From the NCBI GenBank assembly GCA_050950825.1, contig JBMNIH010000003.1:32001-96000 (forward strand): a stretch of 64,000 bases of DNA, read 5' to 3'. This document shows positions 1-64,000 of the stretch, piece after piece. Source of the stretch: Clostridia bacterium (GTDB lineage: Bacteria; Bacillota; Clostridia; JAAYHZ01). The notes beneath the pieces were generated by a model. It made no database searches. It had not been told where the DNA came from and saw only the letters and a program-made list of their open reading frames with translations. The translations under genes were made by a program, and so were the position numbers. Each line of letters opens with the position of its first letter. Within the stretch, counting starts at the first letter, position 1.

Positions 1-697
1 TATAGTTATAGCCTAGTTCGCTATGTTGGTAATGTCTTGCTTTGTCTCGTGCTTGTGTAGCCCAAAATCGTACTTTAGCAATTCTTTCTTCGTTATTGGA
101 AACCAACATCCCTCCACCGGATGTAGTAATAATCTTATTTCCGTTAAAGCTAAATATTCCATAGTCCCCAAATGTGCCGGTATATTTACCTTTATAGGTG
201 GTCCCAAGTGATTCTGCAGCATCTTCAATTAACGTCACATTATGTTTTTTGCATAATTCTATAATAGGATCCAAATCTGCAGAAAGGCCATACAGGTGAA
301 CAACAATAACTGCCTTTACATTTGGATATTTCTCGAAAGCTTCCTCTAGAGCTTTCGGGTCCATATTCCATGTTTCATAATTACTATCTATAAAAACAGG
401 AACTGCATTTTGATAAATAATCGGATTTGCCGTTGCAGAGAAAGTTAAGTCCTGACAGAAAACGATGTCACCTTGACTTACCCCGGCCGCCTTCAATGCC
501 ATATGCATTGCAGCAGTTCCCGATACTAATGCTGCCGCATGTTTTGCTCCTATCTTAGAAGCAAGTTCTCTTTCGAAACCATCAACATTAGCTCCTAAAG
601 GCGCTATCCAATTGGTATCAAACGCTTCTTTTATGTATTCTAATTCATATCCTTCATCGCTCATATGGGGTGATGAAAGCCATATTTTTGATGACAT
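1..697 (-). CDS. DegT/DnrJ/EryC1/StrS (PglE-like) sugar aminotransferase, 3' end runs off window
   Basis: Hand translation from ATG at 697: MSSKIWLSSPHMS...WIAPLG...SGTAAMH...TFSATANPI...VHLYG...IEDAAESLG...FSFNGNKIITTSGGGML (PLP lysine motif). RBS GAGGGGGAG upstream. Missing from the ORF track because it is open at the edge. Confidence 0.93.
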   Translation of the reverse strand, partial: MSSKIWLSSPHMSDEGYELEYIKEAFDTNWIAPLGANVDGFERELASKIGAKHAAALVSGTAAMHMALKAAGVSQGDIVFCQDLTFSATANPIIYQNAVPVFIDSNYETWNMDPKALEEAFEKYPNVKAVIVVHLYGLSADLDPIIELCKKHNVTLIEDAAESLGTTYKGKYTGTFGDYGIFSFNGNKIITTSGGGMLVSNNEERIAKVRFWATQARDKARHYQHSELGYNY

Positions 698-949
698 AAT
701 ACTCCCCCTCAAAATAACTAATAACTATTGCTAATAAACATAGCTTCGCCCTTTTCGTCCGACATTATCTTTGTCGCACTATACAGGTTTAGCTATGCAT
801 TCGCATATGAAAACAACCACGCTCTAGGCGGTGAGTCGTTCATATGGATTTTGTATTTAGTAAAAGATTTCTCCTTTATGAAAATCAATATGGTAAATAA
901 ATAAATTATCTATTACTTAAACTTATAGCTAATAGCTAATATTTCATTT

Positions 950-2812
950 CTACACAACCTTTTCTACAGGTTGATGATATGTAGGAACCAGAGCTTGTAC
1001 CTTCTTCTTTATATCCTCAGCCTTAGGTTGTTTTTCTAATTCAATACGTAACTGTTCAAGCTTTTGTTTTAATAAGGCGAAGTCACAATATAGAGGCTTT
1101 GCTATGAATATCTTATTATTCTTCGTAGATTGCAAGCCTTCTTCGGCCATAAGTAGCTCTTCATAAAGCTTTTCTCCCGGTCTTAATCCGGTGATTTCTA
1201 TCTGAATATCTTCATAAGGCCTGTAACCGGAAAGTCTTATCATGTTTTTTGCTAAATCTATGATCTTCATAGGCTGTCCCATATCCAGAACGAAGATTTC
1301 TCCTCCTTTTGCCATGGCTGCCGCTTGAAGTACTAATGAGACTGCTTCCGGAATGGTCATAAAAAATCTCGTTACCTCAGGATGAGTAACGGTAACCGGT
1401 CCACCTTCTTCAATCTGCTTTTTGAATAAAGGTATCACACTGCCATTGCTTCCTAATACGTTACCAAATCTCACAGCTACATAATCCGTATTGCTGCGTT
1501 CGTTGAGCCCTTGAACTATCATCTCTGCAATACGTTTGGTAGCTCCCATCACGTTTGTGGGATTTACTGCTTTATCCGTAGAAATGAGTACAAATCTCTT
1601 TGTTCCATACTTATCAGCGCACATGGCAACGTTTAAAGTACCGAAAACATTGTTCTTAATGGCTTCACAAGGGTGATCTTCCATTAAAGGCACATGCTTG
1701 TGAGCTGCCGCATGATAAACAATATCCGGCCTATGGGTCTTGAATATCTGTTCCATTCTACTTAAGTCACGAATATTCGCTACAACTGCATCGATCTCAA
1801 GTTCCGGATGCTTTCTTTTCAGTTCACCATGGATCCAGAAAAGATTGTTTTCATAGTTGTCTAGAATAATTAATCTTTTAGGATTAAACGAAGCAATTTG
1901 GGTACATAGCTCGGAACCTATAGACCCGCCTCCTCCGGTTACCAAGATGGTTTGATTGGCTATATAACTGCAAATTTCCGCTAAATCCGTCACAATCGGT
2001 TCTCTTCCTAACAGGTCTTCTATATTAACATCCCTGACTTTGCTCATCATGACGGACCCGTCTATAAGCTGTGTAACGGAAGGCAGTATCCTAACTTTAC
2101 AGTGTTTACATTCAATGGAAGCACAGTGTTCATATATCTTATTCAATTCACTTGGTTTCGCAGAAGGAATAGCAATGATTATTTCATCTACTTTTTTCTT
2201 TAGAATGATCTCATTGATTTTTTCTAAGTTTCCCACTACCGGGATTCCGTTAATTACTTTACCTATCTTTTCAGGGTTTTCGTCAACAAATGCAACAGGT
2301 TTACTTTGAAGTTCCTTATGGGATAACATTTCTCGCGCTATGGTAACTCCCGCTTCACCGGCACCAATGATAAGTATTCTTTTTGCATTGTTTAAAGAAA
2401 GAGATTTGTTATCACGTAATCTTCTGCCGATACGAAAAGCAATCCTTGATCCTCCAATGAAAAATACATCCAGCATGGCAGTAATAATGAATATGCTTCT
2501 TGGAGAAATAGACCGGATAAAAAAGATATATATGAATAACAAACCATTGGATACGGCAGAAGCCATGATAACGGTTAAGAATTCATATATACTGGCATAC
2601 TTCCACAGATTATGATAAAGTTTGAAAAAAGAAAATACGAGTAATTTTAGAACAACATTAACAGTCAAAAGAATGGGTATGTACTCGAAGAATAAGTCCG
2701 GTATAGACTCCAAACCAAATTCAAAACGAATCGCATAGGCAAGTGAGAACGATATCGTCAATAAAAGGATGTCTAATAATACCAATAACGCTGATTTGAC
2801 TCTTTTCTTCAT
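950..2812 (-). CDS. capD: CapD/PglF-like UDP-GlcNAc 4,6-dehydratase (polysaccharide biosynthesis protein)
   Basis: N-terminal TM segments, IIGAGEAG, EDLLGRE, VTGGGGSIGSEL, HAAAHKHVP, ISTDKAVNPTNVMGATK, VRFGNVLGS, GLRPGEKLYEEL. Confidence 0.95.
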   Translation of the reverse strand: MKKRVKSALLVLLDILLLTISFSLAYAIRFEFGLESIPDLFFEYIPILLTVNVVLKLLVFSFFKLYHNLWKYASIYEFLTVIMASAVSNGLLFIYIFFIRSISPRSIFIITAMLDVFFIGGSRIAFRIGRRLRDNKSLSLNNAKRILIIGAGEAGVTIAREMLSHKELQSKPVAFVDENPEKIGKVINGIPVVGNLEKINEIILKKKVDEIIIAIPSAKPSELNKIYEHCASIECKHCKVRILPSVTQLIDGSVMMSKVRDVNIEDLLGREPIVTDLAEICSYIANQTILVTGGGGSIGSELCTQIASFNPKRLIILDNYENNLFWIHGELKRKHPELEIDAVVANIRDLSRMEQIFKTHRPDIVYHAAAHKHVPLMEDHPCEAIKNNVFGTLNVAMCADKYGTKRFVLISTDKAVNPTNVMGATKRIAEMIVQGLNERSNTDYVAVRFGNVLGSNGSVIPLFKKQIEEGGPVTVTHPEVTRFFMTIPEAVSLVLQAAAMAKGGEIFVLDMGQPMKIIDLAKNMIRLSGYRPYEDIQIEITGLRPGEKLYEELLMAEEGLQSTKNNKIFIAKPLYCDFALLKQKLEQLRIELEKQPKAEDIKKKVQALVPTYHQPVEKVV

Positions 2813-3013
2813 AATTCTACACCAAACTAATTTTGTTTAAAAAATCAAATAATTTTAATCACTAGAAGATAAAATAATTTAATACAAATGTGATTGCTTT
2901 TAATCTCTCTTTATATCTATAATAACATATAAATTATGTCATCTATATATTTTTTCGATCTTTACTTTTTCTCGATCCCTCATTAACCTCCCTGAATTAA
3001 ATTAAACTTCTAC

Positions 3014-3805
3014 TTAACTATCATCGTTTTCATTATTGTAGTAGTAATAATTGTAGTTGTAGTTCTTGTAATAATAGTAGTATCCGCTCACACCTTTTTC
3101 GAGCTTGGTTATGACTACACCTAGAATCTTAGCATCTACATTAGTCAATGCTTGTTTGGCATGAAGAGCCATTTCAATTTCTGTCTCTCCGGATGACACA
3201 ACTAACACAACACCATTTGCCTGCTTACCTAAAATAGCCGCATCGGTTAAAGAAGCGACCGGAGGAGTGTCTAGTATCACCAAATCATATTCCTTCTGCA
3301 CTTGCTTTAAAAAGTTTTCCATCTTCTTAGAAGCAAGTACTTCCGTCGGATTCGGCGGTATAAACCCGCTGGTGATTACCCACAAGTTATCTATTAAAGG
3401 AACCTTCTTTACAAATTCAGTTGAAGGCATTCCTTCTACGATCATATCGTTTAATATATGGGTTAAACCGATGTCGTTGTTTAAACCGAAGTTTTTATGA
3501 AGCCTCGGCTTTCTCAGGTCGCAGTCAATCATTAAAACTTTCTTATCAATTTTTGCCATAGTAATGGCAAAATTGGATGCAACCGTGGTCTTCCCGTCAA
3601 ATGGCCCGGGGCTGGTTATCACCAGCATCTTTAAATCATGATCGATATCGGCAAAGCCGATATTCGTTCTCAGGCTTCGAAAGGCCTCCGCGGCAGGAGA
3701 TTTCGGGTCATGATATGTAATAAGGTTCGGACTGAGCTTTCCTAACCTACTTGCCGTTCGGTCGGAACGATAAGGATGCAATTGCTTTACGTTTACGACT
3801 TCCAT
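3014..3805 (-). CDS. CpsD/CapB-family bacterial tyrosine (BY) kinase
   Basis: AEAFRSLRTN, Walker A GPFDGKTT, IDCDLRKP, ILDTPP, C-terminal Tyr cluster. Start set at ATG 3805 with GGAG upstream. Confidence 0.93.
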   Translation of the reverse strand: MEVVNVKQLHPYRSDRTASRLGKLSPNLITYHDPKSPAAEAFRSLRTNIGFADIDHDLKMLVITSPGPFDGKTTVASNFAITMAKIDKKVLMIDCDLRKPRLHKNFGLNNDIGLTHILNDMIVEGMPSTEFVKKVPLIDNLWVITSGFIPPNPTEVLASKKMENFLKQVQKEYDLVILDTPPVASLTDAAILGKQANGVVLVVSSGETEIEMALHAKQALTNVDAKILGVVITKLEKGVSGYYYYYKNYNYNYYYYNNENDDS

Positions 3806-4523
3806 TTTGACCTTGTCTCCTTTCACCTTCGAACGCCGGTATTTCACCTAATATACTAAGACCTAAATACTTTTGTACGTCTTCCGCATTTTTAATGGTG
3901 TTATCAAAATACTCTGCTGCAATTATAATACCTATACCTACCATTAATCCTATAACTCCTGCAATCGCAATGTTCATCTTTTTGTTCGGCTTAATCGGAC
4001 TTGTAGGAACTTCAGCATCATCTACCACTCTTACATTTTCTACATCAACTATCTCAGCAGCTTTAATAATGATTACTTGCGACATCTCATTGACAACATC
4101 AGCCGCAAATTCCGGGTCCGTAGACTCAAAGCTGATTTTAAACATTCGGGAGTTGCTGACGGTAGAAACATCTAACCTCTTCTGCAAATACTCCGGTTTT
4201 ACCTCTAGGTCCAAACGCTTAATCACTTCGTTAGCAGCCGTTCTGCTCTTGATGATTTCTCTGTAGTCCATCACCAATCTTTCGTTTACTTGCATTTGTG
4301 CAATGCTATAAGGATCATCTTCTTCTCCCGGTTCTTTACCTACAAACAGCAAAGCATTGGCGCTGTAGACAGGATCCGCTATCAAATAGGAATATATCGT
4401 AGCACCTATAACGGCAACGATAAAACATATGGCGATAATCCACCATTTTATTCTTAACAAATAAATGATTTCTCGTAGGTTAATATCTTGTTCGTACGTT
4501 ACTAATTGAGCATCATTTTCCAT
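3747..4523 (-). CDS. Wzz/CapA (CpsC) chain-length regulator and BY-kinase activator
   Basis: EQDINLREI, two TM helices, PVYSANA, VDDAEVPTSPIKPN, DNTIK..EDVQKYLGLSILGEIP. Confidence 0.92.
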   Translation of the reverse strand: MENDAQLVTYEQDINLREIIYLLRIKWWIIAICFIVAVIGATIYSYLIADPVYSANALLFVGKEPGEEDDPYSIAQMQVNERLVMDYREIIKSRTAANEVIKRLDLEVKPEYLQKRLDVSTVSNSRMFKISFESTDPEFAADVVNEMSQVIIIKAAEIVDVENVRVVDDAEVPTSPIKPNKKMNIAIAGVIGLMVGIGIIIAAEYFDNTIKNAEDVQKYLGLSILGEIPAFEGERRQGQNGSRKRKAIASLSFRPNGK

Positions 4524-4572
4524 ATGAATCTCCTAACCATAAAACCGGTTTAAAATAACTCGTTACTAAAAA

Positions 4573-5379
4573 TCAAAAATCCAAATGTTTTTTCCCGCCA
4601 CCTAAGAAGGGCAAAAAAGCAAAAGTTTTTGTTCGTGCAGGTGGTTCCGCTTTGTATTTTGGCAATAACTCTTCGTTTTGCAGGATCTTTTCTGCGTTTT
4701 CATCAAAAATCTCTTGGGCTTTCTTTTTCCCAACCCACTGCTCTGTCAATTCAAAAGCTTTGCTTAGTCGAGGTGCTCTCACTCTTTTGGAATGACAATC
4801 GGAACCAATAAAATGAACCCAATTCTTCTCCATAAACCGTTTTGTCAACTCCTGCATCTTCGTTCCCGTCATTCCGTTAACTGACAAGGCATTGACTTGC
4901 ACCAAACATCCCATTTCTATGTAGCGGTACAAAATTTCCGGTTCACGTTGTATGGGTCCATACCTTTCAGGATGAGCTAGAATCACCCGGTAGCCTTGTT
5001 CAAAAAGAGCGTAAAGCACATTCTCCGTATAGCTTGGCACTACATCCATCGGCAGTTCCACTAACACATAGTTGCTATCCGCTAAGGTCAAGCAATGTCC
5101 TTGCCGAAGGCTTGAAGACAAGTAATAATCCATGTACAACTCGTTCCCTGAGAACAATCGGATTTCCATTCCCTCATCTTCTATCAATGATTGAATTGTA
5201 TTTAATCTATTCTCAATATCTTCTTCATCATATTCCGTCGAGCCGTATATGTAATGGGGGGTTGTTATCATCTTTTTGATGCCGTCTTCTTCCGCTATAC
5301 GCAGCATCTCCAAGGTTTCTTCCAAATCTTCCGCCCCATCGTCAAGACCGTAGAGAATATGACTGTGTATATCGATCAT
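4573..5379 (-). CDS. CpsB/CapC PHP-family tyrosine-protein phosphatase
   Basis: MIDIHSHIL..LDDGA, TPH, GNE, LAHPERY, IGSDCH. Confidence 0.95.
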   Translation of the reverse strand: MIDIHSHILYGLDDGAEDLEETLEMLRIAEEDGIKKMITTPHYIYGSTEYDEEDIENRLNTIQSLIEDEGMEIRLFSGNELYMDYYLSSSLRQGHCLTLADSNYVLVELPMDVVPSYTENVLYALFEQGYRVILAHPERYGPIQREPEILYRYIEMGCLVQVNALSVNGMTGTKMQELTKRFMEKNWVHFIGSDCHSKRVRAPRLSKAFELTEQWVGKKKAQEIFDENAEKILQNEELLPKYKAEPPARTKTFAFLPFLGGGKKHLDF

Positions 5380-5471
5380 ACATTCTCCCGCCTGTAAGGA
5401 CTAATGCAACCAATTATAAACATAACATCCGGCTACAGTTGCCATTTACTATGCGATCTAATAGTGTTTTA

Positions 5472-5500
5472 AGGGTAACACAAAAAAAGACAAATTGCAA
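5472..5500 (-). promoter_or_regulatory. Candidate sigmaA promoter of the phosphatase-wzz-kinase operon
   Basis: Minus strand TTGCAA-N17-TACCCT with an extended TG, about 90 nt upstream of the phosphatase ATG. Confidence 0.4.
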
Positions 5501-5632
5501 GATAGATACAAGGATAAAAGTCAAAAATTGACCAAAATTTTGTATCAAAATTTTAAAAAAATTCGAAATTACTAAATTGTACCGTGCTTTATTTCGCTAT
5601 TGTATTATCGCTTTTATCCGATACATTGTTGT

Positions 5633-6373
5633 TTATTCTTCCTCGGTATAATATTCATAATTATAGTAATTATAATAACTTCCGGACTTTTTATTGATTT
5701 TCGTTAAGACCACTCCCAATATGTTCGCCTTTACATTCGTCAATGCTTGTTTTGCACTCAAAGCTCCTTGGATGCTGGTCTCACCGGATGCTAAAACCAA
5801 TAAAACCCCGTCTGCGAACTTCGAAATAATGGCAGCATCCGTCAGCTGTGCTACCGGAGGCGTGTCAATAACGATAATGTCGAAGTGTTTTTTTATTTGA
5901 TCCAATAGATTCTTAAATTTTTTCGAAGAAAGCATCTCTGTCGGATTCGGCGGAGTAAAACCGGCGGTTAAAACAAACAAATTTTCTACCTCCGGTATCG
6001 CTTTTATAATATTCAGCAACGACAGATCGTCAAAAACCATATCCGCCAAAATATGAGTCAGCCCTATATCATTGCCGATTCCAAAATTTCGGTGAACTCT
6101 CGGTTTTCTTAAATCGCATTCCATTAATAGAACCTTCTTGTTCACCTTCGCCATGGCGATGGCGAAGTTACTTGCTACGGTAGACTTTCCGTCGGTAGGT
6201 TCCGGGCTGGTAAAGACAATGGTTTTTAACTCATTATCAATACTCGCAAACCCTATATTCGTCCTTAATGTCCGAAAAGCTTCCGCAGCAGGAGATTTCG
6301 GATCATAATACGTAATGAGATTTTTCGAAAGCTCTCCTTTTCTCACACGTTTTTTTGAAACTACTTGCTCCAT
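5633..6373 (-). CDS. Second CpsD/CapB-family BY-kinase (paralog)
   Basis: AEAFRTLRTN, EPTDGKST, ECDLRKP, IDTPP, YYNYYNYEYY tail. Start could alternatively be 6409. Confidence 0.92.
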   Translation of the reverse strand: MEQVVSKKRVRKGELSKNLITYYDPKSPAAEAFRTLRTNIGFASIDNELKTIVFTSPEPTDGKSTVASNFAIAMAKVNKKVLLMECDLRKPRVHRNFGIGNDIGLTHILADMVFDDLSLLNIIKAIPEVENLFVLTAGFTPPNPTEMLSSKKFKNLLDQIKKHFDIIVIDTPPVAQLTDAAIISKFADGVLLVLASGETSIQGALSAKQALTNVKANILGVVLTKINKKSGSYYNYYNYEYYTEEE

Positions 6374-7370
6374 GTCAAATGTCCTTCTGTCCTTTACTAA
6401 ACTCATCATTTTGTATGTATCTTTATCCCCCTGTTCCCTTTGTTAATCTATATATTTCGTTGATAATAACGTCCAAAAAGAAACCGGTCTTAAAACCGGC
6501 ATGAACTATTGTATAAAATTAGTTTGGCATATCTTACGTTATTAATACATACGGTTTTAATGGGTATAAGTGTTACAAAGCTTTTGTATGTTTCTTCGTC
6601 CTTTATGTGTTTAGACTAATAAACACTCCTTCGGCTGTACCGTTTTGTTTCAAATAGCCGATGTTGCCCTGTTTATATCATTCAGCCTACTTGACCCTTC
6701 TTGTGCCTTTCCAAATATCTTCAAAAGGTTGTCATTTTATTTATCGACTCCTCAGGACCAAAAAAACTCGGCTGATGATATATCGTTCATTTTCTTCGTA
6801 AACTTTAATATTATTTTTGTCAAAGATCATTTTTTTATTATCAACAGGATGCAAAAGGGATTTGTTTATAATTATTCGAATCATTTTTGTAGATTTTATG
6901 GTCATAGTTTAATTTTCTCTTAAATTCGTAGCAAAACCTAAAATTTATCCAAATCATTGTCAACTCTTTCATTGCAATCGCTAAAAAACGACAACATACG
7001 AAGTATGAATCCGGATTCTTCTTGCCTTCATTTCTTAGCTTTTGTCCGTTTATAATCAATTTTCCACTGCCTTTATACAACTCTTTGGTAATACCAATAT
7101 TAAAAAGGCTCAAAATCATCCTCTTCTTTCATTTCTTTATCCATGGCTCCCGTTAAAGAGAATAGCCATTCTATTCCCGGATCACATTGTTGACTTATCG
7201 TAAGCTGTCGTTTTTCTAATCGACTAAGGTTTTGATTATATATATTTTTTGACCTCGAATAGATAGATATGCCGGTATCCATACCGGATACCCTTCCGCT
7301 GTTTTATTTGCACTTGTTAATTCCATGATGTGATTGTCATAGGCCGGGTGCCGCCTCATGCAAAATATCC

Positions 7371-7396
7371 AAAAAAACAGGCCGGCATGGCCGGCC
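7371..7396 (-). terminator. Rho-independent terminator downstream of the flagellin remnant
   Basis: Minus strand GGCCGGC-CAT-GCCGGCC followed by TGTTTTTTT. Confidence 0.65.
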
Positions 7397-7473
7397 CTAA
7401 CCGTAAATAATATTATTACAGCTGCTACACCATCTAACAAAGATTAACGACGATACTTCGAATTGTAGGTATA

Positions 7474-7760
7474 TTACCTTAGCAATTGAAGAATCGTCCG
7501 GGGAGTTTGATTGGCTCGTGTTAACATAGCAGTAGCCGTGTACTTAAAATGTTGTTTTTCGTAAACACCATCATTTCATTTGCCATATCCACGCCACGAA
7601 TACGGCTTTCAACGGCTTGCCGGTTTTTCTTGCGAATGATCAGGCTGTTGATCATGTGCTCTAATCGGTTTTGATAAGCACCTTGATTTGTACATTCGGT
7701 AGAAACGGCATTAATGGAATTGTTAACGAAAATAATGGCTGCTTTAACACTCATAAATGT
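7474..7760 (-). pseudogene. fliC: Flagellin C-terminal (D0/D1) remnant, frameshifted and lacking its 5' part
   Basis: GAYQNRLEHMINSL...AVESRIRGVDMANEMMVFTKNNIL, then a frameshift to TATAMLTRANQTPRTILQLLR* (TAA at 7474-7476). Confidence 0.9.
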
Positions 7761-8345
7761 CTTCCGGTGTCCTAGCCGCAATATTATGGCTAAAATTTCC
7801 GGTCAAATAAGTGTATTCGCAATATATATCGTGAAAAATGAATAAAACTATAGGAATAATACTTCCGGTCGCTCATATTGATAGGTATTTATGTATGATC
7901 CATTTTCTTTTTTCATTTTTACTTTCTATGATGGGTTTAAATAGGAGAAATAGACTTTCTTATAGCACGTCTTAAACTATTGGGATAAGAAGTACAGAGT
8001 TTTTTGCCTGAATTTTTGCAGCAAAGAAATGTATTTACCGGATTCACTGTTAAATAGTAGCATAATTAAATATACAAGTTGTGTAGATGAAAAAATAGTA
8101 AACAAATCCATATAAATAATGAGATATATTGAGAATAGTCGAGAAAAGATGAGTATTATGTATATAATTAAAAAATATGATTATTTATAAATTTTACGCA
8201 TAATAATTAATAATGATAAACTATGAACACCATATTTTGAATTCCTCTATACTATAGGCAGTTATGTCGATATTATATAAATTCTCACATTATTAACCCG
8301 GTTTTTCCGGTCGGCATACTACAATTTTTTTATGGAGGTATAATT

Positions 8346-10103
8346 ATGAAGAGATTAGCTTGTCTAATCATGGTCGTGGCATTGGTTCTGTCTTTTGCTT
8401 CGTGTGCAAAGGAAGAAAAAAAGCCTGAAGGAACAACAGCTACCGAAACACAAGAGAACCCCTTCAAAGAGCATTTCACAATTACTTATCTCATCGACTA
8501 TAACTACCAGTATGAAGGGGAAAGATGGGATGAACTGGAACTCGAAGAGAAGTTCAACATTGATTTGGTCGTACCGACGGTCGAATGGAACCAGCAGGGT
8601 TTAACAGAGCATTTGTTTGCCATGTTAGCCTCGGGAGATGTTCCGGATATGGCATGGTATCCTCCGGTTGACCGATATTGGGCGTACGAAGAAGGATTAC
8701 ACCGCTCGGTGAACATGGATATGGTCAAGGAGTATATGCCCTCTTACTACGCGCTTTTAGAGCAATACCCGGGAGCTTTTACCGTTAACCTAATCGAGGG
8801 CACCGAAAACGAATATGTCGGTCTTTCCATGGTAACCGGCTTAGCCGAATGGTGTTATTTCAATTACGGCCTCAGGTTAGACTGGCTCGAAAAGTTAGGC
8901 TATGAATTCAATGATCTTGTGGAATGGGTACCTCAATCCGCTTATGACGGAAAAGGAGATTTTGCAGGCAGAATGTACTTTTCTAACAGAAGATTTACAT
9001 ACGACGAATTCCTGCATATGAATCGTGCATTTACGGAGGATGACCCGGACGGTGACGGACAAGACAACACCTACTTCGCCATCGACCTCGGATTTCATAT
9101 GCACAGCTGGTTGACATTAGGTACATTTGGAATGGCCGGAAATAACCCAACCTATTTGTATAAAGACAAGCTAACCGGAGATATCGTTCCCTATTACGCT
9201 TTTGAAGGATATTGTGATTTTCTGCAATGGCGCAAGGAAGCATTGGAAAAAGGCTATATCCGAAAACTGCCCGGACAAGAGGCTTGGCTGTCTGAAAAGA
9301 AGATGATCAACAACATGGGAGTTCACGGATTCTACGAATTCGACAAGCAGTTCATATTCAGTGCGGATGTAGAAGTATCTTTGACCATCAATCCTCCGGG
9401 TCCCCTGTTGTTAAAAGACTCCGAAGCAAAGATCCTATTCTTCCCCGGTTTTGAAGGGCCCATGGGTATCGGCGGAAATTCCCGCTACCGTATGCACCCT
9501 GTAACAGGTGCATCATGGACATTCGGTGCCGGCGTATCCGATGAAAAGCTGATTCGTATTCTTCAATTTATGGAATACACTCATTTTGACAGCAGAGAAA
9601 CTTATCTGCGTTATCAATACGGAATCGAAGGAATCCATTGGAAATGGGAAGGCGAACCGTACAAGAGCTCTATTTTCCGATTTGGCGATGACCAGATACC
9701 GGAAGAATATCGGACTCCTGCCGTCATGTTCCGCTTTAATTCTAACAAGTTCTTGATGGACATGGAATTATTCACATCAGGAACCTACTTTAATAACTTC
9801 TATCAACGGTTTAAGGAAGCGAACAATTGGGACCAATACCTCATATGGCCTGATAAAATTATTGACCGTATGTGGATGACGGACGAAACATGGGAAGTCT
9901 ACGATAAATTGAACCAAGAATACAGCAGCAGTATAGACGCTGTTCGCAATGATTTTTATAATCGCGTCGACAAAGGACAAGTTGCGGACATTAACGCCGA
10001 ATGGCAAGCCTATATTGAAGCGTTGTATAGTGCAGGCTTAGGTGAAATTATCGAAAAAGTATTTAACAACGACGAAGGATTTGTGATCTTCCAACACGGA
10101 TAA
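8346..10103 (+). CDS. Lipoprotein extracellular solute-binding protein (family 1/LplA-like), paralog 1
   Basis: RBS GGAGG, lipobox FASC, ASGDVPD, LRLDWLEKLG, AFTEDDPDGDGQDNT, YGIEGIHW, EWQAYIEALYSAGL. Confidence 0.85.
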   Translation: MKRLACLIMVVALVLSFASCAKEEKKPEGTTATETQENPFKEHFTITYLIDYNYQYEGERWDELELEEKFNIDLVVPTVEWNQQGLTEHLFAMLASGDVPDMAWYPPVDRYWAYEEGLHRSVNMDMVKEYMPSYYALLEQYPGAFTVNLIEGTENEYVGLSMVTGLAEWCYFNYGLRLDWLEKLGYEFNDLVEWVPQSAYDGKGDFAGRMYFSNRRFTYDEFLHMNRAFTEDDPDGDGQDNTYFAIDLGFHMHSWLTLGTFGMAGNNPTYLYKDKLTGDIVPYYAFEGYCDFLQWRKEALEKGYIRKLPGQEAWLSEKKMINNMGVHGFYEFDKQFIFSADVEVSLTINPPGPLLLKDSEAKILFFPGFEGPMGIGGNSRYRMHPVTGASWTFGAGVSDEKLIRILQFMEYTHFDSRETYLRYQYGIEGIHWKWEGEPYKSSIFRFGDDQIPEEYRTPAVMFRFNSNKFLMDMELFTSGTYFNNFYQRFKEANNWDQYLIWPDKIIDRMWMTDETWEVYDKLNQEYSSSIDAVRNDFYNRVDKGQVADINAEWQAYIEALYSAGLGEIIEKVFNNDEGFVIFQHG

Positions 10104-10127
10104 TAAGTTGATTATAAGATGATTATA

Positions 10128-10160
10128 ATGTGAAGGCGAACACGAGGTTCGCCTTCACAT
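10128..10160. terminator. Hairpin/terminator between the convergent SBP and M14 genes
   Basis: 14-bp perfect inverted repeat ATGTGAAGGCGAAC/GTTCGCCTTCACAT followed by TTCTTTT. Confidence 0.7.
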
Positions 10161-11381
10161 TTCTTTTAAAAGTTCCAAAACATGAACAATACCTTTTGTA
10201 TGGTATTCTATAAATTCGTCTAATAAATCAAATGTCGTATTTCCATTGATACAACTACGTTCTCTTGCTTCATCTTTCACCGGACGAAACTCCATATCGA
10301 ATGCCGGAATCCGATATTTCTCATATGCATAAGCCGGTACGCTTCCTGCGGTACATCCGAAGACATAGCGGATACCTTCCTTTTCCACATCTCGGAAGCC
10401 TTTGGTATATGCGGTACAGAATTTTTTACCCAAATCATTAAAGGCAGAATCGTCTTTTGCCGATTTCGCCGTTAAAAAGCAATCCGAGCATATGGAGGCC
10501 AAACAATGTCCGTCGAAAATGACTTTCGGGCGGATATCGTCGATGAATGACATAACGGCTTGGGTTTCGTCTTCCGATCCGGGATAGGGTCCTCGATATG
10601 TAGCACTTCCTAAGATGGAGGTATTTAAACCGTATGTATAGTCGATTTCTTCCCAGCTAGCATCGAAGTTTCTATTTAAATCCACTTGGTTGGGATTGCA
10701 TCGGACATAATGAGGATATCCTAGAACCATATCCTCTCTACCATCGGCATTAACCGACGGTAAAACGGCAATACCAACCTCATCCAAAAGCTCGGGACAT
10801 TCCTTCACGATGTTTTCCATGGCACTTAAAAACAGTTCGGGACCGGATTCTCCGGCATGAACCGTGCCGATAAGTCCGACAACCTTTTCGGGATTTCCGA
10901 TCCTAAGTCCCGTAAGAGGTTTTTTCCTCGTGGATCGACCGTAAACCTTCATGCTTTTTTCACCGGGATAAGCATCATAAATTCTTTTTAACGTTTCTTG
11001 AATACGGCTAAACGACCACCAAACACGAGGATCACGAACAGAGACAACGGCGGGACCTGCAGGTACGTCATCTTCTTCATAAGCCGCCCAATAGGAATAG
11101 ACTTTTAAAAATTCTACATTGCTATCGGTAAAAACAAAATGAAACCGTTCTTTCCTTTCTACGGGACCCTCATAGATGAGTTCGGCTTCTTTCCAATCGA
11201 TGTTATCGAAATATTCTTGGTAGTCAAAACCTTGCAGATAATTGTCTTCTTGTTTTCGATAAATTCGAAAATTTAATTGATCCGACGTGGTATCTTTTAA
11301 CTGCTGCCCTCTTACGATGTAAAGATGAACTTGCCCGTCGATACATTCGATTCCGTTAATGCGGATGCTTTTTCGTGCCAT
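10155..11381 (-). CDS. M14-family zinc carboxypeptidase-like protein with an extra N-terminal domain
   Basis: GTVHAGE (HxxE), PSVNADG, NPNQVDLNRNFD, GPYPGSEDET, DGH, FDME. RBS AAGGAGG. Confidence 0.85.
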   Translation of the reverse strand: MARKSIRINGIECIDGQVHLYIVRGQQLKDTTSDQLNFRIYRKQEDNYLQGFDYQEYFDNIDWKEAELIYEGPVERKERFHFVFTDSNVEFLKVYSYWAAYEEDDVPAGPAVVSVRDPRVWWSFSRIQETLKRIYDAYPGEKSMKVYGRSTRKKPLTGLRIGNPEKVVGLIGTVHAGESGPELFLSAMENIVKECPELLDEVGIAVLPSVNADGREDMVLGYPHYVRCNPNQVDLNRNFDASWEEIDYTYGLNTSILGSATYRGPYPGSEDETQAVMSFIDDIRPKVIFDGHCLASICSDCFLTAKSAKDDSAFNDLGKKFCTAYTKGFRDVEKEGIRYVFGCTAGSVPAYAYEKYRIPAFDMEFRPVKDEARERSCINGNTTFDLLDEFIEYHTKGIVHVLELLKEM

Positions 11382-11449
11382 GGTTAACCTCCTTGAATGG
11401 TTATATTTTATTCAGGTTTATTTTACCACATCGGAGGATAGTTTCTACG

Positions 11450-12130
11450 TTATTCTTGCTTTATTGCTTTGTTTATGTAATCCCGTAGTACTGCAATACG
11501 AGCCCTTGGATCGGTTATACCTTTATTATTGCAAAACTTCCTCATCCATTCTACTTCATTTTTGTTATATGGGTTTATCCAAAAACGTTTTATAAATAGC
11601 TTCAACTTTGATAAAATGTCCCAAGGCAATTCGGATATAGCACAGATATTATCAAATACTTCCAATAATTCATTTTCTGACATTCTGGCTTCCAAATAGT
11701 CCGGAAACAAAATCTCATAAAACGTGAATGGAATAACTTCAGAATCCAGTGTCTTCATCAATGTATAATAAGGACCTCGTTCTTTTATATCATCAGTTAC
11801 AAGACAAGCACAACCTAGGGTTTTTGCCATAGCGATAGCACAGGCCTCACCAAGATCTCCTCCATCAAAAAGAATTCTTAATTCTTCCATGTGCTCTGAA
11901 AATATCTTATACATTCCTATACTTTTTAGATATTGTTTCGTGACAATTTCAATTTTGCCGTCCTCAACATCTTAATCAAATTGATCAATTACATTTTGCT
12001 CGGCATGTTTTTTCAACTCGGTATTTCGAATAAATTCATAAACCTTTAACTATTTAAATCGATTAAATAAAATAGTCTGAAGATTTGCCTTGTACAGATG
12101 GATTATAACATTCGCATCAAATACGGAAAG
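11450..12130 (-). pseudogene. PIN-domain (VapC-like) nuclease pseudogene with two in-frame stops
   Basis: One frame: SVFDANVIIHLYKA...FK*(TAG 12050-12052)LKVYEFIRNTELKKH...QFD*(TAA 11972-11974)DVEDG...DLGEACAIAMAKTLG...VTDD. The acidic PIN motifs are present. Confidence 0.75.
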
Positions 12131-12373
12131 CTATTGAAATTCAATAATGACGCAGAATGGTTTTCAAGGTTTAAAGAGGGGGTCAGGAAACCGGTCAATA
12201 ACAATGGATTCAAGGATGTAAAGATAGGTATGGAGGAGAATATATCGAAAGACAAAGCCGTGATAATCCCTGTTCCATCAAACCAAATTTAAAAAAATGC
12301 AAATAAAAAAGAGAAGTTGCGTTATTACTTTCTTCTCCTTTTTCATTTGGCTTTTTTAAGTTGTGAATATCGT

Positions 12374-12610
12374 TTAATTATCTTTTTTGTCCTCTACTTT
12401 CTTTAACCCGTTTAAAGCGGAAAGAGAAGAAGAGACGGCTTCAAGGTTGGTTTGCTTTGTTTCTTCAAGAAGCTCCCCGCGGATGATATTGATCTCTCTC
12501 GGTGCGTCAATACCGATGCTGACCCGATCTTCACCGACATCCAAAATGGTAACCTTTATATTCTCACCGATTATGATATATTGACCTTTCTTTCTGGACA
12601 GCACGAGCAT
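12374..12610 (-). CDS. csrA: Carbon storage regulator CsrA
   Basis: MLVLSRKKGQYIIIGENIKVTIL...VSIGIDAPREINIIRGEL with the Firmicute-type C-terminal extension. Confidence 0.95.
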   Translation of the reverse strand: MLVLSRKKGQYIIIGENIKVTILDVGEDRVSIGIDAPREINIIRGELLEETKQTNLEAVSSSLSALNGLKKVEDKKDN

Positions 12611-13047
12611 GAGTCTTCACCACCGTTCCTTAATTTAATATAAGCTTGGTATAACGGCTCCCGTATGGAATAGCTTGTGCCATCCGGTATCACTTGTTTT
12701 CCGACTAACGTCTTTGTGTTTATAACAATGGGAGCAGCCAAGTTTACCGTCATTTTATGAATGTCCGAAGGAATGACGGCAACGTTTAGAATCAAGACGT
12801 CATCATCCTCGGCTATATTCAATTCTTCAAAATCTCTTTTTCCGATAGGAGCTTTGTAGTTTTCATCGATATCAAAAGGATTGATTACCGGAAGGAGAAT
12901 ACCGGGTTCCTTTACCGATTGAAGTATATAGATCGGATAAAGGTCATCGGGAGTTAAAAGAACATATTCATGAAGGTTTTCCAGTCCGGGTAATCCTTTT
13001 TTGAAAGAAATCACTTTTTCTTTATAAATCCTTTCGTCAAGTTCCAT
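12571..13047 (-). CDS. fliW: Flagellar assembly factor FliW
   Basis: ISFKKGLPGLE, LQSV, VINPF, MTVNLAAPIVIN, GKQVI. Sits directly upstream of csrA and overlaps it. RBS GGAGG. Confidence 0.92.
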   Translation of the reverse strand: MELDERIYKEKVISFKKGLPGLENLHEYVLLTPDDLYPIYILQSVKEPGILLPVINPFDIDENYKAPIGKRDFEELNIAEDDDVLILNVAVIPSDIHKMTVNLAAPIVINTKTLVGKQVIPDGTSYSIREPLYQAYIKLRNGGEDSCSCCPERKVNIS

Positions 13048-13079
13048 ATTTGTTCCTACCTCCGTATGTTATATCACGA

Positions 13080-13106
13080 TTATCGGCAACCATGCCATAA
13101 AATTTT
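13080..13106 (-). promoter_or_regulatory. Candidate sigma28 (SigD/FliA) promoter upstream of fliW
   Basis: Minus strand AAAA-N15-GCCGATAA (perfect -10, -35 with one mismatch from TAAA). Confidence 0.55.
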
Positions 13107-13116
13107 TGTTCATCAT

Positions 13117-13330
13117 TTACACTTTCTTATCTATTTATTTTCTTTTTTTATCACAATTTTTCAATTCCGGCTTTGTCCATACGATCCGGGCTTTGGTCTA
13201 GGCGTTGACTAAATTTCTTTTGATATATCAAATTCGAAGATGTGGATCGGGTGATTTCCCGATACCGTATAGGTACCGTTTACGGCATCGTTCATTATCA
13301 CATAATCGATAATTTCATGAAATATTGAAA
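13117..13330 (-). pseudogene. Scraps resembling the 3' ends of flgN and yviE/DUF6470; flgK and flgL absent
   Basis: Fragments EIIDYVIMNDAVNGTYTVSGN... and KARIVWTKPELK...IDKKV* lie at the syntenic position between flgM and fliW. Confidence 0.35.
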
Positions 13331-13344
13331 ATCCTTTTTATGCT

Positions 13345-13632
13345 TTATGGACGTATTTTTTTGCTGTCCTTAATCATTTTTTCCGCTACGGCTTTGCTAT
13401 CCACTTTGTAAGTGCCGTTTTCAATCGCCTTTTTGATCTTTTCTACTTTTTCCGTCCGAATGTCTTCCCCTTGTGCTTTAGCCGCTTTCATAGCGGTCAA
13501 ATAGGCTTTTGCTTCATCCGAAAGCTCCAATTTGTCGCTTTCCCGAATCACATCCGGTTGCTTTTTTCCGGCTACGGAATTCATTTTGTACTTGGATACG
13601 ATATCCATGGGGTTAATCGGGTTAATTTTCAT
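13345..13632 (-). CDS. flgM: Anti-sigma28 factor FlgM
   Basis: MKIN..., SDKLELSDEAK, DIRTEKVEKIKKAIENGTYKVDSKAVAEKMI. Confidence 0.93.
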   Translation of the reverse strand: MKINPINPMDIVSKYKMNSVAGKKQPDVIRESDKLELSDEAKAYLTAMKAAKAQGEDIRTEKVEKIKKAIENGTYKVDSKAVAEKMIKDSKKIRP

Positions 13633-13714
13633 ACTCTCACTCCCCTCTTGTTAATTGCCGCGCCCTCTTCTCTCACACTTTCATATTCTGACAATCCATT
13701 CGTTCACCTTTTTT

Positions 13715-13970
13715 TTATTATAATACTATTCGTTATGCTTGATACATTCTTCGAGAGTATATCAACCATATCAACCGATTCGCCGCACCTACGTTGGAAG
13801 TTCCTAAAAATCCTTGCTTTACCTTAGAAGCTTCCGAGAAGAGGGCTTGCCCGGACACCTCGACAGTCGCTAATTATTACTTTCTGCAGATAAACATAAG
13901 GGGTTCAAAAACTTGAAGAAACCAAAAGAGGAAGCTACCTCGTCGGTGTCCGGTATGCGTATTCTGTTCA
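13715..13970 (-). pseudogene. Degenerate yvyF/TIGR03826-like flagellar operon gene remnant
   Basis: Syntenic position upstream of flgM. A fragment RRCGESVD followed by frameshifted ..EEC resembles the C-terminal CxxC ribbon. No intact ORF. Confidence 0.3.
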
Positions 13971-14141
13971 TTTCATTTTTTAAATATAGTAACCCTCTTT
14001 TATGAGAAGGAAAATGTTTTCATCTACAAAAACGTGTACGTCTTCCGATAATAGGGTTATGGTTCTCGTTTTGCGGACTCCTTCCGGAAGTATTCACGAA
14101 TCATTTTTGCACGTTTATAATTTATAAATACCTTCGTTTAT

Positions 14142-14168
14142 TTATCGAGTATATATGAGAAATCTTTA
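14142..14168 (-). promoter_or_regulatory. Candidate sigma28 promoter for the yvyF-flgM operon
   Basis: Minus strand TAAAGATT-N11-CTCGATAA versus consensus TAAAGTTT-N11-GCCGATAA. Confidence 0.55.
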
Positions 14169-14444
14169 GTACCAAGAATATATTTTAGACAATAACTTTA
14201 ACTAATATTTTTGACCATTTAAAACATGGAATGATTTTTATTAGAAAATCGGTATATTTATTGACATTATGTTATAATTATGCTTAATCAAATAGCAATT
14301 TGCTTGCATGATTTTTAAACTTAACATTTTGTCGGAAGAGTTTTATCAATTTACAACACGGACGTTGTAATGGGAGAAAGGAAGGAAACATATATTTAGC
14401 TAACGGTATACTTTGCTAAGCAGTATACGGAAAGGAGGATATTT

Positions 14445-14891
14445 ATGGAAATCACAATTGATCGTTTGGAGAAATACGCAAAAGCCAATTTTTATATCAC
14501 CGATATCCCTCAAGCGAAGCCCTTGTATTTTATGCTCAAGGAAGTAAACGAATTGTTTGATCCGAATAGTATAAAGGTAATTTATCCTAAAAATTTGTTT
14601 TTGAATGACAAACAAGTGGAGTTGTTCTTGTTTACCGATAAAAAGCAAATAATAAAAGTGACCTATGAAAAAGGAGAAGTTCATACCGACCTGTATTTTT
14701 CAAAAAATCTCAGTATGTATATTAATATCTCCGATTACTGCAGGTCACTCAACATCAGATTTATTGACGGTGATGAAATTGAATTCAACAGTAAAAATGA
14801 TACCGATCACGCCAATACCGGATCCTTTAACGACTTAATTGTCGCCATATGGAAAGTACTGCTTTCCGGTGATAAAACGGTTCGTGACTGA
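14445..14891 (+). CDS. Conserved hypothetical protein (DUF3908-like)
   Basis: 148-aa ORF, RBS AAGGAGG, IYPKNLF motif recalled from DUF3908 proteins. Confidence 0.6.
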   Translation: MEITIDRLEKYAKANFYITDIPQAKPLYFMLKEVNELFDPNSIKVIYPKNLFLNDKQVELFLFTDKKQIIKVTYEKGEVHTDLYFSKNLSMYINISDYCRSLNIRFIDGDEIEFNSKNDTDHANTGSFNDLIVAIWKVLLSGDKTVRD

Positions 14892-15043
14892 ATCGATATG
14901 GTCTACATATTTTCTTTATCACGGATGTTATTTTACTTTTAAAGAATACAACTTTGAGAGTATTCTAATATCTACTGCATAATAATAATGACAGATAGCA
15001 TATAGAAAAAAGGTATATTCAGCTTTTTTTCTATTTTAGAGTG

Positions 15044-15306
15044 CTACTTTGTTCTAGTGCCACTTAGAAATGTTAATATAATTCTCTCCAAAAGTAATCT
15101 GAATTTTACAAATTCTGAAGGTTCTAACTCCTCTATCTGCTGTGCAAATTTACTTTTTCTATCCTTGACTATAAATGTAGGAGCTATTTCTAGTGTGTTT
15201 CTATTCTGAATTACAATAACCGGTCTTTTATCTTTTTCTGAAAAATTTTTTTCCTTTTCTCTAGATCCGCATAATATATATCTCCTCTTTTAACTACAAA
15301 ACTCAT
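15044..15306 (-). pseudogene. mazF: MazF/PemK (NdoA-like) endoribonuclease pseudogene
   Basis: MSFVVKRGDIYYADL, a frameshift in an A/T run near 15250, then KRPVIVIQN...APTFIV, after which similarity is lost. Confidence 0.75.
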
Positions 15307-15338
15307 GTCATTCAACACCTCGGATATTTATCATATTC

Positions 15339-15755
15339 TTAGACATCAGGAATATCTTTTATTTCCGGAACCAGACTTGTTATAAAATTTCTAATCGCTT
15401 CTGCACATTCTATGGCTTGTTTTGCATCCTCTTCGTTTAACACTATCCCCAAAGGATATCTTGGCTCTACGCCGTAGGCTGTTAATTCCGAACATTGATC
15501 GGCTATATTATCAAAGCTTGATTCGATTTCTCTACATATTCGGTATAAGTGATCTAAATCATGGGTTTTTTCCGGTGTTATTCCATAAAAAACGAGATAT
15601 CCCTTAAGGTACTTTTCAGCCGATTGTTGACAATGGTAACACACATTTGATATTTGCATCTTACCAAGAACACTAAATAAAGTTTGAGCACATATCAAGT
15701 CTCTATAAGCAATCTGCCACCATTCTTGCGTAAGATCTTTATTATCACTAACCAT
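15339..15755 (-). CDS. HEPN-domain protein (toxin of an MNT-HEPN pair)
   Basis: W..IAYRDL, CYHCQQSAEKYLKG, KTHDL, EPRYP. Its ATG at 15755 overlaps the end of the MNT gene. Confidence 0.9.
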   Translation of the reverse strand: MVSDNKDLTQEWWQIAYRDLICAQTLFSVLGKMQISNVCYHCQQSAEKYLKGYLVFYGITPEKTHDLDHLYRICREIESSFDNIADQCSELTAYGVEPRYPLGIVLNEEDAKQAIECAEAIRNFITSLVPEIKDIPDV

Positions 15756-16083
15756 ATAATAACTTTCCATCCTTAATAACTTGTTGTTCGATAGTAGGGT
15801 ATGTTGTTCGCCGATAAAAATTATTTTCTTTGCTAACAATTATATCTACAGGCTTTGTTTTTTTATCTCTTATTGCTTTACGGATTTTCTTCATTACGTC
15901 TATTTCTCTAATCTCTATGTTATCAGATATAATTATATACAAATCAATATCTGAATCATCACGGTTAGTACCTTTAGCATATGAACCAAAAAGAAAAATT
16001 TTTCTTACCGGAACAGTATTTATAATCGTTTCTGTTAACAAATTCAATTGCTTCGATAAATCATCATGTGTTCTTTTAACCAT
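15748..16083 (-). CDS. Minimal nucleotidyltransferase (MNT) antitoxin
   Basis: IFLFGSYAKG....SDIDL...PVDIIV...G.LLYG. Confidence 0.92.
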   Translation of the reverse strand: MVKRTHDDLSKQLNLLTETIINTVPVRKIFLFGSYAKGTNRDDSDIDLYIIISDNIEIREIDVMKKIRKAIRDKKTKPVDIIVSKENNFYRRTTYPTIEQQVIKDGKLLYG

Positions 16084-16139
16084 ATTAACATCACATTCCT
16101 TTCGCTGTGCTCAAGGCACAAAATAGAATGAAAAATTTT

Positions 16140-16330
16140 TACTTAAGCCACCCTCTGTAGTAAAATATAAGTGGGTATGCAGGTATACTACAGAGCACGG
16201 GGAGGTGAGTGTGACAACCAAACTTTGAGTTGTCCGTATATTAACATGTGCCGTTCGCTCTCTCAAGTACAAATAAGTGTGCCATCGAGCACGAACACTA
16301 ATCTTTGTTTTAAACAAAGCTCTTGTTTAT
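16140..16330 (+). ncRNA. Putative IS110 bridge RNA (boundaries approximate)
   Basis: 10-bp stem 16153-16162/16186-16195. An internal loop closed by ACGG/CCGT and GACAAC/GTTGTC has sides GGAGGTG (16201-16207) and ATATTAACA (16238-16246) that match the two target flanks. A second loop carries ACACTAA, matching the element's right end. Confidence 0.65.
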
Positions 16331-16383
16331 ATTGAGTGGACAGTCAATGCCTGCATCCCTAAATATTTACAAGGGTGAGGTTG

Positions 16384-17649
16384 ATGCTTAAGATTGTCTA
16401 TCCCATCTGTTGTGGAATTGATGTCCACAAAAAGTTTGTAATTGCCACTATTGCCACCACCAATGATAAAAATGTTACTTCCTATCAAACACGTCGTTTT
16501 AATACTTTCAAAAATGATCTAATCGCTCTCAACAACTGGTTAGTAGAAAACAAGTGCAAAGATGTCTGTATGGAATCCACCGGAAAGTACTGGATTCCTG
16601 TTTTTAACGTGCTCGAGGATTTCTGCACTATTACCCTTGCAAACCCGAGATACGTTAAAAATATCCCAGGTAAGAAAACCGATAAGCGAGATTCAATTTG
16701 GCTTGCTGACTTACACAAGCATGCATTGGTAAAAGGTAGCTTTATCCCATCTAAGCCTATACGGGAGTTGCGGGATTTAATTCGGTACAAGTCTAAACTT
16801 ACCAACGTCTCTTCCAGTGAGAAAAACCGGGTGCAAAATTCGCTTACAGTTTCAAACATCATGCTTGCCAATGTTGTTTCCGACACCTTCGGCAAGTCTG
16901 CTTCCTCAATTATTAAGCACATGATAGAGAATCCTGATATCATCGACTTTGATTATTCTTCAATGCTCCACAAAAGTCTGAAGAAAAAATCGGATGAAAT
17001 TGAACAAGCCGTTGCTGGTAAATTCTCTAAGGAGCAAGCGGCAAAATTGTCTGTATGCTATGAGCACTATAACAGCGTTGAAAAATGCATCGAAATACTG
17101 GAAGCTACAATACTCGAGCTATCTTTACCTTTCAAAGAACAAATTGACATCATCGCTACTTTACCTGGTATTAAGCAGGCATCGGCTACAGCTATTCTTT
17201 CAGAAATCGGAACCGATATGTCCGTCTTCACCTCGGACAAGCATCTTTGTTCCTGGGCTGGCCTTACACCCCAGAGTAATGAAAGTGCCGGTAAGAAGAA
17301 AAGTGTCCGTATTAGCCGCGCCGGTGTCTACATTAAACCTTTACTTGTCCAGTGTGCTAATGCCGCTGTAAAGGACAAGTCCTGCACTGTTTTCAAAAAC
17401 CGCTATGAAGCGATTAAAAAACGTCGTGGTCACAAACGTGCTATTATTGCTACCGCAAGAATGATTTTAACCTGCATCTATCACATGCTCTCTAAAAATG
17501 AGCCATTCAATCCATTGCTGTATGATGACAATGCGAAATCTAAGAAGCGTAATCAGCAGGATTCTCTAAGTATTGAGCAGGCCATCGCATTTTTGCAAGC
17601 CAATGGGTATACTGTGAATATTTCTGATCTAGTGGCAATAACAAACTAA
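16384..17649 (+). CDS. IS110-family DEDD transposase/recombinase
   Basis: CGIDVHK, MESTGKYW, PGKKTDKRDSIWLA, LPGI...ILSEIG, SWAGLTP..NESAGK, KRAIIATAR. Confidence 0.96.
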   Translation: MLKIVYPICCGIDVHKKFVIATIATTNDKNVTSYQTRRFNTFKNDLIALNNWLVENKCKDVCMESTGKYWIPVFNVLEDFCTITLANPRYVKNIPGKKTDKRDSIWLADLHKHALVKGSFIPSKPIRELRDLIRYKSKLTNVSSSEKNRVQNSLTVSNIMLANVVSDTFGKSASSIIKHMIENPDIIDFDYSSMLHKSLKKKSDEIEQAVAGKFSKEQAAKLSVCYEHYNSVEKCIEILEATILELSLPFKEQIDIIATLPGIKQASATAILSEIGTDMSVFTSDKHLCSWAGLTPQSNESAGKKKSVRISRAGVYIKPLLVQCANAAVKDKSCTVFKNRYEAIKKRRGHKRAIIATARMILTCIYHMLSKNEPFNPLLYDDNAKSKKRNQQDSLSIEQAIAFLQANGYTVNISDLVAITN

Positions 17650-18158
17650 TAGTGTAATTCCAGTTTCATCCACAGTCCTAGGTATTCCTTAAGGGCTTGC
17701 TTTGTTGCGGCCTTCGCGGGTCTTTTTTATTTTCACACTAACACCTCCTCGTTATAAGATTCTTTGACCGAAAATATGTTATTATCATTGCTACTTTTAT
17801 ATTCGCTTCTTTTTGTCCGCTCTACCCGGCCGGTGGACAAGTTGCCATTCTTGGCTACAGATTTTTAATTGATATTTCCTTAGCCCTGTTTCATAATAAT
17901 CTCGGAAAGTATTGTAAAATATACCTACCGCCTATTCTTATATTAATTATACCATAAACAAAAGTTTACAGCTCGATTCTTTACTAAAAACATCCAATAA
18001 TAAACATTCCTACAACTTATTATTTATGTTTTTATTTATTTACAGTTGCTGAAATTTTAAAACTATCAAGTGAAAATTCATTAAAGATTTAATAAAATTA
18101 TTACTTTGATAAACCGACTTATTAGTAAATAATTACATAGTACTATATAAATTCCATT

Positions 18159-19058
18159 TCACAAAATCTTATATTCATAAACCACGCTATCCTTTGGATC
18201 GGCATCCGATTCGAATCTGATCAAATGGCATCCTCGAACGTAGATGTTGTTGCTTGATCTTGCTTGGAATCGTATATGGGATAAGTCGCAATTGTTGAAT
18301 TTGATGTATTTGCTGTTTTCAATGAGGATATCACCGCAGTAAATGGGGCATCCGTTTATGAGAAAGCCGTAGGTTACGTTTTGGATAACAAAAGGCTTGT
18401 CGTTATGATTGATGCTGCAGCCGGTGATAACGCCGTGGCCGTGGTTATCCCCTTCGGTTATCATTATACCCGTCTTATTATCCGAAATAATGCAGCTTGA
18501 AATATTGGTGTTGCCGCCTTGGATCAGGATCGCCGTTTGGTTGGTATAGAAGGTGCATTGCGTCAGCTGGTTGTATTCTCCTCTTTCGAAAGCGGCAAAC
18601 CCGATTCGATTGTTTTTAAAAGAACACAGTTGGATTCGATTGCCTTGGTGACGGCCGACGGCTTTCGCATGTGATATGGCACAATGGCCGAACCCTTCAA
18701 ATGTACAATCGACGATGGAATTGTCCAAGGTGCTTCCCATATTAATGGCGCATTGCCTTTGATACTCTTTCTTATCTCGCTTTATCGCATAGAAGTTAAT
18801 GCCTTTAACATGGATTCCTCCCGTCTCAAACCGTATCGCTTCGATATCCCCGTCTACGTAAAGGTCGGCATTAAGGCTGAAAATATAGCATTTTCTCCTG
18901 ATGAAAACCGTGCTTGTTATGATTCCTTTTCCGACTAGGATCACGTTATTCGTATCTTCATCGTCAAGAATTTCTTGCAAATGGGTCGATACGTCGATAT
19001 CGTCCATGGTTACTACTTTCGCGTTATTGTATATGCTTTGAATCCAAATATCCGGCAT
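18159..19058 (-). CDS. Right-handed parallel beta-helix protein (pectin lyase-like/NosD fold)
   Basis: Repeating N.I..C.F..N units. RBS GAGGAGG. No signal peptide. Confidence 0.7.
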   Translation of the reverse strand: MPDIWIQSIYNNAKVVTMDDIDVSTHLQEILDDEDTNNVILVGKGIITSTVFIRRKCYIFSLNADLYVDGDIEAIRFETGGIHVKGINFYAIKRDKKEYQRQCAINMGSTLDNSIVDCTFEGFGHCAISHAKAVGRHQGNRIQLCSFKNNRIGFAAFERGEYNQLTQCTFYTNQTAILIQGGNTNISSCIISDNKTGIMITEGDNHGHGVITGCSINHNDKPFVIQNVTYGFLINGCPIYCGDILIENSKYIKFNNCDLSHIRFQARSSNNIYVRGCHLIRFESDADPKDSVVYEYKIL

Positions 19059-19138
19059 TGTGATTCCTCCTCATAACGATTGTTAGCATCCTAATATTAT
19101 GCCCCGGCCACTTGCTTATCTATGAAACGATTAATCCT

Positions 19139-19930
19139 TTATACCCATTTTCTATATTCCGCTTCTTTATCCTTTTCTTTTTCTTTTTTCTTATCTTCCT
19201 TGAGCTTTTGCTTGCTTGCGATTTTATTATTGATCCTTTTGTAACCGTTGCCAAGGGTCGATTTCACATCCTTTAAAAGAATCCTCTTGATTCCTTCATT
19301 AATATCCGCATACCCATGCTCGCTATAACTAATCTGCAACGTTTCATTTTTTGTCGTTATGCTCACACGGTTGGATTCCACGAAAACCGTAAGATCGGGA
19401 TCCGTTTCTTTTGCCTCTTTTACTTTCTCTAAGATAAGTAATCGCAACGGATTCTTATTCAGCTTGATTCTTGCTCGAATAAAGAGTATAAGACCGATGA
19501 TTACGGTGGGACCTACGGTCATTCCTCCGATTATGACGGGACCGAATAATACGGAATACCAAATCGTACTGCCTTTAACCCCATGGTACATGCTCGGAAA
19601 TGCAATAAGGGTAACAATCATGTACAGAAAAAACAATACACCTGCAATGGCACAAACGGCACCGAGTCTCTGCAGAAATGTTGATATTTTTTTTAGAACC
19701 CATCCCACAATTTCGGAAACGAAGACAATTAATATGACAACGATGGCTTCTTGGGGTTTGCCTTCCGTAAACAACATCGGCCACCCGGCAACAGCGCTGA
19801 AAGCAAATAAAGCGATAAAAATAAACGCCATGAATATTACAAAAAGATATGTACCGCATCCGTCCCCATAATAGGGTCGAACTTCAAAATCCCATCTGCC
19901 CGTAGAACCTTCTATCCAACCTTTTAGCAT
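19139..19930 (-). CDS. Hypothetical membrane protein (about 4 TM helices plus a basic C-terminal domain)
   Basis: Hydrophobic segments. Start ATG 19930 with GGGAG upstream (ORF extends to 19984). Confidence 0.6.
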   Translation of the reverse strand: MLKGWIEGSTGRWDFEVRPYYGDGCGTYLFVIFMAFIFIALFAFSAVAGWPMLFTEGKPQEAIVVILIVFVSEIVGWVLKKISTFLQRLGAVCAIAGVLFFLYMIVTLIAFPSMYHGVKGSTIWYSVLFGPVIIGGMTVGPTVIIGLILFIRARIKLNKNPLRLLILEKVKEAKETDPDLTVFVESNRVSITTKNETLQISYSEHGYADINEGIKRILLKDVKSTLGNGYKRINNKIASKQKLKEDKKKEKEKDKEAEYRKWV

Positions 19931-20057
19931 AAGTTCAACTCCCTGCAAGCATAATATGGATACAAAATCCACATCTTCACCCATTATATCCGAACAAGAT
20001 AATTTATGTCTATCATTTGCTTATAAAAGTCATAACCGTTGAACAGAGAAGGTTTAC

Positions 20058-20104
20058 ATGACAAAAAGCTCCTTCCGATATTTTTCGAAGGAGCTTTTTG
20101 TCAT
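20058..20104. terminator. Intrinsic terminator downstream of the BNR gene
   Basis: 18-bp perfect inverted repeat with A/T tracts on both sides. Confidence 0.8.
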
Positions 20105-20126
20105 CATTCTTTACAACAGAAAACTC

Positions 20127-21200
20127 TTACGTATACAGCTCGGAAAGAGGGACTCTTTTTACTCGTAAGCCTAACCCTCCTCCTTCGTACCCTCCGATGA
20201 CACTATAGCCTAACAGCACCGCATCGTCCGTAAAGTGAATGGCCGTATAGCAGTAGCCGCAATGCTCGTCGTCATCGATCGTAAATAGCTTTTGCGGCCT
20301 TAGGTCGTTGTCCTTAAAGACGGTGCAGACCAAGGGTGTTCTGCCCCATCCTTTTGAAGTGACCCTTCCGTTGTATGCAGGGATGGGATTGTAAACGGCC
20401 AGCAAATCACGATCTTTGATGCGTTTTACCGACATAGGCGATAAGGGACTTGTAAACAAGGAGGGAACCGGAACAGTCCAAGTTCTGCCGTTATCATAGG
20501 AAAAGCATTGGTACTGGCATCCGCAGTCGGTTCGCGTCCACTGCCACAGACAGTTTTCATAAAGCTCGATCACTCCCGGTTCTTGAAGACCGCTTTTCGA
20601 ACCCGGTACGGATATGTAAGCGTAGTTATCCGATTCCTTCCACGTATAGCCGTCGTCGTCGGAATAGAAGATTACCGGGATTCCACGACCGTCAAATGAG
20701 TTCCACTTGCGGGTGTCGTTGCCCCTCATACGATGGTAAGCCGTAGGCAGGATGATTCTGCCGTTTTTCAACACCGTCACCCGGTCGTTGTTCAAAACAT
20801 AATAGCCGGGTCCGTAAACGCAACATACGGGGCTTTCCCACGTTTTACAGAGGTCCTTCGAACGGAATAAATGGGCGCGGGTATCATGCCACCCGTAGCG
20901 AAGAACAAAGAACAGTCCTACGTCTCCTCCCGGCAAATGGACCAAAGAAACGCTCATGATATTCACGGCGTTAAAATCGTCGGGAGAAAACACAATTTTA
21001 TCGTCGCTCCATGTCCATCCCCCGTCATGAGATTCTCTTAACGCGATGTAAGCTTTTGCATCGTCGTTGTCGGTTTCGCCCAAAAACCTGGAATACATAA
21101 AGATGATTCTGCCGTCCTCTAAAGTCAGAAAAGCTCCTTCGCTGTTCCTGGGGTTTTCTTTGGACGGCGCAATTTCCATGACGATTTTCCCTATTGCCAT
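20127..21200 (-). CDS. BNR/Asp-box sialidase-like (GH33-fold) protein, cytoplasmic
   Basis: Asp boxes SHDGGWTW, SKDLCKTW, SDDDGYTW, SYDNGRTW; LQEP; RTPL; YCY. Confidence 0.85.
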   Translation of the reverse strand: MAIGKIVMEIAPSKENPRNSEGAFLTLEDGRIIFMYSRFLGETDNDDAKAYIALRESHDGGWTWSDDKIVFSPDDFNAVNIMSVSLVHLPGGDVGLFFVLRYGWHDTRAHLFRSKDLCKTWESPVCCVYGPGYYVLNNDRVTVLKNGRIILPTAYHRMRGNDTRKWNSFDGRGIPVIFYSDDDGYTWKESDNYAYISVPGSKSGLQEPGVIELYENCLWQWTRTDCGCQYQCFSYDNGRTWTVPVPSLFTSPLSPMSVKRIKDRDLLAVYNPIPAYNGRVTSKGWGRTPLVCTVFKDNDLRPQKLFTIDDDEHCGYCYTAIHFTDDAVLLGYSVIGGYEGGGLGLRVKRVPLSELYT

Positions 21201-21298
21201 AATACAGCCCTCCCGTCTTGAAAAATTTAAATCCGTACGGTAACCAAACCTTTATTGGAAGATTCCTCTTAAAAACAATGTACTATACTATCGCCTTG

Positions 21299-21341
21299 GG
21301 AGCAACCTATCGCAGTAATTCTTTTTGCGATAGGTTGCTCC
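21299..21341. promoter_or_regulatory. Strong stem-loop after SBP paralog 2 (terminator or mRNA stabiliser)
   Basis: 16-bp perfect stem GGAGCAACCTATCGCA/TGCGATAGGTTGCTCC with no U-tract in the minus (transcribed) direction. Confidence 0.65.
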
Positions 21342-21386
21342 TAAGATGCTCAAACAAAAGCTTGCATTCGAAATCTTGTAAAGGAT

Positions 21387-23186
21387 CTACCTTAAGTTTT
21401 TGTAATATTGATATGTTTTGACGTTATCGTCATTCCAAAATTCCACCCATTGGTCCAGGCCGTTTGCATAAAGCTGCTCGATATACAAAACCCATTCCGC
21501 ATTAAGGTCGGCAATCTGCCCCTCGTTTACTTTCTTCAAAAAGTCATTTCGTACATTTGTGATTTGATCGTTTGTTTCGTTTTGAATTTCTTTGAAACGG
21601 TCGAACTGCTCTTTCGTCATCGTCGCTTCGCTATAGAACTTGTCGGGTCGAATCCACAAATGATCGTTGAAATATCCGCCGTGATTTTCCCAATAGTCCA
21701 CCCATTGCATAAGGAACGCATCGTATTCGAAATATACGGTAATATCTTTGATGAAGTTTAAATTACCGAACTGTCCGAATATATTCGTACCGGTTCCCGC
21801 GTATTTGGCCGGGATTTTCTCCGGATCCGTCTTTATAATCGGGCTTTTGAAGGGTTCGCCGTACCATTTGTAATGAATATTCTCAATACCGAATTTATAC
21901 CGCATCCAATTTTCACCGAAGTAGGCATGCTCAAGGAGCCGGAATAAACGTATCAGTTTTTCGTCGGTTATATTACCGACGGTATAGTGCTGATCTCCGA
22001 TCCAACTGAAAAGAGAATACGGTACATACTTTCCGTATTCACCCGGGGCATGGGTGATAACAAAGGTGGCATCCGAATCCACGTTAAGCAAAATGGAAGC
22101 CGGCGGGAAATTGTCTCCGTCTCCGCCGTAGCCCAAGCCTAAAATACGAGGGGATCCTCGAGCCCTCATAAAACCGGTTTTACCGGTTCCCCAAATTTCT
22201 TGCTCGGGAACGCCGGGATTGCTTCTCATGTAGCCTTTTTGCGTAATATCCATGGAGAATTGCAAAGAATCTCTGTAAAGGGTATATGCAAAGAAGGGAA
22301 CATAATCGCCCGTTTCGGGGTCTTTGTAGAAATGGCTAGTGTTTGCGGAAAAACCGAACATCCACGTAACGTCAATGGCGTTGGTAGCGTAGGTATCATC
22401 CACGCCGTTGCCGTCCGGATCGTCTTCCGTAAAGGCTCGGAATATTTCCATTACATCGGCAATCGGGAATTTTGTCGTGGAAAAATACAGCTTGTTATTA
22501 AACAATTCCGGCCTTATGACGCTTTCCATGGGAACCAAGTCCTCGAGCTCGTATCCGATGTTTTCCAACCAATCCAACCGCCATAAGGCTACGTTAAAGG
22601 TATGATAAGCCAAAGGAGTATACAAGGCCAGTCCGTAATACTCGTCCTCTTTATCTTCCACCTTAAGAAAGCTTAAGCCTAAAGGGTCGTCCACCATTAA
22701 TTGATAGTAGCTCGGATAATACTGTTGTAACAACCGGAGGGGTATGGTTCTACCCATTCCGTTTTCCAGCAGATAACGGCCCGAAATCCGGTAATTCCCG
22801 TAGTCGGGAACATCTCCTGCCGCCAACATCATGCGAACTTGTTCCGCGTTAATAGGGTCGATGTTCCACATTTTCAAATCCACATTAAACAGCTCTTCCA
22901 ACTCCAGTTCGTCCCAGCGCCCTTCTTCGTACAAGTGCGACGTATAGTCCCCAACCAACCAAGTAATGGTCATTCTTTCGGCAAAGGGGTTTTCCACCTC
23001 GGTTGTCGCCGTCGTCACGGTTTCCTGTTTGGCGGTTGTCGTCACCTCTGCCTTTGTTGTCAGAGATGTTTGTGCTTGGGTCGTTGTCGTTGCATCCTGA
23101 TGTCCTTGGTCTTCCGATTGCGTACATGCCGTTATAAGGAACAACAGCACAACAATCATCCATAGAGCGAATAACCTTTTCACCAT
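21387..23186 (-). CDS. Lipoprotein solute-binding protein, paralog 2
   Basis: Lipobox ITAC, Thr-rich linker, ENPF, YEEGRWDELELEE, RLDWLENIG, AFTEDDPDGNGVDDTY. RBS GAGGAGG. Confidence 0.87.
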   Translation of the reverse strand: MVKRLFALWMIVVLLFLITACTQSEDQGHQDATTTTQAQTSLTTKAEVTTTAKQETVTTATTEVENPFAERMTITWLVGDYTSHLYEEGRWDELELEELFNVDLKMWNIDPINAEQVRMMLAAGDVPDYGNYRISGRYLLENGMGRTIPLRLLQQYYPSYYQLMVDDPLGLSFLKVEDKEDEYYGLALYTPLAYHTFNVALWRLDWLENIGYELEDLVPMESVIRPELFNNKLYFSTTKFPIADVMEIFRAFTEDDPDGNGVDDTYATNAIDVTWMFGFSANTSHFYKDPETGDYVPFFAYTLYRDSLQFSMDITQKGYMRSNPGVPEQEIWGTGKTGFMRARGSPRILGLGYGGDGDNFPPASILLNVDSDATFVITHAPGEYGKYVPYSLFSWIGDQHYTVGNITDEKLIRLFRLLEHAYFGENWMRYKFGIENIHYKWYGEPFKSPIIKTDPEKIPAKYAGTGTNIFGQFGNLNFIKDITVYFEYDAFLMQWVDYWENHGGYFNDHLWIRPDKFYSEATMTKEQFDRFKEIQNETNDQITNVRNDFLKKVNEGQIADLNAEWVLYIEQLYANGLDQWVEFWNDDNVKTYQYYKNLR

Positions 23187-23790
23187 CACATAGCCCTCCT
23201 CGTCAATTTTAAATAAGTTTGAAAGCATAAGTTTTAGACCCTATTGCATTTCAAACAATTAATCCGGTTTAGCTGATGTTACGGCTTTTGTATTCTTCGG
23301 AATCTTTCGTTGGATCTATATACACTCTAAAGGTTCATGTCTTTTGCTTTATTCATTTTAAAAACAACAAGATAAGGAAAACGGTTAAACGGTTTTTACC
23401 CCGTATACTGCCATATCAAAATCGATTCCGTAATCGGACCGGCATATGCCGTAAAGCTAACATAGACAAAATAGGTCTATCATGAAAAAGACGGCTGCAC
23501 CGCAAATACCAAAACATGAAATGATAAAACCAAAGAGTTTTATTCAATTCGTCACTCGATCTTACTTAACCCATAATTTACATAATATATTATATAATAC
23601 AGAAGTTATTTATTCAACGGATTAGGTAATAAATCCAATTTAAGTAAATTAGTAAATTGTAGATTTAAGAATGACAAAAAGCGTGCAAATATTAACATAT
23701 TTCTTATACCCAACCGCTATAAGACATAAAAATAGTGCTATACTGTTCCTGTAGGTTAACACCAAATTTAAAACGAAGGGATGATACTGA

Positions 23791-26415
23791 ATGAAAAGAC
23801 TGTTTGTCATGATTGTTACTTTCGCTTTTCTTCTGTCCATCTTAGTACCGACAAGCGTTTCCGCGAAAGAACCTTTCACGTCCATTAACGTGCCGAAAGC
23901 CAATACGGCACCGGTTATCGACGGGAAGGTTTCCGACGGAGAATACAAATTGGTAGCCTCCTATGATAAGGACGATCCTGCTTGGAATCGCGATACCTTC
24001 GGTATCGACGGCAAGGATGTCCGTATGGATGTATATGCTACCTGGGACGAAGAATACTTCTATTTCGCCGTTATCGTGACAAACCTGGATCCAAACTATA
24101 CTCCGGGTCCCAACAAATACGTTTTTGAACAGCCGAGCCTTATGACCGGCATGCTTTATGACGACCCTACCCTTGCCAAGTTTGCCGAGCCTTCCGGTAA
24201 AGAAAACTGGGATTGGGGCGATGCCGCCGCCCAATCCTTTGCAAGAGAATGGACCGTAGGAACAACCAAAGAAGGTACGGATTTCATGAACGCATCCGGC
24301 TACAGCGGCGTCAACCACTTCGGAGCCGTAAGAAGCCATGCGGACTTCAAGGCTTCGGTAACCCACGGCGATGTAGATATCTATGAACAAGCCGTTCCTT
24401 GGGCGGCCATCGGAAAAACCGAAGGCATTGAAGTCGGCGGGAAAGCCGGTCTTGCCTTGTCCGCCTGCGTCTTATCGTCTACCTTGGATTTTGACGGCGG
24501 TTACATATGCTTTGCATCCGGTCTCAACGGAGGCAAAAGCTTTGAACGCTACGCACTCGTCAATTTGACCGCCAATGAGCCTTTCGACAACGTCAATCAA
24601 GAAACTTCCACATCATCGGCAAAAGAACCTTTCGCATCCATCAACGTACCGAAAGCCAAAACAGCGCCTGTAATCGACGGGATAATTTCCGACGAGGAAT
24701 ACAAGCGCGTGGCATCCTATGACAAGAACGACCCTGTTTGGAATCGAGACACTTATGGAGTCGAAGATTTGGATGTCAACATGGATATTTACGCAACATG
24801 GGACGAAGAATATTTTTATCTTGCCGTCGCCGTAACCAACCTGGATCCCGATTACACGCCGGGTCCCAACAAATATGTTTTCGAACAGCCGAGCCTTATG
24901 ACCGCCATGATCTACGACGATCCTACCCTGCCGCAGTTCGCCGAACCCTCCGGCAATGAAAGCTGGGATTGGGGTGCCGCCTATTCCCAACCCTTTGCAA
25001 AAGAGTGGACCGTAGGAACAACCAAAGACGGTACGGACTTTATGAATGCAGCCGGGTACAGCGGCGTAAACCATTTCGGTGCCGTACGAAGCCATGCGAA
25101 CTTTAAAGTATCCGTCTCCCACGGTAACGTCGATATCTATGAGCAAGCCATTCCTTGGGAAGCCATCGGAAAAACCGAAGGTATTGAAATCGGAGGAAAA
25201 GCCGGGCTAGCCTTAACCGCCCATGTACTATCCGCTACCGCCGATTCCGACGGCGCTTTCATCTGCTTTGCATCCGGCATCGAAGGAGGCAAAAGCTTTG
25301 AACGTTATGCTCTCGTCAATTTAACCGCCAACGAGCCTTTTGACAAAGCGGATCTTCAAGTTTTCAACCCGTCCGTAAAAGAACCTTTTACGTCCATCAA
25401 CGTACCGAAAGCCAAAACGGCCCCCGTTATTGACGGTAAAATTTCGGACGAAGAATACAAACGGGTAGCCGTCTATGATAAGGACGATCCCGCTTGGAAT
25501 CGAGACACCTTCGGAATCGATGAGGATGAGGTCAAGATGGAGGTTTTTGCAACTTGGGACGAAGAATATTTCTATCTTGCCGTCATTGTATCAAACTTGG
25601 AGCCCAATTATACGCCGGGTCCGAACACGTATGTTTTCGAACAACCGAGCCTTATGACCGGCATGCTTTTCGACGATCCTACCCTGCCTCAATTTGCCGA
25701 ACCCTCCGGCAATGATAGCTGGGATTGGAATGCCGCCTATTCCCAACCCTTTGCCCGAGAATGGACGGTAGGTACCACGAAGGACGGTATCGACTTTATG
25801 AAGGCCGCAGGCTACAGCAGCGTAAACCATTTCGGTGCCGTAAGAAGCGATCCTAACTTCAAAGTAGCGGTAACCCACGGCGATGCCGATATTTATGAAC
25901 AGGCTATCCCTTGGTCGGCTATCGGCAAAACCGAAGGAATCGAAATCGGCGGTAAAGCCGCTCTTGCCCTGTCCGCATGCGTGAAATCGGCTACCTTTAA
26001 AACCGACGGCGGCTATGTCTGCTTTGCATCCGGTATCAACGGCGGTAAAAGCTTTGAACGTTATGCCCGGGTGAACTTAACCGCCAACGAGCCTTTTGAC
26101 AAGGTTAATCTTGATGAATACAAGAAAGAAGAACCGGTGCCTGCGGAAACCACCCAAACCGTAACAACGAAGGAAGAAACCACAAAGGCGGAAACAACAA
26201 CCAAGGAGGAAACCACGACGAAGGCCGAGACCACAACGAAGGCGGAAACGACAACCAAAGCCGAAACCACCGACGGAAGCGCCGATAAAATCGATGACGG
26301 TGCACAAGGAACAGGCAATCGAGTTGTATTCTTCATTATCGCTCCTTTGTTGGTGATTATCGTGTTCGTTGCCGTGTACTTGATAAATAAAAAGCAGGCT
26401 AAAAATCCGAAATAA
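23791..26415 (+). CDS. Secreted, C-terminally membrane-anchored protein with three tandem CBM9/DOMON-like domains
   Basis: Signal peptide; each repeat has APVIDG..SD.EY and YATWDEEYFY.AV; Thr/Glu linker; TM helix and basic tail. Confidence 0.75.
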   Translation: MKRLFVMIVTFAFLLSILVPTSVSAKEPFTSINVPKANTAPVIDGKVSDGEYKLVASYDKDDPAWNRDTFGIDGKDVRMDVYATWDEEYFYFAVIVTNLDPNYTPGPNKYVFEQPSLMTGMLYDDPTLAKFAEPSGKENWDWGDAAAQSFAREWTVGTTKEGTDFMNASGYSGVNHFGAVRSHADFKASVTHGDVDIYEQAVPWAAIGKTEGIEVGGKAGLALSACVLSSTLDFDGGYICFASGLNGGKSFERYALVNLTANEPFDNVNQETSTSSAKEPFASINVPKAKTAPVIDGIISDEEYKRVASYDKNDPVWNRDTYGVEDLDVNMDIYATWDEEYFYLAVAVTNLDPDYTPGPNKYVFEQPSLMTAMIYDDPTLPQFAEPSGNESWDWGAAYSQPFAKEWTVGTTKDGTDFMNAAGYSGVNHFGAVRSHANFKVSVSHGNVDIYEQAIPWEAIGKTEGIEIGGKAGLALTAHVLSATADSDGAFICFASGIEGGKSFERYALVNLTANEPFDKADLQVFNPSVKEPFTSINVPKAKTAPVIDGKISDEEYKRVAVYDKDDPAWNRDTFGIDEDEVKMEVFATWDEEYFYLAVIVSNLEPNYTPGPNTYVFEQPSLMTGMLFDDPTLPQFAEPSGNDSWDWNAAYSQPFAREWTVGTTKDGIDFMKAAGYSSVNHFGAVRSDPNFKVAVTHGDADIYEQAIPWSAIGKTEGIEIGGKAALALSACVKSATFKTDGGYVCFASGINGGKSFERYARVNLTANEPFDKVNLDEYKKEEPVPAETTQTVTTKEETTKAETTTKEETTTKAETTTKAETTTKAETTDGSADKIDDGAQGTGNRVVFFIIAPLLVIIVFVAVYLINKKQAKNPK
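23866..26110 (+). repeat. Three tandem 756-bp (252-aa) intragenic repeats
   Basis: KEPF codons begin at 23866, 24622 and 25378. Confidence 0.95.
26161..26271 (+). repeat. Degenerate 18-bp tandem repeat encoding an (ETTTKA)n linker
   Basis: ETTKA-ETTTKE-ETTTKA-ETTTKA-ETTTKA-ETT. Confidence 0.85.
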
Positions 26416-26470
26416 AGATTCGAAAGAAAGCTTGTAAAAAACTTTAAATGAATTTAAATGAATAAGAAAT

Positions 26471-26512
26471 AAGGACTGTAAAATCCGGTTCGCCGGATTT
26501 TACAGTCCTTTT
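26471..26512. terminator. Terminator between convergent genes
   Basis: 18-bp stem with a TTCG loop and T tract. Confidence 0.85.
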
Positions 26513-26544
26513 CATATAACTATTCTCTTCATATAACTATTCTC
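26511..26544. repeat. 17-bp perfect tandem duplication
   Basis: TTCATATAACTATTCTC twice. Confidence 0.9.
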
Positions 26545-26556
26545 GTTTTTCTTATG

Positions 26557-28836
26557 CTACTTTACAATATACGTTCTTCCCGCTTCTACCGGGAAAATTA
26601 ACAGCTCTTTCTCGATTCGGTACGGGATAAGGTTCTCGTCTTCGTCAAACACCTTATAAGATTTCCCTTTTAACAAGATTTTGCACTCCCCGTCCTTTTG
26701 CGCTTGTATAACCGCCTGTTTCAATACGCCTTTTTCCCATTCCATATTGACAAGAAATCCTCCCTGTCCCCTTAAGCCCTTAATCCTTCCATCGGGCCAG
26801 CATTCGGGAAGAGCGGGCAGAAAGTCCATTTCCCCGTGGTAGCTTTGAAAAAGCATCTCCAATATGGCGGCGGTTCCGCCTAGGTTGCCGTCAATTTGAA
26901 AGATTCTCGGAGGATGAAGGTCCAAAAGGCTGTCCGTTGCAAAGTCCTTGATCAATGCCTTCATGTGCTCCCAGGCTTCCTCCTTTTGTCCTAACCGAGC
27001 AAAGAAGCATGCCGTCCATGCACGGCTCCATCCGGTATGGCCTCCCCCCGCTTGAAGCCGTAATTCCAAGGATTTTTTTGCGGCTTCATAAAGCTTCGGA
27101 GTCTTATGTTTTGTTATGAGATCCCCGGGATACAAGCCGTAAAGATGGGACATATGACGGTGTCCGGGCTCCGCCTCGGGAAATTCCTGGTTCCATTCCA
27201 AAAGCTGCCCCTTGCTCCCGATTTGAAGCTTGGGAAGACGGTTCAGCATCTCTTGCCATCTCGCTCTTTTCTCCATGTCAACGTTCAGTATTTCCGCCGC
27301 TTCTATGCAATGTGTAAAGACTTCGGTTATGATCTGAATATCCATTGCGGAAGATACGCATAAGGTAACCGGCAAAGGACCTCCGCCGACAAATCGGTTT
27401 TCCGGCGATTGGGAAGGTACGACTTGAAGGATACCGTTTTCGTCTTCGATCAAATAGGATTCGTAAAAGGCGGCCGTTTCTTTTAGGAAAGGATACGCTC
27501 TGTTCTTTAAGAAATCAAGATCTTGGCCGTATTCATAATGCCGCCACATATGCTGCGCCAGCCAACCGGCGGCTCCGATCCAAACCGACCAGCCGTAAGA
27601 TTCCGGAGTGGACCTTCCCCAAGGATCCGTCTGCAGCGGAAAGTAGATGCCTTCGCATCCGTAAAGATCGTATGCCGCTTTTTTTGCATGAGGCACAAAA
27701 CGCTCCATGTAAGAAAAGAGTGCGTTCGCAGTCTCCGAAAGATTCCCCGCCTCCGCAGGCCAATAGCACATTTGAAGGTTTACGTCATTATGATAGTCGC
27801 ACTGCCAAGGCGGGTTTAAATCCTCGTTCCATTTTCCCTGCAGGTTAGGAGGAAGCTCCCCTAATACCGTCGACGAAAGAAGAAGGTATCTTCCGTAATT
27901 GAAATACAGCAAGGGCAATCCGGGATCCTCCGCACCTTGCCTGAAATCTTTTAATCGTTCATCCGTAGGAAGATTCTTTTCTTCAACGGAAAGGTCCAAA
28001 GAAAGCTTTCCGTAAATCCTTCGGTATTCTTGCACATGCCGATTCTTCAGCTCTCCCCAACCCAAGTTAGGTATCGGCCTTTTTTTACACTCGATTTCCG
28101 GTTTTTCTCCTTTTACCGATGTGCCGATATTGATAAATACGACAATCTCCTCTGCGTTTTCCACAACAAGAGTAATGTCTTCCTCAGCTTTAATATCACC
28201 GCCGTTTACGAAAAGGGTTGCTTCAACGCAAAACTCAATTCCTTCGACAAATCTTCCCTTCATAAAAATTGTGTTTTTGCAAAGCGTTTTTTCTAACGTG
28301 CAGTCCTTGTCCTCAACGCGGTCAAGCCAAAATCTGCCGCTTACCAATCCGCCCTCCCCTTTGATTCGGGTTACGATAAAATCTTCCGTAAAATGAGCAA
28401 GCGTCTCCCTTATTATCCTCATTCCGTCCGTTTCATAGGAAACGGTAACAACGGCGGTATCCAAATCCAACTCCCTTTTGTAGTTTTCCACCGCGCCGTG
28501 GCGGAGACAAAAATGAAAATCTCCGGCAGGCTGGTACGGGTCTACCCTGTTTTTCTCGCCGCTTACGCCGCCTTTCCCGCCAAAGGCGCGGTTGGCCAAG
28601 AGGGTTCCTTCCTCGTACTTTCCGTTTAATAAAAGCTCTCGCACCTTCGGAAGACGGTGAAACTGTGTTTCATTGTCCTTGTATCGATGGTTTCCCCGCC
28701 AAAGCCATTCATGGTTAAGAGCGATTCTTTCGGTATACGGATCGCCTATGACCATGCCCGCCAACCGTCCGTTACCGACGGGAAGACCTTCTTTCCATTC
28801 CTTTGCAGGACTTTTGTACCATAGCTTTCGGTTCAA
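26557..28836 (-). CDS. GH95 alpha-L-fucosidase/galactosidase
   Basis: LWYKSPA.EW.EGLPVGNGRL, YFNYGRYLL, NLQGKWN, SPEN, HRHMSHLYGLYPG, TGWSRAW, FQIDGNLG. TTG start, no signal peptide. Confidence 0.93.
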   Translation of the reverse strand: MNRKLWYKSPAKEWKEGLPVGNGRLAGMVIGDPYTERIALNHEWLWRGNHRYKDNETQFHRLPKVRELLLNGKYEEGTLLANRAFGGKGGVSGEKNRVDPYQPAGDFHFCLRHGAVENYKRELDLDTAVVTVSYETDGMRIIRETLAHFTEDFIVTRIKGEGGLVSGRFWLDRVEDKDCTLEKTLCKNTIFMKGRFVEGIEFCVEATLFVNGGDIKAEEDITLVVENAEEIVVFINIGTSVKGEKPEIECKKRPIPNLGWGELKNRHVQEYRRIYGKLSLDLSVEEKNLPTDERLKDFRQGAEDPGLPLLYFNYGRYLLLSSTVLGELPPNLQGKWNEDLNPPWQCDYHNDVNLQMCYWPAEAGNLSETANALFSYMERFVPHAKKAAYDLYGCEGIYFPLQTDPWGRSTPESYGWSVWIGAAGWLAQHMWRHYEYGQDLDFLKNRAYPFLKETAAFYESYLIEDENGILQVVPSQSPENRFVGGGPLPVTLCVSSAMDIQIITEVFTHCIEAAEILNVDMEKRARWQEMLNRLPKLQIGSKGQLLEWNQEFPEAEPGHRHMSHLYGLYPGDLITKHKTPKLYEAAKKSLELRLQAGGGHTGWSRAWTACFFARLGQKEEAWEHMKALIKDFATDSLLDLHPPRIFQIDGNLGGTAAILEMLFQSYHGEMDFLPALPECWPDGRIKGLRGQGGFLVNMEWEKGVLKQAVIQAQKDGECKILLKGKSYKVFDEDENLIPYRIEKELLIFPVEAGRTYIVK

Positions 28837-28901
28837 TGTATATCACCCGTACTTCAATATATTCTAGTTCCTTTATACCACATTTTTTGGATGAAAACCC
28901 T

Positions 28902-29645
28902 TTAAAACAAAGCGTAAAGCTTATTTATCGCTTTTAAGCTTACGATTTTCGAGTAGTGGTAGACTTTGCAAGCAAGCTTTCCTTCTTCATAGACGGGTGT
29001 AGGCGCTTCGATGACAAAATCGGCAAAATCCGATACGTTAAAAGCCACAAAAGCGAGGCTTATGGACTCCACCGGACGGCTATATACCTTTGATAAGTCG
29101 GGGAAAAGTACGGGTCCCGTATCTACTTGATAAAGGTTCTCGCTTTTTTTGATGTTCATGGTTTTCACGGGGTATTCCAACACGGCTCTTAACCCCGTTT
29201 CTTCGTTGAAGATTTCGGTTCTTGCTACAATAGGCTTTGCCTCGTTGGTAGCCGATATGATTTGCTCGTTGTTCCCAAGCTCTCCGTATTTATCGGAAAA
29301 GGACAAGTAATATTTTTGCGATTGCCACATATCGGAAAGCTCGTAGCAGATCTTGTAGCCGTCATTTAGATAGGCAAAGCGTCGAAAAATGCATCCGTTT
29401 TCCGAGCCGAAAACCGGTATAAAATCGTAGTTGTCGGCTTTGAAAAGATCCCTTTTTGCAAAGGTGTTCTCGCTTTTGCATGATCCGCATTGGTAAAAGT
29501 CCTGTTTTTCCCCGGTTCTTTCGTTGATAAACTGCATCCGTGATTCCACCCAAAACCGTACTTGGTTATCCTTATGGGTGCATTGGATAAAAGAGCGCCC
29601 GTAATCAATGGGCGCATCTTGTGTAAGTATAAAATGAATTGACAT
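28902..29645 (-). CDS. Conserved hypothetical protein
   Basis: 247-aa ORF with RBS AGGAGG inside an operon; contains CGSCKSE. Confidence 0.75.
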   Translation of the reverse strand: MSIHFILTQDAPIDYGRSFIQCTHKDNQVRFWVESRMQFINERTGEKQDFYQCGSCKSENTFAKRDLFKADNYDFIPVFGSENGCIFRRFAYLNDGYKICYELSDMWQSQKYYLSFSDKYGELGNNEQIISATNEAKPIVARTEIFNEETGLRAVLEYPVKTMNIKKSENLYQVDTGPVLFPDLSKVYSRPVESISLAFVAFNVSDFADFVIEAPTPVYEEGKLACKVYHYSKIVSLKAINKLYALF

Positions 29646-29678
29646 GATTTCCTCCTATATATGAAGAAACAAGTTAGT

Positions 29679-30968
29679 TTACGAAAAGCTGATTATGTAT
29701 TTATAGGCGTCGGACCTCCACAAATCCCCTTTATAGCTTCCTAAGCGCGTCAGGCAGACTTCCAAATCCAAGGTTTCCCGATTTTCCAAAATGCTGAAGT
29801 TGGAAAGCTGCAATGATTCCGCATCCTTTTCAGGATCCCGATCGTCAATGATCGTAAAGGTGTCTTTCAATAAAAGGCCTTGGACTTGGTCCACTTCCAC
29901 GATAACCAAAGGATATCTCGGGGCATTTCCGTAAGCTTCGGGTCCCGTTATGTTTCCGATCCAATACAATTTGTTGTTTTTGGAGCTTCTGAAGAAATTC
30001 GATATGGTCGCAGGCGAATAGAAAACCTCTCCGTTGTTGTAATGCCAAGGAACGGGATCGGTAAAGGTTTTACCGCCGTCGTCGGAGTAGGTGTACCATT
30101 TATGAGCCGGTGTTCCTTTTTCGATTCTTGTGTTCCAATTCTTGCTTTGTACATTGGAGCCGCGAAATATGGCGACGATGCGGCCGGAATCCAATTGGTA
30201 AACGATGGGTTCATTAACGCTTCTTGAGGATTTAAGGTCGCTGATCACCACGGGTTTGGAGAAAGACAAGTCATATAGATTCTTTTCCTTGTTCCAAACG
30301 CCACGGCAGATTATAAGGCCTCTCATGATTTGCGGACAGGAAGGAAAGATATCCATCACGTCGATTCCTAAGATTCTGCAGCAGGACATAAGGCTTGCGT
30401 CAATGGCGAATAGAATGTCGCCGTTTGCCAAAACCTGCAGGTTGGTTCCCATATAAGCGTCGTTTTTCCATAAGTAATCCGGATCGTTCCAACGGTCTTC
30501 GTCGTAATCGGCTCCTTCTTCGTATTTGACCAATTGGCCTTTGCTCCAGTTCTTTCCGTCTTTCGATACGTACAAAAAGCAATGATCGTGGAAGGATTTT
30601 TTCGCTTCGCCCCAGAAAAGCTTGTAGGATTGGACATGGCCTCCGTCGAAAATCCTCTGCATCGTCAATGTTACAAAATGGTCATGGACCGGGTTGTAAT
30701 AGCCGTGGACAGGCTGACCCGTCATAATTTCATCGTCGCCCTTTTGTACGTATTCCGAACGATAGATGTCCTCCCATTCGCCCCACGTTTTTCCGTTATC
30801 CGGCGAGACTCTTCGGTATAACTCGTTGCTGAAATCCGATTCCGAAGTGACCGAACGGATATCCGCAAGCTCCAAGCCCTTGCCGATGTAGTAAAAATGC
30901 CTGCTTACGCAGCGATTCGGCCCCGGAGCCATTTCCACAATCTTTTTGGTGACAGTTATCTTGCTCAT
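29679..30968 (-). CDS. BNR/Asp-box sialidase-like protein
   Basis: SPDNGKTW, SKDGKNW, NEP, SDDGGKTF, PRYPL. No signal peptide. Confidence 0.8.
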   Translation of the reverse strand: MSKITVTKKIVEMAPGPNRCVSRHFYYIGKGLELADIRSVTSESDFSNELYRRVSPDNGKTWGEWEDIYRSEYVQKGDDEIMTGQPVHGYYNPVHDHFVTLTMQRIFDGGHVQSYKLFWGEAKKSFHDHCFLYVSKDGKNWSKGQLVKYEEGADYDEDRWNDPDYLWKNDAYMGTNLQVLANGDILFAIDASLMSCCRILGIDVMDIFPSCPQIMRGLIICRGVWNKEKNLYDLSFSKPVVISDLKSSRSVNEPIVYQLDSGRIVAIFRGSNVQSKNWNTRIEKGTPAHKWYTYSDDGGKTFTDPVPWHYNNGEVFYSPATISNFFRSSKNNKLYWIGNITGPEAYGNAPRYPLVIVEVDQVQGLLLKDTFTIIDDRDPEKDAESLQLSNFSILENRETLDLEVCLTRLGSYKGDLWRSDAYKYIISFS

Positions 30969-31003
30969 ATGCCCCTCCTGATATTAAATGAATGTTTCAT
31001 ATG

Positions 31004-31046
31004 AAAAGTTCGCTCGGCTAAAGCATAAGAATTAAGCCGAGCGAAC
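31004..31046 (-). terminator. Stem-loop after SBP paralog 3
   Basis: 12-bp stem GTTCGCTCGGCT/AGCCGAGCGAAC with a short T4 tract on the minus strand. Confidence 0.6.
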
Positions 31047-31097
31047 AAATATATAAGTTTCTAGAGAATGAATACGCCGGTATATTTTATCATCTTT

Positions 31098-32942
31098 TTA
31101 TTTTCCTTGCGACGGTGACAAGCTTGCAAAGTAGTCGTAGGTTTTAACTTCATCTCTGTTCCAAATGTCAACCCATTGTTGCAGACCTGCGGCGTAAATC
31201 TGTTCAATGTATTGGGTCCATTCCGCATCAAAGTTGGAAATCTGTCCTGCGAAAGCTTTCTTTCGGAAATCGGAATGTACCGTATTAATTGAAGATGAGG
31301 TTTCGTCTCTCAACGTCTTAAATTCGTCAAACAATTCATCCGGCATGGTAAATGCGGAATAATATTTGTCCGGGCGAATCCACAGATTATCGCTCTTGTA
31401 GCCTCCGGGATTGTAGATGTTCCAGTAATCGATGAACTGGTTGTTGAATGCGTCAAAGCTGAAGTAAACCTTGTTGTCGCTGACAAAATTTCCGTTACCG
31501 AAATGGCCTACACCGATTTGGTTCTTACCTGCATACTGGGGAGGAATTTGTTCAGCCGGGGTCATCACTATGGGACTTGCGAAAGGCTCTCCCGTCCATT
31601 TGTAGTGAATACCTTCGATTCCCCATTTATACCGCAGCCAGTTTTCACCGAAGTAAGCATATTCGAGAATTTGGAAGAGTCTTGCCAGTTTCGCATCGTC
31701 GCAGTTATAACCGATAGGATAGGTATAGCCTTCACTCCAGTTAAAGGTCCAGTAAGGACGGAATTTTCCGTCTTCACCGGGTACCGGCGTTACCACGAAT
31801 TTTGCATCCGGATCCTTTTGGCATACGCTGGCAGGCGGCCATTCGTACATGTCGGTATATCCTAAAATTCTCGGTCCGCTCAGCATGCACATATATCCGG
31901 TTTTACCGGTAGCCCATGTCGCTTTTAACTCGTTCACGTAAGGCTCTAAGTTTGGATTACGGACATAATATCCTTTTTCCAGCATTTCCGTCACGTATTG
32001 CAGGTTTTCTTTGTACTTGGTGTATGCGTAATAGGGAACATAGTCTCCGGTTACCGGGTCGCGGTAGAAGTGGTTGCCGTCCTGATCAAATCCGAACATG
32101 CCGTAGGAGGTGTAAACATCATACCATGTATCCGTGTACATGGCACCGTGGGTATCGTCGATACCGTTTCCGTCCGGATCGTCTTCCGTAAAGGCTCTCA
32201 TGAGTTCCCTGAGCTCGTCGATGGAAAATTTCGTGTCGGAGAAGTACAATACATTATCCATATCGTCGTATGCTACGCTGGTCATGGGAACAAGGTTATC
32301 CATTTGGTAGCCTAAGTTTTCCAGCCAATCCAAACGGAACATGGGTACGTGGCCGGTATGGTGAGCCATACATGTGAAAGAAGTAAGCCCGTAGTATTCG
32401 TCTTCCTTATCTTCCACTCGATTGTGAAGGAATCCGATGGGGTCGGCCACCAGTTGCTTGTAGTAGGAGGGATAATACTGTTGAATCATCGATAAGGGAA
32501 CGGTTCTTCCTAAGCCGTTTTCCACCATATACCGTCCCGTGGTGTAATAGAAGCCGTAGTCGGGAGCATCCCCTGCGGCTAACATCATTTGAACTTGCTC
32601 CATGTTACTGGAGTCGATCATAATGTTCCACAGCTTGATATCCACGTTGAACATTTCTTCGAGCTCAAGTTCGTCCCATCTTCCTTCTTCATACAAATGG
32701 GAGGTGTAGATACCGGTCAACCAGGTAATCACCATTTTTTCCGCAAAGGGATTTTCGATTTCCGTTTTGGCCGGTGCCGTCGTAGTAGTCGTTTCCGCTT
32801 GCTTTGCGGTTGTCACACCTTTAGTTGTGGTTGCTGCCGTTGTCGTCACACTCGTTCCGTCCGGTGCCGTTTCTTGCTTTTGACATGCCGCGAAACTTAC
32901 CAACAAGGTAACTATGAGAATAGCTACAAAAACCTTTTTCAT
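31098..32942 (-). CDS. Lipoprotein solute-binding protein, paralog 3
   Basis: Lipobox FAAC, Thr-rich linker, YEEGRWDELELEE, AFTEDDPDGNGIDDT, WGIEGIHY. RBS AAGGAGG. Confidence 0.88.
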   Translation of the reverse strand: MKKVFVAILIVTLLVSFAACQKQETAPDGTSVTTTAATTTKGVTTAKQAETTTTTAPAKTEIENPFAEKMVITWLTGIYTSHLYEEGRWDELELEEMFNVDIKLWNIMIDSSNMEQVQMMLAAGDAPDYGFYYTTGRYMVENGLGRTVPLSMIQQYYPSYYKQLVADPIGFLHNRVEDKEDEYYGLTSFTCMAHHTGHVPMFRLDWLENLGYQMDNLVPMTSVAYDDMDNVLYFSDTKFSIDELRELMRAFTEDDPDGNGIDDTHGAMYTDTWYDVYTSYGMFGFDQDGNHFYRDPVTGDYVPYYAYTKYKENLQYVTEMLEKGYYVRNPNLEPYVNELKATWATGKTGYMCMLSGPRILGYTDMYEWPPASVCQKDPDAKFVVTPVPGEDGKFRPYWTFNWSEGYTYPIGYNCDDAKLARLFQILEYAYFGENWLRYKWGIEGIHYKWTGEPFASPIVMTPAEQIPPQYAGKNQIGVGHFGNGNFVSDNKVYFSFDAFNNQFIDYWNIYNPGGYKSDNLWIRPDKYYSAFTMPDELFDEFKTLRDETSSSINTVHSDFRKKAFAGQISNFDAEWTQYIEQIYAAGLQQWVDIWNRDEVKTYDYFASLSPSQGK

Positions 32943-33181
32943 TCTTTTGACCTCCTTATACAGTTCATGTTTATCTATATACCTAAGAGAGCTTCCTCTC
33001 TTTTCGGTCTCAAAAGGTGTCCCTTTAAAAGACGCTAAACTGACGGAGACGAAATATATTCGAAAAAAGAACTAAAGGACTAACCTCCCTTGTTGTGTCT
33101 ATCTCTCTAAACTTCAATTATATGGCTATATTCAATTATATTTTACTAATCGTACGTACACAACCACATAAATTGTCCTGT

Positions 33182-34108
33182 TCATTTCAATTTATGTCCG
33201 TTTTTTGATTGTTTTCTGTATACAGAGGGTGTAACCCTCGTCAATTCACGAAAAGCACGCTGGAACGTGTTTAAAGAATTGTATCCGACTTTTTCCGCGA
33301 TCCGAGAAACCGCTTCATCCGTGTTTTTCAGAAGATACATGGCCACTTGGATACGCGTTAAGCTCAGTTTCTTTTTATAGGACATGTTGAAATATTTCTT
33401 CATGATGCGGTCAAAATGCCTGGGACTGATATTGAATTTTTCCGCAACGTCTTCCATCCGAATGTCCTTTGCATAATTGTATTCGAAAAAGGCGCCGATG
33501 GAATAAATCAATTTGAGTTCGCTTTCTTCGATATGATTTTTTTCTTCCGGCTTTTCCTTCGGTTCAAATCCCGGAAGAAGAATGCGAAAGATTTCCGTCA
33601 ATAGCAGCACGAACAGACAACGGATGCTGTCCCGACTGTTGAATTCATTGTTTTTAAATTCCCATTGAATTTTTTCCACGTAAGAAAACAAAAGCTTGGC
33701 ATCGTGAATCACAACAGGCTTCAGATCCAAAGGACGGCCGATCTTCTTTTCCATCTCGGCTTCATCGAACAGAAAAAGAATATGGTAAGGTCTTACGTAG
33801 GAACGAGAATCGGTGGAAAGATAGTGAGAGCAAAAGCGCGGTGTGTAGGAAACGGAATATTCTTTGAGTAAAAAGGCCTCCTCATCGATATGCATCACGC
33901 CTTCTCCTTTTGCAAACAAGCAAATTTCATGAAAGGCATGGCTGTGGTTTACCGCAAACCTTTTAACGGGCTCGTCCGTGAAAAATATGTTTTCCAAATA
34001 GATTTCAAAAGGTACGTCGTAAATGGAAAGATAAAGAACCGTATCATGCTCGCTGCTATCGATATACCTTAACAGAAATCGACTATCCATTTCATTATTA
34101 TTTCCCAT
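33182..34108 (-). CDS. AraC-family transcriptional regulator with a cupin sensor domain
   Basis: HSHAFHEI cupin motif; C-terminal double HTH (VAEKFNISPRHF; IAEKVGY.S...F.RAFR..T.VTP..YR). Confidence 0.92.
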   Translation of the reverse strand: MGNNNEMDSRFLLRYIDSSEHDTVLYLSIYDVPFEIYLENIFFTDEPVKRFAVNHSHAFHEICLFAKGEGVMHIDEEAFLLKEYSVSYTPRFCSHYLSTDSRSYVRPYHILFLFDEAEMEKKIGRPLDLKPVVIHDAKLLFSYVEKIQWEFKNNEFNSRDSIRCLFVLLLTEIFRILLPGFEPKEKPEEKNHIEESELKLIYSIGAFFEYNYAKDIRMEDVAEKFNISPRHFDRIMKKYFNMSYKKKLSLTRIQVAMYLLKNTDEAVSRIAEKVGYNSLNTFQRAFRELTRVTPSVYRKQSKNGHKLK

Positions 34109-34239
34109 ATCGCACCTGCCGGGAAACGAGATATACTTACATATCTTCGTTTCTTTGTTTAACCTATATCCATATTACCATATTTACAGGCTAAAATCAG
34201 CCGGCGGGATCGAATGGGAAACATATTCAACACGGAAAA

Positions 34240-35643
34240 CTAGAATTTTATATTCTTCCTTGCATAATTCCATAGGTGAAGCACAAGATTTCGGTTTAAG
34301 TAAAGGGTGAATAGGACAAGTATGCCGGCGGCAACAATTTGCCAATAGATGTTTAATGTATAGTAGACAAAAAGTGTAATCATTAAAAGCAGTAAGCTCG
34401 GTATCAGTTTCGGAAAATCGATTTTTAAGTTGATAATATTTCCCACGGATTTGATTCTTATAAAATACAGTACGGCGAAGGAGATCATATTGGATAGGGC
34501 AACACCCCATATGGAAAACAGAGGGATCAGAACAAAGGACAAGACCACATTGCACAATGCCGATATCATGGTGGTAATTAAAGCTATCTTCGTTTTCATG
34601 GATGCCGTATAAACGGCACCTAAAAAGGTCGCTAAAGAATTAAAGGAGCTTCCGATCATCAATAAAGGAACAAATATCCAAGCATCCTTGTATTCTCCCC
34701 CTATGGTCAGCAAGTTATAGATTTTAATGGCCGGCAGCAAGCATGCCGTCATGGAAACGGTAAAGACGGTGAAGGAGGTTAGGCCTCTATTGAAGAATTC
34801 GTCTCTGTCCTCCGCTTCGAATTCGGTAATGACATTTTCTATCCAAGCTTTAAGGAAGATGGAATTTATGAGGATAATTAAGTTCGGAAATTTATAGGTG
34901 ACCGCCAAGATTCCGTTATCCGACGCATCATGGAATGAGATTAATATGTATTTTCCCAATAGACCGATCACCCACCAAGCAATTTGAGTCGGTATTAACG
35001 GTAAACCGAACTTCAATTGCTTTTTGATTTCTTCTTTTGATATTTTTTTTAAATCGATGTATTGCCAAATTTTCGTTCTTAAAGCCATAAGAATAGAAAT
35101 GACCAAAGAACCGGCAATGGAAGAAATCAGCAAGGATTCTCCGCCTAATCCCGGTCCAATAAGCAAGAAAATATTTAGAATCGCATTCACTGCCGCAAAA
35201 ATGAAATCGGACAAGGCATATTCCACCGTTCTATGAAAGCCTCGAACGACCTGCTGCAAAAATATACCCAAATAAGTGGCTAGAAAATAGACAAAAAACA
35301 AGAAGACATATTGAAATTTCAGAAAAATCCCAATGGGAAAATACAATATGGCAAAAACCGAAAGGCCGAATACAAATACGGCTAATGCATTGGTAAAGGT
35401 TTTACTCCTGTCATCCCGAGTTTCATCCGTCATTAAAAAACGAAATACCGACTCCGTAACTTGCATGGTGAATATGGGGGCTATCAAAGGAAGTGCGCTC
35501 ATGAGTATATCGACGGTACCGTAATCGGCCGAGGATAAATAAGCAGTATAGATGGGAAGAAGAATAAACCCCAAGATTTTTGAAGCAAAATTCCCCATGA
35601 AGTATATAATGGTTGTTTTTATGACTCTATCGTTTCTATCCAT
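34240..35643 (-). CDS. wzx: Wzx-type oligosaccharide flippase
   Basis: GNFASKILGFILLPIYTAYLSSADYG, 12 or more TM helices, KFGLPLIP, LIPLFSIWG. Confidence 0.88.
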   Translation of the reverse strand: MDRNDRVIKTTIIYFMGNFASKILGFILLPIYTAYLSSADYGTVDILMSALPLIAPIFTMQVTESVFRFLMTDETRDDRSKTFTNALAVFVFGLSVFAILYFPIGIFLKFQYVFLFFVYFLATYLGIFLQQVVRGFHRTVEYALSDFIFAAVNAILNIFLLIGPGLGGESLLISSIAGSLVISILMALRTKIWQYIDLKKISKEEIKKQLKFGLPLIPTQIAWWVIGLLGKYILISFHDASDNGILAVTYKFPNLIILINSIFLKAWIENVITEFEAEDRDEFFNRGLTSFTVFTVSMTACLLPAIKIYNLLTIGGEYKDAWIFVPLLMIGSSFNSLATFLGAVYTASMKTKIALITTMISALCNVVLSFVLIPLFSIWGVALSNMISFAVLYFIRIKSVGNIINLKIDFPKLIPSLLLLMITLFVYYTLNIYWQIVAAGILVLFTLYLNRNLVLHLWNYARKNIKF

Positions 35644-35648
35644 AAACT

Positions 35649-37955
35649 TTACCTGTTCCTTATAACCGAACGAACCCTGTTGTATAGATTGTACAATTTT
35701 TCATAGAGTTCAAACCCGCTGCAATATAAAGAAGCCAAATCGTCTAACGACTTCGTATCCGATTTTAAATCCTCAATCAGTTCTTCATAAAACACCGGTT
35801 TAATCGGATTATACGGGTATTGTACCGTCCAATAATCGCTGCATTCTTTCTCTTCCGGCACTACCCTGTTCTCCGTCTTTAACTTATGGAGGATGGCATC
35901 TCCCGCCTCGGTTAACGCAATCACCATGGATACTCCTTCTTTATCCTTCCGATATCCGGGTCCCCAATAATCTCCGATTCGAATATCCGCCGATGAAGCG
36001 ATTCGAAACTTGCATTCGTAACAAGATTCCATGCAGCAATTACGTAAGTGAAAAAAGCGATAAAAAAGGTCGTTTTTTTCTTCCTTCCGGTACGTTTTGC
36101 CTTGGCCTTCAATTTTCATATACTTTTTACTCCAACCCTCCGACTTGTCCCGAAATCGAACATCGGGATTAAAGCCATATCCGTAGCGTTTGGAGCCTTC
36201 TTTCAAGTACTTCTCCCAAAGATACCGGCTCGGTACTCCGTAGCATATGAGGTCTATCAATACGTATTGTTCTCGCTTGTTTTTCGACTTTAGCAAAAGA
36301 TCAAGCCCCGCTATTTGGCAAGGAGTTCCGAAAACAACCGCCCTTTGCGTTTGATCCATGACCTGCGAAAATGCGACTTTTGTATTGCTCTGCAAATACT
36401 TCGAGCCTTTCAATTGCTCCAAAGAATCCGTGTCAAAAGCCTTTATAAGCCTGTGAACCGCTTCGTTTTTGCTTCTGTCATAAACGCACCCGGCAACATC
36501 ATAGCCTTTCTCCGAAAGGTATCGCGCGATTTCAAACCCGGCTCCGCCGGAGGAAGAAGTAGCTAAAACATTTTTGCATGTTGATTTTAGCATGTATAAC
36601 GAATGTTTGTCTCGATCAATTTTTTGAGTAATATCATTGCCGAAGGGACAGACCGTTCTGCATTTTTTGCATCGTACGCATTTTTCTGCATCGATGAAAA
36701 ATTTCAAAAAGCCAAGTTTGTCTCTTCTTATATCGATGGCATCCTTCGGGCAGACAAGGGAACATACTCCGCAACCGCAGCAAGTGTTTGTAATAACATA
36801 ATCGTATTTACTTTCTTTGCAGGTGTTTATTGCATTCTTTATGGCATTGCTTAAAAAAGCAACGGATTCCGTACGCTTTTCCTCTAATCTTTTGTTACAA
36901 TCGGAATAATCGCATTCGAAAGGATTGTTATACGGCACATTCGTATCTTTCACTAACCTATAATCCAAACCCAACAGTCGTAGAATATGATGGATTCTGG
37001 AATTCTGATTGTTTGCGTCTTTACTTTTGAACCTTTCATAGGTTAAAAAAGGTTTTTGATACAAAATGGAAATACAGGTTCCGTGGAAGGAATCCGTACA
37101 TACCAATGCGGCATTTTTAATAAGGGTTAAAAACTCGGCAGGTCCAATCCCCGGCAATACTTCTTGGCCCCATTGAACATCGCTTTGAAACACAGGGATG
37201 ACTTTTAACGGCAAGCCTATTTTTTTGCTCATTTCAAGGGCATGAGACCGGTTACTTTTATTAGTCCCCAAAAAGTAGCACAGGATATACGGCTTGTCCT
37301 CATCTATCATGCCAAGACTTGGAGATGCCAATTTGTCCCATTCTTCGGAGGTTAAAAGAAGCGTCGGATCCAAAACGACCTGCGCCTTTTTTCCGCTGAT
37401 CCGTTTTATGATTTCCGCTCCTTGTTCTTCCCGTACCGATAAAGAAACAAAGCCTTTTAAATGTTCGGCCATCCGCATTTTAACATAAGGATCGTCGATT
37501 TTCGTTAAGCCGATACTGGGAGCATAAGCAATTCTTTTATTCGGATTTTCGACAAAAGAAAGAAAATATTTCTCGTTAAAAAAGGTAGGCGCCCATATTT
37601 GATCGCTTCCGCACACAAAGGCATCGTATTCTTCATTCAGTAAGAACAAATCCGAGTCCGTTTTGCACTCTTTCGTATAACAAATATATTTTCCTAAAAA
37701 CTCCTCAAAGGCTTTCTCTTTTGCCGGATCTATAAAAGGGACTTCTTTTCCGGTTCTTCTTTTTTTTCTTAAAAGGTCGATATATCCGGATAAACGATTC
37801 AAATTCGACATCGTCACCAATTGTCCGTGGGGAACATAGTCGATCACATCCACGGAATACCCTAGCTTTTTTATGCCGGAAGACAATGCGGTTACTTGCA
37901 AAGCCGTACCGAAATTACGGTAATGCGACCATGTCATTATAGCGATCCTATTCAC
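35649..37955 (-). CDS. Fusion of polysaccharide pyruvyl transferase, 2x[4Fe-4S] ferredoxin and FrhB-like (F420 hydrogenase beta) domains
   Basis: NFGTALQ, CGSDQIW, SVREE, DPTLL, TDSFHG; CCGCGVCSLVCP and CVRCKKCRTVCP; SSSGG, GSKYLQS, GTPCQI, DLICYGVPS, CYECKF, DIRIGDYWG. Confidence 0.88.
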   Translation of the reverse strand: MNRIAIMTWSHYRNFGTALQVTALSSGIKKLGYSVDVIDYVPHGQLVTMSNLNRLSGYIDLLRKKRRTGKEVPFIDPAKEKAFEEFLGKYICYTKECKTDSDLFLLNEEYDAFVCGSDQIWAPTFFNEKYFLSFVENPNKRIAYAPSIGLTKIDDPYVKMRMAEHLKGFVSLSVREEQGAEIIKRISGKKAQVVLDPTLLLTSEEWDKLASPSLGMIDEDKPYILCYFLGTNKSNRSHALEMSKKIGLPLKVIPVFQSDVQWGQEVLPGIGPAEFLTLIKNAALVCTDSFHGTCISILYQKPFLTYERFKSKDANNQNSRIHHILRLLGLDYRLVKDTNVPYNNPFECDYSDCNKRLEEKRTESVAFLSNAIKNAINTCKESKYDYVITNTCCGCGVCSLVCPKDAIDIRRDKLGFLKFFIDAEKCVRCKKCRTVCPFGNDITQKIDRDKHSLYMLKSTCKNVLATSSSGGAGFEIARYLSEKGYDVAGCVYDRSKNEAVHRLIKAFDTDSLEQLKGSKYLQSNTKVAFSQVMDQTQRAVVFGTPCQIAGLDLLLKSKNKREQYVLIDLICYGVPSRYLWEKYLKEGSKRYGYGFNPDVRFRDKSEGWSKKYMKIEGQGKTYRKEEKNDLFYRFFHLRNCCMESCYECKFRIASSADIRIGDYWGPGYRKDKEGVSMVIALTEAGDAILHKLKTENRVVPEEKECSDYWTVQYPYNPIKPVFYEELIEDLKSDTKSLDDLASLYCSGFELYEKLYNLYNRVRSVIRNR

Positions 37956-38683
37956 ATCCGTGACCCCTTCATTTTATTCTTTACTTTTACCACAAACTCC
38001 GTTCCTTTGGTACCGATAATTCGTTTTATCTCGTCATTCAGCTTTTCTCTTTTTGACTTCCAAGATCCTGAAAAACGATGAATCGTATAGGTATTTTCAT
38101 TGGCACATATTTTACCGGTTCTCAAATCCTTTGCACAGAAAAAATCAAATGGATAGACATGCAAATCTTCTTTTAATACTTGGTAAGCGTCTTTCGGCTC
38201 CCAACCGTAAGCTTTCTTTGTAAACTCGGCAACCAAGTAGGTGTTAGGAATAGTATCGTAACTTCCGTCGGGAAGTATGAATCTTTTATTCTCGTATTCG
38301 GCCAATAAATCCTTTATCCACGGATGGCCGGATTCCGCCCCTATGGTTCCGGTGCCTAACAAAACATCGCTCTCACAGCCAATGAACGCTTTATGCACAA
38401 GGAACGGATCCAAGGGCTTTAATGCTTCCACATCGGTATCCATGTAGATACCGCCGTAGTTGTATAAAGCATAGAGTCTTACGTAGTCGGAAACAAAAGC
38501 GTATTTATTTACTTCATAAGCTTCTTTAACAAAAGTGTGCTTGGTAACGTCGAATCGCTCTTCATTCCACATAATAAATTCATAATCGGGCATATGTTTT
38601 TTCCACGATCGGATGCATTTGTTTGCAAGCTTCGGCATTTTGCCTTTGCCGAACCAGCAGTAATGAATGATTTTCGGTATCAA
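37952..38683 (-). CDS. GT32 (DXD) glycosyltransferase
   Basis: IPKIIHYCWFG, AFVSDYVRL, GGIYMDTDVE. TTG start overlaps the upstream stop. Confidence 0.9.
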   Translation of the reverse strand: MIPKIIHYCWFGKGKMPKLANKCIRSWKKHMPDYEFIMWNEERFDVTKHTFVKEAYEVNKYAFVSDYVRLYALYNYGGIYMDTDVEALKPLDPFLVHKAFIGCESDVLLGTGTIGAESGHPWIKDLLAEYENKRFILPDGSYDTIPNTYLVAEFTKKAYGWEPKDAYQVLKEDLHVYPFDFFCAKDLRTGKICANENTYTIHRFSGSWKSKREKLNDEIKRIIGTKGTEFVVKVKNKMKGSRM

Positions 38684-40818
38684 AGCGCAGTCTCCTTTTT
38701 GCAAGTTTTAGACTTTTTCTTATTTATGAAATCCACGTTATACCCAAAAGCAAAAAGAATGATCAAATCCAAAAAACCCATAGCCTCGGAAAACAGAACC
38801 AAGGCTATCGAGAATATGCCTATGGAAATAACCTTTGCCGCATCGTTTTTTCTTTCCTTGAAAAGCTTGACCGGTACAAAAAACGCCGTCAAGCAAAAGA
38901 CAAACAAGGAGACCAAGCCTCCTTCGATGGTCAGCTGCAAAAACTGGTTGTGAGCGCTCAAAAGACCGTCTCTGGCCGTAGGAACAATGTTATAGTCTCC
39001 GGTCATTCCGCGACCTAATACGGGTTTTTCTTTGATCATCTCGATAGCGTTATCCCATAAGTTAATTCTTCCCGACAAGTTTTCAACTCTTTTTGCATCC
39101 TTTTTCAATAACCGTACAAATATATCCGTATACTTTTTTTGAACCTCAAAAACGAACACCGATACAAAAACGCCGATATACGCTAACGAATAGGTGATTA
39201 CGTTGAATACGATCTCCCTTTTCATGATGAAGGGGAAAAGGTAGTAAACAAGGATCGGTATCCACGAAGCGATATTGGATCCGGATTCCGCATAATAGAT
39301 CATATACGTACAAACACCCAGCATACCGGCAATAAGTATGCTTCGAAGCCAATGCTTTTTCTGTACGTTCCTCAACGATAGCATTACCATTGTGAGGATA
39401 TAGATCGGCGACAATTGGTTGGCATGTCTTAAGAAAAACCAATATTTTCTCGTAAGGTTAAGAGGGTTCGTAATCATCGTCACGAAATTAATCAACACCA
39501 AAATGCTCAAGACCGTTGCAAAGGCCGAAACCAATTGCCTCGGTTTTTTCTTAAGTCCCAGTTCAAAGAATGTATAGGCACCGATGATCGGGTAAGCCTC
39601 GGATATGACGGCTTTAACGGATCCGTCATTGATAATTGTAGATATCCCCTTACAGACATACAACAGCAAAAGACCTAAAAATACCGGGGAATAGGACCGC
39701 CTGCATTTATATACATAGATCAAAAAAGAAAGTACAAATACGATTCGTAGGCCGGTCAAGTAAACCGTGCTTACCGTATCCCATTCCAAATGAGTAACGT
39801 AATAGGGCTTGTAAAAGACGGCGGAAGCAAAGAAAAATAGGAGAAAATAAAATACATTTACCGAACGGGACAAGAAAGTCACGAACTTGTTTGTGTATTT
39901 GTATAGGTGCTTGTTGGTTTTAAACAAGAAGGCCTTGGCTTTGTTGCGAAAGCTTAAGGGTTTTCCCGTTAAAAACTCTTTGTCGTAAAGATCGTTGTAT
40001 TTTTTCCCGTACAAGTTTCCGGTATGAACCCCGTTTAAAAACAACATGGCCAGGTAATCGTTTAAAAGGCTTTTAAGCTCTTGGTCTTCCAAGGCTTCAT
40101 AAAGCTCCTCAAGCTCGTAGCAGGTTTTTACCAAATCGATTCCGTTTTTCCTTTGGTTCTTCTTCCTCATGATGGAGTCTTTTCGAACTACGTAATAATA
40201 GAAAGGGAATTTTACGTACTTGACTTTTCGAGCTTTTAAGAAAACCCTCGGCGTCCACTGTTGGTCTTCATGAAGGATTCCTTTTTTAAAGAACAATTCG
40301 TTTTCTATCAAAAAATCTCTTCGATGCAAATGAAGCCATGCGGTCATGTACATTTTATCGGCCTTCAGCTGTATTTTCATAAACTCTTTTCCGGTTAATA
40401 CGGAATCCGAAGGAATTTCAACATGGCTCATTTCAACCTCTTCGTCCCCTTGTATTTGAACCGCATCCCCTACAAGGATATCCATGCCTTCTTGCAGCTG
40501 CTCACAAAAAACCTCGCAGGTTTTTTCGTGAATATAGTCGTCGGAGTCCACGAACAGAACATAGTCTCCCGAGGCTTTCAAAAGCCCTGCGTTTCGTGCA
40601 TCGGAAAGGCCCCCGTTTTCTTTGTGTATCACGTGCACACGAGGATCTTCTTTTCCGTAGGCATCGCAAATTTGAGGACATTCATCCGGACTGCCGTCGT
40701 CCACAAGTATAACTTCAATGTCTTTCATGGTTTGGTTTAATATGCTGTCTACGCATCGATGTATCGTACTTTCCGTCATATACACCGGTACGACGATGGA
40801 AATCTTCGGTTTTAACAT
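38680..40818 (-). CDS. Fusion of a GT2 glycosyltransferase and a Wzy/O-antigen ligase-like membrane domain
   Basis: SIVVPVY, VDDGSPD, NGGLSDARNAG, FVDSDD, HED; then about 10 TM helices with SGRINLW, KPVLGRG, SAHNQFLQ..EGG. Confidence 0.87.
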   Translation of the reverse strand: MLKPKISIVVPVYMTESTIHRCVDSILNQTMKDIEVILVDDGSPDECPQICDAYGKEDPRVHVIHKENGGLSDARNAGLLKASGDYVLFVDSDDYIHEKTCEVFCEQLQEGMDILVGDAVQIQGDEEVEMSHVEIPSDSVLTGKEFMKIQLKADKMYMTAWLHLHRRDFLIENELFFKKGILHEDQQWTPRVFLKARKVKYVKFPFYYYVVRKDSIMRKKNQRKNGIDLVKTCYELEELYEALEDQELKSLLNDYLAMLFLNGVHTGNLYGKKYNDLYDKEFLTGKPLSFRNKAKAFLFKTNKHLYKYTNKFVTFLSRSVNVFYFLLFFFASAVFYKPYYVTHLEWDTVSTVYLTGLRIVFVLSFLIYVYKCRRSYSPVFLGLLLLYVCKGISTIINDGSVKAVISEAYPIIGAYTFFELGLKKKPRQLVSAFATVLSILVLINFVTMITNPLNLTRKYWFFLRHANQLSPIYILTMVMLSLRNVQKKHWLRSILIAGMLGVCTYMIYYAESGSNIASWIPILVYYLFPFIMKREIVFNVITYSLAYIGVFVSVFVFEVQKKYTDIFVRLLKKDAKRVENLSGRINLWDNAIEMIKEKPVLGRGMTGDYNIVPTARDGLLSAHNQFLQLTIEGGLVSLFVFCLTAFFVPVKLFKERKNDAAKVISIGIFSIALVLFSEAMGFLDLIILFAFGYNVDFINKKKSKTCKKETAL

Positions 40819-40829
40819 GAGCATCCCCT

Positions 40830-41876
40830 TTAACGAACAAAATTTAAAACTTTCTCTTTAAAATCCTTGTTTTCTTTTATAACGACCTCCAAAAATCGTC
40901 TTCGTCCTTGATCAAAAAGTTCTACTTGAAAGCTTCTTATATAACCCAACACGGCATCTTCCGTATTATTGAAATCTTTGATTACAAGCCCCAGATCGTA
41001 TTCTTTCACAACCTCCGACAAATACGTCCCCTCAAAAGCGATAACGGGTTTTCCGTATATGGCGGCATTGTACAGCCGGTTTGTAAGGAAGGTTTTGCAA
41101 TTGATAAAATCGTTAGGCTCCAAAGCGTTGATCATATCGGAGCTCAAGTACAAAGAAGGCTCTTGTTCTCTTACATACCTTCCCGTAAGCTCTACGTTTC
41201 TTATGGGGCTTTGCTTTAAATAGGCATCGATGTCTTTGTTGACAAAGCCTTCCCCGTGAAACTTTAAGGATATACGCTTCGAATCCTTTAGAGCATTCAT
41301 AAAATCAACGGTTATTTGATATTCTCTTAAGGCCCCGATATAGTTTATAAAAATATGTTCTTTGGCGGGAAGGCTTGGATCCGCCTCATGGATGTTTTCT
41401 AAGGATTCGATTCGGGTATTATGGTTGACGGTATAGGTTTCTCCTTCGGGAAGCCATTGCTTGTATGCCGGCGACGATAAAACCGTAGAAGTCGCGTTTT
41501 GAATGGCCTTCTTCATATTAAAACAATGCATTAAAGGATGATAATCCCGTATATCGATGATGTACTTGTTCTTGTACTTCTTCAACAAATACCGATGCAA
41601 GAAAAACAAAAGCTGAATTCCGAAAACAACGATTTTATCGTATCGATATTTCTTCAGAAGCTTAAATACGAAGGAAGAGTACTTTACATAATCAAAAAAG
41701 CCTCTTTTGTAGCAAGCCTTTGAATCTCGGAAAACAAATTCGTTAATCTCTTCGATTTGAAATCGGTCCCATCGAATAACGTCGTATTTTATGCCCTCTT
41801 CGTCTAATATTTTTGTATAGTTTCCAACGTAAGGCATATACAACATATTGGCAGGACATACCAAAGCAATTTTCAT
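40830..41876 (-). CDS. Capsule glycosyltransferase (GT-B-like)
   Basis: YMPY..Y, IRWDR, DIRDY, NRLYNAAIYGKPVI; located inside the EPS operon. Confidence 0.7.
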   Translation of the reverse strand: MKIALVCPANMLYMPYVGNYTKILDEEGIKYDVIRWDRFQIEEINEFVFRDSKACYKRGFFDYVKYSSFVFKLLKKYRYDKIVVFGIQLLFFLHRYLLKKYKNKYIIDIRDYHPLMHCFNMKKAIQNATSTVLSSPAYKQWLPEGETYTVNHNTRIESLENIHEADPSLPAKEHIFINYIGALREYQITVDFMNALKDSKRISLKFHGEGFVNKDIDAYLKQSPIRNVELTGRYVREQEPSLYLSSDMINALEPNDFINCKTFLTNRLYNAAIYGKPVIAFEGTYLSEVVKEYDLGLVIKDFNNTEDAVLGYIRSFQVELFDQGRRRFLEVVIKENKDFKEKVLNFVR

Positions 41877-41929
41877 GACTTTTCTCCCGTAAACCGGTGT
41901 TTACAAACATTTTCAATCGATCGATACCA

Positions 41930-43159
41930 TTATACACCAAACCTTCGCATAATTCTTTCGTATGCGATCCTCGTATGAAAGTGTTCCTCCAAATACCGTC
42001 GTCCGTTTTCTCCTAATTGCGAAAGCTTATCCTTTTCCTCTATAACCTTCTTTAAAGTCTTTTTAAAATTTAGGGTATCGCCGCTTTCGCACCACCGGCC
42101 GAAGTCACCTTCTAAAATGGCGTCTTTTACGTCCGTATTTTTATCCGTTGCCGCCAAAACGGGCAAGCCGTGGTTCATGTAATCCAATATCCTCGAAGGA
42201 AAATTCGGTACCGTAAACCTTCGGTCCAAAAAGATCAACCCCACGTCGCAGGCTTCCAATAGCTCGTAGTATTCTTTGATCCTTAAGCTGTCCAACACGG
42301 TGATATATTCGTCGGAGGCCGTATTTTTGTATTCCTTGAGTTTATAAAAATCGGTTCCGGAGCCTACCATGACAAAATGAATTTCCTTGTTGTCCTCGTT
42401 GTCTTTTAGCACCCGAACAATATAGTCCACGTCTTGGGGCTTTCCGAAGTTACCTCCGTAAACGAATATCAATTTATCCGAAGGAAGTGAGAATCGTGCT
42501 CTTAGCATCCTTTTTCTTTTTTCTCTTTCCTCCGGGCTAACTAAATCCGTACGAGGGTTGATGGTATTCGGGCATATTTCAACTCGTTTCGGGTCCAAAT
42601 ACGGATTGTGTTTTAAAAGAAAATCCACATTGGCTTGGGACATGCAGCCGATGTAGTCGCTGATTAAATACAATTGTTTTTCTTTTCTTCGAAAATAACG
42701 ATATATAACGGCCGTCCATCCGGTTTTCTTTAACAGCCCGATATCGCAGGCGTTTTGAGGGAAAATGTCTTTTAGCATCAAATAGGAGGCCGCACCGTCT
42801 CTTTTCTTTAAAAAAGCCACCGTTTTGGTTACGGTTATCGGCGGTGTGGAATAAAGGACCAAATCGAACTTGACGTCTCCGAAATATTCTTGTATGGCTT
42901 TTTTAAATTGCATACCGATGAAAAAGGTGGAAATACCCTTTTCGATCCGGCCGGTTTTTGTGATGTTGCCGGTTTTCACCCGTAAGACCTTCATTCCGTG
43001 TTCGATGTTCATTTCGGTAGGAAGACCGCTCCGCCTTTCCCTTTGGCACACCACATAAACCGAATGTCCTTGGTCTCGAAAGTGCCGAAGCAAATCGGGA
43101 TAAACGGTGTTTTCGCCTAAATCTTGCAGTCCTCCGATGGAAAGAAACACGATGTTCAT
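41930..43159 (-). CDS. GT4 glycosyltransferase (WbuB/CapL-like)
   Basis: YSTPPIT, KDIFPQNA, YGGNFGKPQ, NFPSRILDYM..GLPVLA. Confidence 0.88.
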   Translation of the reverse strand: MNIVFLSIGGLQDLGENTVYPDLLRHFRDQGHSVYVVCQRERRSGLPTEMNIEHGMKVLRVKTGNITKTGRIEKGISTFFIGMQFKKAIQEYFGDVKFDLVLYSTPPITVTKTVAFLKKRDGAASYLMLKDIFPQNACDIGLLKKTGWTAVIYRYFRRKEKQLYLISDYIGCMSQANVDFLLKHNPYLDPKRVEICPNTINPRTDLVSPEEREKRKRMLRARFSLPSDKLIFVYGGNFGKPQDVDYIVRVLKDNEDNKEIHFVMVGSGTDFYKLKEYKNTASDEYITVLDSLRIKEYYELLEACDVGLIFLDRRFTVPNFPSRILDYMNHGLPVLAATDKNTDVKDAILEGDFGRWCESGDTLNFKKTLKKVIEEKDKLSQLGENGRRYLEEHFHTRIAYERIMRRFGV

Positions 43160-43172
43160 ATCAATCTATCCT

Positions 43173-44213
43173 TCAGAATTCTCGGTATTGGGGGAAGAAT
43201 CCGTTGTTGCACTGAAACCCCCGTTCCCCGTTTCGAATGGCCATAATCTCGTCGTATTTTTCCCGATTAAATATTCTTTTGCCGATATAAAAGCGCCGGA
43301 TGTTATCGGGAGCAAAGCTTTTCTTAAATCGAAAGATGCCGTCGTCTTTACCGTATCCGCCGCCTAAGACGAAACGTTTCAATCCTTTTTCCTTCAACCA
43401 CTTAATGGCCTCCACCTTCAAAAAATCGTTCGGCCTTAAGTGAAAATATCGGCTGTCGGTTCCTCCTAAGAAGGAATAGCCGTTTTCCTTTCCGTACAGG
43501 ATCAGCTCCGTTGAAATGACCTTGTCCTCGTAAAGAACGTGAATATATACCGTATTTTCCTTTAATTCATTGATGGTATGAAAAAATTCTTCGGGAAAAT
43601 AATAGTAGGATTTGGCATCCTTTCGGTCCATGGTCCCGTAATACACGTCAAGAAAATCCTTCAGTCGTCTTCCCTCTTCGTCGATTTCCACTTGCAGCCC
43701 TGCCGTATGAGCCCTTTTCATATTCTTCCTCACTTTATGCTCAAAGCCTTTGATGATGTCCTCCATATCCGGATCCAAAGGACATACCACGTTGCCGGTA
43801 CAGGACTCGATTTTGCCTTCAAAAACATCCGTATACTTGGTGTACAAATGGAAACGAATAAACTCGGATATGTACCCTTTTTCTTTGCATAATTCCACGT
43901 ATTCTTTCTCTAAAGATTCACAGCCTTCCCCTTCAATCCAAAACCCGCCGTAGCCGTAGGGCGTGGAAAGGTCGAACCAACGGTTCTTTTCCAATTTCCC
44001 TAAAAAGGGCTTGCTTTCGGCAATGTCTCTTTTCATAACTACATTCATGGCTTTCGCCGTATCGCTTTCGTAATAGAACAACAACGGTTTTCCGTCTCCG
44101 ATTCTTTCATACGCTTTGGCATAGCAACTTAAATAATAGACGTCGTAACGGTCAAAGCTTTTTACAATGGAATCCCATTTTGCCGATTCTTCTATAGGTA
44201 CGATGGTTATCAT
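43173..44213 (-). CDS. FemAB-like GNAT protein (possible aminoacyl/acyl transferase for the sugar)
   Basis: TPYGYGG, EFIRFH, YYGTMDRK, SFLGGT, RPNDFL, VLGGG, FKKSF. Confidence 0.8.
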   Translation of the reverse strand: MITIVPIEESAKWDSIVKSFDRYDVYYLSCYAKAYERIGDGKPLLFYYESDTAKAMNVVMKRDIAESKPFLGKLEKNRWFDLSTPYGYGGFWIEGEGCESLEKEYVELCKEKGYISEFIRFHLYTKYTDVFEGKIESCTGNVVCPLDPDMEDIIKGFEHKVRKNMKRAHTAGLQVEIDEEGRRLKDFLDVYYGTMDRKDAKSYYYFPEEFFHTINELKENTVYIHVLYEDKVISTELILYGKENGYSFLGGTDSRYFHLRPNDFLKVEAIKWLKEKGLKRFVLGGGYGKDDGIFRFKKSFAPDNIRRFYIGKRIFNREKYDEIMAIRNGERGFQCNNGFFPQYREF

Positions 44214-44710
44214 GATAAACGATTTTCTCCTCTGTCCTTTACCTTTTTTTCAAACTGCAGCCTTGTAACATAAAATCCCTGTTTTTCATAAAAACGAATC
44301 ACGTTTTCATTTTCCTTTGTAGCCATAAGCTCCATTGTTTGTATTCCTTCATCAAACGCAATTCTTTCGATGCAATCCAAAAGTTTTGTTCCGACACCTT
44401 GCCCCCTGTATGCCGAATCGACGGCAATCTCGCTGATATGAAGCCTTGTCTCCCCTAAGAAGCTTCTTTTGTATGCCCATAAAAATCCGATGATCTTCCG
44501 GTCAACAAAGGCGCCGATGAGCATGGCGGATCCGTCCTTGCAAAATCGGATCATGTCTTTGTATCGAGATTCCGCAAACTCGTGTAAGCCGCCTTTGCCG
44601 GGAAAATTCAACCGGTAGTTTTCATAAAGCAGCCGAGTAATTTCGTCGGGATTTTTCTGCAAATCTTCCGTTTTAACAGGCCGAAATACGATATCTTTAG
44701 CCGCTTCCAT
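44210..44710 (-). CDS. GNAT N-acetyltransferase
   Basis: IAVDSAYRGQGVGTKLL, N...FYEKQGF. Confidence 0.9.
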   Translation of the reverse strand: MEAAKDIVFRPVKTEDLQKNPDEITRLLYENYRLNFPGKGGLHEFAESRYKDMIRFCKDGSAMLIGAFVDRKIIGFLWAYKRSFLGETRLHISEIAVDSAYRGQGVGTKLLDCIERIAFDEGIQTMELMATKENENVIRFYEKQGFYVTRLQFEKKVKDRGENRLS

Positions 44711-45392
44711 TTCGCCTTTCTCCTCTTTCCGTATCCAGGTCCTTCAAAATGTGCTCCTCTCCTACAAGTATGTCCTTTCTTTGAAAGACCGCTAGGACCG
44801 TTTTTATTACAATTCTCATATCGTTTAAAAAGGTAATATTCTTAACATATTCGATATCTTTTAAAAACCGCTCGTCCCAAGACAGCGCGTTTCTTCCGCT
44901 GATTTGGGCAAGTCCTGTAATCCCCGGCCTTACGCTGCTTCGTGCTCTTTCATGCTCGTAATAATAGGGCAAGTACCGAACCAAAAGAGGCCTGGGCCCT
45001 ACAAAGCTCATATCACCTTTTAGAATATTAAACAGCTCCGGCAGCTCGTCCAAGGAGGTGGATCGTAACAGTTTTCCGAATCTCGTCAGCCTTTGGTGGT
45101 CCGGAAGAAGCCTTCCCTCCTTGTCCCTCTCATCGGTCATGGTCCGAAACTTGTACATGACGAATATCTTCTCATAAAGCCCGGGCCTTTCTTGCTTGAA
45201 AAGGACGGGCTTTCCTAAGTTTATTCTCACAAGTATCGCTAATATGAACATGACGGGACTTAATATGACGATCGCCAAAAAAGACAAAACAAAATCCATG
45301 GGTCTTTTTATATATCGGCAATATATGCCGTTTTTAACCGTCACCCGATTTTCCTTGTCCGTAATATGTCGATCTTTTCGAAACCCCCTCAT
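44697..45392 (-). CDS. PglC-type initiating phosphoglycosyl transferase
   Basis: KRPMD, FKQERPG, KFRTM, LRSTSLDELPEL, MSFVGPRP, RPGITGLAQ. Start could be GTG near 45344. Confidence 0.93.
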   Translation of the reverse strand: MRGFRKDRHITDKENRVTVKNGIYCRYIKRPMDFVLSFLAIVILSPVMFILAILVRINLGKPVLFKQERPGLYEKIFVMYKFRTMTDERDKEGRLLPDHQRLTRFGKLLRSTSLDELPELFNILKGDMSFVGPRPLLVRYLPYYYEHERARSSVRPGITGLAQISGRNALSWDERFLKDIEYVKNITFLNDMRIVIKTVLAVFQRKDILVGEEHILKDLDTERGERRNGSG

Positions 45393-45604
45393 CTTTTACC
45401 CTAACCCGTAATTGATCGTTTTTTAAAATCATTAACGGTCTTATGTTACCTCAAATCATAAAATATGGCAATAACCAAAACTTGCTATAAAAGCGCCGAA
45501 AATGGTTGTATCCGTTGAAATTTGTACCGGATCGTGGTATTGTTTATATATATTAACAATTGTTTGCGGAATCGATCCGAAAACGAAAACCGGGTGACGT
45601 TTAC

Positions 45605-46282
45605 ATGAGAAAATCGATTACAATACTCTTGTTCTTTACCATTCTTTTCTCTTTTCTTCTTGTTTCCTGCACCGATTCGGACGGAAATTTTGAGGATATT
45701 AAAAACGTAACCTTTGATTACGACACTACGCCCTACCTTGACGAAGCCGTTATACGGATGGAGAATTTTTCTTTTCAATTTCTCGATTGCCTTCTCGTTC
45801 CGGCGGACGATTACGGTGAAAACGATTGCCTTATGATACGGGATCTCTTAGAGGATATTATTATTATAAAACCTTCCTTTTTGAAGCCGGTTGTAGGCGC
45901 ATACAAATCCGTCGGCGGGGACGGGTACTTGCTCATGCTTTTGAATTTTGATCCCGAAGAGGATTTGGCGGAACGAGGTCCCTTCGAGCCCCGCATGAAA
46001 ATTCAAGCCATTGACAACTTCGGAGAAGAAGCCGTTTTAATGTACAATTCCTTGCACAAATCCACCGTGGATGCGGAATTTCCCTACGGAATCCTCATTT
46101 TCAAAGCCAATTACGATGCGGATACCATCTTTTTTATGTTTGACGATCAAAAGTTTAAGCTGGATTTCTATTATTCCGACAGCGATGAAGACGATGGCAG
46201 CGATAAAAACAACGAAGAAGGGCGAGAGGAAATGTATCTTCACAAAACCGAATGCATACATCTCTTACCCGCCCGTTTATAA
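45605..46282 (+). CDS. Hypothetical lipoprotein
   Basis: MRKS, hydrophobic stretch, LVSC lipobox; acidic C-terminus. Confidence 0.65.
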   Translation: MRKSITILLFFTILFSFLLVSCTDSDGNFEDIKNVTFDYDTTPYLDEAVIRMENFSFQFLDCLLVPADDYGENDCLMIRDLLEDIIIIKPSFLKPVVGAYKSVGGDGYLLMLLNFDPEEDLAERGPFEPRMKIQAIDNFGEEAVLMYNSLHKSTVDAEFPYGILIFKANYDADTIFFMFDDQKFKLDFYYSDSDEDDGSDKNNEEGREEMYLHKTECIHLLPARL

Positions 46283-46292
46283 GAAATGCGCT

Positions 46293-49070
46293 TTATAACG
46301 AAGCCTCGTATTCGATTGTAACGGAAGTCACGTAAGGCGAATTGCCGCCGTTTTTGGCACCTAAGGCCAACATGTATTGTACATACCTTCCGGATAAAGC
46401 TTGGTCGTGAATTTCGCAAGGGCTTTCAAACCACGAATTCAGCCCGTTTTTTCCCATCCAAGGTGCGGATTCGATTTCTTCTTTGGTATCCGCACAGCGG
46501 ATCCGGCACTTGACCCATGTCAAAGGAGGAAGCTCCGCTTCCCAATTGACGGAACAAATTCTTGATTTTACATCAAGCTCTTTAACCTTGGAGATATAAA
46601 TCTCTTCTTCGCTTCGGTCCATGATATTTCCCGCATCCACCGCCATCAAGCCGTGGGGGCCGTATGTAGGAAGCCATACGATGTTTTCTTCTTTAAAGCC
46701 TTCCTCGGAGTTGTACCATATTTGGGAATACCCCTTATGGTCTCCGTAGGTTTTGTGATTGGCCACCGCCAAATCGATAAGGCCGTCGTTGTTAAAATCC
46801 AAGGCCAAGGAGCCGCAGGACGAATGGGTGAAAAACCTTTTTCGATGCTTTTCGGAATAGATGCCTCCCGGCTGTCCCCAATACAAATAGGCGTCAAGGT
46901 CTCGGTCTCTTCCGGAGTTGTAGGAGGTGATGAAAATGTCCAAGATACCGTCGTTGTTGAAATCCGCTACGGTGATGGAGTTGCTTGCATGACCGGGCAG
47001 CTGGGTGCATCTTCTTTTGTCAAAGCCGTCGGGTCCTCCCCAAAAAATGCTGACGCAAGAATCCTTCTTCCAATTCTTCGATTTGTACATGAATCCGCCT
47101 ACGATTAAATCCGGCCAGCCGTCCTTATTCAGGTCCGCCACTTGGGCGCAGACGCTGTTCACCACGGGAAGATAGGTGACGTTATCCTTTGAAAATCCGT
47201 CGGGTCCTCCCCACAGGATCATAAAGTGATCCCCCAATATTTGGGATACGCAAAGGTCCAAATACCCGTCGTTGTTCAAATCCGCCGCCAGCATAAAGCG
47301 AACCTCGCAATACTCGGTATCAAGCCTTGCCTTGTTGTCGGAAGGCGAGAATATATCCTTTGACGGAGGTACCGGTTCGTAGGAATCGTCCAATTTGGGA
47401 TCCAAAACGATCTTTTGCGGGTTTTCAAGATCAAACCCGTTTTCTCCCCCTTTGAATATTTTAATCACCGGGTTATGAAAACCTCCTACGGCGATATCCA
47501 GGTAGCCGGACTTTCGAAAGTCTCCGACGGCGCAGCCGTGGGCACGGTAGGTCGGAAAGACGGTTTTTCTGTCTTTTTTGAACCCGTCCGGCCCCCCGTG
47601 GTACAAGTAGCAGCCGGGGTCGATGCCTTGGGATACGGAATTCTCGGCGCAGTTGCACAAGAACAGGTCGTGTACTCCCCGATCAAAAAAATCACAGCAG
47701 ATCAAATCCACACCGGCCCAGGTGGACAAAACGTCTCTTCTTTCGGGGTCAAATCCGTCGGGTCCGTTGTAGTAGACGAAAAGGTCCACGTCTCCTCGAA
47801 CGCGGCCGCTTTCGTGGTTAACAAAGACGATTTGCTTTTTGTTTTTGCTGTCGGCGATATACACGTCCACGCAGTCGTGAACCGTATACTCCTTTATTTT
47901 CTCAACCCTTCGGTCCCTATGTAATTTATACACCGGGGTGTTGACGGTGTAGGTTATGCCGTTATTCCCCGAGCATAAGACAAGCTCCTTCAGGCCGTCG
48001 TTGTCGATGTCTCCTACGCATGCGCTGCGTAAGGATTGCGCAAAAAACGTTACGTATTCGCCGGGGTTGATGCCATCCTTCGTACCTTTGAAGATATAGC
48101 TTTGTTCCTCTTTTTCGATATCTTTGCAGACACATAAGACAAGATCGTTTTCATTCCTTTGAAAACAATCCGCCGACAGGGCGTATACCGAGCCCGGTAT
48201 ATCCAAGGAAAACGATAAAGTCAGTTCTTTGTTATGTCCGGTATAAAAGCACGCCTTATTGTCCTTTACGACGTACAAGTACACGGTATTTCCCAATTCC
48301 ACAAAGCAAGGGCGCCATGTATTGTTCCAAAGAAGGCGGGCTTCGGTAGAGCCTGCTCCTAAGCGCACGGGAGATGCCAAAAAATCGAAAACCGTCATTC
48401 GGTCTAAAGACAAGCCTTCTTCGGAACCCCAAAGGATCAGTACGGTGCCGTCGGCGCAGCGGACGCACAAATCGTCGTATCCGTCACGATCCAAGTCCCT
48501 AGCCTCTACAAATACGGCCTTGCCATGAAGTTCCATATCTTTAAAAGCCGTCTCGTAATATCCTTGTTCTTTGCAGAAGAAAATGCGTAAATTCCCTTCG
48601 GTAGCAAAGACCAAGTCTTTTTTACCCCGTCCCGAAAAATCCCCCGCCGCCACATCCGTTGCGTTCGATGCGGGAAGCTCGATTCGGTACCTTAAGGATA
48701 TGCCGTCATCGGACCCGTAATAGACAAAGGCGGGCACATCCGTATGGGTTCCGTTGTTTTGATGGGCTAAAACCAAAGAATCGTTTCCGTCTCCGAATAG
48801 GTCGGAAACCAAGCCTCCGTAGGCTCCTTGGGTAGGCAAGTACAAAAATTCGTCTTTTCGAATCGGCTCCGACACCACGGTTATATCCGGCCTTTCCCCC
48901 ATGTCTTGGCTGTTTGCAAAGGCCACGTCCGCATAACCGTCTTGGTTAAAATCATACCGGAATATCCTCTGAAGCCTTCCTTTTCGAGAAACGTAAAGGT
49001 TCTGTCCTCCGTTTCCGAAAGTACCTCCGATAAAATCCTCGAACCCCTTCTCAACCCATTTTTTTCTCAT
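46293..49070 (-). CDS. FG-GAP/VCBS repeat (beta-propeller) protein
   Basis: Many D(F/L)NxDGxxD motifs and W/YGGPDGF repeats. Start ATG 49070 with AGGAG. No signal peptide. Confidence 0.85.
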   Translation of the reverse strand: MRKKWVEKGFEDFIGGTFGNGGQNLYVSRKGRLQRIFRYDFNQDGYADVAFANSQDMGERPDITVVSEPIRKDEFLYLPTQGAYGGLVSDLFGDGNDSLVLAHQNNGTHTDVPAFVYYGSDDGISLRYRIELPASNATDVAAGDFSGRGKKDLVFATEGNLRIFFCKEQGYYETAFKDMELHGKAVFVEARDLDRDGYDDLCVRCADGTVLILWGSEEGLSLDRMTVFDFLASPVRLGAGSTEARLLWNNTWRPCFVELGNTVYLYVVKDNKACFYTGHNKELTLSFSLDIPGSVYALSADCFQRNENDLVLCVCKDIEKEEQSYIFKGTKDGINPGEYVTFFAQSLRSACVGDIDNDGLKELVLCSGNNGITYTVNTPVYKLHRDRRVEKIKEYTVHDCVDVYIADSKNKKQIVFVNHESGRVRGDVDLFVYYNGPDGFDPERRDVLSTWAGVDLICCDFFDRGVHDLFLCNCAENSVSQGIDPGCYLYHGGPDGFKKDRKTVFPTYRAHGCAVGDFRKSGYLDIAVGGFHNPVIKIFKGGENGFDLENPQKIVLDPKLDDSYEPVPPSKDIFSPSDNKARLDTEYCEVRFMLAADLNNDGYLDLCVSQILGDHFMILWGGPDGFSKDNVTYLPVVNSVCAQVADLNKDGWPDLIVGGFMYKSKNWKKDSCVSIFWGGPDGFDKRRCTQLPGHASNSITVADFNNDGILDIFITSYNSGRDRDLDAYLYWGQPGGIYSEKHRKRFFTHSSCGSLALDFNNDGLIDLAVANHKTYGDHKGYSQIWYNSEEGFKEENIVWLPTYGPHGLMAVDAGNIMDRSEEEIYISKVKELDVKSRICSVNWEAELPPLTWVKCRIRCADTKEEIESAPWMGKNGLNSWFESPCEIHDQALSGRYVQYMLALGAKNGGNSPYVTSVTIEYEASL

Positions 49071-49247
49071 GGCACGTCTCCTAACCGTCTTTTGGATTAT
49101 GAAATTTTTAAGGTTTTCCATATCATGTATGCCTTGATTATATGCCGGGGGAAAAAGCCGGTCAATATTTCTCCTTCTCTTGTTTTTTTAGGATTCTTTT
49201 CCGGTAGAATGGGTTTTAAGAACCCCGGGTTATGTGAGGTATATCCC

Positions 49248-50318
49248 ATGATGAAGAAAAAGCTTATGACTCCTCGAGAAAGAGTGCTGCGTGCGCTGCA
49301 TCGTCAAGAGACGGATATGGTACCCTTTACGATCTACGATACCAAGTGGATTGAAGGGGGTGCGAAAACGGAGCTGATGAAAAGAGGCTTATGTCCCGTA
49401 ATCCGCATCACCTCCTACAAGGTACGTCGTCCCAATGTCACCGTCAAATCTTCTACATACACGGATGAAAACGGAGCCAAGGTAGTGCGAACCGTCTACA
49501 GCACCCCGGTCGGGGACCTTACCTCCTTGGTTCGACCGGCGGGCTTTACCAATTGGACCTTAGAGCATATGTTTAAAACAAAGGAAGACTACAAGGCGCT
49601 TCTTTTCTATGTCCGAGACGCCGTCGTGGAGCCGGATTACGACAATGCCGCCGCTATTTTGAAAAAAGCGGGAGAAGAATACGTGGTAAGAGACCAAATC
49701 CCCTTAGAGCCCTTACAGAACCTTGTATCGACTTACATGGGCACCGTCACCTTTTGCTTGGAGTGGATGGACAACCGCGATGAAATACTAAAGCTGTACG
49801 CCGCTTTTGTCGAACACGCCCGAAAAATCTATCCTCTTGTTGCGGAGGGTCCTTTGTCCTTTGCCAATTACGGCGGGAACGTGGTGCCTCAAATTTGGGG
49901 CGTTGAAAACTTCGAACGATATTTTGTTCCTCACTACAACGAAGCGGCCGAAATACTCCACAAAAAAGGAAAGCTTTTGGGAACCCACCTGGATGCGGAC
50001 AACACCATAATCATGGAGTCCGTCGCCGGCACCGGTTTGGACTATATCGAAGCCTACGATGCGGGAATCGGTCCGTCCGTAAAGGAAGCAAGAAAATACT
50101 GGCCGGATAAGGTGCTGTGGCTCAATTGGCCTTCCGCTTGGCACCTTGAGCCGATAAACAAAATCAAGGATTTGACAAAAGGGCTGATCGAAGAAGCATA
50201 TCCCGGTGACGGCTTGATTATCGGGATTACCGAAGACGTTCCTAAGGATCGAATCGTTCCTAACATGTTTGAAATCATGAAGGGAATCGAGGAAATGGGT
50301 CCCGTGAAAACCGAATAA
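49248..50318 (+). CDS. Uroporphyrinogen decarboxylase/MtaA-CmuA-family protein
   Basis: MTPRERVLRAL....D.VPF, FERYFVPHY, THLDA, TEDVP. Start at ATG 49248 with GAGG. Confidence 0.75.
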   Translation: MMKKKLMTPRERVLRALHRQETDMVPFTIYDTKWIEGGAKTELMKRGLCPVIRITSYKVRRPNVTVKSSTYTDENGAKVVRTVYSTPVGDLTSLVRPAGFTNWTLEHMFKTKEDYKALLFYVRDAVVEPDYDNAAAILKKAGEEYVVRDQIPLEPLQNLVSTYMGTVTFCLEWMDNRDEILKLYAAFVEHARKIYPLVAEGPLSFANYGGNVVPQIWGVENFERYFVPHYNEAAEILHKKGKLLGTHLDADNTIIMESVAGTGLDYIEAYDAGIGPSVKEARKYWPDKVLWLNWPSAWHLEPINKIKDLTKGLIEEAYPGDGLIIGITEDVPKDRIVPNMFEIMKGIEEMGPVKTE

Positions 50319-50425
50319 GCATTTTTTTCTCAAACGGACATCCGGTGCAAGGATTTGGTCCGTTTTTGTGATTTACAGGTATACTCTTTTTAAGTTATTC
50401 TGATTGTAAAGGCGGTGATGATCAA

Positions 50426-52087
50426 GTGACGGATGAAAAGGACGTAAAAATGATGGGATTAATCGGCTTTAATGCCGATGCCGAAAGCGATGAGGAAAAA
50501 GAAGCGTATCTCGGGGACCGGCCGAATGACGTAATCCGTGTAAAATCAACGGATTTTATAGGGGTTCCTTTGACGCTGCCGGACGGAAGGGTGATGCTGT
50601 GGAATACGGTAAAAGAGGAAGACCGCTGGACGGCACAAGCCGTCGTATCTTCCGATAACGGCATATCATGGTCGAAGCCTTTCGAATTGTTTACATTCCC
50701 CGAAAGAAAAGACTGCCAATGGTACGGAGGAGCCGCCCTTGCGGATGACAAAGGCTATATTCATCTTTTCGGACTTGAGTACTATTCCTTCAGCTTTGAA
50801 AAAAGGCATACATCCAAATCCCTCTTGTACCATGTAATGTCCCAAGACGGGGGAAATACGTGGCTTCCGATAAAGAACCCGGACTTTGGCTACAGCTACA
50901 CCGGATCCTCCAATAACGCGTTTCAATCGAATACGGGAAGAATCTTTGCCCCCATAAGCGCGTTATCGGACAGAAAAATCGGCGTATGGGTCAGCCTGTG
51001 CCCCTATTCCGACGATAACGGCCTTACATGGAACAAGCCTGTCAATGAGGTTGCCATCAACACCGGAGCCGCCGATTGGTATGAAAGCGGTGCCGCCGAA
51101 CCCGTGGGAATACAGTTAAAAGACGGCAGGATATGGCTTTTGCCCCGCTCCCAAGACGGCTTTCATTGGGAAACCTATTCTTACGACGACGGCATTACTT
51201 GGACAAAGCCGAAGCATACGCGATTTATTAGCAACCAATCGGCCATGGCCATAACAAGACTTAAGGACCGGTCCCTCCTCCTTATATGGAACAACTGCGG
51301 AGCCGACGGTTTAGGTCCCATCCATTGGGGTGCCGCCGAAAGGGCGGTTGCCGCTGCCGCCATATCCTTCGACGAAGGGAAGACGTGGAAAGGGTATCGA
51401 GAAATCGGACGGGTCATATCCAATTCGGAAATCGGCTATCCTTATGTGACGGAAATGCCCAACGGAAGAGTATTGGTGAAAATCGGGAAAATGCTCGTGG
51501 ATGTGGATCCGAAGTTTCTTCTACGAACTCGGTTTGACGAAGATTTCCGATACGGGTTAAGGCGGTGGTCCACCTTAGCCGCACATGGACCGACAATCGA
51601 TTACGATCCTTTTGACAAGACGAGAAAAGTAATGAAGGTTGTAAAGCCGAAAAGCGATGTCCCTTCCGGAGCATGTATCAACTTCCCTTACGGGGAAAAA
51701 GGCTCGTTGGCCTTTGAAATTATGATCAACGAAGGCTTCCAAGGCGCTCACTTTACCCTTTCGGACCATTTTGACCTTCCCGGCTTGGAAAGAGAAGGCA
51801 GCTTTCCCGTTGTCATCGATAAAAAAGGCAGGGTTCATCTAAACGGAAGCGGAGGAAGCCTGCTTCCTACCCCCGGCGACCTTACCTTCAATCAATGGCA
51901 TACGTTGTCCGTTCGTTGGGATTGCAGGGAGCATGAAGCGGAATTGTATTTGGACGACGAAGAAATCGGAAGGCTTCATCAATATGTTTGTACGGAAGGC
52001 CTCTGCTATTTCCGAACCCGTTTATTATCAAAAGACACAGACCTGTCGGGCTTTTTCATAAGATCCTTGACGGCCGAAACAGAGTAG
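50426..52087 (+). CDS. BNR/Asp-box sialidase-like protein with a C-terminal concanavalin-like domain
   Basis: SSDNGISW, SQDGGNTW, SDDNGLTW, SYDDGITW, SFDEGKTW; AEP; GYP; C-terminal NQWHTL.V.W...LYLD. Confidence 0.82.
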   Translation: MTDEKDVKMMGLIGFNADAESDEEKEAYLGDRPNDVIRVKSTDFIGVPLTLPDGRVMLWNTVKEEDRWTAQAVVSSDNGISWSKPFELFTFPERKDCQWYGGAALADDKGYIHLFGLEYYSFSFEKRHTSKSLLYHVMSQDGGNTWLPIKNPDFGYSYTGSSNNAFQSNTGRIFAPISALSDRKIGVWVSLCPYSDDNGLTWNKPVNEVAINTGAADWYESGAAEPVGIQLKDGRIWLLPRSQDGFHWETYSYDDGITWTKPKHTRFISNQSAMAITRLKDRSLLLIWNNCGADGLGPIHWGAAERAVAAAAISFDEGKTWKGYREIGRVISNSEIGYPYVTEMPNGRVLVKIGKMLVDVDPKFLLRTRFDEDFRYGLRRWSTLAAHGPTIDYDPFDKTRKVMKVVKPKSDVPSGACINFPYGEKGSLAFEIMINEGFQGAHFTLSDHFDLPGLEREGSFPVVIDKKGRVHLNGSGGSLLPTPGDLTFNQWHTLSVRWDCREHEAELYLDDEEIGRLHQYVCTEGLCYFRTRLLSKDTDLSGFFIRSLTAETE

Positions 52088-52108
52088 TTATAAAAAGAAA
52101 GCCGGTGC

Positions 52109-52140
52109 AAAGCCTTCGGAACCTATCCGAAGGCTTTTTT
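52109..52140 (+). terminator. Intrinsic terminator
   Basis: AAAGCCTTCGGA/TCCGAAGGCTTT followed by a T tract. Confidence 0.8.
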
Positions 52141-52276
52141 ATCTGCCGGTTGTCGAATAGTTATCTTCCTTTCATGTTCATGTTATGGTAATATTATGTA
52201 CAAAGGGAATCATCATACATGAACATCCGTATCCACTGAACACGTAAAAAATACAACATGCAAGGAGGAAATTCAT

Positions 52277-52354
52277 ATGCTGTATTTTATATTGTTTCTT
52301 CTGCTTCTACCGTTGTTTATACTCTTCGAGTCGGCAAAAAGAACGAAAAAGTAA
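52277..52354 (+). CDS. 25-aa hydrophobic small protein
   Basis: AAGGAGG-N8-ATG; MLYFILFLLLLPLFILFESAKRTKK*. Below the ORF-track length cutoff. Confidence 0.6.
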   Translation: MLYFILFLLLLPLFILFESAKRTKK

Positions 52355-52495
52355 TCATAGATTTGCTTCTTGTGTTTTTTGTCGCTATTGACCTGCAAAG
52401 TATGATATGATATATCTATATATGTATATTTTTTCATTTTTAATCATATTTTGTGGGTTGTGTTTTATCGTTTACCCAACAAAGGAGCATATACG

Positions 52496-54253
52496 ATGTC
52501 GTACATACGTCTTTTTAATTGTAATGAAGGGAAAGAATATTCATATAATGAAGCATTAGGCATAGAATTCGTTTACACAAACATAAAGCAAAACGCACAA
52601 ATCTATTTTGGAATCACGCCTCTTATAGATCGGAGCATAACCGTTGATCTTTCCGATCCCGACTTTATAGCTAAAGACGATGAAGGTTCTCTTGTTATCG
52701 TACTGTTTCAGCAGCCTTTGGATATGAATGTTCTTTCGAAAGGGGTTTATTATCTCGACAAACTGAACTTGGATCCGTCTATCGATAAGAAGAAGACTAA
52801 GGTTCTCTGCATATCTCATATTTTTCAGCCTTTTGATGTGTATACGGCATCCTTATTAAATCGTAACATCCGATTGGTACGTTTTACTCTCTACTCCGAT
52901 AACCTGCTTTTATTCGAACAAGTTTATCCGAATCAACATTATCAAGCTCTGCATGAAATACTTGATCTTAAAGACACGGCAAATTGGACGGCTCAAACAA
53001 AGACTTCTGCGAATGCACCGAATACGGCCCTTCGAGTCGCAAGAAAAAAAACCAATCTATGCGGCATCGGGCATTGTACGATAAAAAATAACCGCCATTA
53101 TGTCGTATTTCCGAATCATCAAGCCGTCGAAATATTGGACTTGCCGGAATACTTCTATTTGGCGGAAGGCCAATTTGTGTTGGTTGACGAATACGGTTCT
53201 TTTAAGTATGCATACAACTACATATGGGAAGATAATGCCCTCAACCATATTATAGGCAGCTTTGCCGTAGTAAAAATCCAAGACAACAAAACATATATCG
53301 ATAAAGGCAACGGTGTCATGCATCCATTAATGAAGGATACTCCGATTGAAATAAAGGATAAATCCATCGTATCCGTAGATAAAAACAACCGCTTCATCCG
53401 ATATTACAAACCCCTCAAACGCATTGCGGACAGCTTCATGAAATCGGTAAAAACAAAAGGGCACCAAATGGTGTTTGTTACGGATATCAATAACGAAGGG
53501 GTTTATATAAGAGACGTGGAAACGGGAAAAGAATACATAAAAAACATCGACCGGCAAAACCAAAAATGCAAAAAGTATTCCGTTTTATGTTTAAACCAAG
53601 ACAAAATCGTAACGGCATTTGCATCGAAAAACTTCTATACCCACTCCTCGTATTATAACCGGATTCGATACGGTATCGTTGACAAGGAAGAAGAGGCCGT
53701 GTATGTTAAAACATTAGACGGTGAACGAATACGGATAGACAAACCTTCGGATTCTTTGGAAAACGGACAAATCGTATGTGTTGACGAGTTCAGTCAAATT
53801 ATACGGTGTATCGAGCATCCCGAAGAAGAGAGCGGATTTATCAATGCACAAAAAAATACCGGTGAAAAAAACGACGATAAGAAAGATACGGAAGACGATA
53901 AAAACCGGGAAGAGGATAAACCGCAGAAGATTGAGATCATAGGAACGGCTTTGGTTTTAGGAAACAATAGCTTTGCAAATTCCTATAAGCTAAGTTTATT
54001 AAAATGCGGCTACTTGGCTCGTGTTTTGGAAGGATACGAGCCTTGGGCCAAAATCAAAGCATTAATGAAAGGAGTTGACATCATTGTCGTTGTCACCTCC
54101 CACGTATCTCATGAAAACATGTACAGAATAAAGAAAGAAGTGACGGACATACCGGTCATCTATTCCGAATTTGACGGCGCAAACCGTATACAGCTGCTGA
54201 TCTCCGAACGGCTTTCCTCTTCACCCGTTGAAGAGGAGCAAGAAGCGTTATAA
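52496..54253 (+). CDS. Multi-domain protein: degenerate NucS-like N-terminus, four beta-rich repeats, C-terminal DUF2325
   Basis: RBS AAGGAG; PDFIAKDDEGSLVIV and VLCISH.F..FD......NRNIRLVRF; C-terminal LVLG...DIIVVVTSHVSHENMY.IKK....IPVIYS...G. Confidence 0.65.
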   Translation: MSYIRLFNCNEGKEYSYNEALGIEFVYTNIKQNAQIYFGITPLIDRSITVDLSDPDFIAKDDEGSLVIVLFQQPLDMNVLSKGVYYLDKLNLDPSIDKKKTKVLCISHIFQPFDVYTASLLNRNIRLVRFTLYSDNLLLFEQVYPNQHYQALHEILDLKDTANWTAQTKTSANAPNTALRVARKKTNLCGIGHCTIKNNRHYVVFPNHQAVEILDLPEYFYLAEGQFVLVDEYGSFKYAYNYIWEDNALNHIIGSFAVVKIQDNKTYIDKGNGVMHPLMKDTPIEIKDKSIVSVDKNNRFIRYYKPLKRIADSFMKSVKTKGHQMVFVTDINNEGVYIRDVETGKEYIKNIDRQNQKCKKYSVLCLNQDKIVTAFASKNFYTHSSYYNRIRYGIVDKEEEAVYVKTLDGERIRIDKPSDSLENGQIVCVDEFSQIIRCIEHPEEESGFINAQKNTGEKNDDKKDTEDDKNREEDKPQKIEIIGTALVLGNNSFANSYKLSLLKCGYLARVLEGYEPWAKIKALMKGVDIIVVVTSHVSHENMYRIKKEVTDIPVIYSEFDGANRIQLLISERLSSSPVEEEQEAL

Positions 54254-54429
54254 CGTTCATCAAGCCTTATCTCTTTTTTCGTAATTTGGCACGGTCTTTT
54301 CCCGATTATCGTATTCTTTTTCCGGGATTATAGTATAATCGTAGTGTGAGGGTTCCTCGGCAAGCTTTCGAATAAAAAAGCTTGTCGAAAGATTATCTTT
54401 TTTATCAGTTGCTTTTAAGGAGGTCCGTT

Positions 54430-55278
54430 ATGATACCTACTGTTGATTTTTACGGTCATAAAATCACCCGCCTGATGATAGGCAGTAATCCTTTTACCGG
54501 CCATTCCTATATCGAATCGAAGCATAGCGGTGAAGAAATGATGGATTACTATACCGCGGAAAATTGCGTTCGAACCTTGTTTGAAGCCGAAAGCTTAGGC
54601 ATTAATACCTTTATGACTTCGGCAGATCCGTTTATCTTCCGCGTTATTCGGCAATACAAGAACGAAGGCGGTAAAATGAACATCATGTTCCAGTCCTACC
54701 CGGCGATGGATTTAGCGGTGAATCTGCGAATGATGTTAAAGTGCGAGCCTGTAGCCATATACCACCAAGGAACAAACACGGATTATTTATTTGAACAAGG
54801 GCAGATTGACACCATACGCCAAAATATCAAAACCATTAAAAGCTCCGGCGTTATTACGGGATTAGGTACCCACGTACCGGAAACGCTATTGCAAGCGGAA
54901 GAAGAGGATTGGGGCGCCGACTTTTACAGCGCCTGCTTGTACAACGCCAGAAGACAAAACCGCGGCGAGCAAAGCGGCTTTATAACCGGCAAGACCAAAG
55001 CCCACCTTGTTTTTTATCCGGAGGACCGTTTCATTATGTTTGATGCCATCAAAAAGGTTTCCAAACCGGTTATCGCTTTTAAAACCTTTGCCGGAGGTCA
55101 AATCTTTTTAGGAAAAGCACCGGAAGAAATCCCGGCCATAGCGGAGCAGTACCTAAAAGAAACGTATGAGAATATAAAGCCTATCGATATGGTCATGATC
55201 GGTGTATTCCAGAAATATAAAAACGAATTGAAAGAAAACGTAGAAATCGCAAAGAAAATTTTCAGCGAAATAAAATGA
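54430..55278 (+). CDS. Aldo/keto-reductase-fold hypothetical protein
   Basis: PTVDFYGHKITRLMIGSNP, YHQG, GLGTH, IAFKTFAGG. RBS AAGGAGG. Confidence 0.65.
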   Translation: MIPTVDFYGHKITRLMIGSNPFTGHSYIESKHSGEEMMDYYTAENCVRTLFEAESLGINTFMTSADPFIFRVIRQYKNEGGKMNIMFQSYPAMDLAVNLRMMLKCEPVAIYHQGTNTDYLFEQGQIDTIRQNIKTIKSSGVITGLGTHVPETLLQAEEEDWGADFYSACLYNARRQNRGEQSGFITGKTKAHLVFYPEDRFIMFDAIKKVSKPVIAFKTFAGGQIFLGKAPEEIPAIAEQYLKETYENIKPIDMVMIGVFQKYKNELKENVEIAKKIFSEIK

Positions 55279-55294
55279 CAACGAGGTAGATAGA

Positions 55295-57937
55295 ATGGAC
55301 TCCCAATTCAAAACGGCGATTTACAACAATAGGAATTACCCCATCGAAGAACGTGTACAAGATCTGCTTTCGAAAATGACCTTGGAAGAAAAGGTCCGCC
55401 AAATGGACATGTACCAAGGCTCCATGTTCGTTAACAAAATGTCTTCCATCAGCCGAACCGCAGCCGGTCCCGACACGAAATTCGTAAAAGAAAAAGCCGC
55501 CGCCGTAAGCAATGGAATCGGCGTAGGATGCATTCACGACCTTTACCCCATAGACTCGGACCTGTCCAACACCATACAGGAATTTGTAATCAATGACTCT
55601 CGTTTAGGGATACCTGTTCTCTTTTCCGAGGAAGCCTTGCACGGATTAAGCAGCCCCGGGAACACCATATTCCCGCAAGCCATCTGTATGGCTTCTACCT
55701 GGAATGAAGATTTGGTTTTCCAAACTGCAAGAGCCATCGCTTCCGAAACCCGCTCCAAAGGAATTCATCTGGTTTTTAATCCGGTATTGGAAATCGCCAG
55801 AGATCCCCGCTGGGGACGTACGGAAGAAACCTACGGAGAAGATACATGCCTTGCATCGAGATTGGCTTACTCCATGGTAAGGGGGCTTCAAGGAGATTCC
55901 TTATCCTCCCATGATTCCGTTGTATCCGAAGTGAAGCATTTTGCCGTTCACTCCATACCCAACGGCGGATTGAACTGCATGAGCTGTTCCGTAGGAGAGC
56001 GGATGATCCGTTCCGACTTTTTACCTGTTTTCAAATCCGCCATCGTAGACGGCAAAGCCATGTCGGTGATGTGCGCATACCATTCCATCGACGGAATCCC
56101 TTGCGCCGCCTCCAAATGGCTCTTAACGGATGTATTAAGAGGCGAATGGGGCTTTCAAGGCTTCGTCTGCTCGGATTTAGGCGCCATCAAGCGGCTTCAT
56201 ACCATTCACCATGTTGCCGATTCCTTCGAGGACGCCATCCGGCAAGCGGTGGAAGCCGGCGTGGATATGCAGTTTTTCGACTTTGACAATGACTTTTTCC
56301 AAAACGCTTTAATTTCTTTGGTAAAAAGCGGCGCTTTGTCCGAAGCGGCTATTAACCGTGCCGTTTCCTCCATCTTAAGAGTGAAGTTCATGTTAGGGCT
56401 GTTCGATAATCCGTATGTCGATACGAGCCTTTCGAAAAAAGTAACCAGATCGAAAAAGCATTTGGATACTAGCTTGGAGGTGGCAAGGCAAGGAATCTGC
56501 CTTTTGAAAAACGAAAACGGTCTTCTTCCCCTTTCGAAAGAATTAACGAAAATTGCCGTTATCGGGCCGAATGCGGACCGTTTGCCCTTAGGAGACTACA
56601 CGCCTCCCGTTTACGGCTTTAAAGAAGTCACCTTGTTAGAAGGTATCAAGAGCATCGTTAAGGACCCCGAGTCGGTAATCTATGAAAAAGGATGCTCCAT
56701 TCGAGAAATCGACATGGATCCTGTAAACGGAAAATACTTCATGACACCGGACGGATCCATGCAAGGCTTGAAAGGCGAATACTTCAACGATATATCCATG
56801 GAAAAGAATCCGGACGTAACAAGAATCGATCCGGCCGTCGACTTTAACTTTATCATGCAGATACCCGGAGACGGCATCAACAGCGACGAGTTTGCCGTAA
56901 GATGGTCGGGATACCTTGTTCCCGAGATATCCGGAACCGCTTCTGTAGGCTTCATATCCCAAGACAGCTATCGGGTATTTATCGAGGGAAAATGTGTTTT
57001 GGATTCTTGGAAGCCGGGCTCGGAAAAAACCCTTGCCGAATACGAGTTTGAGAAGAATAAAAAATATCCGATTGTTATCGAGTATAAAAAGCATAAGGGC
57101 GGCGGAAGAGCGGCCAAGCTGTGCTGGAGCTTTGATGAGGACGATATAAATAAAGCGGTAGAAGCCGCAAAAAATGCCGATGTGGCCATTGTGGCGTTAG
57201 GGGAATCAAGAGATTTATGCGGTGAATCAAGAGATCGCTCGGATCTCAGTCTCACCGGAAGACAAGAAGAATTGCTCATGAAGATATATGAAACGGGAAC
57301 TCCCGTGGTAGCCGTTCTGTTCAACGGAAGGCCGTTGACCGTAAGCCGGGTACAAAAGCATATACCGGCAATTATTGAAGCGTGGTTCCCGGGAGATCGA
57401 GGCGGTATTGCCATTGCCGAGATCCTTTTCGGATTATGCAACCCGTCCGGCAAGCTACCCATCTCCTTCCCCAAAAATGTAGGCCAGCTCCCTATTTACT
57501 ACAACCGACCGGAGGCCGGCAAAAGACGCTATGTGGATTCCGATTCTTTACCCTTGTATGCCTTCGGAGACGGATTGAGCTATTCCACATTTGTTTACAA
57601 TAACTTAAAGCTTTCAAAAGAAACCATGTCACCGGACGAAGAAGTGACCGTATCGGTAGATATAACAAACGCAAGCGAAAGAGACGGATACGAAACCGTC
57701 ATGCTGTTTATTACCGATGTATTCTCCAGCGTCGTGACTCCGGACATCGCCCTCAAGGATTTCAAAAAGGTGTTTATAAAAGGAGAAGAAACGATAACGG
57801 TAAGCTTCCAAGTAGGCTTTGACCATCTTAAGCTTCTGAATCGGAGCATGACCGAAACCATAGAAAAAGGAACCTTTGAAATCCATGTAGGAGGAAACCT
57901 GAAGAATACATTGAAAAAAGAATTGAATGTCATATAG
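55295..57937 (+). CDS. GH3 beta-glycosidase with PA14 insertion and Fn3-like domain
   Basis: MTLEEKV, EALHG, FPQAI, RDPRWGRTEETYGED, KHF, LRGEWGFQGFVCSD, LLKN, PA14 (GLKGEYF, FAVRWSG), GESRDR, PSGKLP. Confidence 0.95.
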   Translation: MDSQFKTAIYNNRNYPIEERVQDLLSKMTLEEKVRQMDMYQGSMFVNKMSSISRTAAGPDTKFVKEKAAAVSNGIGVGCIHDLYPIDSDLSNTIQEFVINDSRLGIPVLFSEEALHGLSSPGNTIFPQAICMASTWNEDLVFQTARAIASETRSKGIHLVFNPVLEIARDPRWGRTEETYGEDTCLASRLAYSMVRGLQGDSLSSHDSVVSEVKHFAVHSIPNGGLNCMSCSVGERMIRSDFLPVFKSAIVDGKAMSVMCAYHSIDGIPCAASKWLLTDVLRGEWGFQGFVCSDLGAIKRLHTIHHVADSFEDAIRQAVEAGVDMQFFDFDNDFFQNALISLVKSGALSEAAINRAVSSILRVKFMLGLFDNPYVDTSLSKKVTRSKKHLDTSLEVARQGICLLKNENGLLPLSKELTKIAVIGPNADRLPLGDYTPPVYGFKEVTLLEGIKSIVKDPESVIYEKGCSIREIDMDPVNGKYFMTPDGSMQGLKGEYFNDISMEKNPDVTRIDPAVDFNFIMQIPGDGINSDEFAVRWSGYLVPEISGTASVGFISQDSYRVFIEGKCVLDSWKPGSEKTLAEYEFEKNKKYPIVIEYKKHKGGGRAAKLCWSFDEDDINKAVEAAKNADVAIVALGESRDLCGESRDRSDLSLTGRQEELLMKIYETGTPVVAVLFNGRPLTVSRVQKHIPAIIEAWFPGDRGGIAIAEILFGLCNPSGKLPISFPKNVGQLPIYYNRPEAGKRRYVDSDSLPLYAFGDGLSYSTFVYNNLKLSKETMSPDEEVTVSVDITNASERDGYETVMLFITDVFSSVVTPDIALKDFKKVFIKGEETITVSFQVGFDHLKLLNRSMTETIEKGTFEIHVGGNLKNTLKKELNVI

Positions 57938-57965
57938 TCTTTAGGATCAATAACTTGAAAACCTT

Positions 57966-57996
57966 GAAACCCTACATCTTGTAGGGTTTCTTTTTT
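57966..57996 (+). terminator. Intrinsic terminator
   Basis: GAAACCCTACA-TCT-TGTAGGGTTTC followed by T6. Confidence 0.8.
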
Positions 57997-58259
57997 CTAT
58001 AGAATGCAGAGGATTCCTGAGAATTCTTGCGTTTTACTGTAATATTTTTACCTAACCGGTAACCTCTTATTTGCCGTGGTCAGCCGGATTCGATATAATG
58101 AATTTATCCATGAGGTTAAGAGAGTTCACCGATAAGATTGAAATTGTTGTTTTTTAGGTCGTTTTCTTGTCGTTACTGTTATTCATCCTTGTCAGAACCA
58201 CGATGGGTATTTTTTCTACTATATATTATGTGATAAAAAACACCGGAGGAGGTTTTTTA

Positions 58260-58637
58260 ATGTACGCGGAGAATTTTAAGCAGGTCGGTGAAAATATTCG
58301 GCAGGCATTGAAAAATCGAGGAATGACGCGGCAGCAGCTTGCCGATCGTTTGGGTATTTCCGAACAAGCCGTGAACAGAATCATCAACGGAAAGAAAGCA
58401 ATTAACATCATGGAGCTTTCGCAGGTTGCTTCAATCCTAGACATTTCACCGGACGAACTCCTATCCGTTAAAAATCCGATTCAAATGGAAAATAAAAAAC
58501 AATTGTTTACGGATGAATTAAAAAATGAAGAAGTCCATCGTAATATTGACTTTCTTCGAAACGTAATAGATCAAATCCGAATATTGGAGGATCTGATTCA
58601 TGAGCAAGATCAAGAATCGGATAATCCCATGGATTAA
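58260..58637 (+). CDS. XRE-family HTH regulator
   Basis: VGENIRQAL..RGMTRQQLADRLGISEQAVNRIINGKK. RBS GGAGGAGG. Confidence 0.88.
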   Translation: MYAENFKQVGENIRQALKNRGMTRQQLADRLGISEQAVNRIINGKKAINIMELSQVASILDISPDELLSVKNPIQMENKKQLFTDELKNEEVHRNIDFLRNVIDQIRILEDLIHEQDQESDNPMD

Positions 58638-58682
58638 GCTTTGAAATTTTGTCTTGTACCAAAAAGGGTCCGCTTTGATTTT

Positions 58683-58760
58683 TCCTTTTATCATGCAATA
58701 TATTGCGTATGAAGTTCCCTATCTTGAATTTATTACCGCCGTGGCTGTTTAAGCAGTAAG
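58683..58760 (-). pseudogene. About 80-bp remnant of a creatininase-family gene
   Basis: Close nucleotide match to 62288-62365 (NSHGGNKF.IGNFIR...HDK). Confidence 0.8.
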
Positions 58761-59539
58761 ATCTACTAGCTCAAGGAATATTCATCCGGTTGCATTTAAC
58801 GAAGTCTTAGCAATTGAGAACACTCGTAAACGCCGGAAGAACTAATCTGTGAGAACGAACTCATCATAGCAAATAAAACGGCTGTTTTTATCAGCTGACT
58901 TCGAAGATCAAATCTTAACGCATTTATTCCTAAGTTGCCGGAGTACTGCAAGAGAAAATCGGTCCATAAAGATGCGTCCTTATCGATTCTATTTAACTTT
59001 TCAATTAAAATTATTATATATTGTTATATTATTTTGATATTTACTATATTTTATGTTATGCTTTACTAGTGTTTAAAATATGATGCTAATAATCCAAGAA
59101 GTACTAGCCAACAAAGTGCTTTACGGTATTGATTCTCCTATCCCGGTGAGCTTTAACTGTAATCATTAGATGAACAACTTTAGTTAATATTCCAACAAAA
59201 AAAATTAATATAAAAATATGGAAAGGATTAACGTTCAATAGATAATCTCACAACAGCATAACCTTAAATAACTCTGCAAGTATATAAATCATTTAAATAT
59301 TGGCGGAGGTGAAGATTGATATAAACACAATACTCAGTATTTAATCATCAAAGGTATTGGCTTGTCTTATTAGTCAAGGAGTCCAAAATGTTAGCAACAA
59401 CATATTCCCACACAGTCAGGCAATCAAAAACATATTTTCACCAATGTCTGTATCTGTCCGGATAATGCAGGCATATCTTAATCCTCAAGGTAAAAAAAAC
59501 ATTAAGCTTCATACTTTATTAATGAAATGGAGGGTAATA

Positions 59540-61366
59540 ATGAAAAGGCTTCTAATTTTTACACTTGTTTTTGCATTACTGATATCTTTTGTTGCTTGTG
59601 CCGGCAGAACGGAAGATGATAGCTCTGACTCAACGACGACACAAAATACAACAACGACAACAAAAGTCGAAACAACAACGACTATAGAGAATCCTTTCAC
59701 CGAACATTTACAACTTACCTATTTAGTTGCATTTGCACTTGGCTACGAAGAAGGTCGCTGGGATGAACTGGAGCTTGAAGAAAAGTTCAATATCGATTTG
59801 AAGGTGTGGACTATTGATGCGGAAAGTTCCGAACAATGTACGTTGATGGCCGCTGCAGGTGATTGGCCTGATACAGGACACGTAGCTGCATATAGTCCTA
59901 ATCGTGCTTATGACGAAGGATTAATAAGGAGTATTTCGCTTGAGCAAATTCGAACCATGCTGCCGGAATATTACGGTATTCTTGAAAGCAACCCCATTGG
60001 ATTTAAAATAAACCAAATACAAGACAAACCCGGACATTATTACGGATTGTCTTTCTGCTATTCCCAAAACAACTATTGGTACCATGTAAATTGTTTCCGT
60101 TTGGATTGGCTCGAAAATATAGGTTATTCTATTAACGATTTAACCGAGGTAATATTTACCGATGATTTAATGAAAGAAGCCGATGATGTCGTCTACCTTT
60201 CAAATCGAGTGTTTACGTATGAGGAATTTAAAGATATAATGAGGGCTTTCACGGAAGAAGACCCTGATGGAAATGGAAACGACGATACATACGGTGCGAT
60301 GTTTCCGCTCTATGGGCCTTCTTTCGGGAGCACTTGGACAGATCTTTATACAGGTATGTTCGGTATTACAAAATCATATTCAACATGGTTATATTATGAA
60401 AAAGATACAGGCGACTATGTTCCCCCATATGCATACCACGGATGGAGGGATTTTTTAGTTTTCATTAACGAGATGTTAACGAAAGGCTATATGACCTATA
60501 TGCCCGATATCGCAAATGGAGATTATCTCAGTAACTTCTACGGTAATATATTAACTTGCCAATACGGTCATTTCCCTTTGGATACTAAATTTAATATGAA
60601 TCCCGGGGCTTCCGATCCTCCTATTGAAAGCGGAATACCTTTGGGCATGATGAAAAAAGATCCGGATGTTCGTCTGGTTATAGTACCCGCCATACTCGGA
60701 CCGGACGGAGTCGGCGGTAATGCGAGATATGTCGATTTGCCGTTCCGCGATGGAAGCTGGGGCACTTGGACATTTGGAATTGGATGCACGGATGAAAAAC
60801 TCGAAAGAGCATTAGCTTTAATGAGGTATACGCATTTTACGGATGAAGGTTTCTACCGCTATTATTACGGCATTGAAGGTATTCATTTTCGTTGGACCGG
60901 AGAACCTTACAACTCCGCAGCTGCACGAATTGACAGATCAAAAATTCCTCGAGAATATGCCGTTACGGCAGTGCAAGATATTTTTGCAACGGACAAATTT
61001 TTAGCGGATTTTCGTAAGTGGTCCATGATAGGTGAGTTTTTTTATCAATTAGGTAATTATCAGATAGATAACGGGTGGTACTTAAATTATACTCTAGAAC
61101 CGGATAAATTAATACACCGCCTCTATATGGGTGATGAATTGTATGAGGAATATATAGACTTATACAATGAAATTGGCAATGATATAATTACAGTGGCTTC
61201 TGACTTTAGAAATAAGGCTTTTAGAGGAGAACTGGCGAATATTAACGCCGAATGGCAAAATTATATCGAAACATTATATAATGCAGGTTTAAAACAATTA
61301 GTAGAAATATTTAATAGAGAAGATTTTGGTTTATACGATATCGATAAAACTGCTTTGTATCAATAA
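59540..61366 (+). CDS. Lipoprotein solute-binding protein, paralog 4
   Basis: RBS GGAGG, lipobox FVAC, Thr-rich linker, YEEGRWDELELEEKFNIDL, AFTEEDPDGNGNDDTY, YGIEGIHF. Confidence 0.88.
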   Translation: MKRLLIFTLVFALLISFVACAGRTEDDSSDSTTTQNTTTTTKVETTTTIENPFTEHLQLTYLVAFALGYEEGRWDELELEEKFNIDLKVWTIDAESSEQCTLMAAAGDWPDTGHVAAYSPNRAYDEGLIRSISLEQIRTMLPEYYGILESNPIGFKINQIQDKPGHYYGLSFCYSQNNYWYHVNCFRLDWLENIGYSINDLTEVIFTDDLMKEADDVVYLSNRVFTYEEFKDIMRAFTEEDPDGNGNDDTYGAMFPLYGPSFGSTWTDLYTGMFGITKSYSTWLYYEKDTGDYVPPYAYHGWRDFLVFINEMLTKGYMTYMPDIANGDYLSNFYGNILTCQYGHFPLDTKFNMNPGASDPPIESGIPLGMMKKDPDVRLVIVPAILGPDGVGGNARYVDLPFRDGSWGTWTFGIGCTDEKLERALALMRYTHFTDEGFYRYYYGIEGIHFRWTGEPYNSAAARIDRSKIPREYAVTAVQDIFATDKFLADFRKWSMIGEFFYQLGNYQIDNGWYLNYTLEPDKLIHRLYMGDELYEEYIDLYNEIGNDIITVASDFRNKAFRGELANINAEWQNYIETLYNAGLKQLVEIFNREDFGLYDIDKTALYQ

Positions 61367-61385
61367 GAATTATTTTAATGAATCG

Positions 61386-61421
61386 TATCCGGCTAAACAT
61401 ATCTAGCCGGATATTTTATTT
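61386..61421 (+). terminator. Intrinsic terminator
   Basis: TATCCGGCTA/TAGCCGGATA followed by TTTTATTT. Confidence 0.7.
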
Positions 61422-61811
61422 ATCGTATAACAAACCGGGAAATAAATTTATTTTTATTATTGCTATGAGGGTCATTTTCCTTTCATGTAATTCTATTCAC
61501 AGTAAAAGTCGCATTTAAGCATCCCTTTTTATTATAATGTCGGTTACAATCAAAAATGCTCTTCTGCGACTTTTTATGTATTTTTACCATTCGACTGCTT
61601 ATTTAATTGCAAAAACAAATCTTCTTCTGCAAGAATGCTCCTGTTTTGCCGTTGACCTTTGAATAAGTCATTTGGAATGATTCCAACAATAGGATCATAT
61701 TTAATAATTACCTTTCAAAAAATCGTTGTATTTATTTACTATACCCGTAATTTCCGAACTTTCCACTTTACGCATCAATCCGGAATTAACCGTTCTGTAT
61801 ATTTGATGCGT

Positions 61812-62679
61812 TTACCAAAAACGATTCCTTTCCTCATTCCACTTCATGATGTTTTCATCGTATTTTAATGTCCTAATAACCTTGAGCACCGCTCGAGTGA
61901 GCAGCCGCATGGCACATTTACCGAACCTTTCATTGCAGCCGTAGGGCGTATCGCCTGCATAATTGTTCGGATAGTTGACGCTCCAAAATTGCGTCGATTC
62001 TCCGAGGCCAAGCTCATATAAGTAATCCGCTCTATGGGTAGAAAGACCGGATAAGGCGTCGGCTTTGTCCATTCTTACAAGTTCGGGGCGGCAGCCGAAA
62101 ATAAGGGCGGTTTCGCCAAATCCTGCGTGCCCGTATGTCCGCTTGTTTTCAACAAATTCCTTTATAACCTCGATATCTTCATCGGTAAGTTCATATAGCG
62201 CCTCACGTCCCTTCTTTTTCAAGCACTTCCATCATGTAATACGGACTGCCGTATTTCGCGCCGAGAGAACATGAGGTAACCACATAATCCTTTTTATCAT
62301 GTAATGTGCTGCGTATGAAGTTCCCGATCATGAATTTATTGCCGCCGTGGCTGTTAAGCAGCAATATTTTTTTAAAACCGTTCCTTGCAATTTCGGAGCA
62401 CAGCTGCTTTAATAGCTCCTGCTGAAGCTCGACGGTGAGTCTTATGGCACCCTTCCAACGTATATGGCCTTGTACATCGCCAAACATAAAGGGCGGAAAC
62501 TCCATCACAGGCTCAATTTTGGCCGCTTCATGAAGAGCGTATGTAATTTTCATTGTGTCGGTAGCTACCGGCAAGTGTTGTCCGTGCATCTCAAGACACC
62601 CTACGGGCATCACGCAAAGCCCCTTCGTTTCTTCAATGGCTTCGTAAAACTCTTCTTCTCTCAAATCGGTCCACAGCAT
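61812..62679 (-). pseudogene. Creatininase/creatinine amidohydrolase-family gene split by a +1 frameshift near 62208
   Basis: PVGCLEMHGQHLPVATD and NSHGGN in one frame, GHAGFGETA in another. Junction reads GAA GGG A CGT. Confidence 0.82.
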
Positions 62680-62712
62680 ATCTTTACGCTCCTTCCGATG
62701 GATTTTTAGTCG

Positions 62713-63571
62713 TTATATAATGATTTTATTCATCACTTCATCGTTTTTTAACAACTTTAATACTTTCACCGTTCGTTCTACGGCGATCTCAACGGCTGCT
62801 TCTCCAATGGCATGGCTGCAGCCTATAGGTGCATGCCCGCTGTAAGCATTCGGGAAATTTCTATACCATGCCTTGCCCCAAAATAGGCCTTGTTCCGTTA
62901 TCGGGTCGGCTATATGCGTACTCATACCGGATTCCGCTTCCGCGCGGTCGAGTCTTACGAGCTCCGGATACGTTCCCATCACCATTGCGGTTTCTCCGAA
63001 CCCGGCATGGCCGTCAAATTTGCCTTTTGCAACGTAGTCCTCAAGCACGGCCACATCTTCATCCGTAAGGTTCGGGAAATAGTCCCGTCCCCGTTCATGA
63101 ATGACTCCTAGAATATCCTTAGGCATAATAAGCTTGTTGTAGAATATAAACACTTCATAGCTTTTTTTCGTTGAGGTAACGGCACGTGCGAAATTCTGCA
63201 AAAAGGCGTTATTGCCTCCGTGGCTTGAAAACAGCAATATCTTGGTAAAGCCGTTACGCCCGATCTCGTCGCAGATCTCACGTAAAAGACTTAACAGAAG
63301 CTCCGAGCTGAGTGCAACATAACCGTAATGAGCGCCTTCCCCCGCTCTATTTGCCTGAACTCCTTGTAAATCTCCGAAAAATAAAGGAGGAAAAACACAT
63401 ACTTCTTCTCTCTCCGAAGCCAATTCAAGTATTTTTCCTCCTTTTAGCGTATCCGTTCCTAACGGAAGATGTTGACCGTGTTTTTCTATGGAACCTATCG
63501 CCATTGCACACACCGTGAACACGTTCAAACATCGGCTTAAATTCTTCTTCTCGCAAGTTTATCCACAACAT
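62713..63571 (-). pseudogene. Second creatininase-family gene, frameshifted near its 5' end (about 63510)
   Basis: ATG at 63571 gives MLWINLREEEF (paralog: MLWTDLREEEF), out of frame with IGSIEKHGQHLPLGTD...SSHGGN...GHAGFGET. The break lies in a GT run. Confidence 0.82.
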
Positions 63572-63671
63572 AATGACACCTCTTAAACAATAATAATATT
63601 CATTAACTTAATCCATAAAGATACCGGTTTTTCGGATAAGCCGGTGACATGGCTTCATCCGTCTTTTTGTT

Positions 63672-64000
63672 TCATGCACGCCATTCTTCGTCCGTTTTTT
63701 TATCTAAGTGCAGGCTGTTTTCATAATCTTCTCTAGGTCCTGCATCGCTGTTGTCGATAGGCTGAAAGCCTAAGTCAAAAGCGGGGGAATTAGAGTGAAG
63801 CGCAAAATCACGGTTTTGGATATCTTTAAATAGAGGATCGCAAATTAAGGAATGACGGTCATAATCAAGATCGTTCCACTGCCTCATCATGATTTTATCC
63901 TCATCGGAAAACTCTTTAAAGGAGTATCCTTTTTGTATCCAACAGAAAGGTTCCTTTTGAGACATGTCATAAAACAGATTGAGGTCACTGAAAAAATTCC
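63672..64000 (-). CDS. 3' end of a right-handed beta-helix (pectin-lyase-fold) protein, 5' part beyond window
   Basis: SDLNLFY...W...D.HS.I.DPLFKD....DF.L..NSPAF.LGFQPI, the typical C-terminal cap. Confidence 0.7.
   Translation of the reverse strand, partial: NFFSDLNLFYDMSQKEPFCWIQKGYSFKEFSDEDKIMMRQWNDLDYDRHSLICDPLFKDIQNRDFALHSNSPAFDLGFQPIDNSDAGPREDYENSLHLDKKTDEEWRA

Follow-up and report, generated by a model that had tools for sequence, protein, structure and literature searches.

A predicted bridge RNA in the left end of an IS110-family element that would guide insertion between Shine-Dalgarno sequence and start codon

Bridge recombinases are under development as programmable genome-writing tools, and to our knowledge almost all that is understood of their mechanism comes from IS621 and a few relatives. 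In the window, by which we mean the whole 64,000-nt stretch of clostridial DNA analysed here, an insertion sequence parts the start codon of a host gene from its Shine-Dalgarno (SD) sequence, raising the question of how such a site comes to be chosen. The original prediction held that a bridge-RNA-like loop in the non-coding left end of the element is programmed against this site, and that the element may systematically target translation-initiation regions. We consider it highly probable that a bridge (seek) RNA, predicted to be ~190 nt long, is encoded in the left non-coding end and guides insertion between SD and ATG.

The element and its insertion site

The element occupies 16088..17740 on the plus strand (1653 bp, including one copy of a TA core), and its only ORF, at 16384..17649 (+), encodes a 421-aa transposase or bridge recombinase that matches the Pfam families DEDD_Tnp_IS110 (PF01548, 9.8e-21) and Transposase_20 (PF02371, 7.4e-18); the NCBIfam model NF033542 ("IS110 family RNA-guided transposase") is matched as well, with 239 bits where the cut-off lies at 140. 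Residues D13, E64, D100, D103 and S301 were invariant in an alignment of 8 sequences; the catalytic residues of IS621 are given as D11, E60, D102, D105 and S241 in the available text of PMC11208158. The protein thus combines the DEDD domain and the serine-bearing Tnp domain of the IS110 family, with a putative assignment of the catalytic serine, and 16088-17740 is an IS110-family element of an active-looking kind. Its non-coding DNA amounts to 296 nt upstream of the transposase gene versus 91 nt downstream, and a terminator-like hairpin with a T run lies at its right end (17705..17729, +). No terminal inverted repeat of the element appeared among the 25 inverted pairs of a repeat search.

Three copies of the element, 100% identical to each other, are present in its own genome. 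All three share CCATATTAACA on the left side, and on the right side CACACTAA is followed by CACCTCC in the window, AACCTCC in the C10 copy and CCACTTC in the C7 copy. Because TAACA is present at both junctions of the window copy, the end of the element was uncertain by 5 nt; this repeat is partly a chance property of the site, and the remaining two copies share only TAA or TAAC. Among public contigs placed on 15700-17900, one from run X15, an RNA library that possibly also contains DNA, fuses 16085 with 17739 and lacks the 1653 bp, with 5 letters fitting both sides. This empty site therefore defines the element as 16088-17740, with a single shared copy of the core counted, and identifies the flanking sequence as host DNA outside the element; within the TAACA ambiguity, the site carries no duplication beyond the shared TA. 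Before insertion it read CCATAT-TAACA-CCTCC, that is, GGAGG, 7 nt and ATGG on the minus strand.

Comparison of the junctions placed the crossover in the window at the dinucleotide TA (16086-87 and 17739-40) and not at the CA core originally claimed; the three copies, together with relatives such as L034 and L017, ruled out both CA and AA, with TA or TT at guide positions 6-7 fitting best. Elsewhere among the relatives the core is TT or, in the L009/L013 lineage, AT in the target guide versus TT in the donor guide. No back-joint of a circle junction occurred in the public assembled contigs of four runs, and inspection across the joined right end, TA and left end found no convincing −35/−10 pair that could serve as a junction promoter. 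A hybrid TTCACA-N17-TAAGAT (17732-17760) was rejected in this role because it rests on flank letters particular to the window copy. Contigs from digester metagenomes (X11, X13 and X16), with loose ends at 16085, 16094 and 16179, carry the same left end beside other flanks, and some of their variants diverge upstream of 16179, which points to more insertion sites and to related elements with a common RNA body.

The target is a minus-strand operon (15339..16083), delineated by ORFs and Pfam matches, that comprises an MNT nucleotidyltransferase gene (15748-16083), matching Polbeta/NTP_transf_2, and a HEPN gene (15339-15839). The left half of the target site, at 16081..16087, consists of CAT, which is the minus-strand ATG of the MNT gene, followed by AT and the core TA, as located from the start of the MNT ORF and from the copies. 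The second core TA (17739-40) and the right half of the target, ACACCTCC, lie at 17739..17748 and read GGAGGTGT on the minus strand, which is the SD of the MNT gene, now parted from its ATG. Within the first 15 nt past the right core, 8 contiguous nt are held in common with a motif that we take to represent the 3′ tail of 16S rRNA, making this an anti-SD-like flank. The gene set severed from its SD by the insertion is a HEPN/MNT pair, the typical make-up of a toxin-antitoxin module.

The genome of the element still offers ~20 free sites of the form [C/T]ATATTA-N0-6-CCTC. The C7 copy (L002; G000 contig C7, 21903-23553) interrupts an ORF that, with the element taken out in silico, stays open over 206 codons, and at its insertion site the left half matches perfectly and the right half only partially. 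As a look-alike site within an ORF was used by this copy, the choice of site is made by sequence and not by gene function.

Predicted RNA and its guide strands

The proposed bridge RNA body spans 16173..16359 (+) and is closed by a stem, P1, in which 16173-16183 pairs with 16350-16359. The non-coding left end could be aligned across relatives whose recombinases are 45-66% identical, and in 22 sequences all 7 of the counted P1 pairs showed changes on both sides, with a covariation score of 0.393, compared with 0.205 in shuffles and reached by 0 of 500 of them; the repeat search also recovered P1, as inverted pair I3. Alignability, P1 and the hairpins described below together suggest a conserved structured RNA in the long non-coding end. 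Assembled contigs from RNA libraries span the region, contigs being silent on strand and transcript ends.

Upstream of this body, a promoter scan gave TTTACT-N17-TAAAAT (16138..16166, +), with 9 of 12 consensus matches, as the likelier promoter, and missed the TTCGCT-N17-TAGAAT that had been proposed before. The TAAAAT of this candidate aligns with a TATAAT conserved in relatives, and the candidate stops 7 nt short of P1, with a predicted start near 16173, where the RNA likely begins; the count of such promoter-like sites in the region was not above that in shuffles. A perfect 10-bp inverted repeat, I14 (CTCTGTAGTA/TACTACAGAG, 16153-16162 and 16186-16195), lies partly over the likely −10 and is in competition with P1; relatives do not retain its 5′ arm.

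RNAalifold on a MAFFT alignment returned a weak consensus beyond P1 (−8.57 kcal/mol), and per-sequence constrained folds were therefore used instead. In those of 22 relatives, loop 2 was ambiguous, and loop 1 mostly adopted the same layout, comprising an outer stem GCAC/GUGY, a 5′ strand, a hairpin whose sequence differs between relatives and a 3′ strand. In the window, this putative target-binding module occupies 16195..16251 (+), with GCAC (16195-98) and GUGC (16248-51) forming the outer stem, the 5′ strand at 16199-16212, the hairpin at 16213-16234 and the 3′ strand at 16235-16247. The original prediction had correctly located ACGG (16197-16200) and CCGT (16251-16254), as well as the inner GACAAC (16213-16218) and GTTGTC (16229-16234), but an outer stem of ACGG with CCGT is not kept in relatives, and GCAC/GUGC is the likelier stem, given a compensatory double change from C-G to U-A in L023 (CG in 21 sequences, UA in 1).

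The two strands of loop 1 resemble the two sides of the insertion. The 5′ strand contains an SD-like guide segment (16200..16208, +), in which GGAGGTG at 16201-16207 faces CACCTCC of the right flank at 17742-17748, both where they had been reported, and which the repeat search found as inverted pair I15 (16197-16207 with 17742-17752; 11 nt, 91% complementarity). The 3′ strand contains the guide TATATTAACAT (16237..16247, +), which repeats, in this order, the left flank, the core TA (16242-43) and the 4 nt with which the left end begins. Here, too, the reported identity of ATATTAACA at 16238-16246 with the left flank at 16082-16090 was recovered independently, as direct repeat D12 (ATATTAACAT, 16082-16091 and 16238-16247; 10 nt, 100%). 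Past the core, the 3′ strand runs on into 2-4 bases that repeat the start of the left end, which in the window are ACAT, and this extension is handshake-like. A corresponding handshake for the 5′ strand, with AGTGTGA (16208-16214) against TCACACT of the right end (I5), was dismissed as coincidence, since relatives with different right ends all carry the GAGTG linker unchanged.

When 16100-16374 was shuffled 2000 times (dinucleotide-type), a direct match of at least 10 nt to the 20-nt left junction arose 5 times, a reverse-complement match of at least 7 nt to the core and right flank 184 times, which is not significant alone, and the two jointly once. With the SD-side match weak in the window alone, the case rests on the relatives and on the empty-site contig.

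Loop 2, the candidate donor loop, has a 5′ strand AAGTACAAATAAGTG (16265..16279, +), which is conserved and varies little among the parsed relatives, and a 3′ guide strand AACACTAATC (16294..16303, +), which joins the last bases of the right end, the core TA (16299-16300) and the first base of the left end and so matches the circle junction; the ACACTAA at 16295-16301 had been rightly placed and rightly assigned to the right end of the element. In each lineage, the loop-2 3′ strand (N5, core, ATC) equals the last right-end bases plus core, the states being CACAC-TA, CAGAT-TT, CAAAC-TA, CAAAC-TT, CAGAC-TT and CAACC-TT. Searching with the 5-mer of each guide itself located a fitting right end in 29/29 loci, and the sites found coincide with a conserved TTTTCA-N3-CTW block of an alignment made independently, as well as with the ends of several contigs. 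For the loop-2 5′ strand AAGYACAAAYRAGTG, inspection across relatives found no consistent complement in either element end, and a donor pairing AGUG(UG)/CA(CA)TT, possible over 4-6 bp, was set aside, its bases being invariant. The same strand has a same-sense look-alike further upstream (16111-16129 versus 16263-16279, CTCAAGGCACAAAATAGAATG versus CTCAAGTACAAATAAGTG), and both are conserved.

Guides, flanks and gene starts among relatives

Scanning a single genome of each species yielded 44 loci whose recombinases are 37-70% identical over the best segment; they lie in Bacillota and Mycoplasmatota-type genomes and MAGs. Loop 1 was parsed through its conserved linkers, CACG-N9-GTG ... CCG-[C/T]AT-N6-AT-GTG, in 29 of 45 sequences (45-66% identical), the others lying on contigs that end early or being more divergent (L014, L033 and L037). 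The left-end motif CATTCCTTT was recognisable in 26 of the 29 parsed loci, which we refer to as anchored.

The loop-1 3′ strand ([C/T]AT-N6-AT) matched its own left junction over 6-11 contiguous nt in 26/26 anchored loci, in one and the same orientation relative to CAT. The four nucleotides that follow CAT took 14 states across these loci (TTTT, AATT, AATA, ACTA, AAAT, ATAT, TTAT, GTTT, CTTT, ATTT, TATT, AGTT, ATTA and TTTA), with guide and flank changing together. The longest common run averaged 8.0 nt, with a minimum of 6, in the 23 unique pairs of a guide and its own flank, versus a mean of 4.19 nt in 492 mismatched pairs, 10.4% of which reached 6. Four close kin (L007, L009, L011 and L012) carry different guides, each in a site that fits its guide, which amounts to natural reprogramming. 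In L017 and L034, which are probably decayed copies, the recombinase frames contain 1 and 7 stop codons, respectively, and the guides still match their own flanks.

The loop-1 5′ strand is near-invariant, so that a covariation test is impossible for it. It is SD-like, GGAGGTGA or close to it, in 29/29 parsed loci, with GGAGG in 19/29 and GAGGTGA, AAGGTGA, GGGGTGA, GGGTTGA or GGAGATGA in the other 10. Loop 1 thus resembles a target loop with two strands directed at opposite DNA strands, covariation being shown for the 3′ strand only. Taken together, a 3′ strand that tracks the left flank at every anchored locus and through all 14 states, and a 5′ strand that is SD-like in every parsed locus, support the original reading of a bridge-RNA-like loop, including the covariation of guide and flank that such a reading entails.

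If there were no guide RNA, the flank-like internal copies would be chance matches or end remnants in an ordinary 5′ leader. Such an account fits the folding of the single sequence, which is only modestly better than that of shuffles (z = −2.0), and an Rfam scan of 15900-18000, which gave no family and four unrelated matches (E 0.06-8.9) far below gathering scores. However, guide and flank covary at 26/26 independent sites, the loop-2 strand covaries with the right end, P1 covaries, and the empty site shows the flank to be host DNA; the account is already disfavoured, and we give it next to no credence.

A second alternative accepts the RNA and lets its SD-like segment work at the RNA level rather than on DNA, through pairing with the 3′ end of 16S rRNA or through control of transposase translation, given that GGAGGTGA is a perfect SD on the same strand, ~180 nt upstream of the transposase start. 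Yet neither a start codon nor a conserved ORF follows GGAGGTGA at SD spacing, the segment lies in an internal loop and faces the strand that covaries with the flank, and the SD complement in the right flank would be left unexplained. We consider this role very improbable, and return to the reading in which both strands of loop 1 address DNA.

At the position of the guide's first triplet, the flank reads CAT in 26/26 loci, placing ATG on the other strand. The guide itself reads TAT in 10 elements, that of the window included, with the flank still CAT, and the U of such guides would stand opposite the bottom-strand G as a wobble. Where the flank extended over at least 150 nt, this ATG opened an ORF of at least 50 aa in 17 of 19 loci, the other two ORFs being 48 and 45 aa long, versus 24.7% of 497 control CATs. 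Pfam matches with E of at most 1e-5, most of them starting at profile position 1-5, were obtained for 14 of 18 such ORFs (including that of the C10 copy), and the targets identified include enolase, a GyrB-type ATPase, Mfd-like, MutS (MutS_I), XseB (Exonuc_VII_S), Fe-hydrogenase, GFO/IDH/MocA (GFO_IDH_MocA), MFS and DUF6807 proteins. On the right side, at least 5 contiguous nt of the 16S 3′-tail motif occurred within 15 nt in 21 of 22 loci, versus 12.7% of controls, which were random 15-mers from the same loci, and at least 6 nt in 12 of 22, versus 2.6%. The insertions thus lie 5 nt upstream of true start codons with the SD complement on the opposite side, which supports the original suggestion that translation-initiation regions are targeted systematically.

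Six of the relatives (L004, L020, L021, L023, L024 and L036) are inserted 5 nt before the ATG of housekeeping genes, encoding enolase, Mfd-like, XseB, GyrB-type, Fe-hydrogenase and MutS proteins. The conserved left end carries GAAAGGAATG on its minus strand, 12-13 nt ahead of the host ATG, and this sequence might act as a substitute SD.

Whether the 5′ strand contributes to this choice can be questioned, as the true guides could be the 3′ strands only, with the SD-like 5′ strand structural or protein-binding and the SD complement of the flank caused otherwise, by survival bias of insertions or by protein recognition of the SD region. On inspection, the register between 5′ strand and SD complement shifts by about −2 to +2 nt between loci, and some right flanks (L012, L025 and L008) match the strand poorly, so that simple contiguous pairing beside the core, as with the right target guide (RTG) of IS621, does not describe it; the strand is invariant and hence without covariation, its 7-nt match in the window does not by itself reach significance, and the right target guide proper of IS621 is 4 nt in the available text of PMC11208158. 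Against this, a left guide of 7-9 nt would mostly hit CATs that are not starts, about a quarter of the control CATs opening an ORF versus 17/19 at the insertions, 21/22 right flanks are anti-SD-like versus 12.7% of controls, and the conserved strand is exactly SD-like in 29/29 parsed elements. In addition, some similarity persists in the right half of the off-target C7 site. Guidance by the 3′ strands only seems to us unlikely, and we retain a target loop in which both strands take part.

Proposed mechanism and comparison with known systems

We propose that the RNA is produced from the left end and bound by the recombinase, and that loop 1 acts as its target loop. The 3′ strand of this loop has left-flank polarity and would base-pair with (C)ATAT and the core TA on the bottom strand and then, as a handshake, with the first bases of the left end, and the 5′ strand would presumably pair with the SD complement of the right flank. 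Loop 2 would serve as the donor loop, its 3′ strand being in the sense of the right end and core TA. The DEDD and serine recombinase, by its presumed chemistry, would then exchange strands at the TA core, so that the element comes to lie between SD and start codon, 5 nt upstream of the ATG and always antiparallel to the target gene. Across the whole clade, the SD strand and CAT are fixed and only the ~4-6 nt between CAT and core are reprogrammed, so that each lineage would address a subset of gene starts.

Insertion between SD and ATG uncouples a gene from its translation signal with the coding sequence untouched; if the left end does provide a substitute ribosome-binding site, insertions before the enolase, GyrB-type, Mfd-like and MutS genes would be tolerable. 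The clade amounts to a natural series of reprogrammed guides paired with their targets, and it widens the design space by a swapped guide order, a long, fixed and register-tolerant strand and a TA/TT core. It also offers an RNA-based account for IS110 elements, IS900 included, that land between ribosome-binding site and start codon.

That IS110/IS1111 elements choose their targets through a guide RNA is established in the available texts of PMC11208160, PMC11208158 and PMC11187229, so that RNA-guided IS110 elements, like the aiming of IS900 at translation-initiation signals, are already known. New here are the half-fixed guide and the occurrence of an IS1111-type guide order in elements whose non-coding region lies upstream.

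Like IS621 of E. coli, as described in the available texts of PMC11208160 and PMC11208158, the present element has an IS110-type DEDD and Ser recombinase, non-coding DNA located upstream of the gene, an internal loop each for target and donor, a predicted RNA length of ~180-190 nt, target guide strands that pair with different DNA strands around a 2-nt core, and handshake bases after the core. In IS621, the left target guide (LTG), which pairs with the bottom strand, lies 5′ of the RTG, which pairs with the top strand, whereas here the top-strand complement (16200-16208) lies 5′ and the flank-sense strand with its handshake (16237-16247) 3′, so that the guide order is not that of IS621. The core is CT and the target REP-like in IS621, compared with a core of TA, TT or AT and an SD-ATG target here; the present loop has a long, fixed 5′ strand of variable register, a junction promoter was not recognised, the two RNAs have no match at the sequence level, and the present one has none in Rfam. 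Read from the other DNA strand, the pairing geometry would be that of IS621 with the cassette of RNA and recombinase inverted relative to the crossover frame.

According to the available text of PMC11187229, the IS110-type seekRNA of ISEc21 has the same guide order as IS621, whereas IS1111-type seekRNAs have the top-strand complement first and a non-coding region downstream of tnp. The present clade mixes these features, with an upstream non-coding region and an IS1111-type order, "top strand" being mapped from the text of that paper, and with its non-coding region upstream of tnp it falls outside the IS1111 subgroup. The repeat search found no subterminal inverted repeat between the element ends. 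Natural reprogramming among relatives is a likeness to the IS1111-type ISEc11, ISKpn4 and ISPa11 and to ISEc21 in the same text. A further Firmicute IS110 element, CazIS110-1 of Caloranaerobacter azorensis, has an experimentally confirmed bridge RNA of ~170 nt whose loops are said to base-pair with the junctions LT-RD and LD-RT (bioRxiv 10.1101/2025.10.25.684509), as the 3′ strands match the junctions here; SD or start-codon targets, unlike here, are unmentioned in the available text of that preprint.

IS900 of Mycobacterium avium subsp. paratuberculosis, a member of the IS110 family, has the target motif CATGNNNNNNTCTCCTT in the available text of PMC8141618, in which CAT and CTCC are separated by 8 nt, and the site in the window has equal spacing (CAT-ATTAACAC-CTCC). 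The title of Doran et al. 1997, cited there, states that IS900 targets translation initiation signals. IS900 differs in its actinobacterial host, the comparison being made through the published motif, and in a long antisense ORF (hed) that the same text describes as using host signals, whereas no hed-like antisense ORF spans the present element, in which the longest antisense ORF is 152 aa. A literature search for IS110 elements that target SD sequences or start codons, with supplementary target catalogues outside its scope, found only the work on IS900, and no RNA-guide account of the preference of IS900 was found in the literature searched. We suggest, tentatively and as a possibility that we ourselves rather doubt, that this Firmicute/Tenericute clade represents a third IS110-type layout, with a target loop half hard-wired to SD and ATG, and that the same logic explains the site preference of IS900.
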